A stretch of 64,000 nt of DNA from NCBI GenBank assembly GCA_951406725.2, contig OX597818.1, forward strand, positions 108,438,001 to 108,502,000. Reading direction: 5' to 3'. Positions 1 to 64,000 of this stretch are shown in pieces. The notes below the pieces were generated by a model, which ran no database searches, was not told where the DNA came from, and saw nothing but the letters and a program-made list of their open reading frames with translations. How positions within the stretch are numbered: the first letter of the stretch is position 1; each line of letters begins with the position of its first letter. This stretch comes from Octopus vulgaris. Lineage: Eukaryota. The position numbers were made by a program, and so were the translations under genes.

Positions 1-538
1 AGAGAAAACTGCATTGGTTTGGTCATGTAATGTGTATGGATTAGGACAGCAGTGTAATGATGTGCTGATCTCTAACTGTGGAGGGAACATGTGGGAGAAG
101 TAAACATGGGACGAGGTGGTGAAATATGATCTTTGATTGTTGAGCCCCACACAGGCAATGAAAAGTGACCAAGATTTCTAATGATTTGCTGTTGTGGTCA
201 GTGACAATGACCTGTAAAAGACATTTGAGCTGGCGACAGTTAAAAGGCATCCATGATGGTGGTATGTGATAGGCACCTGTGCCGGTATTTTGGCTAAATA
301 CTTCTCTTGTCGTTGCTTTACCAGTAATATAACATCAGTAGTGCTTCTCCCTGATGTTGATACATGAAAGGCACCTGTACCAGTGACACACAAAAGGCGC
401 CTGACCCAGTGACATACAAAAGGCACCCGGTACAATCTGCAAAATGGTTGGCAAAACTTGGACTGCTCTCCAGCTTACCAGTCAAACTGTCTAACTCATG
501 CCAGTATGGAAAACAGGCGTTAAACGATGATGATGATG
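1..538 (+). mobile_element. Decayed RTE LINE 3' end with (GAT)n tail
   Basis: 1-196 resembles the C-terminus of the RTE ORF at 9077-10768 (xxLHWFGHVMCMD...TWDEVVKYDL...). 480-538 is the family tail gtcaaactgtctaactcatgccagtatggaaaacaggcgttaaacgatgatgatg. Confidence 0.8.
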
Positions 539-1182
539 CACAATGCAATTGACTCATATCCTCATCATTCATAGTAAAATCTTAGTGGGTTGTATGCCCT
601 TATATACCACAGTTTATGCTAATTACAAGGAACCTCATTCGTATGGCAAAATCAAGAGTGACAGAGCGTGAAGTAACAGAATGATGTTAAGAGAGGAAAG
701 ACAGGTGGCCAATGAGAAGAAAGGAGTAGCGACCACACACACACGCACACCTCCAGTCATATTCTGGTACATGTATACACGCTCACGCATTGCCTACAAA
801 TATATATACACAGTAGAAACGAGAAAGGAAGATGAAATAACTGCTAGGTGACATAGGCCCGGTGATAACAAGAACAACAAGAGCAATATCGACAGTTAGG
901 GGCATTTATTAGAAAGTGGGCCATGGATAGTGTAGATCTATGAACAGGCTGAGCTTTATTGTCCTCCATCGTGCACTTTGGTAATTTACCATTGAATATG
1001 TGAAAACAAACAAACATGTCTACATGTGTAGGACTTACATGGAGACCAAGCTGTGTGTGCACAGGGGTCTGTAGTAGTAACATGTGATGGCCTCGTCCCC
1101 ATGAGACATGATGGACAGAATTTCTATGCTTATATAAAGGTGTTTGCCTGTGGACAGACGTGGGGGGCAGCAGGGCATGTGT

Positions 1183-1490
1183 GTGAGCCTATGGCTGTTG
1201 GTTAGGAGTGTTCAGCTCACAATCATAAGGCTGAGAGTTCAATTCCTGGTGGCACACAGTGTCCTTGAGCAAGACTCTTTATTTCTCATTCCTCCAGTTC
1301 ACTCAGCTGGCAAAAAGGAGTTGTACCAGTATTTCAAACAGCCAGCCTTGTTAAATTCTGTCACGCTGAATCTCCCTGAGAACTGCTTCAAGAGTACACA
1401 TGTCTGTGGAGCACTCAGCCACTTGCACATTAATTTCACGAGCAGGTTGTTCCATTGATCAGATCAACAAAAGAGCCCTCATCATCATAA
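1183..1490 (+). mobile_element. tRNA-derived SINE (family A)
   Basis: A-box/B-box-like head (tggctgttggttagg...gttcaattcc), then gtccttgagcaagac. Body shared with copies at about 35960, 36510 and 46880. Confidence 0.75.
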
Positions 1491-2180
1491 CCTATGAAGT
1501 GTCTGTATGGCTGTACGTATGTGTGGGTGCATACAAGGGGATATATGCACATATGCAGGTAGATGTGTGTGCATGGACATCTGCAGGAACATGCAGGGTT
1601 GCTGCACAATGATTACAAAACAGTTAATGAACTTACCATCCTTGGAACTCAAACCATAAAACAGTCATAGAGACCAACCAATCAAATCAGTTTCTGACAT
1701 ATACCAATGACTGGTTGCATTGCAGTTGCTATTGTTGTTGTTGTTGTTGTTGTTATAATTGCTGAGCTTGTGGTGCCTTGAGGTAATTATATCCCCCCCC
1801 CTCTCTGTTGTGTTTATAAATGTGCTCTTGTGAATGTGTGTGAGTGTATATGTGTCTGCATCAATATGTATGGAGAGGGTGCATGACTACCTCTACCCTT
1901 TTCTCATCGACTCTCTATATATCTTCTTTTAACACCATTCTATTACTTCATATCTATCACCCTCTATTCTGCAATATTAACGACATTCAATGTGATTTGC
2001 ATAGCAGGAATATACTGGAGCATATATCCTACTAAGCCTTGTGTTTTACATTGAGAATGCTGAGGAAGTGAGTTAAAAATATTACACATCTGCATAATAA
2101 CGACAACCGATTTTATGAAACATGTGTATGTTTTATAACATTTAAAATACAAATTAAGTTTCTTGTCTTTAATATATACC

Positions 2181-2204
2181 AGATAGACAGATAGACAGAT
2201 AGAC

Positions 2205-2282
<78 letters not shown>

Positions 2283-2328
2283 GCAGGCAGGCAGGCAGGC
2301 AGGCAGATAGACAGACAGACAGACAGAC

Positions 2329-2408
<80 letters not shown>

Positions 2409-2410
2409 GG
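2181..2410. repeat. Compound (GATA)/(GACA)/(GGCA) microsatellite
   Basis: Directly visible tetranucleotide arrays. Confidence 0.97.
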
Positions 2411-3159
2411 ATGGGAAGATAGTGAGTGAGTGTATCTGTGTGAGTGTGCATATCTTTTTGTGTGTGTTTCTCTGTGCCCATGTGTATGTTTCTCAATATG
2501 ATGTATTACCATTGGTTAAAACAACAATGGTAATTTAGGCAATCGACAAAATATAGATTGCTAGAATTTATACAAAACTGAAATAGATGTTATGACTGAC
2601 TAAAAACCCTGAAGCCGATGCCCCAGGATGCTTCGAGTTGAATATCTGGAAACAGAGGAGAGAACAATGTGTGGAGAGAGAAAATATAGACACAGAGAAA
2701 TGTATGAATGTAAATATATGTATGTACGAAAGTGAATAGAAAACAATTTTTATGCTGTATATGTGATTATGTGCATAAAAAATAAACAAAAGATATAGAT
2801 GTGTGTGTATATATGTGTAGATGTGTGTGCATGTATGTGTATATGTGAATATATGAATAAAGCCATCAGTTTTTACATACAGATAAAAAGTGTAAACAGA
2901 CAGGTTTCTATAGACATACACACATAAAAAACTATAGCACACAGATACACACACACACATGTGCACATACACGCACACACACACACACACACACGTGCAC
3001 ATACATGCACACACACACACACGTGCATGCACAATTACACCCAATTTTGGAGTTTCATCCTATATATTTCAATTTGTACCAAAAACAGAAAATTATATTA
3101 TTCCATTATTTCTCAACCCAAGACGCAGTTCTCAAGCTAATGAGAAGGTTAGTGTGAAA

Positions 3160-3477
<318 letters not shown>

Positions 3478-3884
3478 CGAATGCGTAATATTCCAAGTTT
3501 AAGATGGGAATAACATTATATATTTTCTTCAATCCATTGGGATTGTGTTTGACAAGAAGTCACCTCAAATCAAAAAGCAAATTTAAACCTAGCTTATCCT
3601 CTAATCTAAATAGAAATATAAAAATAAGGAAAAAGAAAATAATTGAAAGAAATTTGAATAGAAATTCTATTCTCGAAGAGAATATTTTCGGTATCAATAT
3701 CATAAAGTTGCACCAAATATGTTTATCCTCCTTTAGCTGGAGATATCGTGTGTCTAGTTTGATCAACATAATCTATTTTAGCTGAGACTACCTTAGGATT
3801 TCCTGATGAAAAGCATAATTCACTTCCAGTTTAATATTCTATCCATGCATCTACTTTGTAAATACATCAGAGCTATCTTCTGGC

Positions 3885-3915
<31 letters not shown>

Positions 3916-4024
3916 GCATATAGTTCCAGTATTGTTGGGATCAACAAAACTAATAGCAGCTCACATTTAAATCCTGAGTGTATTAAATGATATTATTTAT
4001 ATATATATATATAGACACACATAT

Positions 4025-4071
<47 letters not shown>

Positions 4072-4407
4072 AGGCATAATTTAGAGGTGTTAAGCCCTCT
4101 AAGGGATAGAGCTATCCAGAGGCACTCCTGGTAATTACCTCAGTAAGTATGGTCTTTGGTATAAGGTAAACGGCAGCAGGTAATTTAGAAAGATAAACCG
4201 TAGTTTAATGTATATATATATGTAGACGATCAGAAAATGGAGGGAAAGCAACAAATAGAAGTGTGTCTGTGGTGTGAAATGCCATTATTTAATTAGTTAA
4301 TCAAGGTGAAGGTAAGAGTGAGTTTACAGCTGTTTTGGTGTACCATGAAGAGGTAAATATGTATTTCCTTCATTGCAAATGGTAAACGTCATCAGAACGA
4401 AGAAGGC

Positions 4408-5050
4408 AATCAAACCATCCAACCCATGCCAGCATGGAAAGTAAATGTTAAATGACGATGATGATGATGGTGATGATATATATATATATATATCATCATC
4501 GTCGTCGTCGTTGTTGTTCAATATTCGCTTTCCATGCTGGCATTACTTGGATGGTTTGACTGAAAACTGGCAAGCCAGGAAGCTGCACCAGGCTCCAATC
4601 TGATTAGACAAGGTTTCTACAGCTGGATGCCCTTCCTAATGCCAACCACTCCAAGAGTGTTATGGGTGCTTTTATGTTCTATCAGCATGGGAGCCAGTCA
4701 GGCGGCACTGCTATTAGCCATGCTTGAATGGTGCTTTTTACATGCCACTGGCATGGGTGCCAGTCAGACAACATTGGCATTGGCCACGCTCAAATGGTAC
4801 ATTTAATGTGCCACCAGCTTGAGTGCCAGTCAGATGGCACTGGCATCAGCCACACTTGAATAGTGCTCTGTATATGCCACCGGCACAGTTGCCAGTCAGG
4901 CAGCACTGTCATCAGCCAGAGACTGCGATTTCACTCTGTTCAACAGGCCTTCACAAGCAGGGTCAGTTATGACTTCCACTTGCCAGTCCTAAGTCAAACC
5001 GTCCAACCCATGCCAGCTTGGAAAACGGACGTTAAACGATGATGATGATG
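4408..5050. mobile_element. Cluster of RTE-type 3' tails (+, -, +); the minus copy carries a ~64-bp minisatellite
   Basis: Plus tails caaaccatccaacccatgccagcatggaaa...gatgatgat at 4408-4470 and 4985-5050. Reverse-complement tail at 4492-4960 with about 4 units of ggtgcttttYacatgccaccggca...gccagtcag. Confidence 0.8.
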
Positions 5051-5196
5051 ATATATACTTGTATGTGCATATGCAATTATATATACATATCCACACACAT
5101 ATACATGCATTTAAAAGTGTGCAAGTGTGTTGCAACAAATAGTACAGACTTAAATGAGAAGATGAAGAAAAAGAAGGAGGAGGGGGATTGGGATGG

Positions 5197-5267
5197 GGAG
5201 GAGGAGGAGGAGGAGGAGGAGGAAGAAGAAGAAGAAGAAGAAGAAGAAGAAGAAGAAGAAGAAGAAG

Positions 5268-5297
<30 letters not shown>
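5197..5297. repeat. (GAG)n(GAA)n trinucleotide repeat
   Basis: Directly visible. Confidence 0.97.
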
Positions 5298-5298
<1 letters not shown>

Positions 5299-5998
5299 GA
5301 TTATTAGTTTCTAGTAGAGAGGAGTATGATGTATAATTATTTATTTTTGCTGAAAGTTAAACTCTTCTCCAAAAATCTATCATTTCACCTTATAAATCAA
5401 GAAAGCAACATGACAGAAATTTCTAATGCATAGAATTTCAGAGATATGAAGAGAAACCTCAAATGTATGCTGAGATGAGTTATAATTTTTTGGAAGCTGC
5501 CATGCTTTATCATTGCCCTCATCATCATCCTCATCATCATCATCATAGGATGTCTATCTTCCATGCTGGCATGACTTGCACAATTCAACAAGTCAGAGGT
5601 TAGTGCCGTTCTCCCATCTCTGCCCTGGAATCAGTTCTACAGTTGGATGCCGTTCCTAATGTCAACCACTTTACAAAAAATATTTTGGGTATTCTTATTT
5701 GTGGCACCAGCACCAGAGGGTTTGCCTTATAGCTTGCAAGACAAAGGTCCCTCTCAGCTTTAAGTAGGACCACAGTAGAAAGGAAGGCAGCTTTGTATTA
5801 GGATTTGACAGGTTAAATTATGGTAGGAGTATGAAATGTTTCTTACAGCAGAGAAGCTACGTAGCCACCCTACATTATATAAGGGTGTGTGGGTGTAATT
5901 AAGATGGAGCTAAAAAGAGAAGTAAAGAGGGTAGCAGTGAGGTGCAAGAAGATGAATAGAAGAGGGTTCAGCTTGAATATTAAAGATGGAAATTATTA

Positions 5999-6200
5999 AT
6001 GTTGGCTTCAAATTTTGGCACAAGGCCAGCAATTTCAGGGAGTGAATTAAGTCAATTAGATCAACACCAATACGTAACTGGTACTTATTTTATTGACACT
6101 GAGAAGATGAAAGGCAAAGTCAGCCTCGACAGAATTTGTACTCAGAACATAAAGACAGACAAAATGCCACCAGCATGCAAATGATTCTGCCAGCACCACT
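5999..6200 (-). mobile_element. SINE family B, decayed
   Basis: Reverse complement of the shared core ctttgcctttcatcctttcggggtcgataaa...taccagt seen at 32604 and 47305. Confidence 0.7.
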
Positions 6201-6846
6201 GCCTTTCAGAGAATTACAGAGAAAAATGCATAACATTAATGTTATTAAAACAAATTTTTAGAGAAGGAACAACAATGCAAACAGCAGCGGAGGGGGGATG
6301 GGGGGATTGCATTCCTGATTATTGATGGAGATGTAGAAATTATGACATGTTTGTTGAGTGTTACTGGGGTAATTAAAAATGTCAGGATATTTAAAAAGAC
6401 TTTAAAACACTTTAAAATTGAGATGATAGAAAAGAACGTCTAGATTTGAAGTAATATGAGCTGCGTAAATTAAACATATTTTGATCCTTATTTTATACGG
6501 CTTTTGCTTAAATGGTTTTGTTTATGATTGTTAAGTCTACAAATATAAACTGTGTAAATAATTACTTGAATTATGTCGAGAGAGAAAATATGACAAGGGA
6601 AAATGATATTGTATAAAATATTTAATTGTAGAACTTCAGAGAAAGTATACAGTAATAAATAAAAATGATAGTGTATATATAATATCCAGGTGGATTATCA
6701 AAAAGAAATTGGTTTAATGAAGTAGAAGAGGAAATAAGGTGTAAGTTGGGTGTTGAGGGTTATAAGTATAATATCATATAAATCAAATTAAAATGAAAGA
6801 AGGATTTAATTATAACAAGTAAAAGAGAGTATATATATATATGAAG

Positions 6847-7230
6847 CTAGTTCAATATATATGCAAAGTTAGTTCAGTAAGGCCTACATGACATAGGAAA
6901 ATTTATATTGGGAGTACTATTGTTTTTAAAAATAGATATAGGGGACACAAGAATTCATTTATTCACTGAAATATAAAAAATTCCATGACATTAGCATCAT
7001 ACATTAATCACCTCAAAGAGTCTAACATTGAGTATAATTTAAGGTGGTCAATAATTACTGAATCAACACCATATAACACACATACCAAATCTTGTAGGCT
7101 TTGCATAAAGGAATCAAGCAGCATACTATACACTAGTAAAAGAAATAAAAACATTATTAAATAAAATTCCAGACATTTTAATATGTTGGAAGCATAAATA
7201 TTTTATCAACTTGAAAATTTTCTTTAAACT
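6847..7230 (+). pseudogene. Penelope-like element GIY-YIG endonuclease relic
   Basis: Manual translation: LVQYICKV...KIYIGSTIVFKNRYRGHKNSF..*...MTLASYINHLK...WSII...YNTHTKSCRLCIKE. Shows YIG, FKxRYxxHxxSF and CxLCxxE motifs typical of PLE endonucleases; has in-frame stops. Confidence 0.8.
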
Positions 7231-7592
7231 TAAAAATAAATTTTTTTTTTTTTGAAAATATGATCTGGATTAGATCCAATGAACACTTATATACAAATGT
7301 TTAATGTTAAATCATTTCTTTGTTATAGTAGTATGGATGAAGAAATATGAGTAGAAAATGGCATATTCCCATAGACTATTATTTGTATGATTAAGTAAAA
7401 GTTCACCTGTCAATCATTGTCATTTCTTATTTAAGCCTGTTTTTTATTTTGCCATTTAGACTAAAAAATCACTCAAAAGCTGTGCTTTTTACCAACTGAA
7501 CTGTCACCAATTACTGCCTTACTGGATTCTACCTTGAGAAAGGAACCCTGGGGAAGGAAATGTTTTTATACAGTGAACCACTTAAAACGTTT

Positions 7593-8092
7593 CTGAAACA
7601 GCCACAGGTTTGCAGTAATATTTTCAATTGCCTCTTCTAATTTATTGTCTCCCTTAATGATATCCCTTATTTATTTTCTGTATTTTAGGTTTTTCTATTT
7701 TATGTTTGATCTTTGATATTTATGTTTCTGTTTCTATATTGTTATCATGAAACTTAATATAAATATGGGAATACTGGAATGGAATGATACGTCATGTCTT
7801 ACATGTGAATTCTGAATTTGCTAGTGTGAATGTTTTAAGACAAACATCTGAAACAGCCACAGGATTGCCCTAATACTTTGAATGGCTTCTTTTAATTTAT
7901 TGTCTCCCTTAATGATATCCCTTATATATTTTCTGTATCTTAGGTTTTACTTTTTCATGTTGTTATATTTGATTTTTCTGCTTCTGTTTCTATATACATA
8001 TGATGAAAATATGTGGATATTTAAATGGAATAATAGCTCCTGTCTTGCATGTGAATTGTGAATGCACTTGCCTGAATGTTTTAAGACACACA
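7593..8092 (+). repeat. Two tandem ~250-bp units, probable Penelope pseudo-LTRs
   Basis: Units start ctgaaacagccacagg at 7593 and 7848, share taatttattgtctcccttaatgatatcccttat and end tgaatgttttaagaca. They lie downstream of the GIY-YIG relic. Confidence 0.7.
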
Positions 8093-8599
8093 AACACATT
8101 GGATGATAATGGTTGCAATGTCTTTGATGACAAGAGCAACTAAGCGGATAAGTTGATGTTGTGGTGTTTCCAGTATAGATTTTTGGCAAAGTTGTTCTGT
8201 CTGTTCTAAATGTAGGACATCTGATTAACAAGTCTTAAGAGTTAGACAAAATGCACCCAGCAGTTACTCTGCGTGTGCATGTGTGTGTGTGTGTGTGTGC
8301 AATTGATGGCTGTGTCTGTTGTGTACTTTGATTTGAGTATATTTATATATATATATATGTATATATTTAATGCATATACACAAATATATATCTAAATATA
8401 CATATATATACACACACATGCATTTGATATGGTGATTATATAAAGAGGGACAACTGTAAATATATGAGCATAACAGTGTAGTTATGCAATGAAGGAGGAG
8501 TGAATATCTAAAAATAACAGCAATAGGAAAGACTGGTCTTTATTAATGGTAAAGATTGTATCTGGGTATAATGGCTATTTGTTAAGATATAGCCTTTAT

Positions 8600-8842
8600 T
8601 TGAATTTATTGAATGTATTTATGTTAGAGTGAAAGCATTCAGACTGTCAGCTCAAAAATAGTTTTTTTGGCAATGGTTTCATAACTTTCTTTTGTACAAA
8701 GATTGCATGGTTTTTATGTTGGCAGTGTAGGAGTTTGTTAAGAATAGTATCTTGTATTTTAATTTATAGTTTTATGTTATACATTCTTAAGTTTCACATA
8801 AATTATGTCAGTACTGTATCAGTCCATTGTTGCAAAAGACTG
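8600..8842 (-). pseudogene. Penelope-like GIY-YIG relic interrupted by the RTE LINE
   Basis: Minus strand reads SFAT... and KPCNLCTKE (CxLCxxE). FKFKYYNH lies just beyond the RTE 5' end at about 10886-10910. Confidence 0.5.
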
Positions 8843-10888
8843 TCATCATCATCGTTTAACGTCCGCTTTCCGCGCTAGCACGGGTTGGACGGTTTGACCG
8901 GGTCTGGGAAGCCAGGGGCCGCTCCAGGCTCCAGTCTGAATCTGGCAGAGTTTCTACGGCTGGATGCCCTTCCTAACGCCAACCACTCCGTGAGTGGATT
9001 GGGTGCTTTTACGTGCCACCTGCACAGGGGCCGGAGGGTCCGGCATCGTCACGATCGGTTCGAGCATTTTAACGTGTCAGCGGCACGGGGGCAACGAGGT
9101 CCGGGGTACTTTGGGGATCGGGGTACTTTGGGGATCCAGGGTACTTTGGGGATCCGGGGTACTTAGAATGGGTAGGGGGTATGTGGAATTGCTGCAGAAA
9201 GCAGCCCGGGTCTTTGTAGTCACAGCATATCTCCAGAGATCTCGGTCCTTCGCCATTGCCTCAGTGAGGCCCAATGCTCTGAGGTCATGCTTGACCACCT
9301 CATCCCATGTCTTCCTGGGTCTACCTCTCTCCCTGATACCTTCAACTGTTTGGGAGTGGCACTTCTTCACACATCTCTCTTCATCCATCCGCAGCACATG
9401 ACCATACCATCGCAAGCGTCGCTCTTGCACACCACATCTGATGCTTCTTATATCCAGCATTTCTCTCAGGATACTTACACTCTGTTTTGCGTGCACACTG
9501 ACACTACACATCCAGCGGATCATGCTAGCTTCATTTCTTTCAAGTCTACGCATGTCTTCTGCAGTCACAGCCCATGTTTCATTACCGTGAAGCATGGCAG
9601 TTCGCACACATGCATCATACAATCTACCTTTTGCTCTGAGGGAGAGACCTTTTGTTGCCAGTAGGAGTAGGAGCTTTCTGAACTTTGCCCAGGCTATTCG
9701 TATTCTAGTGGTGATACTCTCTGTGCATCCACCTCCGCTACTAACTTGGTCACCCAGGTAGCGGAAACTATCAACTACTTCTAGTTTCTCTCCCTGGAGT
9801 GTGATGGAATCTGTTTTCTGAGTGTCTGTTGTGTCTATTGTCCCTGTGCATCTGCCGCACATGAAAGCTATCTTATCTGTTAATTTCCCTTTAATGTTGC
9901 TGCACCTCTTATGTGTCCATAACTTACATTGGGTGCATCTTATGGAGTTTCTACCTGTACCTTTCCTACAGGTTGAGCAGGGCCACCTACCCGAGGGGAT
10001 GTGTGCTGAGTACCTCTTGCTGCTTACTAATACTTTGGTCTTTGCTACATTTATTCTAAGGCCCTTTGATTCCAACCCTTGCTTCCACACCCGAAATTTC
10101 TCTTCTAGTTCCGGTAGTGATTCTGCTATGAGAGCTAGGTCATCGGCATAGAGGAGCTCCCAAGGGCATCCCGTTTTGAATTCCTCTGTTATTGCCTGAA
10201 GGACTATGATGAATAAAAGGGGACTGAGGGCTGAGCCCTGGTGCACACCTACTTCTACCCGGAATTCTTCACTATATTCGTTGCCAATCCTAACCTTGCT
10301 GACAGCCTCTCTGTATAGAGCCTGTACAGCCCTTATTAGCCATTCTTCAATCTCCAGTTTCCGCATCGACCACCAGATAAGGGAACGGGGAACCCTGTCA
10401 AAGGCTTTCTCCAAGTCTACAAAAGCTATGTAGAGGGGTTTATCTTTAGCTAGGTACTTCTCCTGCAGTTGTCGGACCAGGAATATAGCATCAGTGGTGC
10501 TTCTACCTGGTACAAAACCGAACTGCATTTCATCTAAACAAATTCTCTCCCTAATGAGATTGGTTATGACCTTCTCTGAGACCTTCATCACCTGGTCCAA
10601 CAGTTTGATACCTCTGTAGTTATTTCTATCTAGAGCATCACCCTTACCCTTGTAGCAGTTGACTATGGTGCTGCTGCACCAGTCATTGGGTATGACTCCA
10701 TTGTGAACTACCTGGTTTACAATGCGGGTGACTATGGCATAGCCCACATAGCCAGCTGTTTTAAGCATCTCAGCAGTGATTCCTGATAGGCCAGGGGCTT
10801 TGCCTGGTTTCGTATCCTTAATTGCCTTATCTACGAGGGAGCTGTCTATTCGGGTAGCTGGTCCCTCTACTGGGTCAACATTTGGGTG
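8843..10888 (-). mobile_element. 5'-truncated young RTE-clade LINE
   Basis: Uninterrupted RT frame, 3'UTR shared with the dispersed tails, (GAT)n terminus at 8843-8852, CpGs retained; no APE domain present. Confidence 0.95.
9077..10886 (-). CDS. RTE LINE ORF fragment: reverse transcriptase, PHD-like finger and C-terminal RRLRWYGHV domain
   Basis: Motifs KGKGD..NYRGIKLL, QFGFVPGRSTTDAIF, FVDLEKAFDRVPR, GVHQGSALSPLLF, LLYADDL, FRYLG, RRLRWYGHV, GRPRKTW. The frame stays open upstream of the ATG at 10768 (…KPGKAPGLSGITAEM). Confidence 0.95.
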
Positions 10889-11008
10889 GTTATAATATTT
10901 AAATTTGAATCAATTAACAGAGGGACACAGACATGTTTGTCATTGTCGTCATCTAGCATACATTTTCCAGCTTAACAGGAACTGACAAGTCAAAAAATGA
11001 CACCGTTA

Positions 11009-11335
11009 TCTCTATATATATAAACGGCAAAATGTCTGTCTGTGTGTGTGTGTGTGTGTGTGTGTATCCTTTATACAAATCCACAACTTTTCAGTTAGAG
11101 GGCTCGCACTTTATATGGTCATTCAAAACCGTCCAAGAGTGGTCGTGCACATCTTTACATTTCCCCAGTCACCCTACAAAGCCATTAAAAAATCAATAGA
11201 AGTGACTTTTTTGTGAACTTTCTATCCAAAACCCAATCAAAATCCTCGAAACTTGATACACCAATTGAATGCCAGTTAGCTGGATGTGATTGGTTGGAGA
11301 TTTGGACAGTACTCATTGCCGGGTCATAGTGCTAG
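11009..11335 (+). mobile_element. Non-autonomous Helitron
   Basis: Starts TCTCTATATATATAAA after an A and ends gccgggtcatagtgCTAG before a T (A|TC...CTAG|T, no TSD). Internal (TG)n near the 5' end. Confidence 0.7.
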
Positions 11336-11344
11336 TCTATAATA

Positions 11345-11705
11345 TTCTTTATCTTTTACTTCAGTAATTAGACTGCAGCCATACTGAGGCACCGTCTTGA
11401 AGAATCTTTAGTCAAATCAATTTTAAGGTTTGGTACTTATTCTATCAGGTCTTTTGCTGAACCACTAAGTTTAGGGGGGAAGTTAGCATGCCAACACTTG
11501 TTGCCTAGCAGTGGGGGGGGAGCAAGCACACACATATAACAGTCTTCTTGCAGTTTCCTTCTACTAAATCCACTCACAATGCTTTCAGCAGACCAAGGCT
11601 ATAATAAAAAAAACATTTATCCAAGTTGTCACACAGAGAGACTGAACCCAGAACCATATGATTGGAGAAGCAAGCTTCTTACCACACAGCCATGCCCACA
11701 CCTAT
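11345..11705 (-). mobile_element. tRNA-derived SINE (family D)
   Basis: Minus-strand head gcatggctgtgtggtaagaagcttgct...gggttcagtc, shared with 33285, 39633 and 49650. Confidence 0.7.
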
Positions 11706-12579
11706 ATTTATGCATGATGTGAGTGGATATTTGCAGCCTTAGAGACAATTATTAGTGTGGATACAGTTACAAATAAGTGCATAAACATTCTGGATGAGTA
11801 GCTTAAGCTTGTGGTTGTTGGAGTTTATTAATCTTTTCCCCAAATTAGCAGAAAGTGAGATTTTAGGATATGTAAATACCTAGTAAACTTATGTTGAGGG
11901 TAGAAATGTTTATTTGATGGAATGAAGAATATCTTTGTTCTTAATCAAGCTTTACTAAGAATCAGCTTTTACAAATATACGTAATATATATATATATCTA
12001 TATATATATTTACACACACACACATATATTTCCAAAAATGGTTACGAGGGATATATCAATGCCAGCTGGCCACAGTGAATCCAAATGTCCTTATAAGGAC
12101 TGAATATTTCCATAGAGAAAATAATGGAATTAATGAATATCAGGAGAAACATATGTAGGTCTAAGTAACGAACAATGTAAATAACTGAATGATAAACCTT
12201 TGATATACAAATCTGTTCTCCTGATCTTCATTAATATCACACACACACACACATATATATATATGCACGAATGTAGGTGTCCATATATGTGTATGTCTAT
12301 ACTTGTATGTGCATATTTGTGTGTATATGTTTGTATGTAGTTTTGTGTGCATATTTGTGTTGTGTGTGTGTGTGTGAACATGCATGTGTTTGAGTATGAG
12401 AGTATGTGTGAGTATTTGTTGAACACTTAGATATAAATGTCATTTGTTGAGCAAGGACATAATCATTTCTGGAGAAAATATACATTTTTGCTTAATTTTT
12501 GTAGTTTTGTTTTTATTTTTCATTTCTTTATCTGATTCTAAAACAGACAAAATCAAATATTTTCTCCATTTTTAATCAG

Positions 12580-12683
12580 TTTGGCAACGATCTAAATTTC
12601 TTGGTCCAAAATGCAATGAATATGAAATTCTTCCCTCCAATTGGTCTGTTGCTCAGTCGCAGAACTTCCCAGCATCCAATTAA
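12580..12683 (+). CDS. Candidate terminal coding exon of an unidentified gene
   Basis: Acceptor ttttctccatttttaatcag (AG 12578-12579), then phase-1 frame WQRSKFLGPKCNEYEILPSNWSVAQSQNFPASN*. Followed by ~1.6 kb of transposon-free, AT-rich, UTR-like sequence with AATAAA motifs. Confidence 0.35.
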
Positions 12684-14284
12684 AATTGCACATAGAGATA
12701 TGCAAATTACAAATATGCAGAAAGTTGTCATTTTTATAACAATGATATTTTTTCTCATCATTCTTTTTGTTTTTGTTTACTGTTTTTTAATTTGATTTTT
12801 CTTTTTTTTTTGGGGGGGGGTAGGCAATGTTGCATAGAAGAGAAATCTGGAATTTTACAAGAAGAGAATGATGCGTAATATGAGCAAATGTGGTAAAATG
12901 CATAACGATTTTATAGGGAGAATTATCAAGAAATATTTGTATAAATAAATTTATAAAAAAAAAACTAAAGTAAAAATAAGGAAACAAATTTTCTATATTT
13001 CATGTCTTATTTGTTGATTATGGTGGCTGTAGTGCTGCTGCTGCTGCTGCTGCTGATGGTGGGGATGAGACAGGACTTCCAAGAGGTCCCAGGATAATTG
13101 TGTGATGTATACATGGAATAGTCACATGAATACAACAAAATTTATGGAAAAATTCCCAGAAAACTTTTAATATTTTTAGCTGTTTTTTTTTTTTATTTTT
13201 TAAAACATGATTTCTATATTTATGTTTTTGTTTATAATTGTCTTTCAATTTATTTATTCTCAATTTTAACAACAGCAACATGCTGCAATAGAAACAATAT
13301 AAAATAACGACAACCACAAAAACTATATTTCAATTGGTTTTTACAAAAGGATGGACAAATCTGTAAACTCTCTGTCGTGTTCTTTTCATAATTTTTCTTC
13401 AAACAGATTTGCTTGGGACATTTTATTTTTCTATACTCATAAAATATTTTATGACTCAACTCAATGGTACCTAGCTTTGTAAAACTTTGAAGCAAATGAA
13501 GCTGGTTGTTTTCAATAAAAAGAAAATTAAAACTAGAAATATAATGAGTGAGTACCAGATATTTTATGATTAGTTCAAATGGATTTGGCATCTTCAGAGT
13601 TAGTCAGAAAATGCAGTAACAAAAAATGTATAAAATTAGTTAATGGCTAAATGTTATGATTTTTCTGTAAGTATGGGAGGTAACTACAGACATTCTTCAT
13701 CCTTATTCTGATATCATCAGCAAAGCATAGATTACCATATTTGCTGAAGTAAGGATGACAGAATCACAAAGTGAATGTACAAAGTTACGCATTGGTTAAC
13801 ATGGGAAAATAACTAATGCAGAGATTCCATCTCACCTTGTCTGGTCACAAAACAAGTTTTTCTAGGAATCAAAACTTTGATTCATTAAACCCTAAACTCT
13901 TACCCTCTCTTCACATATGGTCACAAAGATTTTAATCTAAAATTTTCCCTTTTCGCTAATTTTGGTATTCTTTACACTAAGCAATGGTTTATATTTAGTT
14001 ACATTTCTTGAAAACAAATACTGCCAATATTGGCTTAACCTAAAATCATTTAGTGGTTTAAAAAGTAGATTTTAGTCATTTTAACAAACTAGGTATAATT
14101 TACTTTAGCTCTTTAATATAATCAAGAGACCTTTAATGGTAATGCCTTGACATGGACATAGTCCAATGAGGTGAAACAGCAAAAGAATAAATTACTGTTA
14201 TCTCTCTAATACACCTTGTTCTGTCAAATTCTTCTAAATTCTTCAGCTGAACACAGGAATTAGTTTTAATATTTTTGTATCCAA

Positions 14285-14500
14285 AGGCAGCGAGCTGGCA
14301 GAAACAGTAGCACACTGAGTGAAATGCTTAGCGGTATTTTGTCTTTCTTCAAGTTCTGAGTTCAAATTCCACCAAGGTCAAATTGCCTTTCATTCTTTTG
14401 GCATCAATAAATTAGGTAACATTTGTGTGCTGAGGTCAATCTAATCGACTGGCCCCTCCTCCAAAAATTTCAGGTCTTGTGTCTAGAGTAGAAAAGAATA
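14285..14500 (+). mobile_element. SINE family B
   Basis: aggcagcgagctggcagaaac...gaaatgcttagcggtattt...gagttcaaattcc head plus core. Confidence 0.75.
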
Positions 14501-14881
14501 TTTTTGTATCCTGCTATGGATACAATAACATGAAATGTCCATCATTCATAGCAGGTTGTTTTCAAGGGAATAAGGAGTATCCATTGACCCTTAGATGTGC
14601 GCTTATTTGTCTGCAGTTCCTTCTCAAATTAGTGAAGTCAAGATTGTTGAAGTTCAGCTGACACTTCTCTTGTTGTTTAAATGTAGAGAAACCTTGGGCA
14701 GATGAGGAATTTCAGAGGCTGGTAATTCTGAGAAGAAATAATTGAGAAAATATTTAATGTTGGGTTTGTGAACAGGAAGGAATGATTGGGAAGAATACAA
14801 GGGAATCAAGTCAGTTTGGACAGGGATAGTTTGTAGCTTAATAGTTCATTGAATCCAAAACCATTATAGCCATGGTGCCAC

Positions 14882-14913
<32 letters not shown>

Positions 14914-15227
14914 TGTGTAGAAATGGCACATGCTAGTGACTATAGTTTGTTGAGGTAAGTATCTTATAACTTGGGGGATTGGACTTGACTGAGCAACAAT
15001 ACAATGTAATACTGGTACAAAAAGGCAAATTATTGATGACTTAATATCAAATTGATATAATTTGTTAGGAATCTTCGTACCACAGTCTTTTAAGATTGGT
15101 AAAAACATTGAATCATTACCTTTCTCAAATAAAGTATTGTCCAAAAAAGAATGATAGTCACATCAAGGGCAACAACAAAATAAAGTTATTTTTAACATCA
15201 AAAGAGAGAGGCTGAATTGATATAGGA

Positions 15228-15888
15228 TAAGACCTGGGATGAGGTGGTGACTTGAGAAGACCTGACAAGCCAAGTGAGACCATAGCCCATGGCCTATGCC
15301 ACTGGGTGTAACCAGCCCACTTATGAATATCCCTCATTCATTGGGCAATAAACTTTGCTTGCGAAGGGCTGTTGAGGCAAGTGAAATCAAAATCACTGAC
15401 ATGGCCAATGACAGTACCACCTGATTGGCACTTGTGCCAGTGGAATGTTAAAAGTACATCCAAGTGTGGTCATTGCCAGAGTCACGGATTGCTCCTGTGT
15501 CATTGGCACATAAAAAGCACCATTCAAGTGTGATCAATGCCAGCATTACCTTAATGGCACATGTACCGGTGGCACAAGAAAAACAACATTTGAACATTGC
15601 CATTGCCAGTGCTGCCGGACTGGCTCCCATGCAGGAAGCACATAAAAAAAACATCTTTTGAGCGTGGTTGTTGTCAGAACCACCTGGCTGGCCCTTGTGC
15701 CAGAGGCAGGTAAAATCACTCACTGCACTCTCAGGGTGGTTGGCATTAGGAAGAGCATCAGGCTGTAGAAACTTTGCCAGGTCAGTTTGGAGCCTGGTGC
15801 AGCCTTCTGGCTTGCCAGTCCTCAGTCAAACCGCCCAACCCATGCCAGCATGGAAAGTGGACGTTAAACGACAATGATGATGATGATG
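15228..15888 (+). mobile_element. RTE 3' end / RTE-tailed non-autonomous element
   Basis: KTWDEVV-coding start, minisatellite-containing UTR, and tail cagtcaaaccgcccaacccatgccagcatggaaagtggacgttaaacgacaatgatgatg. Confidence 0.8.
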
Positions 15889-16439
15889 AACTGGGTGAGT
15901 AATTAGAACTTTAATTCCTGTCATATCACAGGAAAAAAACTTTGGTTCAATCTACCTAGCGAATAATTACACAGCTCTACTGCTACAATTCTTTCCTTTC
16001 TCAGCTTACCATGGAATTCCTTTGATACAAAAATGGTTTCTCATTGCCTTCTTTAGACTATTTTTATGAATATACCATTATGTCAGCTAGCTATAATTTC
16101 ACCTTACCTGCCTCACACTCAGAATGAAAGAGAGATATACCACCAAGGAGTTTGTTCAAAGCCCTAATAATTCTGCCAGTCCACCATCCTTTTATCGACT
16201 CCAGAAGGATAAAATGAAAAGTTGAATTTGATGGGATTTGAAAGAGTGGGAGCATAAACCACAAAATATTTTGGTCAACACTCAATGATTCTATCAATGT
16301 GTTGCCTAACCTCTCCAGCTAATTAATGCCTTTTTATCCAAATTTTTGACAACAAAAGATGCTTATGAAATCCACTGCATGTAGAAAAGCATGAAAATAT
16401 TACAATAAATGTCCGATATTCAAGCAAAATTATTCAAAA

Positions 16440-16790
16440 TCATCATCATCATCATCATTTAACATCTGTTTACCATGCTGGTATGGGTTGGATGGTTTCA
16501 CTGAGGTCTGGAGAGCCAGCGGCTGTACCAGGCTCCAATTTGATCAGGCAATATTTCTACAGCGAGAGTGTGGTGGATGCTTTTCACATGCCACCGGCAC
16601 AGGAGCCAGTCAGGAGGTACTGGCATTGGCCACGTTCAGATAGTGCTTTTTACATGTCACTGGCACAGGGGTCAGTCAGGGAGCACTGGCATCGGGTATG
16701 TTCGGATGGTGCTTTTTACATGCCACCAGTATGGGGGTCAGTCATGCACACCTGGCATCTACCACATTCGGATGGTGCTTTTTACAAACA
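16440..16790 (-). mobile_element. RTE 3' tail with ~66-bp minisatellite
   Basis: (CAT)n, then the reverse complement of the family tail and 3-4 units of ggtgctttttacatgccacc. Confidence 0.8.
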
Positions 16791-17408
16791 AATGATGAGT
16801 CACAAATAGTCAAATCAAAATATTGCTTTCTAAGCGATTCGTTTTGCTAAGACAGAACATTCAATGAAGTCAACACCTGTATAAGAGAGAAGATATTTTG
16901 TGTACCTGGGATTGTAAGAGGATAAAAGGCAAACTGAAATGAAATTTGACCTGAGAAATATCAGTAAATTCCAACTGGATGAGAGTTTCTTTAAGGCTTC
17001 ACTGATTCCGCCATTTACGGCGCTCTATTCCCGTCAAAATAATAATCCATATTATACTGAAGAAGAAAACTTTGACTTTCTACTGCATCTTCTTAGATGC
17101 CACCAGAGAAATCATATCTACTTCATCTTCCAATCCGATTCTATGACAAACTGATGGATATGCTACAGGAACCAAAACAAAATAACAATTAAAAACAGGA
17201 AAAACAAGGGAAAAGAAACTGGTAAAATATATGCATATATATGCATATGAGTGCAAATATATACACACATATATATATATATATATATACATACGTAACA
17301 CATACATACATACATAGATATATGTACATATATGCATATATATGCATATGAGTGCAAATATATACATACATAATATATATATATATATACATACGTAACA
17401 TACATACA

Positions 17409-17441
<33 letters not shown>

Positions 17442-17668
17442 GTACATATATGCATATATATGCATATGCATGCACATATTTTTAAAATTTTCATTTTCTT
17501 TTGTTTGTTCTTACAGTTTGTGTGCATGTGTTTGTGTGTGTGTCAAGGGATGATAGCGTGTGTAGGTGTGTATGTGTACCTTGATACAGTTGCAAATATG
17601 TTCATATATTTTTATATAAGTAGATATGTATATGCATGTATCATCATCCTCATCATGTATGTATATTT

Positions 17669-17712
<44 letters not shown>

Positions 17713-17732
17713 CACGCGTATGTATTTGTGTA

Positions 17733-17806
<74 letters not shown>

Positions 17807-17807
<1 letters not shown>

Positions 17808-17918
17808 TTTATTTAAAGCAGCAGAAAATTCAACAAAACCTGTTACTCTGAGTTTCCCGTTGCAACGGGAAACTCAGAGTAACAGGTTTTGTTGAATTTT
17901 CTGCTGCTTTAAATAAAG
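17807..17918. repeat. Perfect 112-bp palindrome embedded in (TA)n
   Basis: 56-bp arm 17807-17862 is the exact reverse complement of 17863-17918, with no spacer. Confidence 0.97.
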
Positions 17919-17989
17919 CATATTACTCTACCACTGGTATTTGAGTACTCTTTCTTCCACCTTGTTTCACATTTATGTGTTTACTCCGG

Positions 17990-18021
<32 letters not shown>

Positions 18022-18066
18022 CATATTATGCACACACGATATTATGTAAATAGAGGAATTTTTTCG

Positions 18067-18141
18067 ATGGCCGGATAACTGAAGAGATGGCGATGTGGGT
18101 TTCCACCCCAACATCCAAAACTCTGAGTTTTATCATGGCTA
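18067..18141 (+). ncRNA. Degenerate type I hammerhead ribozyme motif
   Basis: GATAA-CTGAAGA-GATG..CATC-CAAA-ACTC T GAGT T-TTATC. Stems I, II and III are present; GAAA reads AAAA after C. Confidence 0.6.
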
Positions 18142-18862
18142 CCAAATAATTGTCACATATATATATATATATATATATAGCTGAAGGATTAAGATTAATC
18201 AAAGGACATAGTAAGTATGTCTACCTGCTGGAAATAACAGTCAAAACTCTTATAGAAATCAACCGTCTGCAGGTAAATGGCTAAGACAATCTCTCAACAT
18301 ACATTCAAGTATATATATATATATATATGTATGCATGTATGTATGTATATAGATATACATACATAAAATACTATACATATCATCATCCTCATCGTTTAAC
18401 GTCCGTTTTCCATGCTAGCATGGGTTGGATGATGTTGCCCAAGCAAAAAGCAAACATTAAATGATGATGATATATATGCATGTGTGTGTGTGCATTTAAA
18501 GAGGTAAATAGATAGACAGATAGATGTGAAAGTGTGTGTGTGTATATATATATATAGAACTATGTATGCATATGTATATATATATATACACACATATATA
18601 TATATGTGCACACACATGTATGTATATCTTATCTTTGCATGTATCATCAACCATGTACACAAAACCGGATACAGATACTCATCCCAACATACATGCATCC
18701 TCTCGTGCATGTGCACACATGCATGCATACACACACGCATGCATGCATGCACACTCACACACACACACATGCAAATATATCAGCTTCAATGAATTTCAAA
18801 CCTTAAAGCCAAAAGAAACTTTAACACAACCAAAATAATTTACTCTTAAACAGATAAATATC

Positions 18863-18885
18863 ATATGTATATATATATATGTATG

Positions 18886-18943
<58 letters not shown>

Positions 18944-19023
18944 TGTATGTATGTATGTATGTATGTATGTATATATATATATTTATGTATGTATGTATAT
19001 ATATATTTATGTATGTATGTATG

Positions 19024-19056
<33 letters not shown>

Positions 19057-19059
19057 ATA

Positions 19060-19092
<33 letters not shown>

Positions 19093-19817
19093 ATGTATAT
19101 ATATGTATGTATGTATGTATATATATACATGTATGTATGTATGTATGTATGTATGTATGTATGTATATATGTATGTATGAATGTATGTATATATATATGT
19201 ATGTATGTATATATGTATATATATATGTATGTATATATGTATATATATATGTATGTATATATGTATATATATATGTATGTATATATGTATATATATATGT
19301 ATGTATGTATATATATATGTATGTACATATATATGTATGTATATATATATGTATGTACATATATATGTATGTATATATATATGTATGTATATATATATGT
19401 ATGTACATATATATGTATGTATATATATATGTATGTATATATGTATATATATATGTATATATATATATATGTATGTATATATATATGTATTTATATATAT
19501 ATGTATGTATATATGTATGTATTTATATATGTATGTATGTATATATATATGTATGTATATATTTGTGTGTATATATATATATATACACACACACATATGT
19601 GTGTATATGTGTGTGTATGTATATATATGTGTATGTATATATATGTATGTGTGTATGCATACATGTATGTATATAGATATACATACATAAAACACTATAC
19701 ATGCACATATATATACACATATATACATACACATGTATATACATACTGTTTCTCCCATTTGTGTATGCAAAACGAGATAAGCATACCTATATGTGTGTGT
19801 ATTTGTAAATAAGCATG

Positions 19818-19858
<41 letters not shown>

Positions 19859-19890
19859 ATATATATATATATATATGTATATATATTTAT
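18863..19890. repeat. ~1-kb complex (TA)/(TATG)/(TG) microsatellite
   Basis: Directly visible; explains the long YI/YT/MYVC ORFs. Confidence 0.97.
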
Positions 19891-20526
19891 GAATGCACGT
19901 ATGTAACTATATCCACACAACAAATATATAATTTTAAGCTAATAAATGAATAGCAATCATTATCACCAGCACCATCATCATCATCATCATTATCATTACT
20001 ATTATTATTATTATTATTATTATCATTATTATTATTATTATTAGTAGTAGTAGTAGTAGTAGTAGTGTTATTACTACAACATAGATAAGTATATAGATAG
20101 TCGAATGAATAAATCTGGGTAAATTTGTCATGTTCTTAATTGTTTATTATTTCGAAAAAATATTCACCAGAAATTATGACTCAAGAAAAACAACAACACT
20201 TGAAAGTGGAAAGGAAAATTTATCCGGAAAAATTATATGGTATCACCAAATCTGCTCCCTTCATCTTCCACCATAAACATAACTTGATGTGAAATCTACC
20301 TTGTTTTAAATGTAACACAGCATCAAACACAACTCATAATCTTACCGACCTCAGCAGTTTGTCATCAATGAATGTTATAATTAAATACAAGTTTGTTTCT
20401 CTTTTTACATTTTATGTCTTTTCATGAATTTATCTATTAAGGTGTATTTTGTGTTGATTTTTTTTTTCATCATTTTAAAATTGACTTTAGTTCCTGTGTT
20501 ATTGATTTTGTCTATCGTTATCACGG

Positions 20527-20642
20527 ACATCATCACCACCACCATCATCATCATCTTCATCGCTATCATCGTCCTCATCATCATCATTATCATCATCACC
20601 ACCACCATCATCATCATCTTCATCACTATCATTGTCCTCATC

Positions 20643-20674
<32 letters not shown>

Positions 20675-20970
20675 TATTGTCATCAGCACCACCACCACCA
20701 CCACACCCTTCATCATTGTCGTCATCATCATCATTATTATCATCATCATTATTGTCATCAACACCACTACCACCACAGATTGTCATCATCACCACTACCA
20801 CCATCATCAGTGTTGTCATCATCATCTTCATCATTGTTTTCCTCATCATCACTACCAACACCGCTACTATCATCATTATCATCATCATCATCATCATCAT
20901 CATCCTTGCCATCATCATCATCATCATGGCTCTTGCAATCATTATCATCACCATCATCATCATCATCATT
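20527..20970. repeat. Degenerate (CAT)/(CAC) trinucleotide array
   Basis: Directly visible. Confidence 0.95.
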
Positions 20971-21746
20971 TTTTATGGTTTAGCCAGAAGGAAAGAAACT
21001 TTGCAACTCGTCTGAGACTGGTGAGATTGATACAGTTCGTGTTTGTCTCGAAGATGTCTGCAGAAATGGGTGTGGGACAAAGGATGGATTGCCAGGCTGC
21101 AGAAGAAGGTTTAGGCAAAGATAATAACAGTGGTGAAAGGTGAAGAGGCAGGTGTGTTGGGCGATGGTGATGGAGGGTAGTATACGAATAGCTAACTCAA
21201 TGAAGCAAAGGTCCCTGTAGTAGTGGTAGTAAAGTCAGAGGGAGTGGACACCCAAATTCCAAATCTTCCCACTTGTTCAATTTTCAGTCAATACCAAAGA
21301 TCAGGCATAAATAAAGACAAAACAAAAAAAAAAGGACAAGACTGAACACATTCACCCCCTCCCCACACGCACGAAAGCACATTGTGCCACTTGACTTGTT
21401 GAATTTACATAGCCAACAGCCTAAACTTTGGGCAGAATTATAATTTTTTTCTTCAGACGCTAACATGAGTTTAGAAGCAGGCGAAATTTTATGCTTACAT
21501 ACACACAAATCACAACCATTAAACCACTGGACTACATACAAACAACTCCTGACTACTCTACCATTTGACATATCAAATTTAGAGAGTCTTGATTGTTGGG
21601 GCCTGTCATTAGAAACGTTCACCCAACCATGTCAGCCTTAACTTTAAACCTTTAAAACTAAACAATCTAAAAAACTATGAGTGCATTTTCAACTTCTTTT
21701 TTCTACATTTCTATCTGTGTGGAATAAAATAAATTTTTTACACACT

Positions 21747-21783
<37 letters not shown>

Positions 21784-22483
21784 CACCTTAACCACAATGG
21801 AAAATCTTACTACTTTTAAGAAATATTTATTAATTCCGTATGTGTGGAAGGGGTGTGGAAGTGTGTGTGTAGCAACATGAATATTCATAAGATGAATGCG
21901 TATGTAAGTTTGCATCATCATCAAAGGTCACTGAAGGGCATTTCTGTCTTTCTAAATCAGCCATGCGTTACATACCAATTTGAATTTTTATGCTCTTTTG
22001 GTACTGCACCCAGTCACCTTAACTATAGCAAATGTTATCTCCTTCACAAACCTCTTTCACCCCAGACTCAACACTTTATTATTTATCTTTTTATTCATTT
22101 CCTCCATATTTTGTTTTTTTTTAATTTTATTTTTGTTCTTTTATTTTGTAATTTTATTCATTTAAATCCCATGGGTATATTTGCTCAAATCTTCGGTAAA
22201 CAAATCTATAATTAATTTATTTTACTTTTTTATCTTTTGATTTATTTTTTCCTGTGGTTACTTCATCTGTTTATCTTCATGTTCTTTAATACGCTCCTGA
22301 TGTAGACATTCTAGTGTCTGTAAAGAGTGCAAGTCTAACAAGTACATCTACCACCAACTATTATATAATGAGAAAACTTGCTAAATTGTGCAGAATTCTG
22401 ATGTTTCGCTTGCCATGATTGATTCTGGTGTGTAGTATGTCCATTGTTACAGCATAATTATATTCATATATATATATATAAAG

Positions 22484-22810
22484 GTGGGGCTCTGAAATGG
22501 GTCTCAGGGAGTAGCATCCCTGCCTTCCTGAGCTATTTTCCACCACATTTAAAATTTGTGGTAGAGGCCTTGGGTTCGGGACCACTCATGTCTAGAAACT
22601 GAGGTTGGGGATAAGCAAGAGCATGCTCCCTGTGGAAAATCCAGCTCCAAAAAAGCCTCATGACAGCAAAGGAGAATGGGCACCAGCCAGCCAGCCCAAA
22701 GTTTAGGGTGGGCTGTACCTGCCTACCTCAGTTGCTATTGCATTGATGTAGATCCGGTCACCCCCATTAACGAGGACAAAACCCAGATTTAAAACACTGG
22801 ATGATGATGA
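22484..22810 (+). mobile_element. Unclassified (GAT)n-tailed retroelement end inserted in (TA)n
   Basis: GC-richer block starting at a TA run and ending ctggatgatgatgat. Confidence 0.45.
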
Positions 22811-22949
22811 TCTATATATGTTTTGGTTGATGTAATGTCCCTGGTGTACCAAGACACAGATTACAAAAAAACTGTCAACAAATGGAATAATCATCTATTC
22901 TCTTATTTGATTAATTTATATATACACCCCACTATTGTTTATCATCACC

Positions 22950-23745
22950 CCATCATCATCATCATCATTTAACGCCTGTTGGCCATGCAAGCATGAATGC
23001 TTTTACACAGCACTCTATGGGCACTTTTACACAGTTCCACACAGTTGCTTTTTTGTAGAGTTGCACAGGCACTTTTACATGGTGTCACACAAACACTTTT
23101 ATGTGGCTCCACAAAATCTTTTTACATGACACTAGCAAAAGACTCTTGCAGATCAGTCCTTGCCACTGGGTGGCGGGGGGGGGACCAGTCTTAACACTTC
23201 TCCTGCAGAGTACAGGTCTTCTTGAGTACAGCCAGGTGCTAGGCATCTCAGTTTTCTGTCATCTCGCCTGAAAGGGTTTCTGTCCTGAAGTTGTTCTTTA
23301 GCATTTTGTCCCATGTCTTCCCGAGTCTCCCTCTTCCATGTGTTCCATCTCCTTTGAGAGATCAACACTTCTTTATGGAGCTGTCAGCATCCATCCATAT
23401 CACATGACCAAACAAGCGCAGTCTTCTCTCTTGCATACAGCAACCAATTCCTCTTATGTCTAACTTCTCTCTCAAAGCACTCACATTCTGTCAAACATGT
23501 ACACCTACATTACACATCCAGCAAAGGATACTAGCCTCATTCCTCTCTAACCTTTGCATGTCCTCTGCATTCAGGGCCCATCTCTCACTACCATGTAGAA
23601 TTGCTGTCCATATACATGCATCATATAATCTTCTTTTCACTTGGAAGGAGAAACCTTTCATGACCAACAGAGGTAACAGCTCTGAAGAAGATGCCCTTCC
23701 TAACACCAACCACTCAGCAGTGTGGACTTAGGGCTTTTTATGTGG
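22950..23745 (-). mobile_element. Decayed RTE LINE 3' part
   Basis: KRRLYDACIWTAILHGSERWALNAEDMQRLERNEASILCWMC matches the 9077 ORF. (CAT)n tail at 22950 and a ~23-bp repeat array at 22995-23130. Confidence 0.85.
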
Positions 23746-24198
23746 CACAAGCACAGGTGAGGTAAGTTTTGGCAAAAAAAAAAAAAAATTTCAAGAGGGG
23801 AGGGGCATTTGAGGAGGTGATCTTGTGTTGGATAATGAAAGGTTATAGTGAGACATAGAGAAACAGGTGTCTTGCTGTAGAAGAAGTGCAAGGTTACCCA
23901 GCCGGAGAGAGAGAGAGATAGTGTGCTACCACAACAGAAATATATGGTTACCCAACCTGAGTGAAGTGCAGAGAAGGAGAGAAAGAGTGGGAGACAGCAG
24001 GAAAGAGATGGTGACAAAGTGTCTGGCATATTCACAAGGAACAGGGATCAGAATATAAATGAATAACCCTAGCCAGAATCGAACCCACAAATCATATATT
24101 ATTATGATATATTATTATACAGTTATTGTTATACTATGTGTCCTCCATAATAGCTTTCTCTCTGTAATTTACAAAGCCTTTCTGATTTGTTTACAAAT

Positions 24199-24359
<161 letters not shown>

Positions 24360-24725
24360 ATGTGAGTGTATTGTTATTAATCCAAACAAGTGGAGGAATA
24401 GAAGAAATGAAGTTGAAAATGTACAGAGAACATATTAGAGTTAATTGGAATTTAATTCTATTTTGAAATATACTTTACCAGTCTCACATTCGGTTTTCAA
24501 AAGTGTACAGTTTATTGAGTTGTGTTGTGAATTATGTCTATTCTGGCCATTGTTATAAAAATAGTTTGCTTTTAAAGCAGGAATGCGGTTCAGAACACTG
24601 TCCGTTAGCATAAAGATTGATTGGTCAATGTCTGTGTGTCACGCTCACCAGTGGCATATGGCGGTTGTTATATTGGATGTGCTGCCACAATCAGTGCCAC
24701 CAAATTTCAGAGGCAGAGGTATAAC

Positions 24726-24941
24726 TATTTCTTTACTACCCACAAGGGGCTAAACACAGAGAGGACAAACAAGGACAGACAAACGGATTAAGTCGATTAT
24801 ATCGACCCCAGTGCGTAACTGGTACTTATTTAATCGACCCCGAAAAGATGAAAGGTAAAGTCGACCTCGGTGGAATTTGAACTCAGAACGTAGCGGCAGA
24901 TGAAATACCGCTAGGCATTTCATCCGGCGTGCTAACGTTTC
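24726..24941 (-). mobile_element. SINE family B with 15-bp TSD
   Basis: Core and tail match the other B copies. TSD AGGCAGAGGTATAAC at 24711-24725 and 24942-24956. Confidence 0.9.
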
Positions 24942-25624
24942 AGGCAGAGGTATAACATCGGCATGCTAACGTTTCAGGCAGAGGTATAACATCAGCATGC
25001 TAACGTTTCAGGCAGAGGTATAACAAAAGTTTTCCATTAAGATTTGTGATTAAATTAATGAATAAGGTTAATTATTTCTAATGAATTTACCACATTTTTG
25101 ATGGGTGTTCAGGGCAGACATAGCACACCTAGAATATATGCCCCTGACGTTCATGTGACAGTCATGCGAGAAGGTCACATAAAAGTTTATCTCCATTGAA
25201 TATGTCTTGTGACAATTGGAAAAGAAAGATATAAATAAGGAATATAATAATTGTTTACATAAAAGTGTTATAGATAATTATTTTTTATTATTCTCCTGAA
25301 GTTAACAGTTGGGGCCAGTTCCTTCCTGTGACACATGTTAAAACATATCCTTTCTCGTTAACAAGGTTTGGGGGTAAGTAAGATGACGAGGTTTGGAGTA
25401 AATGAGATTGATGATAGCTGCTTTGTGAATTTTGACTTTCTCAAGGATGAATCCAAGCAGACATTCTACAATAATAAATTCATAAGAAAAGGAGAATTGT
25501 GTATAACTGATGTTTTTTTTACAAAGCCTCTTCAGAAGTGGATTGTAATTTTAATAACTGAACTTTCCTTATTAATTCTTGTCTGGTCTGGAGTATTCTC
25601 TGCATGATGATAGTGTGACAAGAC

Positions 25625-26090
25625 AAGAAATTTGGGAGATATCAGACTCGCTACCAAATGCAGATTGGTGAATGCAATTGTCTTCCCAATAGCAACATAT
25701 AGATGCAAGACCTGGACACTAAAGAAAGCTGACCAGAAGAGAATTAATGCATTCGAGCTTTGGTTTTGGAGCAGACTTTTACAGATTCCATGGACAGCAA
25801 CGCTCACCAATGGAGAAATTCTTAAGCAGATCAGGCCGAAAATGTCGCTAGAAGCTAGGATCACCAAGCATAGATTGGCATATTTTGGTCATGTTATGCG
25901 GAGAAAATCCCTGGAGAAGGACATCATGCTTGGAATGGTCAGTGGCAAGAGAGGAAGAGGCTGACCAAGAAACCGCTGGCTTGACACCATCAAGAGTGAT
26001 ACCGGAATGGACATAGCCAATCTGAAAGAAGCAGCCCAGGAGAGAACTGACTAACCAAGAGTCGACTTCGACTGAGCAGATAGAAAGAAG
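25625..26090 (+). mobile_element. RTE (BovB-like) LINE 3' fragment
   Basis: TKCRLVNAIVFPIATYRCKTWTLKKADQKRINAFELWFWSRLLQIPWTA...RLAYFGHVMRRKSLEKDIMLGMVSGKRGRG. Confidence 0.9.
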
Positions 26091-26094
26091 AATT

Positions 26095-26640
26095 TCTTGT
26101 GCATATGTTCAGATGTTCACGAAGGAGAATTTTTCTAGTTTTTGGAATCATGTATTTGTCAATGATAAATATTTAATCTCTCTCTTAAAGTGACTTTAGT
26201 TTGTCCAATGTAGTCTTCCTTGCAACCATTGCATTTGATGGCATATATTATATTTTCTGCACAACAAGTAAAATGATTTTTCACAGCAAAGGGTCTCACA
26301 AGTTCCACTATTGGATTGGCCTGTAATTGACAGATTTGCATTGGTAAGTAGTTGTCTTTAGGAACTTTGGTTACCTTTTGAATTTTATTATTTTGTATTA
26401 TTCAACTACCTTTTCCAGTCTTTGGCTATGGCTTAATAATGGTGTTCTGTTGGATAAATCCTGAATATTTTTTAGACAGAGGTTTGGGTATATCTGAACT
26501 GGTTTGGGCCTTTCATAATTCTTCCATGTCTATTGCTTTGGTTTCCCATTTTCAAGCAGAGTTGATGTCTACTTTCTTTCAAGCAGCACCTGTTTTAATT
26601 GGGGTAGATGTCAGTGTCATTCTTAATACTTAAAATGTCC
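26095..26640 (-). pseudogene. Penelope-like GIY-YIG endonuclease relic
   Basis: FTCCAENIIYAIKCNGCKEDYIGQTKVTLRERLN (IY..CxxC..YIGQT..R). Probably continues at 25330-25620 across the RTE insertion. Confidence 0.85.
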
Positions 26641-26719
26641 AGGAAGGGTTGTTGGTTATGGCTAAATTCTATGGTCAACTGAATACCATTATTGATTCTG
26701 TTAAGTAAAATGACCAGAT

Positions 26720-27200
26720 TGGGAGGCAGTCCTCTCAACCGATACACTACCCTGGGTACCACTGGATGATGAGCACTGGTAAGGATGTTATTCCATGCTG
26801 TGACTTCAGGTCTTCCTCAATTTGTGTCACCCATGTCTTCTTTGGCGCATAGCACCGGATTCTCCCCGGCATGGGTTGCTGCATCCATAAAGTTGGTGTG
26901 ATAGTTTTCTGGTGCTCATCCTGCAGACATGGCTGAACCACTGTAGCCTGTGCTGCTGGACTTGGTCTTCGGTGGTCGGTTGCTGCTGGCATTGTTCTAG
27001 TATGCTGTTGTTTGAGATTCAGTTGCCAAAGACACATCGAGGATCTGATGAAGACACTGCATTTGGAACATCACAAGCTTATCCAGGTCTCAATTGAGGA
27101 TGGGACAGATCACAAAGGCAGATAGGCAGAACCAGTGTGTGCAAAAGATGGATCTTGATCCTTAGGGAGACGTTTGGTTTCTTCTAGATTCCTATCGAGT
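26720..27200 (-). mobile_element. Decayed RTE-type LINE C-terminal fragment
   Basis: PGRIRCYAPKKTWVTQIEEDLK resembles the GRPxxTW..DL motif of RTE C-termini. Confidence 0.5.
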
Positions 27201-27299
27201 AGGGATTTGAAGTCATTGATTGGGTTCATCTCTCTCTCTTTCTCTGTATGTATGTATATATATACACACACACACACACACAGATGAGATCAGATCAAA

Positions 27300-27760
27300 A
27301 AACACCAGTCCCGGTGCTATAAAAAGAAAACCATACCAATTCAGCATTTAATCTCCTTTCAAGTATTCCTCTTCTGAAGCCACAAGCTTTATCCAGCATA
27401 GTTCCCAGAACTCTTTGCGGGGGAGGGGGGACAGTAAGCACATTGCAGTCTCTTGGATTTCTTCAATGTCTCAAAATCTTATTGGTGTGGGTCTTCCACT
27501 GCAAAAGCTGAGCCTTGGTTTCAGGACCACAGCCATAAACCCACAATGCACACCCTGTTACAACCATTTCCAAAATGGTTTTGTCTTCCTCAACACAATC
27601 AAAAAGATTCTGCACAGTTGAAACCTAATCTTTTTGTGACAACCACACTCTACACACTTCCCTTCCAGGCATTGCTGTAAACAACACAACTAAGCAGGAA
27701 CATTATAACTTAGTGGACATGCACAACAGACTTCGAAGCCAGTCTCAGCCAAGTGGTTTC
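27300..27760 (-). pseudogene. Possible mariner transposase C-terminal relic
   Basis: Minus strand reads WIKLVASEEEYLKGD, resembling the mariner C-terminal RWxKC...GxYFEGD motif. Confidence 0.4.
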
Positions 27761-28464
27761 ACTCTGTGCATCATAGCTTTGTTACAATAGCAACAATCCT
27801 AATATTTTTTGATCAGATTTCTTATATACACACTACATTACTTACCTGCAAACATATACATGCAAAAAAATATATATATATGTATATATGCTTTACATAT
27901 ATGCTTCAAATATATATACATGGTTGTGTCATCTTTATACACATGAATTTGTTATTCGTGTGTGTGTGCATGTGAGTGTGAGTGTATATACATATATATA
28001 AACACAGGTTTTGTTTATACATACACATATATGTATATATACATACATATATACATACATATATATATATATATACATACATTCATTCGTATATATGTAT
28101 ATATATATACACACATACATACATTCGTATATATATATATATATACACACATACATACTTACATTCATATATATATACATCAATATAGACACACGTTACA
28201 CCCATCTCCCCCTCTCTGCCATATAATTTGATTCTTTTGTTATAGTTTATTTATCATTTTTAATTAAGAGTTTTGTGAATGAGAATGTTTACAGTTGTGC
28301 AAAGATACAAATGATGTGGAATTAGGGACAATTATCCAACATCAATTACAGTTTGCTTCCACACGCGATAACTTTGTATCACAGTCCACAACTCGAATAA
28401 GAATTGCATAGAAAATTAGTTGGATGCAGAGCGTAAAAAGATGTTCAGATCTCTCATATAGGCA

Positions 28465-29500
28465 TTCTGCTACTGCTGCTGCTGCTTCTGCTGCTGTTCT
28501 TGTTGTTGTTGATGTTATTGTTGTTATTGTTGTTGTAACTGTTGTTGATGTTGCTGCTGCTGTGATGCTTCTTCTCATCTTGTTCTTGTGCTCTTATTGT
28601 TTTTCAGTTGTGATGATGATGATGCTGGTAGTGGTGGTGGTCGTCGTCGTCGTAGTCATCGTCGTGGTGATAGTGGGGTGGTCGTCATCATCATCATCAT
28701 CATCGTTGTCATCATGGTCGTCATCGTTGTGGCAATGGTCATGATCGTGGTGGTGGTGGTGGTCGTCGTGGTTGTGGTGGTAGTGGTGGTCAGTGGTGAG
28801 GAAAATGACAATGATGATGACATTGGCAACAATGATGGTGGTGGTGGTGATGGAGGTGGTGGGTAGGGTTATTGTTGTCGTTATCATCACCATCATCATC
28901 ACCATCATCATCATCATCACCACCATCACCATCATCACTACTATCACCATCATCACCATCATTACCATCATCATCACCATCATCACTACCATCACCATCA
29001 TCACCATCATCATCACCATCATCATCATCATCATCACCATCATCACCATCATGATCATCACCATCATGATCATCACCACTATCACCATCATCACTACCAT
29101 CACCATCATCATCATTATCACCACCATCATCATCATCACCACCATCGTCATCATCATCACCACCATCGTCATCATCATCACCACCATCATCACCCCCATC
29201 ATCATCAATCATCACCATCATCATCACCATCATCCTCACCACCACCATCATCATCACCACCACCACCATCATCACCCTCATCATCATGATCATCACTAAC
29301 ATCATCACCACTACCACCACCACCATCTTCATCATTATGCCTTTCTTGCTGCATCTATTGTTGAAGCTGATGCTGCTGATGACAACAATAACAACTACAA
29401 CAACAACAACGACATGGAAGAGGCTGTGTTGCCATTGCAAGTGAGGTGTTGTTGTTGCCATTAATGAGGTTTCAGCATTTGTTGTTGTTGCTGTTGTTTT
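28465..29500. repeat. Mixed (GTT)/(GGT)/(CAT)/(CAC) trinucleotide low-complexity block
   Basis: Directly visible. Confidence 0.95.
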
Positions 29501-30832
29501 TGTTCATTCCCAGATCAATCTTCATCAAACAGACCTTTAATTAAAGTCGTTCCACCCATGACCATCATGCTATTTTCAAGTATATCTAAGACTACATTCT
29601 CCAATGTGTCTGTCCCTTTTCAAGGAGGTGGTTCATTAATTGAGGCAGATTTTTACTGCTATGTCTAGTAATGCAAACAACCACTTTCATTCGTTCATCA
29701 TGCTGTTGTTGTTGTCGCTGTTGTTGTTGCTGTAATTGAAACCCCAGGGCAGCTTTGATCCAGCAGACTCATGATCAAAAGCATTTCTGATGTGTCCATC
29801 GCATTTAAAATTCAGGCAAAGTTTATCTAGGACTACATCATCCAATATGACACTGTTGTGCAGTTCGGGTTACCGTTTCCACAACGTTCAACAGATTCCC
29901 ACTTTGGTCCCTTCTTTTATTGCTTTTGTTTTTACCATTGCGCTTTCCTTTGATATTACAACTGCTGCTGGTGCTGATGGTGCTGCTGCTGCTACGGCTG
30001 CTGCTTGTACAGTCATTAATGTTGTCATTATTAAGGAAATGACTTTGGAAAACTATGTTTCCTCAAGAGATTCATTTTCTTACCAACTCAGTAAATTATA
30101 ATTCATTCAGTTGGTAAGAAACTCAACCACTTGAGTGATTCTGTGTATGCACTTATGCGTGTGTGTGGGGGTGGGTGTATGTATGTATGTATGCATGTGT
30201 TGGTGTGTGTGGGGGGTGTATGTATGTATGTATGAATAAATGTATGTATGCATGTGTGCTTGTGTTTGTGTGTGTATGTATGCATGCATGTATGTATGTA
30301 TGTATCTTTGTATGAATGTATGTATGTACATCTACGTATGTTTGTATGTATGTATGTGTGAGTGTATGTGTGCATGAACGTATGTATGTAAGTATATAAG
30401 TTTGTATGCATGAATGTATGTATGTGTGTGTGTATGTATGAATGTATGTATATATGTATGCATGTATGTATCTTGTATGTTTGTATGCATGTATGTGTGC
30501 ATGTGTGGGTGGGTGTGTACGAATGTATGTATATATGTATGTTTGCATGTATGTATCATTGTATGTATGTATATATGTATGTTTGTATGTATGTATGTGT
30601 GCATGAATGTATGTATGTAATATATATGTCTATATTCATGTATGTATGTAAGTATGTATGTCTGCTTGTGTTCGTGTGTGTATGTAATTATGTATGTAAA
30701 CATGTGTGTATGTATGTGTGTGCTTATGTATGTGTGTATGCATATGTGTGTGTATGTATGCATGTATATGTGTGTATGTGTGTATATGTGTGTGTGCGTG
30801 TGTGCATGTATACATGTATTACATATATGCAC

Positions 30833-30867
<35 letters not shown>

Positions 30868-31075
30868 GAGGCGCAATGGCCCAGTGGTTAGGGCAGTGGA
30901 TACGCGGTCGGAGGATCGTGGTTTCGATTCTCAGACCGGGCGTTGTGAGTGTTTATTGAGCGAAAACACCTAAAAAGCTCCATGAGACTCCAGCAGGGAG
31001 TGGTGATCCCTGCTGTACTCTTTCACCACAACTTTCTCTCACTCTTTCTTCTGTTGGCCTGCTCGCTTAGCCAGC
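30868..31075 (+). mobile_element. tRNA-derived SINE (family C)
   Basis: ggaggcgcaatggcccagtggttagggc...ggtttcgattctc head; paralog at 36215. Confidence 0.8.
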
Positions 31076-31745
31076 TCTTCTGCTGGTGTATGCTCATCCT
31101 TTCATCCAATGATATGTTGTGGTAGAGTTGTGTGACTTCTTTGGGCATGTATCAGACAAAGAGTGCTGCTCAAGGAGCTGCCTTCCAAGTCTTGTGATGT
31201 TATCAGCCTCATGTATGCAAACTCGGTCAAGGGATGCACTTCAAGATTTGGCAGTTAAAAGATGTTGGTGAAAGGATATGATATGACTTTCAAAGGCATC
31301 TTGGATCGATGTTAAGCGTCTGCCACCTTGTTTTCGTTTCAGGTGGAGGTGGTCTCTGTCACTGTTGATGTGGAAATTATGTGTGCTGGTTAGTATCTTC
31401 TGGGTGTTCACATCAATGGCTCAGATCTCATCAAGCGTCCAATCAAGCAGCCCAAATGTTGGTATGAGTATTGGCACTGCCAAAACACATTGTGGGCCAC
31501 TGTTTTATTGAATGCTGAGAGTTCTAAGGTCCAAATTTTCTTTATCCAGCTGTAATATTCTTTAGTGACACATCTTTTCTTACAGGTGCCATTGTAAGAT
31601 ATGTTTTCATCCACCCCAAGATACCTGTAACATTCCTCATCAGATCCAGGGGAAACGGTCGAGTCATTGATGGAGATGTTACTCGTCTGGTTTATAGTTC
31701 TCCCCCGTTTTCACTGTATAACAACATTTATCCTAACCAAACTCC
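31075..31745 (-). mobile_element. R4/Dong-clade LINE RT C-terminal relic
   Basis: YLGVDENISY...IKKIWTLELSAFNKTVAHNV...PTFGLLDWT...LTSTHNFHINSDRDHLHLKRKQGGR across frameshifts. Confidence 0.75.
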
Positions 31746-32603
31746 AACCTACATCCTTTGAGAATGTTGTATGTATGTCATTATTCAGTTTATTTCAAGA
31801 TTTCTTGCCAATAGAGAAAGAGCCGGTTTCTAACCTAGATCCAAGACTCCTTCATTGGAATTTCAACATCAACATCAGGGTAATTTTGTATGCATGTATG
31901 AAAGAATGAAAATGTTACTATGAAAGGATGCTGAATGCAGAAAATGTGAGGAAGCAAGAGAAACTATCCCAAATATACACAAGAGAAGAACCAGTTATTG
32001 TGGTGGGCAGTTACATGAACAAAGCATTCCATTAGGAATATGAAGCTAAGAGAGGCAGCTGGCCGTTTAGGGATAATTGGTTGGTGACCTCCTGAAAATA
32101 TCTGTTGATGTATAGCTTAAGGTAGTGACCAACATGGACAACCAGGGAGAGTGGAGACAAAAAATTTGGTTAGTACATATATGTTTGGGGCATATTTAGC
32201 TGTCAATGTACAAGAAAGTGAACAAAAGAGAGGATAGAGGCCTGAGAGGGGACAGGAGGGTATGAGAGGGGAGGTGAAACAGATGGTTAAAGACGGCTGG
32301 GGGTAGAGGTAAATATAGGGAGAGGGTGGAAGTGAAGTTGAATGGAAATAGATGTATGGGGGCGGGTGGTGCAAGGTGAGAAATATAGAAATGATTCAGG
32401 AAGGAGAAATGATTGAAAAATAGTGGTGGTGGGGGAGCATTGAGAGGTATTAAGAATGGAGTATAGTGGGAAGTGGGGAGAGTAGTGGCTGAAGGCAATA
32501 GTGTGTGTGTAGGGATGATAATGAGAAATGCAAGTTTTGTTGGGGGTGACAGAGAGGTAACCACCAGAAGCAAGGGGGATGTAATATGTGCGAAATGTGC
32601 TCT

Positions 32604-32840
32604 AAGGTGGCAAGCTGGCAGAAACATTAGCACACTGGGCGAAATGCTTAGCGATATTTTGTCTGCTGTTACATTCTAAGTTCAAATTCCGCCAAGGTCG
32701 ACTTTGCCTTTCATCCTTTCGGGGTCGATTAAATAAGTACCAGTTGCGCACTGGGGTCGATATAATCGACTTGATCCTTTTGTCTGTTCTTGTTTGTCCT
32801 CTCTGTGTTTAGCCCCTTGTGGGTAGTAAAGAAATAGGTA
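32604..32840 (+). mobile_element. SINE family B, full length
   Basis: aaggtggcaagctggcagaaac...gtcgactttgcctttcatcctttcggggtcg...gccccttgtgggtagtaaagaaatag. Confidence 0.9.
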
Positions 32841-33284
32841 TTTTTTTTTTAAAGCCCAGTACTTATTCTATCAGACTCCTTTGCTGAACTGTTAAGTTAC
32901 AGGGATGTAAATCTAATCAACTTAATCCCTCTGTTTCTCCGCTCTATGTTTAGCCCCCTGTGGGCAGTAAAGAAATAAATTGTGCTCTCAGTGTGATTTA
33001 AATTTTAGAATATTCATTAAAATGTAGATTGTATATATTTGGAAAAAGATGATGAATTAGAATATTAACAGCTTTCTCATTGCTTGGAAGGTAGTAAATC
33101 TACAATTGTAAGTTCGTAGCAAATGAAACTGTATTGAGAGGTTTTCTTTGCTGTTTTAGAAGCTTTCTAATCTTTCAGACAATCCGGGTGGATATGTAAG
33201 CTGTTATACTTAACTTCCTGCTTTGTGCTGAAGCTCTTACCAAACTGAGTGAATTAGCACCAATAGTGACTGTTTTCTTTGTTC

Positions 33285-33447
33285 TGACATGGCTGTGTGG
33301 TTAAGAAACTTTCTTCCTAACAATGCCATTTCAGGTTCGATCCCACTGCGGGGCACCTTGAGAAAATGTCTTCTACTGTAACTCCAGGTTGACCAAAGTC
33401 TTATGAATGAATTTGGTAGACAGAAACTGAAAGAAGCCTGTTGTGTT

Positions 33448-33487
<40 letters not shown>

Positions 33488-33740
33488 CGTCTATATGTAT
33501 TTTTATGTGCATGTCTTCATGCATACCCTTGCCTTGACAAAATAAGTTGGCTGTAAACAAGTATTTGTCCTCAGCCAAGCAAAGCTGTTTGTTTCCAGTC
33601 TTCCTTGAAAAACATGTCTGGTCATGGGGAAACAGGTGAGGGTTAGCAACAGAAAGAGCATCCACCTGTAGAAGTCCTGCCTTGACAAATTCCATCTGAC
33701 CCATGCAAGTATAGAAAAGTGGATGTAAAACGCTGATGGT
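33285..33740 (+). mobile_element. SINE family D head plus RTE-like tail
   Basis: catggctgtgtggttaagaa...ggttcgatccc head, (TG)n, and tail ccatctgacccatgcaagtatagaaaagtggatgtaaaacgctgatg. Confidence 0.7.
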
Positions 33741-35629
33741 GTCTACTCATTTCCACCTTTAATAAATCGAGGGATGTTATAATTTTCTTATGATCAGATC
33801 AGGAAGTAAAGGCTGTGCCCATCATCTTCCTCTCCATCTCTGAGGATAATGTTTAACACTTTGCTTCTCAACCTTTTGAATGTCCAGACCAAAGCCAAAA
33901 CTTGGATATTTTAGAGAGCTGCATCCAAAGAAGTAAAACATGAGTCAAAGAAAAAGTATTATATTTATAAAGGGAAGACTGTGAAGGGGCTGCTGAAGAG
34001 ATGCTTAAGGGCTACTGGAAAGATGTGGTCCTCAGAGCCACAAGTGAGAGCCACTGGTTTAACATGAAAATCTGTAAATAGATATCTTCAAGAAGAAACA
34101 ATGATCGGAAGGAAATTCTAGCAGCCTAATGTTTGGAGAGAAAGAATTAAATTTATGAATAGTGGTGAGTGTGTGATATGAGTGACTCAAGTGGAGATGA
34201 GTGAGTCAAGATGGAGTTGAGTAGGAGGTGATATGTCACTCGCTGATTGTGAGGTGGAGAGGCCATGGAAGAGGAATGGAAAAGGTGGTGTGTGCAGACA
34301 GTGCATCTGTTGGCAAGAGTATGCAGTGCAGTTTTTGTTATGCTAAGAATATGAAATTGTCATCATTTGGAATTTGTCGAGAGTAATATTTCCTTTTCTT
34401 TCTGTCTTCTATAGATGCTTACAATATTTCATTAGGTGTCATTGATTTCGCTATGTCAAACAGCTGGAAGAATTTTGGGATCTACAGTGATTATTCAAGT
34501 CATAAGCAAAACTTCAGCAAATAAACCTTCAGCAGTAATTCTTGTTAAAATGCTAATGAAGTCTACTCATACAGTATACTTCCTGAATAACAGCAACCTC
34601 GGGGATTTGAGGTGCCATTTTGGTGAATTTTCTATTGTCAAGTAAAATTTTAAATGCGTTTATTACATAAATAGCAGAGGACTATGATAAATAAGAAATA
34701 GTGATATGGTATAATGAATGCCACTTTATTAGCTGCTAAATGCACAGTAAGAAACAGTTGAAAAATTTTCTTAGATAGGAAAAAGTATTTTCAAAATGGC
34801 AAAAAAGAACAATATTAATGTTACGCCACAAGAGCTACATAATGAAGACGTGTTTATTACCATTTTCAAAAATGCCATTAGCTTCAGTTTTCTACTATTC
34901 TGGATGCTGCTATTTTAGAAACTTCCTGTATCAAGTCCCCTGGCATCAACTGTTGCAATTATAACGTGTGCATATAAGTGCAAATCCTGTTATGTATGAG
35001 TTAATCATTCCAAACCTACGTCTGCTAGAAGCATCCATAATGGTTTTGTTGAGAGTTCCTTCAATGTTTATCAGTGGGTGGTAAATGTGTATTTTTATGC
35101 TGAAGCCCACCTCTCTGCTGTATCAATCTGTTTATCACCACCCACCTGCAATCTGTTATTCTCAGACTTTGTAATTCTAGTTAAGCACAAATATTTCCAG
35201 AATCTGTTGCTTATCCCTGTGCCTCAGGTTCTCCTCCAGTCTGTTCTGTAAAACAGAAACGGTTTTGTCTACCAAGCGTGGGAAATCTGGTGTTTCCAAA
35301 AGCATTATTTATTTGGTTATTCTCAAATGTTTCTAAGGCATTTGTGGGCTAATCTTGGATTAGCAAACGTTTATCTCCCTCACTATGTCTGAAGCAGATA
35401 TATACTGTGTTGTTCTTAATATTCTCACAGCAGAACAACCCTAAAACTACAGGAATACATGCCGCTTTGTACCATAGGTGAAAGGAAAGGTGTCACACAG
35501 TTCACATCTTTATAGAGCCGTGGCTACCATGCAATATAAAAGATGGCTCAGTTGTTTTTAAACCTTTTGTCCAATAAACTTGGAAAACTTTACCTAAAAC
35601 ACATCTCGGGAAACAAACAAAAGCCTCAA

Positions 35630-35900
35630 TCAAACTTTCATATGAACAGAGTAACCTTTGGTTGCCAACAGAGGTAAAAGCTCTCTAAATTTTATCCATC
35701 CTATTTTTACTCTAGCTATTACACTCTCCATCCATCCTACTAATTTTATCCCCCAGGTAGCAGAAATTGCCCACTAGCTCTAATGAGCCTCCAGGGCATT
35801 TGAGAAAATCAATTTCCCCATGTATGGCTACTGTGCATCTTTCACATCTGAACGCTACTTTCTCCGACAACCTTCCTATTATTCCATTGCAACTTTTGTC
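35630..35900 (-). mobile_element. Decayed RTE RT fragment
   Basis: GSLELVGNFCYLGDKI matches KLEVVDSFRYLGDQV of the 9077 ORF. Confidence 0.65.
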
Positions 35901-35955
35901 TGCCCATAGAGTACAAGAGGTACTTATAATTCAAAGGTCCAACCTTATCACACTC

Positions 35956-36665
35956 AGTCGAGTCGCATGGCTTAGTGGTTAGGGTGTCAGCATCATGATC
36001 ATAAGATTGTGGTTTCGATTCCTAGACCAGGTGACGCGTTGTGTTCTTGAGCAAAACACTTCATTTCACGTTGCTCCAGTCCACTCAGCTGACAAAAATG
36101 AGTAATGCTGCGATGGACTGGCACCCTGTCCAGCTGGGGAACACATACGCCATTGAAACCGGAAAACTGGGCCCATGAGCCTGGCTAGGCTTTAAAAGGG
36201 CACATTTATTTATGTGGAGGCACATGGCCTAGTGATTAGAGCAGCAGACTCATGGTCAAGGGATTGCAGGTTCGAATCTCAGACCGGGCAATGTGTGTGT
36301 TTATGAGCGAAACACCTAAAACTCCGGCAGAAGGTAATGGCGAACTTCTGCTGACTCTTTCACCACAACTTTCTCTCACTCTTTCCTCCTGCATCGTGCA
36401 ACTCACCTGTGACGGACCAGCTTCCCATCCAGGTGGGGAACCTATATGCCAAGGAAACCGGGAAACCGGCCCTTATGAACCAGGCATGGCTTGAGAAGGG
36501 ACAAACATCATCTTATCACACTCTGTGTCACACTAAATCTCCTTCAGAACTATGTTAAGGGTACACCTGTCTGTGGAGTACTCAACCACTTGTATGTTAA
36601 TTTTACGAGCAGGCTATTTCCAGAGCAACTGGAACCCTCATCGTTGTAATTGATGGAGCACCACT
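35956..36665 (+). mobile_element. Nested SINE cluster: A-type and C-type copies inside an older A-type SINE
   Basis: Two tRNA-like heads at about 35960 and 36215. Direct repeat CTTATCACACTC at 35944-35955 and 36512-36523. Confidence 0.75.
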
Positions 36666-37542
36666 CTTTACTAACTGTAAGTGTGGTATGATGTCGAAAG
36701 CTTTATGATAATCCGTTAATCTTTAAGAACTATTTTTTCCTTGATATCTTCAGTAATAACTTGGTTTAGTAACTAATATTTGTTCCAACCATTCTTCGTT
36801 TTCTAACACCCCACTTACTCCTCCGATAAGATGCTATCACTTTCCAGACAAACGGTCACCAGGTTGGAACATATTGTTGCCAAGGTTTCATATATTGTTA
36901 GCAAAGTAATTAACTTCTACTTTAATTTCAGATTTAATTTTAATTTTCTTTTGTATAATTTCTATCTACAGACAATTGTTCCAGGCTAGAAATCCTTCAT
37001 CCGTGTGTTTATAATACTTTTGTTGAGACCAAAGAAGTATTAGTGTAAAAAAAAAACATAAAATAATAACAGAAATAATAACAATCATGAAAATTTTTGC
37101 TGAGAACAACTAATTCAACGAGATGCAGTAAATCTTGGAATTTGGTTAAAACTCACAAAAGCAAAACAGCAAAACTATAGCGACAGAAGCAAGAGAGGAA
37201 TATTTAAGCCGTCTTCAGCTTACTTCTATCTGCCACCGTTTTCTTCACCCTCTTTCTCATTATTTATTTCTCTTTTAATAATCTCTTTCTCTCCTTCTCA
37301 CCATCTCTCCCTCTCTCTCTCTCACTACCTCTTACTTTTTCCTACCACAGTTGAAGAAGCAAGACATGATTTAAAAGGAAACTAATAGCAACAACAACAA
37401 CAACAACAGCAAATAGAATACAATATGAATTCTTGGAGTTTTAGTTTTAGTATAAAAAGAATCATTTCAAAAATTCTATTGGAACAAAAGAATGGTAGGT
37501 TACTGTCAATATTTTGTTTTGCAGTGATTATATTGATGTTAA

Positions 37543-37568
37543 TTACTACTACCACCACCACCACCACC

Positions 37569-37630
<62 letters not shown>

Positions 37631-37690
37631 TACTACTACTACCACTACCACTGGTACTACTGCTGCTGCTGCTGCTACTACTACTACTTA
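37543..37690. repeat. (ACC)/(ACT)/(GCT) trinucleotide array
   Basis: Directly visible. Confidence 0.95.
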
Positions 37691-37828
37691 TACAAATGTC
37701 TTCTTATTTCAATTCTTTTCATAATCCTTTATTCCATTTTTTCTCTTCCACAGGAAATCAGAGACAAGATGCAGCTTTTGTGTTTCGAAGAACATTATAT
37801 GTCATATTATATCATTATATTTGTGTGT

Positions 37829-37872
<44 letters not shown>

Positions 37873-38632
37873 TGTATGTATGTATATATATATGTGTGTG
37901 TGTGTGTGTGTATGTGAGAGGCAAAGTAAAAGTGTATGCATAGGTATTTGTATGTGTATATATGTATACACACACATATGAGACTTTTTCGTGTGATAAA
38001 CACACATATATGTCTATGTAAAACATTCATTATCTTATTCCAAAAAAACACAAACATCGTTATTCTCCTGTGATTACCATTACTTTTGCTTTTTTATTTC
38101 CAAATTATTTAACCTTCCAGAGACAATTTCAGTGACCTTATATTTAAAGAGGTCAAATTGCTTTTAGTTGAAATGACATAAGTATGTTAAATATTGTGAA
38201 TGTGTAAAATGAAATGTAGATTTAATTCGCACCTCCCCATCTTCTTCATTTTTCTTCTTCCTTATGTATCTCCTCATGTGAACATTTTAATTTATTGTAT
38301 ATATACATACATACATACATACACACACACACACGCATGCATGCACACATGCGCACACACATATATTTATGTATGTATGTATGTGTGTGTGTGTATATAG
38401 TGAAGAGAGAAAGCAAGAGAAAGAGAAAATATATTTATGCAATATGTATAATGTACATATGCACGTGTTTGTGTGTATGTGTGTGTGTATAGACACATAT
38501 ATATGTATACACATGTATATGTATGTACACATGTTCATATGTATATTTGTATGTATGTATGTATGTATGTATGTACACATGTTCATATGTATATTTGTAT
38601 GTATGTACATATATATGTAAATATGTATGTAA

Positions 38633-38666
<34 letters not shown>

Positions 38667-38782
38667 ATGTATAGGTATGTGTGTGTATGTATGTATGTTC
38701 ACATGTACATATGTATATTAGTATGTATGTACATGTATATGTATGTACATATGTATGTGTGTATGTATGTATGTGTATATGT

Positions 38783-38828
<46 letters not shown>

Positions 38829-39632
38829 TATGTATGTATGTATGTATGTATGTATGCATGTATGTATGTATGCGTGTGTGTATGTATGTGTGTGTGTGTG
38901 TATGTAAACATTATTTTCCATTCTGCTGGAGACTGCTGCTGCTGCTGCTCCATATAATTTCATATGTATTTCTCTTATTTCAATTTTTAAATGGATAAAA
39001 TTAATTCTAGGAAAACAGTATTCATTTAATCTTGTTTTTCCACTCATATTCTCGAGGATAAATTCAATGCAAATTGTTAAACAGTAGAATGAACAAACGA
39101 ACGAACCCCCTCTGCATATGTCATTTGCATTTCATGGATTTACATTTAATAAATTCATAAATGGAAAGATTTCTTTCTAAACTTTCCAAACTTGAAGTTG
39201 TTTGAGTGTGAAAATTTTTCTGTACCAAGCATCTGAAGCCATTTGTACCTAACATTGGAATTCATTGGCATGGCTGCTTAAAGTATATCTGAGGCCCCTA
39301 ACCAAAGCACTGTATGCTCTAAACCCTTCAATGCTCTCACTTGAACACATTAAAACTAAGTTTCCCAATTAGGAAAGCTACGGTATTTCATTAGGAAAAA
39401 TTGATTTATAATTAGTGAACGGTTCAGTTAGTGAGGATACTGATTTTGAATTTACATAAAGGAATGATTCAGTTCCTGCTGTCTCCTTTGGTTGCCAAGG
39501 GGATTCTTTGAAAGTCTAAATCTAGAAAATAAAGGCTCCTTAATCCCACTGGTGATAATCCTGCACAGAAATGTTCAGTGTATGATTTTGCTCTGTATAT
39601 AGTGGAAACGTGTATATGTGTACACATACGTG

Positions 39633-39790
39633 CAGGAGTGGCTGTGTGTTAAGAAGCTTGCTTCCCAACCACATGGTCCTGGGTTCAGTCCCACTCTGTG
39701 GAATTTGGACAATTAGCTTCTGCTATAGCCTTGGGCCAACCAAAGCGCCTTGTGAATAGAATTGGTAGATGGAAACTGAAGGAAGCCTGT
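39633..39790 (+). mobile_element. SINE family D
   Basis: caggagtggctgtgtgttaagaagcttgcttcccaaccacatggtcctgggttcagtccc. Confidence 0.8.
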
Positions 39791-39811
39791 TATATGTGTG
39801 TATATATATAT

Positions 39812-39998
39812 AGTTAATCCAAACATGAACAAAGAGAAAACACAACAACGCGAGGACGTGGAACAAGTATATTGTTATTGGACGCTCAGGAAAGGAAAGA
39901 AAGAGGGAGGATTCAACGTTTTGAGCAGAGCTCTTCGTCAGAAATATAGAAAAAAGAAAAAGTCCAAAGAAGGGAAGACGGAGAAGGAAAATCGCCAA

Positions 39999-40000
<2 letters not shown>
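39812..40000 (-). mobile_element. (TA)n-embedded Penelope-type terminal fragment with a minimal HHR-like core
   Basis: Minus strand CTGACGA-AGAGC TCT GCTC-AAAACGTT at 39912-39941. Related downstream sequence (ctttcctgagcRtc) occurs at 44639-44740 on the plus strand. Confidence 0.6.
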
Positions 40001-40041
<41 letters not shown>

Positions 40042-40167
40042 GATATGACAGAAGTAAATAGACAGCCCATAAAACATTGTTTTATGTTTATTTTAACATG
40101 AAATGGTTCATATATTTTTATTAATGGACATTTTTAGGTTTCAGATTCTATATCTGACTTTTCAATT

Positions 40168-40820
40168 ATGCCACGTACAAAAGAAGCCTTGGAACTGTCC
40201 AAATTTCGAAGCAGCCATATTGTGGATTAATATGGAGGTGGACTTAGCGTAAAATTGCAGAAAACCTTGGGAGACCACTTTCTACAGTTAATGGGGTGAT
40301 GATTGTGCAATTCACTGGAGAGGGGAAGAAGTCCACATCATCATGCCCAGGTCAACCAGGGCCCTCTGACAGGACCCTTTGCTTTGTTAAGTTAAGTGTG
40401 GAGGATAATCCTCATTGCAAGGCCTCTGACATAGCAGAATAAGTTAGTGTCAGTCCCAGAACAGCTGTCAGGTATCTCCACAAACTTGGCTACAATGGCA
40501 GAGTAGCAAGAAGGAAGTCACTTCTTCAACCAGCCAATATGAAGTGAGGCAAAGATTGGGCCAGTGAGATGATGGAGTGACCGCTAGCATTTTGGGACAC
40601 TATCATATTCTCTGATGAGTCCAGTGGTCGAGTGTGGGCCTGGAGACTCTGTGATCAAGAATTCGACATGAAAAGATTGCTGCCGACAATGAAACATCAT
40701 GGCTATTCTGTGATGGTCTGGGGAGCAATTTTGAGTAGTGGTCAATCAGAGCTGGTGGAGTGTGAAGGAAATATAAGCTCAGATAAATACGTGTCCATAT
40801 TGCAGAAAGGACTCCACTGA
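40168..40820 (+). pseudogene. Tc1-family transposase relic
   Basis: MPRTKEALELSKF...[13 protein letters not shown] (HTH)...FWDTIIFSDES...PTMKHHGYSVMVWGAI...YVSILQKGL, with frameshifts and stops. Confidence 0.85.
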
Positions 40821-41074
40821 TATGGCATCTTTCAGCTTTTGCTAACAAAGAATGGAGCAGGAAAGAATGATGAAAGCAAGGGAATGGCAATGAAAAGAAT
40901 TGCCATCAATACATGATGGTTGGCAGCATGCACTGTTCCAACAAAATTGTGAGAAAACTTTTTAGTTTACAAAAATAGCTTTGCTGCATTTTCTTCAATC
41001 CTTTGCTGAAAATCATTTTTATAAGCAGTCATATATGCATCATTGTCAAAGTATTTTCTTTCTGATAAGTTGTG

Positions 41075-41458
41075 ATACCCATGCCAGCGGCACATAAAAA
41101 GTACCATCCGAATGTGGCCGATGCTAGTGCAGCTTTGACTGGCTTCTGTGCTGGTGGCACCTAAAAAGCACCAACCGATCGTGACCGCTGCCACCTCCCC
41201 AGGCACCTGTGCCGGTGGCACATAAAAAGCACCATCCGAATGTGGCCGATGCCAGCCTCCCCTGGCACCTGTGCTGGTAGCACGTAAAAAGCACCCACTA
41301 CACTCACAGAGTGGTTGGCGTTAGGAAGGGCATCCAGGTGCAGAAACACTGCCAGATCAGACTGGAGCCTGGTGCAGCCGCCTGGCTTCCCAGACCACAG
41401 TCAAACCGTCCAACCCATGCTAGCATGGAAAACGGATGTTAAATGATGATGATGATGA
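41075..41458 (+). mobile_element. RTE 3' tail with minisatellite
   Basis: About 4 units of ggcacataaaaagcacc.., then the family tail ending gatgatgatg. Confidence 0.85.
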
Positions 41459-42885
41459 AGTTGATCTAAAGTTGTCTGCAGGTTTTCAGCAGTTTTTTTT
41501 ATTTAAGTGGATAAATCTCAGAAAAGACTCTTTTATAAAAATTGTTTTCTTCTTCAAATCAATATCATCATAACAAACCATTCCAGATGTGATTTGCTTG
41601 TGTTTTGCTTCATCTTGAATAAAGCCAACCATGAGGCCAAGGTTATTTAGCCTTATCATCGAATGCCATTCAGCAATTTGTGACAAACAGTCGAATCCAT
41701 CAGTTGAATTTATTCCTTTTGCTCTTATGCAGAGAAATATGATATTCTTGCCATTTTCTTATCCACAAAATGGAGATGTGCTTCCATGACAAGATTAAAC
41801 TTTTGCCAACAATTTTCTTAACCCCAACCAAAATTCCCAGAATTGCTTTCCGCTTCCTGTTCTTAGAATTTCTCATCATCATGCAATGCAATTTTTTTTT
41901 TTTTTTTTTTTTTTGCTAAAATTTTATGCAATTGAGAATTCTGCAGAGAATATTTTTACCATTTTTGTTTTTGCTGATGTAATTTAAGCTTGAAGCTTTA
42001 TGTCAATTGATTTCTCTCTTTTTGAAAAGATTTCTATAACTCTTTGACCCACTGGGCCTTTCCTATTTGGAAAAAAATGCTTAGAATTCAAGATAAACAT
42101 TTTTGCCCCCATGGCACCTGATAAAATGAAATTTTTTTCAAAAAATATTTCCTAAAACCCCAAGAAACCTAAATCAAGATACTGAATCACACCTGGTTTA
42201 GGTTGGGCTGGAATTCCATATTCAAAGTTTTACCATTTTCTGTTTATAGAAGATACTCCTGCTTCTTGAAAGACAATTCTGTTCTCCATATGATGCACCA
42301 ACGAGGTGGTCTACACTTATTTTTTGGAGCATATTAAACTAACGAAAGACTATCTTGCTCAACAAATGGCATCATAGAACCATTTCATTTCTTTTGATCC
42401 CATTTTTAGCATTTTTATTTTCTTCCTTCTTTTCCTGTTTGTTTCTATTTTCACTCTCAGCAATGTTCTGAGCATTCTCTAAAGAAAGAATCTCTCTCTC
42501 TCTCTCACACACACACACACTTACATGTGTGTGTGTATGAGAGCATGTGTGTGTCTGTATGTATGAATGTATGTATATGTGCATATACATGTGTGCATAT
42601 ATACATGTGTGGATGTATGTATGTAAGTATGCATGTACATATGACTAAGATCACAACACTACCCCACCCCCGCTCCCTGAACGGCATGCCAGTCCACTGC
42701 AGGTTGGACCACTTTACAGCTGAGGGGACTGGGGAAAGGTGAAATGAAGTGTTTTGCTCAAGAATGCAATGCACCACTCAGTCTGTGAACTGAAACCATG
42801 ATCCTGTCATTGTTAGTGCAACACCTTAATCTCTAGCCCACACACTTCCCCATGTACACACACACAACACAACACAACACATACA

Positions 42886-42920
<35 letters not shown>

Positions 42921-43212
42921 GCATGTATGTTTGTATGTATGTATACTTACTCTAATTAAATATTTAAATATTAACTATCTTAAATATTTTAGATATTTTA
43001 AGAATTCTAAATGACTTGAGGTACTTCATCCTGCCTTGGTTTTTGTTGTCCTTTTCCCTCCAATATATCCCTCCTGCTGACTTGGAAGCCTACTACAGAT
43101 CCCAAGCTCCAGCCTCAACTGTGAACTCAGAACATAACAGATGACCAATTATAGCACTTACACAGCATACCTATTCCTCTAGATCAGTGAACTAAACTCC
43201 TCATATTCTTTG

Positions 43213-43247
<35 letters not shown>

Positions 43248-43258
43248 TATATAGAAGG

Positions 43259-43309
43259 AGCTTCTACAGGACTAGAACTGTTTCATTCAAGAGAAATCTT
43301 CAGGAAGCT
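43259..43309 (-). ncRNA. Type I hammerhead ribozyme motif (near-canonical)
   Basis: Minus strand AGCTTC-CTGAAGA-TTTC TCTT GAAT-GAA-ACAG TTCTAGTC CTGT-A-GAAGCT. 6-bp stem I, CUGANGA, stem II, GAAA, 4-bp stem III, GUA cleavage triplet. Confidence 0.75.
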
Positions 43310-43489
43310 AGTTAACAAGAATTGTATTGGCATTTATACATTTAGGCAGGTTTAAAGGGGTGTTGGTGGGGGACTTTTTGGGGGTAGGCATAGCGCAAAA
43401 TATCATACTTGGGGGAGTGGTCAAGGAGTCAGTGTTAAATTAGATAGAAGAATAAATAAAAAATAAAAAAAATATTAAAAAAAAATAAA

Positions 43490-43923
43490 AATATATATAT
43501 ATATATAAAAAAAAGGGGGAATAGAGTTTTAGGTAAATAAGGAGATTCTCACTTATACCTATGCACATATGTATACATATATACACACGCATACAAACAT
43601 ATATACATATACATACACACATACATACACACATACATACACACACATATATATATATATATATACACTTACACATACATATACATATCTACACATACAC
43701 ATATATGTATACATACACACACTCACATGCATACACGTATACACACATGTATATATACACACACACGACCACACATACATATACACACAGAAAAATATAT
43801 ATACACATACACACACATACTCACATACACACATACACACACACACATGCACACACAGCACACTAGTCCCTATATACACATATATACACATACACACATA
43901 TATACACACACATACATATACAT

Positions 43924-43973
<50 letters not shown>

Positions 43974-44382
43974 GTGTACCTATGCATACCTACACATACA
44001 CACATATATATATACACATACAAATACAGACCCATCCCCTAATTTTAATCTTATTATCTTCGTTTATTACTTTTGTTATCTTTGGCCGCTTGGTCACAAA
44101 CATCTTGGCTATGACAGCCAGTCCATTTGTCTGTCTACTGGAAAACAAGCACTCATTCACTCACGCACACTCTTTAGCACGTACACTCACTCATTCGTAC
44201 ACTCATACACATACACGCACGCACGCGTTATATTCATACATACATACATCTACATACATTCACGTATATACACATACGTACGCGTACCTACAGATTCATG
44301 TCTACACTCTTAGAAGGCTAGTCTATACATATACACCAATAAATATAAATACACACACATACACGTACACCTACATACAAAT

Positions 44383-44449
<67 letters not shown>

Positions 44450-44575
44450 CATATATATACACATATATACATACACATACATACATACACACATATATAC
44501 ACATATACACACATATACACATATATACACACATACACATACATACATATACACACATACACATACATACGTATG

Positions 44576-44637
<62 letters not shown>

Positions 44638-44638
44638 T
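43490..44638. repeat. Long (TA)/(CA)/(TACA)/(GATA) microsatellite region
   Basis: Directly visible. Confidence 0.9.
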
Positions 44639-44899
44639 AACGTAAAAGATTTTCTCACTTTCCTGAGCATCAAACTAGTACACCTGCTTGTTGTTTATAC
44701 ACCTGTCTTCATCTTTTGTTTTTCTGTAAACTTCAACTATATATATTTCGTTTTTGGATTTGGTTTGCAAGATTCTTTATTTGAGTTCGTGTGTTGAAGT
44801 CTATTCTGTTGTGTCTGGGGAGAGTCATTTTCCTGTTGTGCTTTATAACTTAACACACTCACCGGTAAAATTTCCACTTATTATTTTTATTTTCCTAAA

Positions 44900-44969
44900 A
44901 TTTTCGTCCCATCTTGCAAGCTTTTCAATAGTCAAGACTATTGAAAAGGTTGCAAGACGCGACGAAAAT
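44900..44969. repeat. 34-bp inverted repeat with 2-nt loop
   Basis: attttcgtcccatcttgcaagcttttcaatagtc-aa-gactattgaaaaggttgcaagacgcgacgaaaat; 3 mismatches. Confidence 0.9.
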
Positions 44970-46879
44970 CCATAGACATACCCACATACATCCAACTAAA
45001 TTGTTTCAACAACCCCACACACACACTTTTCTCTCCCCCACTCACCCTAATACCTTTAATTCCTCCCTCTCCTACACCCCTTGCTCTCTCTCCACTGCTA
45101 AATACTATTTCTGACATTCGATGCATCCTTCTGTTTTCTACAATCTCCAGCATCACTTTGCCTTCCTATTTCGATTATGTCAGGATATCCCACTGTTACC
45201 ATTCCTTTATCTTAATTTTAATCGTTGCTGTGATTGTGGGATTCGGAATCGATGTAGCACAATATGAAGAAAGGTGCACAGACACTCGTATTTCCTTAAC
45301 CCATCAAGTCCCACTGTCCTAGAAATAGGACACTAAATGAGAACATTGAATAAGCTATATCCCATTGTCTCAGTGTCCTATTTATACGACACGCAGTATT
45401 TCCATTTCTACTTGAAGGAAAGGAGTTTTAACAATTATCTTTTTCATTTTAACATATTTTCAATCATCTGTAAAAATTTAAAAGTAATATTCAGAAATTT
45501 AAGTCCTCTGGGACTTAATGGGTTAATATGGAAAGGATTTAAAGGACCATAACAATAAGTGAAAATTACCAAAAAGGTACGAAGAATGTTAAGACTGAAG
45601 AAAAAGAACTGATGGACGTTTATCTGTTTCAAACAACGATACTGATTTGAATCAGAAATACAAAACTTAAGGTTCACGAGCTGACCGCAACTCTAATTTT
45701 GCATCACATGTAAATCGCGAGTTTGTCATGCGTGCAGGCCCCAATTTCAGCCAATCAAAACTCATTTTTCATGTGATAAGTTCCAGAAAGTTCTTTCAGC
45801 GACGTGCTTATAAACAGAGCCTTTTGGCATGGGGAGCCAGAGGGGATTGGGACTCCGTTTCGTTACGGTCCCCTATGAATTCATCTCTCGTAGCTGTTTT
45901 CACAGTTTCATACTCAAATCCGTGGTTTTCTTCATAACTGTTTTTCACAGCTCTAGAGCAACTCGTAGATGGATTAAGAAATCAATGCAGCTAAACGTTT
46001 TTGCAGCGATATGAAAGGTCGACTTAATCATTAATTATTTGTGTAAGCTTTCGACACCTCTGAAATACGATGTTCATATAATATTGACGTTGTCTGTATT
46101 CTCATGAAACCTTGTAAAAAAAAAGATGTAGAATAAATGTTTTATATAAACTAACACCTGTAGTCTTTCTCATAACCAAACACTACAGGTAAATATTTAA
46201 AATAATGCAATTCTTTTGCAAAGGTTTTCTCATCCACTAAGAATTAGGGGTGAAGCGAAATGTTGATTATCGTCACCTTTTCTTTTACATGACTTTTTTT
46301 AGAGATCTTTGTTAGTAGGGTACCCTCAGAATGAAGGCTTACCCTTTTCCGGTGGAAAAGAAAAGAAAAAAAATATTCTTATTTTTATTTTTTCATGTTG
46401 AACTACTTAATTTCAGATGAAGTAAAATTAATGTTATTTCCCGGTTATGTCAGTTTCAAATGAATCCAATCGAATGTAAAAGAAGCTGTGCTGGGCCCCC
46501 GGGAGGTGGTAGAAAGCAACATTTAATACGTACAGCTATCAGGTAAATAATTAGTCATGAATTCATCCCATGCTAACTAAAGCATTTAACTATTTCTCTG
46601 ACTCCAACCTATTACGCAACACATATCAAACCAGGCTGCATCTCCAATCCATTCCCCATCACACCGCACCACACGTGCAGAGCATAAAAACAAGGAAAGC
46701 TGAGAGTCTTTCTAAACTTTTATCTTCCTTTACTAATGGCTTTGCTTATATCAAGGTTTGTTTTATGACTTCAGTTACATTAGCAAATGTTATGTTGCTC
46801 AGGTTAGTACGAAATCTCTGATGAAAAGGAAATGACTGGTAAGCGATAGCTGTATGGATATGTAACCACATGCATGTGG

Positions 46880-47650
46880 GGAGGAGGCGTGTGGCTTAGT
46901 GGGTAGAACATTCAGTTTGCAGTCATACGGTCGTGAGTTTGATTCCTGGCGGCGTGTCTCTTCCTTGGACAAGACACCTTATCTCATGGACCAAAGATTA
47001 TTTCCCAGCATAACATGGCAGTCCTGGTTTAGGACGAATGTTGCTGTAATTTAACCCCAGGAGACATTACAGCAACATTCGTCCTAAACCTGGACTGCCA
47101 TGTTATGTTGGCAAACAATCTTTACTCCAAAGTCCTGTTGCTGAATATCTCTCGTTGTGAGATTTAGAAATTGTAATTTCCACTTTATTTCACCTTGCTT
47201 CACTGCACACGAGCTGTACCAGTAATTCAAATGGGGTTAGCCTTGTCACATTCTGTGTCATGCAGCATCTCCTTGAGAACTATGTTAAGGATACGTGTGT
47301 CTATTGAAAGCAGCAAGCTGGCAGAAATGTTAGCACGCCGGGTGAAATGCTTAGCGGTATTTCATCTGCCGTTACGTTCTGAGTTCAAATTCCGTCGAGG
47401 TCGACTTTGCCTTTCATCCTTTCGGGGTCGATAAACTGAGTACCAGTTACGCACTGGGGTCGATGTAATCGACTTAATCCGTTTGCTTGTCTTTGTTTGT
47501 CCCCCCCCTGTGTTTAGCCCCTTGTGGGTAGTAAATAAATAGGTACGTGTGTCTGTGGAGCATTCAGCCACTTGCACATTAATTTTACAAGCAGGCTGTT
47601 CTGTTCATTGGATCAACTGGAACCATCATCGATGTAACCAATGGAGCATT
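46880..47650 (+). mobile_element. SINE family A hosting two nested insertions
   Basis: Head at 46883. Interrupted by the fold-back element (46987-47180) and by a family B SINE (47305-47543, TSD TACGTGTGTCT at 47292 and 47544). Confidence 0.8.
46987..47180 (+). mobile_element. Fold-back element copy 1 (internally deleted)
   Basis: Inverted arms aaagattattt..cataacatggcagtcctggtttaggacgaatgttgctgtaat plus one-sided tail. Flanking CACCTTATCTCA / CACTTTATTTCA. Confidence 0.85.
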
Positions 47651-48137
47651 AATTAACATACATTCGCGGCCAAAATGTCTGTGGTAGGTTTTATGAACAG
47701 GAAAACGTGGCGGATAAAATAATACGAATGACAGACTGAATAAGAAAGAAAAATAAAAGCTAACACAAAACTACGATATCTGTTCTTCTCTTACTTGTAT
47801 TCACACCTTGTGGGGTGACTGGTTATGTTACAACCTATCTACCACATCAGATGTGCTTATCTGCCACATCAGGTGTGGCAGATAAACTAATTTATTGCTG
47901 TTTTCAATGTAATATTAATAAAAGGAAGAGAAGAAACAGGAGAACGAAGAGGAAGAAGACGAAAGAAAAAATTTTAAGTAATTCTTTCTTCTTCTGCTAA
48001 TCTTCTAGTTCTGGCTACTACAGTGTGAACGTGATTAATATTTGTACTTGCAGACATAGAAAAACACAGAGAAGCAAATATGAACTTATGTAAGACTAAC
48101 TTTCTTGCACAAACACACACACACACAACACACACGC

Positions 48138-48174
<37 letters not shown>

Positions 48175-48347
48175 AGATTTGACTTTGGTGCTAGTTTCTA
48201 TCTCTTTCTATTATATAGACATCACCATCAACCACTGCATTCCAATGTCCACTGTTTAATACTAGTGAGAGTTAGATGTGTATGTCATCTATCGTATCAG
48301 TTCTCTTGCTCAAGGACTGGTGTAATTAGATTTTACTTCCTGCTACA

Positions 48348-48813
48348 TGTAGCGGGAACGTTCAACAGTCAGGTCACTAAATCAGATGTCGCGGTTCGCT
48401 CGAATATTACCCACATGACCAACGAAATCTGACCAATCACGACTTCGCCTAGAACTGGTTCCAGCAACAATACCATCTTTTCGTGCCTTTCTCTCTCAGC
48501 CTATCCATCAGTATATATTCCGTACATCTCAGCTACCTGACAAAGAGCACTGACAGGTGCCATACGAGAAATGGCCAACAACGACGACGGCAGACAGCAA
48601 CTGACAACACAAAAAACATTACAAGCAGTTTAGCACACTAACTCCTGCTACAACAACACCAAGAACAACAACAACAACAACGGAAACTCTCTCGACACAT
48701 TGTCGTTTGTAGTAACGATAATATTAGCTTTTTGTTCACAGGGAAATAAAAATTGTGTTTGTCAAAAGCCTCACCCTTCTCCTGTGTTCTTCGTACAACT
48801 GGTGATCCCGACG
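48348..48813 (+). mobile_element. Single LTR (~450 bp) followed by tRNA-Trp PBS, internal region missing
   Basis: TGTAG...TACA termini (48348-48797), TATA-like gtatatatt near 48511, AATAAA at 48745, then TGGTGATCCCGACG at 48800. Confidence 0.75.
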
Positions 48814-49220
48814 CAAGAAATAGGGCACATGTAACACACTCATCATTGTCTCATGGCTCCATCGATGCTCCTACGTATGTCGGTTGATGTTTGTGGCACC
48901 CACTCACTCCTATCAAACAACTTGTACTCCATCTTTTATGATGACTACAAATCCAATGGATCGTGCATGCCACATGTTATTCCAGGCTCAACACACAGAC
49001 ATACGCATGTAGATTTAAGAGAAACAATGTATGCTGGCCATTAGCAAAGTGATAGATTTCTTTTGAGTCAATGATGTAGAAATCAATTCAACGTACATAT
49101 AAATTGTTTGGCTCCGAAGTCAACCTAAGTTCAGCTCATTCCAGATTAGGACGTTTCAGCGGTGATGAACCCATCTTATTTACAGACATGGTATATCTTG
49201 GATTACAATATTCAATGTGT

Positions 49221-49582
49221 AGTAAAGATTGTTTGCCAACATAACATGGCAGTCCTGGTTTAGCACGAATGTTGTTGTAATTTAGCCCCAGCAGACATCG
49301 TCTTCAGCTGGCTAAAGGACATGATCTGTGCGCTTATATTTTCGAACTAAGGAGAAACAGATATTGTTTTGAGCTGAGCGGAAGGTACTAGATTCCCTTG
49401 TTTGAAAATATAAGGACACAGATCGTGTCGTACAGCCAGCTGGACACGATGTCTCCCGAGGCTAAATTACAGCACCATTCGTCCTAAACCAGGAATGCCA
49501 TGTTATGTTGGTAAACAATCTTTACTACAAAGTACTGTTGCTGAATATTTCACGTTGTAAGATTTAAAAATAGTAATTTTCT
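49221..49582 (+). mobile_element. Fold-back element copy 2
   Basis: ~130-bp inverted arms plus tail. Perfect 14-bp TSD AATATTCAATGTGT at 49207-49220 and 49583-49596. Confidence 0.9.
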
Positions 49583-49649
49583 AATATTCAATGTGTGCTT
49601 CACAATTAATAAAGTGATTGATTTCTTTTTCTACTTTTAATAGACGTCG

Positions 49650-50070
49650 TCTTGGTTATGTTGTAAGAAGCTTGCTTCCCAACCACATGGTTCCATTTTC
49701 AGTCCCACCATGTGGCTCCTTGGGCAAGTGTCCGCTACTATAGCTTCGGACCGACCAAAGTTTTGTAAGTAGATTTGGTAGACGGAAACTGAAAGAAGAC
49801 GGTCCTCTGTGTGTGGGTGGGTGGGTGTGTGAGTGTGTGTGTGTGTGTGTGCATGTGTGTGTCAGTGTTTGCCCCCCCCCCCACCGCTTGACAACCGGTG
49901 CTGCTGTGTCTACGTCCCTGCAACTTAGCAGTTCAGCAAAAAGTTTACAATAAAATAAGCACCAAGCTTAAAAAACAATAAGTACTTAGGTCAATTCATT
50001 CGACGAAAAATTCATCTGACTGAAGTGCTCCAGCATAGCCACAGTCTAATGAGTGAAACCAGGCAAAAAA
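49650..50070 (+). mobile_element. SINE family D, long form
   Basis: gtaagaagcttgcttcccaaccacatggttcc...ggaaactgaaagaag, then (TG)n and the 3' body. Confidence 0.75.
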
Positions 50071-50849
50071 ATAAAGGGTGGGTAGGTTAACTGCAAAGAT
50101 ACTAGGCGATAGCTCTTATTAATTTGTGAAGATATCCTAAGCATGAATTGCCGCGAGTAGAAAACTTCCAAGATCCCCAACACTTGAAATCCAAGGAATT
50201 ACAATAATCAAATTGAATGACAATGGTAAATGAGCAAGCTTCATTCTCGTCAAATGCTAATTAATAGAGCTGCCATTCTATTTCTCTATTAAACTAGTCA
50301 TTCAATAATTGAACTTAATTATTATTCTTATAAATAAAACTGGGGCTGAATGTATCAGGTTATTACTAATATATTGCAGACGCTGAGATCTTATAACTTC
50401 ATTAAATCAAATCCGGGTTTTTAAACAGACAAGAAGCATTTTATTGTGTACAGTTTAACCTCATGCTGTTAAGCAAAACTGAAGTATAAATATCAAGCTT
50501 ACATTTATACAATCATATCAACAGTCATATTCGATAACAATACAAATCTATAATTACTAACGTACGCGTGTATCTCACCTTGACCTTCAGCAAAAATTTG
50601 AGTTCAATTCAACCCTGTTGTCTTTTTTGCAATGTGTGAATGTGTCTACTTGAATAAAGAGAGGGAATCCTCAAGATAAAAATATTTACCCTGATACTTT
50701 GTTAAAGAAATACTTTCATTTTGTTTATCGTGCACCGTATGTGGGGGGTCAAGGTTTGTTTTTCTGAAGAAATGTGAAGAGACTTTAATTGCTAGAATAA
50801 TTCTTTCATTCTGTTTTATTTGCTCTGTAGTATGAGGAATGAGGTGCAA

Positions 50850-51830
50850 TTCACCTACTTCTTCGGTTCTCTTGCAGCGTTGACTTTCCAGCTGGATTAC
50901 ATCCGAAAGGTGCCCTGCCCGCTTACCCTATGGCCAGGACTTAACAGCAAATTCTCTCCCTAACTCCTACATCTACATCGTCCGTCCGCCACGACTGCCC
51001 CAAAGCGAAGAAACCCACATTGGTTCTACTTCCACTCACGTGACTTCCCTCACTCCAGCTCTTCTGGTAGGGCCCCTCAGCCATTGACGTCACTGACCCT
51101 TTACTCCCGGTTCACCTCATTCTCACACGCCTCCCTGACCTCAAAGATCCCCTTTTCACTTTGCTCCATGTTGAAATCTGCCATGCACCTAGGCGGATGT
51201 CTCACTCGTGATCTCTGCAGAGATGGGGCACCGCTCACTTCCCCCCCCCCTCCATCGTTTACAAAGCAACAATTCCGTGAACATCCAAGACATCACGCAG
51301 TATTCCATCCACAGAGACATTATTTTGGGAATTAACTGCCGCCACTGTCCTTCTATTCCACTAAAATGTGCAGCATCCCTTTCGGGGCTTGACCCAGACT
51401 TCATCTCCTACCTGCACGAAGGCAGACTCTCTCTCTCTCTTTCTCTCGTTCTTTCTCTCTCTCTCTCTCCCTCACTCTCTCTCCCTCTCTTCCACAACAT
51501 ATTGCGATGCTGTACACGGGTACCACCATTCATACCTGAATATCGCTCTGTGTGAAACTGACTCCTCGGCCTGTCTTGATCGAGGTGACATGTTGTACCA
51601 AAATACTGCTTCTAGAGGTAAAATGCATTCCCTCTCTGCTCTAACCTTGATCTTGTGATGGTGTCTTTCCATGATTCCATTTCTACTCGATCCGTATGTC
51701 GCTCTGAAGAAGCGGTGCATATTCCACTTATCAAGCGTCTCTTTCAGCACCTCCGAACGAAATGCAGTGCTGCTATCCATCTGCAATTCGTCCACAGGGC
51801 CCCACTCCAGCAATATCTTGTTCAAGATTC
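50850..51830 (-). mobile_element. Gypsy LTR retrotransposon 3' relic: integrase, PPT and start of 3' LTR
   Basis: GPVDELQMDSSTAFRSE...SRNGIMERHHHKIK (rve core) and VGDEVWVK. Purine tract agggaggcg followed by TGTGAGA at 51127 on the minus strand; left LTR boundary uncertain. Confidence 0.8.
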
Positions 51831-51912
51831 GTGCAAACTAGTGGTGGCTCGTGAACTGCAGCACTTTCTATTTCTACTCAATATTATCGATAACATTCAA
51901 TATAATGAGTCC

Positions 51913-52365
51913 CTTTTCTCTTTAATTCTTTCTTTATACTTGTACATTATATAATCCTTAAGTTTAATGTCAGTTGCCATCCCCTAGTTAATGAAAACAA
52001 TGCAAAAATCCTTGTATAGAACTGTGCACAACAGAATTCCAGCAACGCAGGGTACGATTGTTGTGTGCATGCTCACATGTCCAAGAGAGAGAGAGAGAGA
52101 GAATACTGTGTGAACGACAGTACCAGCCCCGGCGTTCCGGGGGAAGGTAGTGTTTCTTTGTGACTCCGTGTGTGTTGTGCTTAAAAACATGTTTATATTC
52201 TTGAATGTGATAAGGTGTAGAATTAGATTTTATCCTGTTTCTGGTTTCAGTGTTGCTACCAGGATTTGAAAAATAGGGCACATTTCTCCCCTTATTTTGT
52301 AATTTGGGGGATTTTTGAAAATCAAAGGGGGATTCGTGGTGGTGTTCAGTGAACAAATTAAACAC
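51913..52365. repeat. Unclassified ~450-bp interspersed repeat, copy 1
   Basis: Reverse complement of 59655-60102 (shared aggattatataatgtacaa, ttcaagaatataaaca, gtttaatttgttcactgaac). Confidence 0.85.
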
Positions 52366-52372
52366 ATTACCT

Positions 52373-52407
<35 letters not shown>

Positions 52408-53306
52408 GATGGGCTTCTTTTAGTTCCATTCTACCAAATCCACTCACAATGCTTGCCCAAAGTGCCACGCAGTGGGACTGAACCAAGAGGCAAGCTTCTT
52501 ACCACACAACCATACCTGCGCCTATTGATAGAGTTCATATATTTTTTATCGTCTCATTAAAGAAATCATCATCCATTATCGTTATAATCAACAATAACAG
52601 CTACAAAACAAGAAAAAATACATTATATCAAGGTTTGTGTAACCAAAGAAAATATGAAACCTGTCCGCGTCCGCTGCTTATGCAACAATGCTGTATATCA
52701 GTGAATTCGTGTAATGTAGCATTTCAACTTTAGTGTGCTTAAATTTTCTTTAAAAGGAAATCAAGGTTATACAGATCGAGTCTACCCGTTCAAAGTTTCC
52801 ACAATGTAGGTTTTGACTTCACGCATTGTCATAAACGTTGTTGACACCAACTACAAAAGAAAATTGATAGGTAGGGCGGGAGTGTCGTTTTCCGGTATAT
52901 TGCGGGTACTAGATGTCCGGTTAATAAATGTGATTCTATCCCAAATTGCTTGTTCAAACATGTCATTCATTACCGAATCTTTAATGCAGTCATTAGAGTA
53001 GAATTCATAGCGAGGAAAGAGAGGCCAACATAATTTAACGCATCTGAGCCGTCATCATCTGTTAAACTTGTACTTGTCTTCTAAACCGTTAACTTCTTAA
53101 TGTCTCAAACACGTTGGCTTGCGGGTAAATATCGAGATTTAAGGGAACAATAAATGGTGAAATAATTAAAGCATGAACATCAATTGGCACGGGGAGATAA
53201 TCGAAATCATTATCGCCTCACGCTAGCTGATCTACATACAGTGGTCCATCAAATATTCAGTTGGACGTATCATCATCATCATCATCATCATCATCAAAGA
53301 CATCAT

Positions 53307-53534
53307 CTATTTCTTTACTACCCACAAGGGGCTAAACACAGAGGACAAACAAGGACAGACAAACAGATTAAATCGATTATATCGACCCCAGTGCGTAACT
53401 GGTACTTATTTAATCAACCCCGAAAGGATGAAAGGCAAAGTTGACCTCGGCGGAATTTGAACTCAGAACGGCAACCGAAATAACGCTAAGCATTTCGCCC
53501 GGTGTCCCTAACGTTTCTACCAGCTCGCCGCCTT
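53307..53534 (-). mobile_element. SINE family B with TSD
   Basis: Full head-core-tail. AAAGACATCAT repeated at 53296 and 53535. Confidence 0.9.
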
Positions 53535-53584
53535 AAAGACATCATCACCATCATTATCATCATCGCAAACGAATGCCATTAAAC

Positions 53585-53950
53585 ACTTGTCCCCAGCGTT
53601 CCCTCTCTTGTATTACTCTTGGTTGTTTGCTCTTCGTCAGACCAAAGTCTTCGGCCAATTGGTCAATAAATGTAATGGCAGAACGACCCATAAGTTGCTT
53701 TCTGTGTGTTGATTCCCACATCTGCGTCTGACTCGTTACTTCATCCTTGCTCCGAAAACAGTTTCTGCAGAATCTGTCTTCTTTCCATTGAGCAGAGACA
53801 ACTCTTGGAAGACTAACATAAAGAACCTGGTTTGTTATATGGGACTGCCATTTGATGTTAGGCGCTGCTTTCTTGTATATATTCTATGTAGTTTCCATTG
53901 CAGTGACTTTTACAGTCCACAAAGTCCAGCCATATAAGGACGAAGTCTCT
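53585..53950 (-). mobile_element. RTE/RTEX-type LINE C-terminal relic
   Basis: NIKWQSHITNQVLYVSLP...WESTHRKQLMGRSAITFIDQLAEDFGL. Confidence 0.65.
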
Positions 53951-53985
53951 TCAAGCAACTATGACTAATATTTCTGATAATGAAG

Positions 53986-54041
<56 letters not shown>

Positions 54042-54042
<1 letters not shown>

Positions 54043-54714
54043 GAATAGACAACACAGCAGAAGGTGATGAGTACAGAATCTGTGGACAAACGGTGAAACC
54101 GTATGGCATATTACTTGCCAATGTATGCCACTAGCCCAGAAGGAATATAAGAGATGCCATGACAATATAGCCAGGCTTGTCCATTGGACACTTTGCAACA
54201 AGTATGGACTTGACAGAGAAAAACACTGGTACGACCACAAACCTGAAGGCATCGTCGAAAATAGAAATGCAAAGATCCTATGGGATTTTATGATTCAGTG
54301 CGACCATGAAATAGAGAATAGGAAGCCTGACATAGTCTTAATTGAGAAAGAAAACAAACTATGCTGGATCATAGATATAGTATGCCCAGCTGACAAGGAA
54401 TGCAATAAGGAAGAAAGAAAAGTCGAGAGATATGACAGGTTAGCTTGGGAAGTTAAGCAATTGTGGTCGATGGAAAAGGTGGTAATAGTACCAATAATTT
54501 TCGGAGCCCTGAGAACAGTGAGCAAAAATTTTGAGAAGTACGTAGAATAAATAGGGGCTGCAATAAGGGCGGAGCACTTGCAGAAAACAGCACTGCTTGG
54601 AACCGCTCGAATACTTCGGAAGGTGCTTGAAAAATAAGATGTGTTACCTTAGTTTACTGGTAGTTAACAGCTGACACTGTAATACATCTCCAGCGTTAGA
54701 AGCTGTGCAAAGGC
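54042..54714 (+). mobile_element. R4/Dong-clade LINE 3' end (zinc knuckle plus REL endonuclease) inside (TAA)n
   Basis: RICGQ..H..C, YKRCHDNIARLVHW, ILWDF, RKPDIVL..WIIDIVCP, VPIIFGAL motifs. (TAA)n on both sides (53986-54041, 54715-54790). Confidence 0.9.
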
Positions 54715-54790
<76 letters not shown>

Positions 54791-55186
54791 GTAGTAGTAG
54801 TTTGATAAATTAGGTTGGTTTTGTTTTGAGTGAAGATGAAGTATATCTAAAACTTCTTTACTCCCCTAAATACTCATAGATTTGCAGCAATTCTCAGGTC
54901 GGAATATTCCAGTTGAAGAATAAATACTTGAATGTAGACTGCCGATCAAAACAGCTTTTTTAATTCAAAGTCTTTTAAAGTTAATTTCATGAGATAATAA
55001 AATACTTTGCGAGCTCAGTTGTTGTAACTTATTTTTGCTTATTGTTGTGAAGTTTTTAGCAGAACGATATCTTTCATTTTATTGGTTTTTTTTAGCAAAA
55101 TAAAAACGATTTAGGCATGTTAGACTTACTGGTTAAGTCTGACCCTTTGCTGGCAGACCATTTGAATACTCGAGCAAACAATTATA

Positions 55187-55420
55187 TATTTCTTTACTAC
55201 ACACAAGGGGCTAAACACAGAGGGGACAAACAAGGACAGACAAACAGATTAAGTCGGTTACATCGACCCCAGTGCGTAACTGGTACTTAATTTATCGACC
55301 CCGAAAGGATGAAAGGCAAAGTCGACTTCGGCGGAATTTGAACACAGAACGTAACAGCAGCTGAAATACCGCTAAGCATTTCGCCCGACGTGCTAACGAT
55401 TCTGCCAGCTCGCCGCCCTA
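55187..55420 (-). mobile_element. SINE family B, young
   Basis: Full length with CpGs retained. Confidence 0.9.
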
Positions 55421-55847
55421 ACAAATATAGGTGGATATAATTAGGGCCCGTCTAAAGCAACATGCCAGAAATTCGTCGATCTGACTGGATCCCGTATATT
55501 GGATCAGCTTACCTGTGAAGGGAAAGTACAATCGTTATTCTGTTTTATTAGACTTTACTCTAGATATATCCAATGCAGAACAACTGACTGTGACAGAGCG
55601 ATGGGGTGGGTTGCGTGGACAGTTGAAAGATTTGTGAAGTTTTGGAGTATAAAAGGTAATAGTGCCAAACTGTTCGTTCAAACGTTTACTTGACTTTTTA
55701 ACCAGAAAATAACATCGATTTGAATGACTGATCTGGCCAATATTATGAGCAACGTGTGTTGTGATCTACAACTACGGATTAAAGTGCTGAGTGAATGTGA
55801 AAATTACGTTCCATGCTTTTCCATTCACTAAATGTTGTCAATGAGCG

Positions 55848-58610
55848 TGTAGTGATCCGACAACGGCGCGCGCTCGCGCACCGCCCATTTGTATTTCGCG
55901 CGTGTTGGTGCCTTTACCAAGGCACAGAAAGGAAGGCCCCTCTCGCGCATGCGCGAACCACCGGTAGCACGACCCTATTGCCTACGTAGCAGTTAGCGAG
56001 GCAAGGGGGTCGTAGAACGTTTGACCGCTAGCAGCAGCAGCAGCCAATGACTTGGGACCCAGCGATTGACGGCGACAGTCACGCATATATTCTCTCCGTC
56101 TGAACTGATTCTAGCAGTCCTTTGGCCGAAGTCCTTACCAAATTGTTGCAGACCAACATCGTCTCCATTGTTCGACGCTATCTTGACCCCTTTCTGGTTT
56201 TAGGGCTGGACATTGTAAATATTACAATCTATTAACTTATCAGCGGTGCGCGCCCGAACCTAGGACATCAGATAACACACTTATTGTTATTGTTTACCAA
56301 GAAAGAGAATAAAGTAGTTAAATGTATATTTTACGTCTGCGTCTTGTTGTTTCTGACTTGTAGAATTCTGGATAATTAACGAACGAGTGAGAGTGATTGC
56401 TTTGTGCACCCCAAAAGTGCACGAGGATATTCACACTTCACACTAAGTTTGTTTCACTGGTGACCCCGACGTGATTCTGGTCTAAAACCAGAGATCACTT
56501 ATCAACAAAAAAAAATCCAGTTTTTCTGCGAAGTCAGAACACGATTTAACTCTACGCATTCATCTTTCGACGATTTGTTTTCCGGCCACCACAAAGTTGT
56601 AGAAGGAGCCTCTTTCTTATTCTACAGCCATGATGACGAACGCCATCACATCATCGATGCCTTTTCTCCACCTTCGTCATCATCATCGTCGTCTGTCTAC
56701 TTCACGTCGTCGCTATCTTCGTCGCCATCATCACTAAGAACGATGTTGTCCCAAGTCCACTACAGTCGCCTTCCACCACCAACGTCGCCTTTCAACACCG
56801 TCGACCTCCACCAAGATGTACATAGCAACTCGCGGAACTTTAGCGTGCACGCTGTTTGTGCATATGCACACCAAGGATAAACAGCACCGTCTATCTACGA
56901 GATTCTTCTGTTCCAGTTAACCTGTCACAGCATTGAAGCCACAACCGCTACACGATATGTGTTCAACCGGCATCTGCATTTTGTGATTTCAACATTTCTG
57001 TTACAGAACGAACTGCTATTGTACATCAGGCTATTACAGACTGGTAAATTAATTCTTGTCTGAAATAGCACTCGAGAGACATTTTTTCTATGCGCTGTAT
57101 TTTTTGTATTTTGCTCGCATTCACCTTGTATGTATTTCTGTCGCACACACGTACACACACATAAATGCTCTCTCTCACATACATACGTCACACATGCTTT
57201 TCTCGCTTGTTTTTTCCATGCTAAATTTGCCTTTTGTGGACACCCCTCATTTCTATAGACCCTAGCGGTCACGTATACATAGAGAGGGTTGTTTGTCCAT
57301 TATAACGCGCCAGCATGTCATACCTTTGTTCCTGTACGAATGAGGCATATAATCGCTTAACCACTGGCATATTCTTGCTGTTTTTTGGTCTGGCAAGCAC
57401 TATTGCATTTCATGCGCCTTTTGCATCGCACGTGTATTGCCTTGTTTTTTGCAACACGTTTGCGTTAGCCTAATTCTTTTCCCGACTCATAGACGTCGGA
57501 TGTTCAAATGCGCTGCGCCGATTTATAGGCGTAATTATTTTTCCCTGTTAGACCACTGTTGGTCACGTAATTAACAGAAAATTATCTGTGTCGCGCATCA
57601 TACCGGCATGTTTGCACTTTTGCCTTTTGTGTTACTAGCGATCTTCTGTCAATTCCATTTTCCTCTCCTGCAGCAATTGATTTAACTGCTATTTTGCAGG
57701 ATCAACTACCTTTAGAGAAGTTGGATTTTAATTTCGCCTAGGTACATTAACTGTGAGTTTTGCTTTTCCCTCCGCTCCTTTCAGCGGAAGGGTTTATACT
57801 TTTGTGACGTATACACTTTCATGCATGCACTCTTGATTTTTGCTCATTAAGTATTTTTTCTCTTTTTCCTTTAGTAAATTTCTTGTGTATGTTATAAATT
57901 TTGCCATTATATTATTGTGTGCTATTTGGTTATCTGGTGTCCACCTTGAGTTTTGCAGTCACTACAATAAGTTTCCTTTCGTGCGTACGCACTGGAGGGG
58001 AGCCTGTAGTGATCCGACAACGGCGCGCGCTCGCGCACCGCCCATTTGTATTTCGCGCGTGTTGGTGCCTTTACCAAGGCACAGAAAGGAAGGCCCCTCT
58101 CGCGCATGCGCGAACCACCGGTAGCACGACCCTATTGCCTACGTAGCAGTTAGCGAGGCAAGGGGGTCGTAGAACGTTTGACCGCTAGCAGCAGCAGCCA
58201 ATGACTTGGGACCCAGCGATTGACGGCGACAGTCACGCATATATTCTCTCCGTCTGAACTGATTCTAGCAGTCCTTTGGCCGAAGTCCTTAACCAAATTG
58301 TTGCAGACCAACATCGTCTCCATTGTTCGACGCCATCTTGACCCCTTTCTGTTTTAGGGCTGGACATTGTAAATATTACAATCTATTAACTTATAGCGGT
58401 GCGCGCCCAGAACCTAGGACATCAGATAACACACTTATTGTTATTGTTTACCAAGAAAGAGAATAAAGTAGTTATATGTATATTTTACGTCTGCGTCTTG
58501 TTGTTTCTGACTTGTAGAATTCTGGATAATTAACGAACGAATGAGAGTGATTGCTTTGTGCACCCCAAAAGTGCACGAGGATATTCACACTTCACACTAA
58601 GTTTGTTTCA
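55848..58610 (+). mobile_element. Complete non-autonomous LTR retrotransposon (Gypsy-type ends, LARD/TRIM-like)
   Basis: LTRs 55848-56456 and 58005-58610 (TG...CA, about 8 small differences), TSD AGCG, PBS TGGTGACCCCGACGTGAT at 56458-56475, PPT GGAGGGGAG at 57994-58002. No gag/pol ORF in the 1.55-kb interior. Confidence 0.95.
56458..56475 (+). promoter_or_regulatory. Primer-binding site complementary to tRNA-Trp 3' end
   Basis: 18-nt reverse complement of ATCACGTCGGGGTCA-CCA, the metazoan tRNA-Trp(CCA) 3' end as recalled. Confidence 0.85.
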
Positions 58611-59654
58611 AGCGTAAAGTTTCTTTGAATTTCTACACAATTTCTTTTGCTTCTATTTTTACTTATGGCATTTCCTTTGTGTGATGTCTATTTGTCCATC
58701 TGGTCATATTCATTTGCCCGTTGTGAAATGAATGCTATATTCCAGGTGATTAGTAGGAGCAGCAAAAATTCTTTCACACAGCTTTTCTGTTGGAAAATAT
58801 GTCTGGGAAAAATGTTCCAAATAACACTGATCAGATGAGAGAATGTTGATGACAGGCTTGTGCTTGATTTTCAACAATGGATTTAGAAATAGAAATAATG
58901 GTCAAACCACTGTGTTTTCTAGCAATGTTCTGGCCAGTTTGTGCGCTTTATGAATCCGTGTGTGGATATATCCAACTATGCTGTCGACTTTTCTGATATT
59001 CAGCAAGAAAAAAAACAAGAATCTGACTGAATGTGAAGATCATTAACAATAAACTCGAAGAGTACACATTCAGGTAAGGTAATTTAGAAGGTACCAACAC
59101 TTTTGTCCCAAGTTTAAAGGTCGAAATATTTATTATTATTTTCAACAATGGATTTAGAAATAGTTTCTGTTTTATGTCAGATCAAAGCGCCAGAAAGCAT
59201 ATAAAGGGATGAGGCTTATGTTTAAGTACCTTTTATCAGCTCCAGTTGTTTAAATCCGAAGAGTGAGGTCATTAAAATCATGTCAAATCATTCCAATAAC
59301 ATCCAGGAGAAAGTTTCAGTGAAGAATTTACGTTGTTTATAGAACTGCTTAAAATTTGTGTTGCTTCTGTTATTGGTGCCAAAAATGAGACTGTGAAGAA
59401 TTACAGTTTTACTGACATTTCTTTGGAGATTATAAAACATCCTCTGCATCTTTGTCACTCATGATCACCTTCAGAGGGGTGTAAAAGTGGAGTGGGGGGT
59501 CAAAAGCAGTGGTGGTCTGTAGATAAAATTAGTTGGGGTGTTGCTTCAGAAAATTTTTAGCCGTTGTTTTAATATTGTGTAAAAGGAAACAAACATATAA
59601 AAAGAAAATTTATATGTAAACCTGATTGGTTCATGTTTTAGCCACTGCCAGTCG

Positions 59655-60102
59655 TGATGCGTTTAATTTGTTCACTGAACTTCACCGTGAATTCCCCCAA
59701 AATCGCAAAATAAGGGAAGTAAATGTGCCCTGTTTTTCAAATCCTGGCAGTAGCACTGAAACTGGAAACAGGATAAAATCTAATTCTGCACTTTATCCCA
59801 TTCAAGAATATAAACACGTTTTTAAGCACAACACACGCGGAGTCACAAAAAACACTACCTTCCACCGGAACACCGGGGTTGGTACTGTCCTTCATGCAGT
59901 GCTCTCTCTCCCTAGGATGAAGCTTCCTATCTCGAACATGTGAGCAAGCTCGCAATAGCCAAACACCGCATCGCTGGAACTGTGAAGTGCACAGTTCTAT
60001 AAAAGGATTTTTGTAATGTTTCCATAAACTAGGGGCTGGCCACTGACATTAAGCTTAAGGATTATATAATGTACAAATATAAAGAAAGAACTAAAGAAAA
60101 AT
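59655..60102. repeat. Unclassified ~450-bp interspersed repeat, copy 2 (inverted relative to copy 1)
   Basis: See 51913-52365. Confidence 0.85.
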
Positions 60103-60245
60103 ATACACGAGTCGTCACTGGTCAAAAGCTAATAATGGACCACTGTGGTTCAAAACTTATTACATAATCTCAATAAAGATTGAACTTAAACATCCACATG
60201 AAACAGAAGTTTCCAGTTTGATCGAAGGGTTTGCTAATGATAATT

Positions 60246-60509
60246 CAGCGGTTCTCAACCGGACCCCTTATGACCCTTTAGGGGTGGAATGAGGGTCCAT
60301 ATAAGACTTTGCTGTTCAGATTTATCGGCAATAAATCGATTACACTCCTTCAATGCACAAAATACTTTAACAATTTTTTAATACAATTCCTAATATTAAA
60401 TGATAAAAGAATAATCGAATTTGTTAAAGATTGAATGGACATTAGGGTCCAGCAGAGTGACATAAGAATCAAAGAGTCTCCATGGGCAAAAAATGGTTGA
60501 GAACCGCTA
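60246..60509. mobile_element. hAT/Charlie-type MITE
   Basis: TIRs CAGCGGTTCTCAACC / GGTTGAGAACCGCTA; 8-bp TSD not clearly preserved. Confidence 0.7.
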
Positions 60510-61109
60510 AATTAAATCCCCAAAATGTAACATTGAAATTGTTGTTTGATGTACAATATTTGATGTGTTATAATATTTATGTGCCTCATTTTATCGATAT
60601 TTAATAAATCATTATTAATAAAAGAAATAACATTTATGTGTATTTTATTACTTTAGGGTCGGTGCCGCCTTAATCCGGTAATTATAAATCATCACAGCAT
60701 CACTGATTGATTGCTTCATCACTTTATAATTTTGAAGGCGAGGGGGAGAGAGGGTTGAGCGTGTCTGGACAAGTCTTTCTGAACGCTTAGTATTGAAGTA
60801 AGGTGACAAATGCTTGAAAATTTCTCTGTAAGACAGGTCTCACTATTTCGACCAATTCCTAAATTATTGTTGTTTAGTCTCAGTTCTATCCTTTTGCAGC
60901 TAACTTTTGATCAAATGTGTTCAAGCCATAACTATACTATTTCTATGTCTTTCCTTGCTTAAGATTGGATTGTGATTTGATAGAGGTTTATCTTCTATTT
61001 CTCCATGGGAAAACGTAGAAACTCTGCTGTTGTTTTGACAATTAGTAACTCTGTAATCGTCACCACCAGCTTATCCCTAAGCTCATACACTCATACTACA
61101 CCTCTATTC

Positions 61110-61265
61110 CTTCTGTCATCATTGTTATTTTATCACGCCTCCCGCATCCACACTTATCACATCTCCAAACTCTTCTTCCTCGGAACCGTAATCTCTGGAA
61201 TTATCTTCCCACTTGGGTATTTCCTGTAAACATCAATTGCTCCCTTTTCGAAGACTCTAAGAGAC
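61110..61265 (+). mobile_element. CR1/Jockey-group LINE 3' relic
   Basis: PRNRNLWNYLPTWVFPVNINCSLF resembles the PRxxxLWNxLP..VFP..LxxFK motif. Similar relics on the minus strand at about 14680-14880, 21000-21230 and 34060-34320. Confidence 0.5.
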
Positions 61266-62338
61266 TGCAAAGATCATAGACCTTAGACATTATCACAAAA
61301 GTTAATTCTTGGAATAAGACAGTTTCTTTCTGGATTCTCACGGAACAAATAAATGATGGCTTTGACTGTATCAAATTATTTTACTCATTTCAAAAACTTG
61401 AATTTCGATAATTCTCAACAAATTTTAGTTTTATGTACCGAATTTCCACGCTGTCATTTTCTGCTAATGAAAAACAACTACCATATTCCTAGTAAAAGAC
61501 CTAAATTTAACCCAAAGACAATGGAGACAACATCCAGATCAGTTTGTGTTGCAAAGTCAAGAAATTACTCAATCATATTCTTATCAGATTCAAAACAATA
61601 AACGCTGTATGTCAATTACTTTTTCCTGGAAATATCCACACTTTCTTAAGCAATTATGAAAACCTCAGGTGAATCTGGCCACAAAACCGATATTCTCTTT
61701 TATAATCCAATAACATAATTTCATAAGTTTTGTTTTACACGAATAGTTTTATAAGAAGCAACTGAAAATTTTCCGGACGACTTTCAGCAACTTAATCTTC
61801 CGATTAGCTTTCATGTAGTCCTTATAGAGACTCGTTAAATTCCAAGTTATGATAGGTTTCCAATACAGAGCGATGTCCTGGGTGGTGAAAAGTATTAGAA
61901 AAGTTTCTTTCAGTTTTCTTTGATTTGTCGGTCTACTTTTTGTGGGGTATTTTTCATGGCATAATCCCCACTGCATCAACTTAAGCATCTCTGCGAAAAT
62001 TTTCCCATATATAATTCTTGACATAGTTTTGAAAGTCATTGTAAAGTCACTTTGTGATCTGCAATGAATATGTGGAAAAACTGAGCAATGTTAGCGCAGT
62101 TGTGCAGAACTTGTAAAATCTGACCAAATGCAATACCTGTGAAAAATAACCAAGCCACAGTGAACAGTTGCTTAGCCAGATTTTCTGGAATTTACGTGTT
62201 TCCTATGCACCATTTTCAAATAATATTTTGCTTGAAGTGTGTAAATGCTCAACAAGAAGATTGTCTTTAGATTATCTGTTAGTGGTTGTAAAGTGATGTT
62301 GGGGTGGGGTACACACAAGCACACACATACATGTATGT

Positions 62339-63041
62339 GGAACTTCGTCGGCGTCCAACCACTGAGCTGAGCGCCGCCGGTTGTCGTAAAGAATCCACTT
62401 TTCATTGCAAGTCACAATCCGGTTGAGAAACGGGTTATTCTTGTTGCGTAAAAGAAGGGAAGACGACACTTCGAAACTGTGGGGGTTTTTTTTTGGGGGG
62501 GGGGGGGGGCACCCATTTCTCAAGTATTTTTGTTTTTCCAATCTCTTTCAAGTGATTGGAAATTGTCGTATACGTTACGTCTAATTCAGAAGCAAAATCT
62601 CGAACAGTTGTGCGTGTATTGGCTTAGACTAAGGCTCTTAGTTGATCGTCGTCAACATCCGATGGCCGACCACTACGCTTATCATCTTCAAGACTCATCA
62701 CCGTTACGAAATTTCTTGAACCACCATTGTGCTGTACTTTCATTAGTGGTTCCTGGGCCAAACGTATCGTTGATATCGCGAGCTGTTTCAGTAGCTTTTC
62801 GGCCTGGCTTGAACTGGAATAAGAAAATTGTGCAAAATTGCTTTTTGTCCATGTTGTATTCAACGTTCCGGAAAAAATGGCCTAATAATTCAAAAAGAAA
62901 AAGAGTAACACGATTAGATAGAGCGAAAAACGGGCTTTAAAATGATATATAAAATCAAAGTAATTTAGCGAAAATTAATTGGAAAATACATAATTTAAAA
63001 TCAAAATTTAAAATTCCGCAAGAACTTTCTTGACAACCTAA
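62339..63041 (-). mobile_element. Mariner (Hsmar1-like) 5' half with TIR
   Basis: TIR TTAGGTTGTCAAGAAAGTTCTTGCGG next to TA. ATG at 62852: MDKKQFCTIFLFQFK...FGPGTTNESTAQWWFKKFRNG..SLEDDKRSGRPSDVDDDQL...FLNRIVTCNEKWILYDNRRRSAQWL. Confidence 0.9.
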
Positions 63042-63231
63042 TATAAAGAAAGATCTTGATGGGTATTTCAGTGATTTACACCACAACACTAGTTTAGGTA
63101 GCTTCTACAAGTAACCTGTGACAACATTCTGACGTCTCTCTGGGGAAGCATTTGTCTACTTATCTCGAAGAAAGTGGAATTAAGTATCAACGTAATTGAT
63201 TCCAGTATATCAGAAAACATTAGTACCTTTA

Positions 63232-63681
63232 CAAAATTACTATTTGTAAATCTCACAACGAGAGATTTTCAACAACAGTACTTTGGAGTAAAGTTTATTT
63301 GCCAACATAACATGGCAGTCCTGGTTTAGGACGAATGTTGCTGTAATTTTAGTCCCAGGAGACATCGTCTCCAGCTGGCTATACGACACGATCTGTGTCC
63401 TTATATTTTCGAGGAAAGGAATCTAGCACCCCAACTCAACTCAAAACAATACCTGTGTATCGCCATTTCCGGGTTATTTCCCTTCATCAGAACAGAATAA
63501 TTGCGATACACAGATATTGTTTTGAGCTGAGTTGGGGTACTAGATTCCCTTTTTCGAAAATATAAGGACACAGATGTTGTGTCGTATAACCAGCTGGAGA
63601 CGATGTCTCTTGGGGCTAAATTACACCAACATTCGTCCTAAACCGGGACTGCCATGTTATGTTGGCAAATTATCTTTACTC
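63232..63681 (-). mobile_element. Fold-back element copy 3 (longest), with HHR core fragment in the loop
   Basis: ~180-bp arms 63284-63463 / 63503-63683. Loop on minus strand AATTATTCTGTT-CTGATGA-AGGG AAATAA CCC-GGAAA. TSD CATTAGTRCCTTTA at 63218-63231 and 63682-63695. Confidence 0.9.
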
Positions 63682-64000
63682 CATTAGTGCCTTTATTTAT
63701 CTGCTGAATTAGAAGTTTCAACAACTTAGTTTATTGTAAGTCAATTATCCATTTTGGAATTGATACAAATATTGGTGCGGTTGATGTTGAGCGTACTTAG
63801 AACCAAAGCGTTCCTGTCGCAGTGAGTATTACTTGATTTGAGATATTTTTGGCTATTTTCCCTCGCAGATAAAGTGACCGTGAGTTTGATTCGAGTTGCT
63901 ATTGCTGTTGTTTGTGTAGTTCTAAGTCCTGGAGGCATTGTGAAAACTGTCAGTTTTACTCATATCTTTGTTCTTCTGTCAACGAAGCCATTTTTCTGAA

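Follow-up and report, generated by a model that had tools for sequence, protein, structure and literature searches.

The three fold-back repeats in the window (the whole 64,000-nt stretch of Octopus vulgaris DNA analysed here) are likely dead insertions of a common non-coding tandem repeat of 353 bases that bears a hammerhead motif. By its anatomy, the family is an animal non-LTR retrozyme. The reading we favour, with reasonable confidence, is that each copy joins two truncated 3' ends of this 353-nt tandem retrozyme head to head and that a Penelope-like RT/GIY-YIG enzyme likely inserted it in trans. The monomer, its motif, two fixed outer ends, independent inner ends and target site duplications (TSDs) were established directly.

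Copies in the window

The first-pass annotation had described three copies which fold back on themselves, carry a one-sided tail and are bracketed by long duplications enclosing that tail; BLAST and folding bore this out for all three (Table 1). A BLAST search of the window with copy 3 as query returned these three copies only; a whole-window repeat search was swamped by microsatellites. Minimum free energies of the folded copies 1, 2 and 3 were -99, -195 and -310 kcal/mol, with the 52-54-nt tail unpaired with the arms. The outer boundaries, which had been called near-identical, are common to the copies except for the left end of copy 1, which differs (TGGACCAAAG). The small tail hairpin is present, but the AAATCTC arm assigned to it is specific to copy 3, the family form being AATATCTC. 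The loop had been taken as a fixed part of the element, but its two sides vary among copies. Copy 1 was inserted into an older SINE-like repeat, which we take to be a tRNA-derived SINE. At window positions 1211-1384, a 66%-identical relative of this repeat spans the copy 1 site with a single target copy, and this one match may serve as weak empty-site evidence for the insertion.

Table 1. Positions of the three copies and their parts in the window.
Feature	Position	Strand	Description
Older SINE-like repeat hosting copy 1	46880..47280	+	
Copy 1	46987..47180	+	Inverted arm (monomer ~218-292) head to head with direct arm and tail (~235-348); without hammerhead
Copy 1, left TSD	46975..46986	+	10/12 match to right TSD
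Copy 1, right TSD	47181..47192	+	Partner of left TSD, 10/12
Copy 1, one-sided tail	47129..47180	+	Between monomer short end ~298 and long end ~352
Copy 2	49221..49582	+	Inverted arm (monomer ~169-298) and direct arm with tail (from near hammerhead 3' side to 352); core absent
Copy 2, left TSD	49207..49220	+	14/14
Copy 2, right TSD	49583..49596	+	14/14
Copy 3	63232..63681	-	Inverted arm (monomer ~121-298) and direct arm with tail (monomer ~80-352)
Copy 3, upstream TSD	63682..63695	-	13/14
Copy 3, downstream TSD	63218..63231	-	13/14
Copy 3, one-sided tail	63232..63284	-	Small hairpin 63268-63248
Copy 3, type I hammerhead motif	63452..63496	-	Stem I 5' 63496-63491; core 63490-63484; stem II/loop 63483-63470
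Copy 3, hammerhead, 3' part		-	GAAA, stem III and AUA 63469-63458; predicted cut 63458/63457; stem I 3' 63457-63452

Tandem monomer and coding content

The family comprises thousands of copies in the genome, and its true unit is a tandem monomer of 350-353 nt, which contains a complete type I hammerhead motif but lacks a long ORF. In an array of 3.1 units (locus L038; period 350, 97% identity) the hammerhead core occurs once per unit, at 1593, 1943 and 2293. The only ATG ORF of at least 25 AA in this array is 28 AA long, recurs in each unit and has its ATG inside the hammerhead core. At locus L053, no stop-free frame longer than 73 AA overlaps the unit, and no RT + GIY-YIG ORF was linked to the unit in the copies examined. 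The assignment as a retrozyme rests on the tandem monomer (~170-400 nt), one type I hammerhead motif per unit and no protein coding, and the non-autonomous, retrozyme-like nature proposed in the annotation is supported.

The copies could also be 5'-truncated pseudo-LTR stubs of an autonomous Penelope-like element (PLE) instead of a separate non-coding unit. Their anatomy is that of a described PLE insertion, with an inverted truncated copy, a tail and a TSD (PMC8557442 and PMC3846280, parts available to us), and the 28 codons opened by the ATG in the core are loosely like a lizard PLE whose ORF starts in the hammerhead. However, 20 of 21 segments reaching the monomer start (from loci not picked by the junction query) are preceded by the end of the previous unit and one by the inverted arm; none of the 21 is preceded by an ORF or by other shared sequence. 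ORF-less tandem arrays also exist, and with 113 elements examined this origin is improbable.

Hammerhead motif

The CUGAUGA core was found in 87 of 89 motif matches and the stem I strands TCTGTG and CACAGA in 68 and 70, respectively; these counts depend on the pattern used for the search. Ahead of AUA, stem III forms the palindrome ATCGCGAT, and 19 of the 89 matches are fully intact by our criteria. Stem III and an NUH site, whose absence from the consensus loop would have spoken against the annotation, are present, and the motif is a real type I hammerhead motif. The core already noted in copy 3 (CTGATGA-AGGG-AAATAA-CCCG-GAAA, 63490-63466) was confirmed on the same strand as the tail; compared to the family form, this hammerhead has three changes (stem I closing base, stem III palindrome and stem I 3'). 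At the foot of stem II, 220 exact genomic matches carry an A.G/A.A mismatch and 4 carry A-U, so hammerhead activity may be low. An Rfam scan of the window end and of the loci L038, L126 and L174, the check suggested by the annotation, gave no hammerhead at E ≤ 10 and only sub-threshold miRNA hairpins; an Rfam match is a detection test and lies outside the published retrozyme definition, which used motif descriptors.

A sister family (62% identity, z = 15) keeps the hammerhead fold, with U3:A8 replacing C3:G8 in 42 of 42 matches; its stem III is also palindromic but differs in sequence. Both retrozyme families retain, via compensatory change, a hairpin immediately past the long end (27/48 and 18/22 exact).

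In the model of the annotation, it was the fold-back unit that moved as RNA, stem I was lengthened by the long arms, and the short copies had lost their loop by hairpin deletion. The outer boundaries are indeed common and most copies palindromic, and at locus L003, where the inverted arm ends short of the motif, stem I forms with probabilities of 0.84-0.99, flanked by the arms. Nevertheless, stem I is a local 6-bp helix (TCTGTG/CACAGA) within the 353-nt monomer, and in copy 3 it is blocked by the left arm, which captures its 3' strand (pairing probability 0.0). The unit is the tandem monomer, and the fold-backs are insertion products. Several results speak against hairpin deletion: there is no correlation between arm lengths (rho 0.03, n = 24), arms often continue into the previous monomer, and inner junctions differ from copy to copy among the copies aligned. 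We therefore consider a mobile fold-back unit highly improbable.

Many arms read through an intact hammerhead motif, and no clear excess of inner ends is seen at the predicted cut (4/48 within 120-135). A depth dip near the first hammerhead of L038 was discarded as a sign of cleavage; it coincides with private changes of that unit and is absent in the second unit.

Outer ends and target site duplications

Head-to-head elements accounted for 90 of the 113, namely 75 short/long, one long/long, no short/short and 14 with an unscorable end. When both ends were scorable, 75 of 76 copies paired an end at ~298 with an end at ~352, ~54 nt apart; since roughly one in four of the 113 elements came from a short/long query, this pooled count is biased. 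Among 29 copies selected solely with a 29-mer from the arm, 25 were inverted, all of them short/long. The sister family is short/long in 12 of 16 inverted copies (no same-end, 4 other). In both inverted copies of an intact Penelope element with a 781-AA RT + GIY-YIG protein, where 40 nt separate the ends, the pairing is short/long as well.

An adjacent duplication scoring ≥ 8 was detected for 47 of 75 genomic copies compared to 5 of 1500 shuffled flank pairs, the remaining 28 copies having no scorable adjacent TSD. The TSDs lie around the whole structure and, as the annotation had expected, are variable (8-17 bp, mode 12-13) and not fixed at 8-9 bp. Together with the inverted, 5'-truncated head-to-head copy and the one-sided tail, they constitute the Penelope-type insertion marks which had been proposed.

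Long inverted repeats and a high copy number are also what a MITE or fold-back DNA transposon would offer. Here, however, the repeats are not terminal, the tail is one-sided, and TSD and arm lengths vary; there are also tandem monomers, and the hammerhead shows covariation from one family to the other. Such an origin deserves next to no credence. The palindromes pose an annotation risk: they would pass for MITEs or, because the best Rfam matches are sub-threshold miRNA hairpins, for miRNA precursors.

Arms and junctions

Of 24 copies compared, 12 have a tail-less arm that exceeds the tailed one by > 20 nt, and 6 show the reverse. Junction overlaps have a median of 2 nt versus 0 in simulations (p = 0.0012). 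Arms within one copy share private variants at 0.51% of non-CpG sites versus 0.14% between copies, whereas the concordance of arms at diagnostic sites rested on 4 sites and was uninformative. Median non-CpG divergence of the family is 3.8%; the sister family is young (96-98% identity). Later asymmetric deletions could mimic independent arm truncation.

The same retrozyme and a Penelope-type enzyme could also have formed the inverted arm by self-priming, either by cDNA fold-back or by antisense-template priming, with later deletions shaping the centre. Self-priming was proposed for rotifer PLEs (PMC3846280, part available to us) and agrees with the private variants shared by the arms, the short overlaps at the junctions and a divergence which implies enough age for later deletions. 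However, a copied-back arm should sit within its template arm, while the tail-less arm is the longer one in half of the copies and sometimes enters a previous unit missing from the tailed arm. Moreover, the young sister family also has both arrangements, and shared variants are equally expected when one RNA or one source locus served both cDNAs. Altogether, we regard self-priming as unlikely.

Proposed insertion mechanism

The mechanism we infer as the best is twin priming, in which reverse transcription begins at two internal start sites and is primed by the two nicked strands. A probably dimeric enzyme would nick the two strands of the target with an offset of ~10-14 nt, and each target 3' end would prime reverse transcription at one internal start site (monomer ~298 or ~352) of a multimeric or circular RNA template. 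Synthesis of each cDNA would end independently of the other, and short microhomology would serve to join the two; the outcome would be a palindrome with a one-sided tail of 54 nt and a TSD. Tandem copies would act as sources, whereas the stubs are likely dead because they are without the sequence beyond the long end and their ribozyme is often masked.

A coupled form of twin priming is put forward tentatively, as a possibility: a dimer seated on the 54-nt tail, with the conserved hairpin past the long end as its guide, would mobilise circular retrozyme RNA, and one cDNA would begin at each tail edge, from the two nicked strands. If true, this would explain the inverted repeat, the one-sided tail and how an RNA circle lacking a 3' end can be the template; its by-product would be thousands of 60-400-bp hairpins that undergo hyper-editing wherever host transcription reads through them. 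A point against twin priming is that strict short/long pairing requires coupling, whereas the lizard enzyme in vitro is without strand bias in the start site (PMC11167929, part available to us).

Search for a partner enzyme

No autonomous partner for the retrozyme was found in a GIY-YIG search, in which 150 of 6136 candidates, dominated by one family, were scored, so that members of further PLE clades may have escaped it. Intact PLEs occur elsewhere in the genome, but none of 36 PLE loci had sequence in common with the unit, save a neighbouring sister-family insert, and the autonomous Penelope with the same tail that the annotation had suggested looking for was not among them. The repeat end of the intact PLE has no similarity to this retrozyme family (z = -0.8) and gave no BLAST match; this PLE inserts in (TA)n and its hammerhead has the other core variant.

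Comparison with known systems

Animal non-LTR retrozymes are tandem units of 170-400 nt (Cervera & de la Pena 2020; Li, Clavereau & Pollet 2026; PMC7229834; bioRxiv 10.64898/2026.07.22.740005; parts available to us). The octopus family resembles them in one type I hammerhead per unit, no protein, GC < 50%, TSDs > 4 bp and co-occurrence with PLEs, but most octopus copies are not arrays; they are stubs with two arms in head-to-head orientation and a Penelope tail. The available parts of PMC7229834 and bioRxiv 10.64898/2026.07.22.740005 describe no inverted insertions, tails or octopus family; they report retrozyme circles and self-cleavage in coral, mussel and axolotl. In the same parts, the case for a dependence of retrozymes on PLEs is built on shared ribozymes, co-distribution and phylogeny (PMC7229834; bioRxiv 2026.07.22.740005). 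A retrozyme family which itself bears the full Penelope insertion signature is more direct support for mobilisation by PLEs.

Complex insertions of endonuclease-positive PLEs likewise consist of an inverted 5'-truncated copy, head to head, with a tail at one end; they have 8-10-bp TSDs around the whole structure, and the tail of 30-40 nt is optional (PMC8557442, PMC3846280, available parts). The octopus family differs from them in being without an ORF and in its tail of 54 nt. Strict short/long pairing is not stated in the available parts of these two papers, in which the origin of the Penelope inverted repeats and tail is described as unresolved. The near-strict short/long rule and the independent arm lengths separate twin priming from self-priming.

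The Anolis Poseidon (PAc) protein nicks and extends both strands in vitro and uses two internal start sites which bound the tail; it is a predicted dimer, has AT-rich targets and takes uncleaved RNA as template (Frangieh et al. 2024, PMC11167929, part available to us). The start sites, the use of both strands, the AT-rich targets and the uncleaved template would be shared with the octopus family, but PAc is autonomous and has no strand bias in its start site, and the part available to us does not model the inverted repeat. With two start sites and a candidate cis-hairpin named, the proposal is testable in this published assay.

For PLE hammerheads, the U3-A8 variant and a palindromic helix III have been described (Cervera & de la Pena 2014, PMC4209133, part available to us). 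The octopus motif resembles the PLE type I hammerheads in its palindromic helix III, an extra base after position 9, the adjacent G-C pair and U3-A8 in relatives. Unlike these, its helix II is short (3 bp and an A.G mismatch), leaving one more unpaired base before GAAA, and the motif is undetected by Rfam models. Literature searches returned no paper on an octopus retrozyme or on PLE twin priming; Dfam or Repbase may already list the family.

RNA reads

Between 1242 and 1648 RNA reads per run were aligned, in both directions, and 67-71% of them continue into unlike flanks. Read ends did not pile up in the 3 runs of one study (~6% of each read set, standard cDNA libraries). The reads look like read-through of host transcripts and not like an abundant free circle. 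They also suggest A-to-I hyper-editing of the arms; an edited-looking 30-mer is absent from the genome, but a flank control from the same reads is absent too, so this comparison shows little. As a lead only regarding cross-species spread, six runs, which carry five different organism labels, had shares of 0.51-0.73 in a run search.

Family size and repeat unit

The retrozyme family to which the three fold-back copies in the window belong is real, of high copy number and old, and it usually occurs in the genome as two-armed insertions of Penelope type. The copies lie where the first-pass annotation had placed them, each folds back on itself and has the described one-sided tail (52-54 nt), and each is enclosed by its own duplication. 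When copy 3 was searched against the 64-kb window, no relatives beyond these three were found; across the 2.8-Gb assembly (227 contigs), it gave 3838 first-look candidates. A 29-mer from the arm has 946 exact occurrences in the genome. Of 61 arms in loci selected through a different motif, 8 carry it unchanged, which roughly suggests about 7,000 arms or 4,000 elements. Copies diverge by ~3.8% at non-CpG sites, and CpG decay is strong.

The hairpin had been taken for the mobile unit; the unit is a tandem monomer of 350-353 nt. In a 25-locus alignment, arms and tail are conserved, the centre varies from copy to copy, and the sequence 5' of the hammerhead continues into the tail of the preceding unit. 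Locus L038 is an array of 3.1 units (period 350, 97% identity) with a hammerhead core in every unit, and among 21 segments reaching the monomer start, taken from loci outside the junction-query set, 20 are preceded by the end of the previous unit and one by an inverted arm. The only ATG ORF of at least 25 aa encodes 28 aa. This frame, which opens within the hammerhead core, is loosely similar to the arrangement in the lizard Penelope-like element (PLE), whose ORF begins inside its hammerhead.

Positions of the features described (plain numbers are window positions, L-numbers are loci of the same genome)
Feature	Position	Strand	Remarks
Copy 1	46987-47180	+	duplication identity 10/12
Copy 2	49221-49582	+	duplication identity 14/14
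Copy 3	63232-63681	-	duplication identity 13/14
LINE-type reverse transcriptase frame, 610 aa	9077-10909	-	RVT_1 E 5e-30
121-aa frame	51472-51837	-	
159-aa frame	54071-54550	-	
28-codon frame	L038:1596-1682	+	ATG within hammerhead core, every unit
Sister retrozyme family, young	L079:28-296; L109-L138; L126 array	L079 (+)	362-nt tandem unit, U3:A8 core
Young intact Penelope-like family	L081:1445-3787, L082-L108	L081 (+)	781-aa RT + GIY-YIG frame
Other GIY-YIG-bearing family	L086:3828-4400, L092:3867-4499		3' region duplicated in tandem, ~290-330 bp
Unrelated short palindrome	L013:3224-3277	both	CTGATGA...GAAA pattern

According to PMC7229834, animal non-LTR retrozymes are built of tandemly repeated units 170-400 nt long, contain a type I hammerhead and have target-site duplications (TSDs) >4 bp; the octopus family agrees in all three respects. 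Retrozymes (PMC7229834; bioRxiv 10.64898/2026.07.22.740005) and Penelope insertions are both known kinds. In a search of the published literature, no description of an octopus retrozyme, of inverted tailed retrozyme insertions or of PLE twin priming was found.

Hammerhead motif

The predicted hammerhead motif, with stem III and a cleavage-type site, was recovered in the family form, TCTGTG-CTGATGA-AGGG-AAATAA-CCCG-GAAA-TCGCGA-TA|CACAGA, in which stem I is local (6 bp), stem II short and stem III palindromic, with an AUA site. Among 89 motif matches, conditioned on the search pattern, the core is canonical in 87, and 19 meet all our criteria for an intact motif. The Rfam scan returned no hammerhead match at E ≤ 10, and at the base of stem II 220 exact genomic matches have an A.G or A.A mismatch vs. 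4 with A-U; both count against the hammerhead reading. The arms had been proposed to extend stem I. This was not borne out, since in copy 3, whose motif carries three changes from the family form, the left arm captures the stem I 3' strand (stem I probability 0.0), and stem I does form (0.84-0.99) in L003, whose arm ends before it reaches the motif.

Insertion structure

Head-to-head arrangement was found in 90 of 113 distinct elements, about a quarter of whose loci were fetched by a short/long query. The outer ends of these 90 pair a short end (monomer position ~298) with a long end (~352) in 75 cases, are long/long in one and short/short in none, and include an unscorable end in 14. In a set picked by the arm 29-mer alone, 25/29 were inverted, all 25 short/long. 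Adjacent TSDs, long and variable as annotated (8-17 bp, mode 12-13), flank 47/75 short/long copies vs. 5/1500 controls, and their ends often have a few bases in common with the element ends. The two inner ends vary independently of each other (rho -0.06, n=75), either arm crosses the unit junction in some copies, and junction overlap has a median of 2 nt vs. 0 simulated (p=0.0012). By eye, inner ends in the arm-picked set seem clustered at monomer 213-244 (15/48), a self-complementary stretch; the clustering may also reflect a bias to short arms.

We infer a two-primer mechanism, in which a staggered double nick in the target would supply two primers. On multimeric or circular RNA, one of them would begin copying at ~298 and the second at ~352, and the two cDNAs would stop independently and then be joined through microhomology. 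Such a course of events would explain why the insertions are palindromic, have a tail on one side and a TSD, and are free in their centre. Copying by simple fold-back, for which the nearest published idea is self-priming (PMC3846280), predicts that one arm always lies within the other, which 12/24 copies contradict unless later deletions occurred. In these 24, arm lengths are uncorrelated (rho 0.03); the tail-less (inverted) arm is longer by >20 nt in 12, the tailed (direct) arm in 6, and 6 are near equal. Private variants are common to the arms of the same copy at 0.51% vs. 0.14% for different copies, an excess which fits fold-back copying and the two-primer model alike. The short/long pairing is a mechanistic rule open to testing.

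Near the start sites, a hairpin 10-12 nt beyond the long end is kept by compensatory change between this family and a sister family (exact in 27/48 and 18/22). The fold-back stubs end before this hairpin and thus are likely dead.

Penelope-like elements and the sister family

The enzyme that inserted the retrozyme copies is probably of the Penelope class. An inverted truncated copy with tail and TSD is the described PLE insertion pattern (PMC8557442 and PMC3846280), and the main retrozyme copies show the same. For the lizard PLE protein, PMC11167929 reports that both strands are nicked and extended, that two internal start sites bound the tail, and that the protein is a dimer by prediction and uses uncleaved RNA.

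In the octopus genome, 16/150 scored GIY-YIG matches sit in the 781-aa open frame, whose GIY-YIG domain is C-terminal. This intact family has a tandem period of ~4.7 kb, targets (TA)n, carries a minimal U3:A8 hammerhead at the repeat end, has its two ends 40 nt apart (a 40-nt tail) and shows short/long pairing in 2/2 inverted copies seen. Comparison with the two retrozymes revealed no detectable common sequence (z -0.8 and 0.0). With this and its (TA)n targets, which the main family does not use, the intact family is at most a candidate partner of the main retrozyme. No hammerhead was found by our motif pattern in the other GIY-YIG-bearing family.

The sister family, first met adjoining a PLE locus, has 62% identity to the main family over 276 nt and gave 2734 candidates, with copies 96-98% alike. 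Its hammerhead has other stem I letters and a different stem III palindrome, and the fold is retained with U3:A8 in 42/42 matches. PLE hammerheads show U3-A8 covariation and a palindromic helix III (PMC4209133); the latter is common to both octopus families and U3:A8 occurs in the sister family. With the intact PLE, the sister family has the core variant and the (TA)n target in common and no alignable sequence. Short/long ends occur in 12/16 of its inverted copies (two of which may be one duplicated locus), same-end pairs in none and other ends in 4.

RNA reads

Three RNA-seq runs of one study were used, ~6% of each. Reads matching L038 numbered 1648, 1356 and 1242 per run, in both directions; 67-71% continue into unlike sequence, and piled-up read ends were found nowhere on L038 in these samples. 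The reads look like read-through of host transcripts. In one loose end, at L038:1709 and 2059 and supported by 33-56 reads in each run, 7/10 A positions of the family sequence are read as G, and the remainder of the 30 nt is unaltered; genomic arms have at most two changes of that kind among 172 arms. A-to-G clusters of this kind arise when a long hairpin undergoes A-to-I hyper-editing. Host transcripts may carry fold-back arms edited in this way. The evidence comes from RNA reads, and the flank control from the loose-end reads is absent from the genome searched, as is the edited-looking 30-mer, so the editing is unproven.

Other reading frames in the window

The 610-aa frame has a weak PHD-finger match and is presumably RTE-like. 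By eye, the 159-aa frame resembles the end of a non-LTR retrotransposon that bears the restriction-like endonuclease, and the 121-aa frame a retroelement integrase fragment.

What the first reader, a model, noticed from the sequence alone, without database searches (positions are those of the whole stretch)
55844..58614. Young, structurally complete LTR element with no coding capacity
609/606-bp LTRs differ at only about 8 sites and are CpG-rich. The 4-bp TSD, 18-nt tRNA-Trp PBS and PPT are intact, but the 1548-bp interior has no gag, PR, RT, RH or IN motif, only a Ser/Pro-rich 101-codon frame and T-rich sequence. Inference: a recently mobilised non-autonomous (LARD/TRIM-like) parasite of a Trp-primed Gypsy element whose interior may carry packaging structure or captured sequence.
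Basis: partly seen in the sequence, partly recalled or inferred. Interest (0 to 1): 0.7.

Follow-up and report, generated by a model that had tools for sequence, protein, structure and literature searches.

The report
Helper-swapping parasitic LTR retrotransposon family
This is a recently inserted copy of a non-coding jumping element found at 54 or more places in this animal genome; it likely borrows the enzymes of a related coding retrotransposon, and its relatives carry the same middle part inside ends taken from different coding families, a helper switch so far described mainly in plants.

Summary
The structure is real: 609/606-bp LTRs (3 substitutions, 5 indels), AGCG target duplication, 18-nt tRNA-Trp PBS, PPT. 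It belongs to a family of at least 54 copies, and this insertion is absent from two other samples. The likely helper is a co-resident Gypsy lineage ('A') with CsRN1-clade features. The added result: the same interior also occurs inside LTR/PBS/PPT sets of other helper subfamilies and of a separate family 'C' (Pol 78% identical to A), with crossovers mapped and six transposed recombinant copies; the pol remnant is a mosaic of helper subfamilies. Such helper switching is known in wheat, soybean and beet; my six literature searches found no animal Gypsy case. No function for the interior was shown. The scan had not noted this sequence before.

The parts
55844..55847 (.). 5' target-site duplication (AGCG)
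   Evidence: the empty allele holds it once
55848..56456 (+). 5' LTR, 609 bp, CpG-rich first half, AATAAA at 56308
   Evidence: 70-91% identity in pieces only to 29 of 30 coding A loci
56458..56475 (+). 18-nt primer-binding site for tRNA-Trp
   Evidence: coding copies match only 9-12 of the 18 nt
56476..56595 (+). 5' leader homologous to that of coding lineage A
   Evidence: 70-85% identity
56640..57170 (+). segment homologous to the middle of a different ~1-kb solo-LTR family ('B') and to the 5' leader of some coding A1 copies; stops before B's AATAAA
56575..56880 (+). Ser/Pro-rich stop-free frame (101 codons from TTG); likely a by-product of low-complexity sequence
57175..57630 (+). unassigned core shared by all related non-autonomous subfamilies
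   Evidence: no match inside 20 coding loci
57631..57662 (+). 35-nt RNase H fragment, joined to the next part at a short microhomology
57646..57815 (+). frameshifted pol remnant (RNase H-integrase linker, Pol residues about 607-660), of helper-subfamily A type
57829..57993 (+). 3' UTR homologous to coding lineage A
   Evidence: 77-80% identity
57994..58002 (+). polypurine tract
   Evidence: same tract in coding copies
58005..58610 (+). 3' LTR, 606 bp
58611..58614 (.). 3' target-site duplication (AGCG)

Best explanation
This is a young, polymorphic copy of a non-coding LTR retrotransposon family that is likely copied in trans by the Gag and Pol of a co-resident CsRN1-type Gypsy lineage (A), and whose wider lineage has exchanged its ends with several helper families, likely by template switching in shared particles. 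Steps: (1) shown: LTRs, Trp PBS, PPT, 4-bp duplications at many separate sites; (2) inferred: transcription from the 5' LTR to AATAAA in the 3' LTR, packaging with helper RNA, tRNA-Trp priming, integration by helper integrase; (3) shown: one origin of the interior from an A1-type coding element (shared microhomology deletions), then further loss of integrase sequence; (4) shown: recombinants that carry the interior between A-, A1-, A2- or C-type LTRs, and A-type tracts written over the A1-type pol remnant; (5) inferred: reverse transcriptase switches between parasite and helper RNA at short homologies, so the parasite gains the helper's promoter and priming signals. The pol remnant is most likely a deletion relic that also serves as a switching site.
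For: At least 54 interiors on 17 contigs. Exact 4-bp duplications at 22 of 26 delimited copies by script, one more with one mismatch, and the other three visible (4 of 30 loci were dropped because their ends were not found). LTR-LTR divergence median 0.66%, 9 of 26 at or under 0.5%. Empty allele as one 1389-nt contig in runs X3 and X5. Only 2 of 20 coding loci fetched share LTR pieces and both UTRs, and both are lineage A. A has PR-RT-RH-IN order, CHCC Gag in 10 of 11 loci, Trp PBS, 4-bp duplication in 12 of 12 A and C loci. Of 30 loci, 23 carry the core plus pol remnant: 10 with A-, 7 A1-, 1 A2-, 5 C-type LTRs. C-LTR copies sit among A-LTR copies in the core tree and on the A side (100/100) of the remnant tree; 6 loci are 98-100% alike across the 3' crossover, which lies in a short shared motif; their LTR is 92-94% identical to three integrase-bearing C loci. 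At 5 diagnostic sites in the first 152 nt of the remnant, all 24 A-, A2-, C-LTR and window-type copies carry A letters at 4 or 5 sites, whereas the last four sites further on are A1-type in all 10 of them that retain that part. Distances between parts of window-family copies correlate at 0.18-0.45 against 0.68-0.90 for odd/even controls.
Against: No coding copy with the window's LTR was found: 29 of 30 A loci match it only in pieces, mostly 73-77% over ~330 nt, so the present helper is inferred from UTRs and the remnant. Co-packaging and trans-mobilisation were not observed. The 514-nt remnant tree keeps the 16 non-autonomous rows together (91/89), and the AU rejection for the 152-nt part (p 0.0013) was run after the tree had been seen. 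Each genome search scored only 40 candidates, so sampling of subfamilies is partial. Transcription rests on one run that is only guessed to be RNA.
Confidence: 0.8

Rival explanations
1. The retained pol piece or the unassigned core is a selected cis element (packaging or dimerisation signal), which is why every shortened subfamily keeps it.
For: All 26 window-type interiors tested hold the remnant; two shortened subfamilies end at different places just behind it (about 3128 and 3136-3140 of the A interior); interiors vary less than LTRs (0.038 against 0.106); a 9-bp hairpin is predicted there in most A-type copies.
Against: The hairpin is broken in coding A1, A2 and C copies and shows no clear compensatory change; its 50-nt bin is the most variable of the interior; L198 lacks most of the remnant and L208 all of it, though each was seen once; no Rfam family; folding z-scores are patchy.
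Confidence: 0.2
2. The window family now depends on another Trp-primed family (C, D, or the unseen coding partner of LTR B), having drifted away from A.
For: Its LTR is only about 75% like A's; C and D are young, with long open pol frames and near-identical LTRs; the lineage has switched to C at least once.
Against: Its UTRs, LTR pieces and remnant all match A best; no C or D LTR similarity was seen.
Confidence: 0.12
3. The mosaics arose by DNA-level gene conversion or ectopic recombination between genomic copies, not by template switching in particles.
For: Sequence alone cannot tell the two apart; the wheat paper names both routes; tandem LTR-interior-LTR-interior-LTR copies show DNA-level events here (3 seen).
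Against: Both LTRs, the PBS and the PPT side were replaced together, with crossovers at motifs of a few bases between families whose Pol is 78% identical, and the product then transposed to six sites.
Confidence: 0.1
4. The interior encodes a functional Ser/Pro-rich peptide.
For: A stop-free stretch of 90-163 codons occurs in the first 520 nt of 26 of 26 copies.
Against: No ATG start in the window copy, no Pfam match; the longest ATG frame ranges from 52 to 149 codons among copies; the region is low-complexity sequence shared with solo LTRs. Selection on the frame was not tested.
Confidence: 0.03

Closest known systems
Wheat RLC_Angela non-autonomous subfamilies that switch helper (PMC9744471; passages and section 3.2 read)
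   Same: Non-autonomous interiors whose LTRs group with a different autonomous subfamily; template switching or gene conversion proposed.
   Different: Plant Copia elements with a whole degenerate CDS; here an animal Gypsy with a short chimeric interior and crossovers mapped to the base.
[quoted passage not shown] 2010, Plant Cell 22:48; seen only as a reference title; not held)
   Same: By its title, LTR exchange that renews the partnership.
   Different: Details not read; plant system.
Sugar-beet modular non-autonomous LTR families (bioRxiv 10.64898/2026.03.01.708851; passages read)
   Same: Mid-sized non-coding elements, tandem three-LTR copies, remnants of coding domains, modules shared between families.
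   Different: Plant; most families there lack a traceable partner, whereas this one has one.
Mouse ETn/MusD (PMC6466679; passages read)
   Same: Non-coding animal LTR element with traces of its coding progenitor, more numerous than it, insertionally polymorphic.
   Different: Betaretroviral ERV; trans-mobilisation was shown by experiment; the passages read describe one helper group only.
CsRN1 clade of Ty3/Gypsy (PMC2582038, PMC6238403; passages read)
   Same: Helpers have Trp PBS, 4-bp duplication, CHCC Gag; the clade is well represented in cephalopods.
   Different: The passages read describe no non-autonomous derivative.
Animal TRIMs, including Helenus and Ajax (PMC10886601; part 1 of 6 read)
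   Same: LTRs, PBS, PPT, no protein; animal Helenus makes 4-bp duplications.
   Different: TRIMs are under 1 kb there; no tRNA or 5S sequence was detected in this LTR.

Membership tests
Non-autonomous LTR retrotransposon | two LTRs with TG...CA ends, PBS and PPT | tested here: met
Non-autonomous LTR retrotransposon | no Gag or Pol coding capacity | tested here: met
   only a frameshifted remnant
Non-autonomous LTR retrotransposon | amplified as such, with separate target duplications | tested here: met
Non-autonomous LTR retrotransposon | mobilised in trans by an autonomous partner | not testable with these tools
   inferred from shared ends and recombination tracts
TRIM | under 1 kb (PMC10886601; beet preprint) | tested here: not met
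   2763 bp; it fits only the beet preprint's length-free use of the word
LARD | over 4 kb (beet preprint) | tested here: not met
   2763 bp
LARD | conserved RNA structure in the interior (recalled) | tested here: inconclusive
   no alignment-wide covariation test was run
CsRN1 clade (helper A and C) | tRNA-Trp PBS | tested here: met
   9-12 nt match in 12 of 12 loci
CsRN1 clade (helper A and C) | 4-bp target duplication | tested here: met
   12 of 12
CsRN1 clade (helper A and C) | Gag CHCC motif CX2HX9CX3C | tested here: met
   10 of 11 A loci, 4 of 6 C loci
CsRN1 clade (helper A and C) | PR-RT-RH-IN order with GPY/F motif | tested here: met
CsRN1 clade (helper A and C) | RT groups with CsRn1 and Kabuki in a tree | not tested
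   no reference sequence was fetched
LTR retrozyme or Helenus/Cassandra type | hammerhead ribozyme, tRNA or 5S sequence in the LTR | tested here: not met
   three weak unrelated Rfam hits, E 0.17-3; no tRNA in the window

The most novel reading that the evidence does not exclude
A non-coding core behaves as a free-standing parasite of several Gypsy families in an animal: it keeps a ~150-nt piece of pol as a selected packaging or switching site, through which it repeatedly re-arms itself with the promoter, primer site and ends of whichever helper is active, much as SINEs swap LINE tails.
Probability: 0.2. Interest if true: 0.65.

Novelty: new member of a known kind. Interest (0 to 1): 0.42.

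Why it matters
How non-autonomous LTR elements find and keep a helper is open even in plants (the beet preprint calls the mechanism unclear). This genome holds a compact natural record: one marked interior, a nested series of deletions, four LTR types, base-level crossovers and still-segregating insertions. It shows exchange between a parasite and two Gypsy families 22% apart in Pol, and makes the rules of co-packaging testable from sequence and from native particles. It also warns that LTR-based family names and LTR-based dating can mislead for such elements.

Tried and rejected
Single-copy deletion derivative: rejected. Spread by segmental duplication: rejected, flanks and duplications differ. 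Spliced-RNA origin of the joined pol pieces (the remnant begins with a pyrimidine tract and CAG): rejected, the joints lie in 5-6-nt microhomologies present on both sides in the coding element. Decayed gag in the interior: no hit under E 0.04 outside the remnant and the 3' UTR when 17 frames of 4 coding elements were searched against 26 interiors; the core has no match inside 20 coding loci. Ribozyme or small-RNA promoter: none. L208 as a remnant-free family: only one copy found. Pattern count of the deletion joint gave 41 places but looks capped, so it is no copy number; summed contig depths are no copy number either. Du et al. 2010 is not held. Repbase and Dfam could not be searched, so the family may already be catalogued there. 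No supplements were opened.

Full report
Observation. The element runs from 55848 to 58610 with AGCG on both sides. The LTRs are 609 and 606 bp and differ by 3 substitutions and 5 indel events; their CpG observed/expected ratio is 1.15 against 0.48 for the window, and the 1548-bp interior is 34.8% T. The 18-nt PBS is the complement of the 3' end of a genomic tRNA-Trp(CCA): the pattern search gave 33 places, and ARAGORN called a tRNA-Trp in 1 of the 4 loci fetched. The 101-codon frame starts at TTG inside a 138-codon stop-free stretch and has no Pfam match. The genome is 2.8 Gb in 227 contigs; earlier scan notes call it an octopus (unchecked), which fits the microsatellite-rich window and the report that CsRN1 elements are common in cephalopods (PMC6238403, passages).

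A real family. The interior search scored 40 of 744 candidates and all 40 were near full length, the 39 other than the window copy at 92-98%; a search with the LTR end added 14 more, giving at least 54 interiors on 17 contigs. Of 30 loci, 26 could be delimited; a script found exact 4-bp duplications in 22, one mismatch in one, and the other three show the duplication in the outputs. LTR-LTR divergence has a median of 0.66% (range 0-9.9%). No substitution rate for this animal came from a call, so I give no age. The insertion is polymorphic: runs X3 (organism A) and X5 (organism B) each have one 1389-nt contig whose letters 1-455 lie on the left flank and 451-1389 on the right flank; X2 shows the same on the left flank, the only side laid. 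Run X12, only guessed to be RNA, covers the 20 bins of the element and none of the 10 flank bins; this is a hint of transcription of some copy, strand unknown.

Variation within the family. Among 25 copies the LTR is nearly three times as diverse as the interior (0.106 against 0.038). These copies were chosen by interior similarity, but copies chosen by the LTR end show the same direction (whole LTR 87-94%, interior 92-98%). Pairwise distances of different parts correlate at only 0.18-0.45, against 0.68-0.90 for odd and even columns of one part, which points to frequent recombination among copies.

The helper. I took 20 of 150 integrase hits, chosen mostly for long frames. Two (L105, L106; lineage A) share LTR pieces, the 5' leader (70-85%), the 3' UTR (78%) and a pol piece with the element. 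Lineage A has about 40 near-complete integrase regions at 88-100% identity among the 40 scored of 327 candidates, in at least three LTR subfamilies (A, A1, A2). A and a second family C (Pol 78% identical) show PR-RT-RH-IN order, GPF, the CHCC Gag motif (10 of 11 and 4 of 6 loci), Trp PBS and 4-bp duplications (12 of 12): the features that PMC2582038 gives for the CsRN1 clade (passages). No RT tree with reference elements was made. Against this assignment, no coding copy has the window's LTR: 29 of 30 A loci match it only in pieces, mostly 73-77% over about 330 nt.

Anatomy of the interior. It is a chimera. After the A-type leader, window 56640-57170 is 70-80% like the middle of a separate ~1-kb solo-LTR family, ending before that LTR's AATAAA; 24 of 25 window-type interiors have no AATAAA. 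The same segment lies in the 5' leader of coding copies L170, L171 and L175, so the direction of capture is unresolved. About 450 nt have no match inside 20 coding loci. Then come a 35-nt RNase H piece and a 165-nt remnant of the RNase H-integrase linker, 86% identical to A and frameshifted, present in 26 of 26 interiors tested. The joints lie in 5-6-nt microhomologies, not splice sites. The 3' UTR follows.

The wider lineage. One hit of the helper search (L176) turned out to hold this interior followed by the whole integrase region, 96% identical to an A1 copy. Searching with it gave 30 loci: 23 with core and remnant, 1 with core alone, 6 with the core inside another repeat (part of the output was cut, and the LTR types of those rows come). 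The 23 share the same joined pol pieces, so they have one origin, and they form a nested series of integrase deletions down to the window type. They carry four kinds of LTR: A (10), A1 (7), A2 (1) and C (5). The C-LTR copies are the clear case. Their cores fall among A-LTR cores and their remnants on the A side of a 100/100 branch; their LTR, PBS side and last ~110 nt of 3' UTR are C-type, with crossovers 50-70 nt behind the PBS and at a short shared motif in the 3' UTR. Six loci are 98-100% alike across that joint; the five examined have LTR pairs 97.6-99.5% alike and four show their own duplications; the LTR is 92-94% identical to three integrase-bearing C loci, within a range of 79-95% over the 18 full-length matches among 19 C-type loci.

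The remnant records contact with helpers. For 514 nt the 16 non-autonomous rows form one group next to A1 (91/89), but for the first 152 nt one group is rejected (p-AU 0.0013; tested after seeing the tree). At 17 sites that separate coding A from A1, the six A1-LTR copies are almost wholly A1, whereas the 24 other copies, the window type included, have A letters at 4 or 5 of the first 5 sites; the 10 of them that keep the longer piece are mixed (9) or A1 (1) in the middle and A1 at the last four sites. A-type tracts were thus written over an A1-type remnant.

Mechanism. From established knowledge of LTR replication (as summarised in PMC10886601), the element needs only an LTR promoter, R, PBS, PPT and ends that integrase accepts. 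Template switching between co-packaged RNAs (reviewed in PMC6894440, passages) explains the microhomology deletions, the tracts and the joint replacement of both LTRs. Co-packaging itself is inferred; DNA-level conversion is the rival. I found no support for a packaging structure: no Rfam family, scattered z-scores of -2 to -3 with most windows near zero, and a hairpin in the remnant that is broken in coding A1, A2 and C copies and lies in the most variable bin.

Comparison and verdict. Helper switching through LTR transfer is described for wheat Angela (PMC9744471), modular reshuffling for beet, and LTR swapping for soybean (title only). In animals, ETn/MusD is the tested parasite-helper pair, and non-coding LTR families without a known master are reported in Culex (PMC3286476, passages). 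Six searches found no description of this family or of such switching in an animal Gypsy; the library lacks most subscription journals, and Repbase and Dfam were not searchable. PMC10294476 (passages) added nothing on this. The element is a new member of a known kind; the lineage is a well-resolved animal example of helper switching. Interest 0.42.

Noticed in passing
L241-L246 (e.g. G000:C24:16848000-16857999); loci L204-L207, L209, L210, L217-L240 in part: The element's leader and core (without the pol remnant) sit inside an unrelated 2-3-kb repeat that occurs in tandem units, at 25 or more sites at 92-98% identity; the unit ends resemble a rolling-circle (Helitron-like) element (label recalled, untested).
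   Followed up: partly
L141-L160; L163 (G000:C2:104267000-104272000): A ~1-kb solo-LTR family 'B' (618 search candidates; exact 4-bp duplication in 6 of the 10 loci where both ends were found, 19 examined). One locus has two such LTRs around a ~195-nt interior with a Trp-type PBS, a true TRIM-like form. Its coding partner was not found.
   Followed up: partly
L001-L030, PBS: The C run of the PBS varies among copies (4 to 6 C, or an extra T or G), and coding copies match tRNA-Trp over only 9-12 nt while most parasite copies keep about 18; this may record copying of the primer tRNA and slippage at the second strand transfer.
   Followed up: no
L001-L030, flanks: The base two places before the target duplication is T in most copies, suggesting an integrase site preference; not counted against a control.
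   Followed up: no
L257 (G000:C12:68564983-68568273): A further C-LTR recombinant whose 3' crossover lies about 30-60 nt upstream of that of the other six: a second switch or a later exchange.
   Followed up: partly
L166-L168: Three tandem LTR-interior-LTR-interior-LTR copies; in L166 the second and third LTRs share a ~200-nt deletion that the first lacks.
   Followed up: partly
window 55183-55417: A 235-bp repeat of extremely high depth in DNA runs, SINE-like, 430 bp upstream of the element.
   Followed up: no
window 9077-10909 (-): A 610-codon LINE reverse-transcriptase frame with a weak PHD-finger match inside it (residues 310-353, under the cut-off).
   Followed up: no
G000:C6:58.38-58.46 Mb: Sixteen clustered matches to the tRNA-Trp 3'-end pattern, probably a tRNA gene array.
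   Followed up: no
L091-L110: Several young Gypsy families with pol frames over 1000 codons: at least three with CHCC Gag (A, C, D) and one with CCHC Gag.
   Followed up: partly
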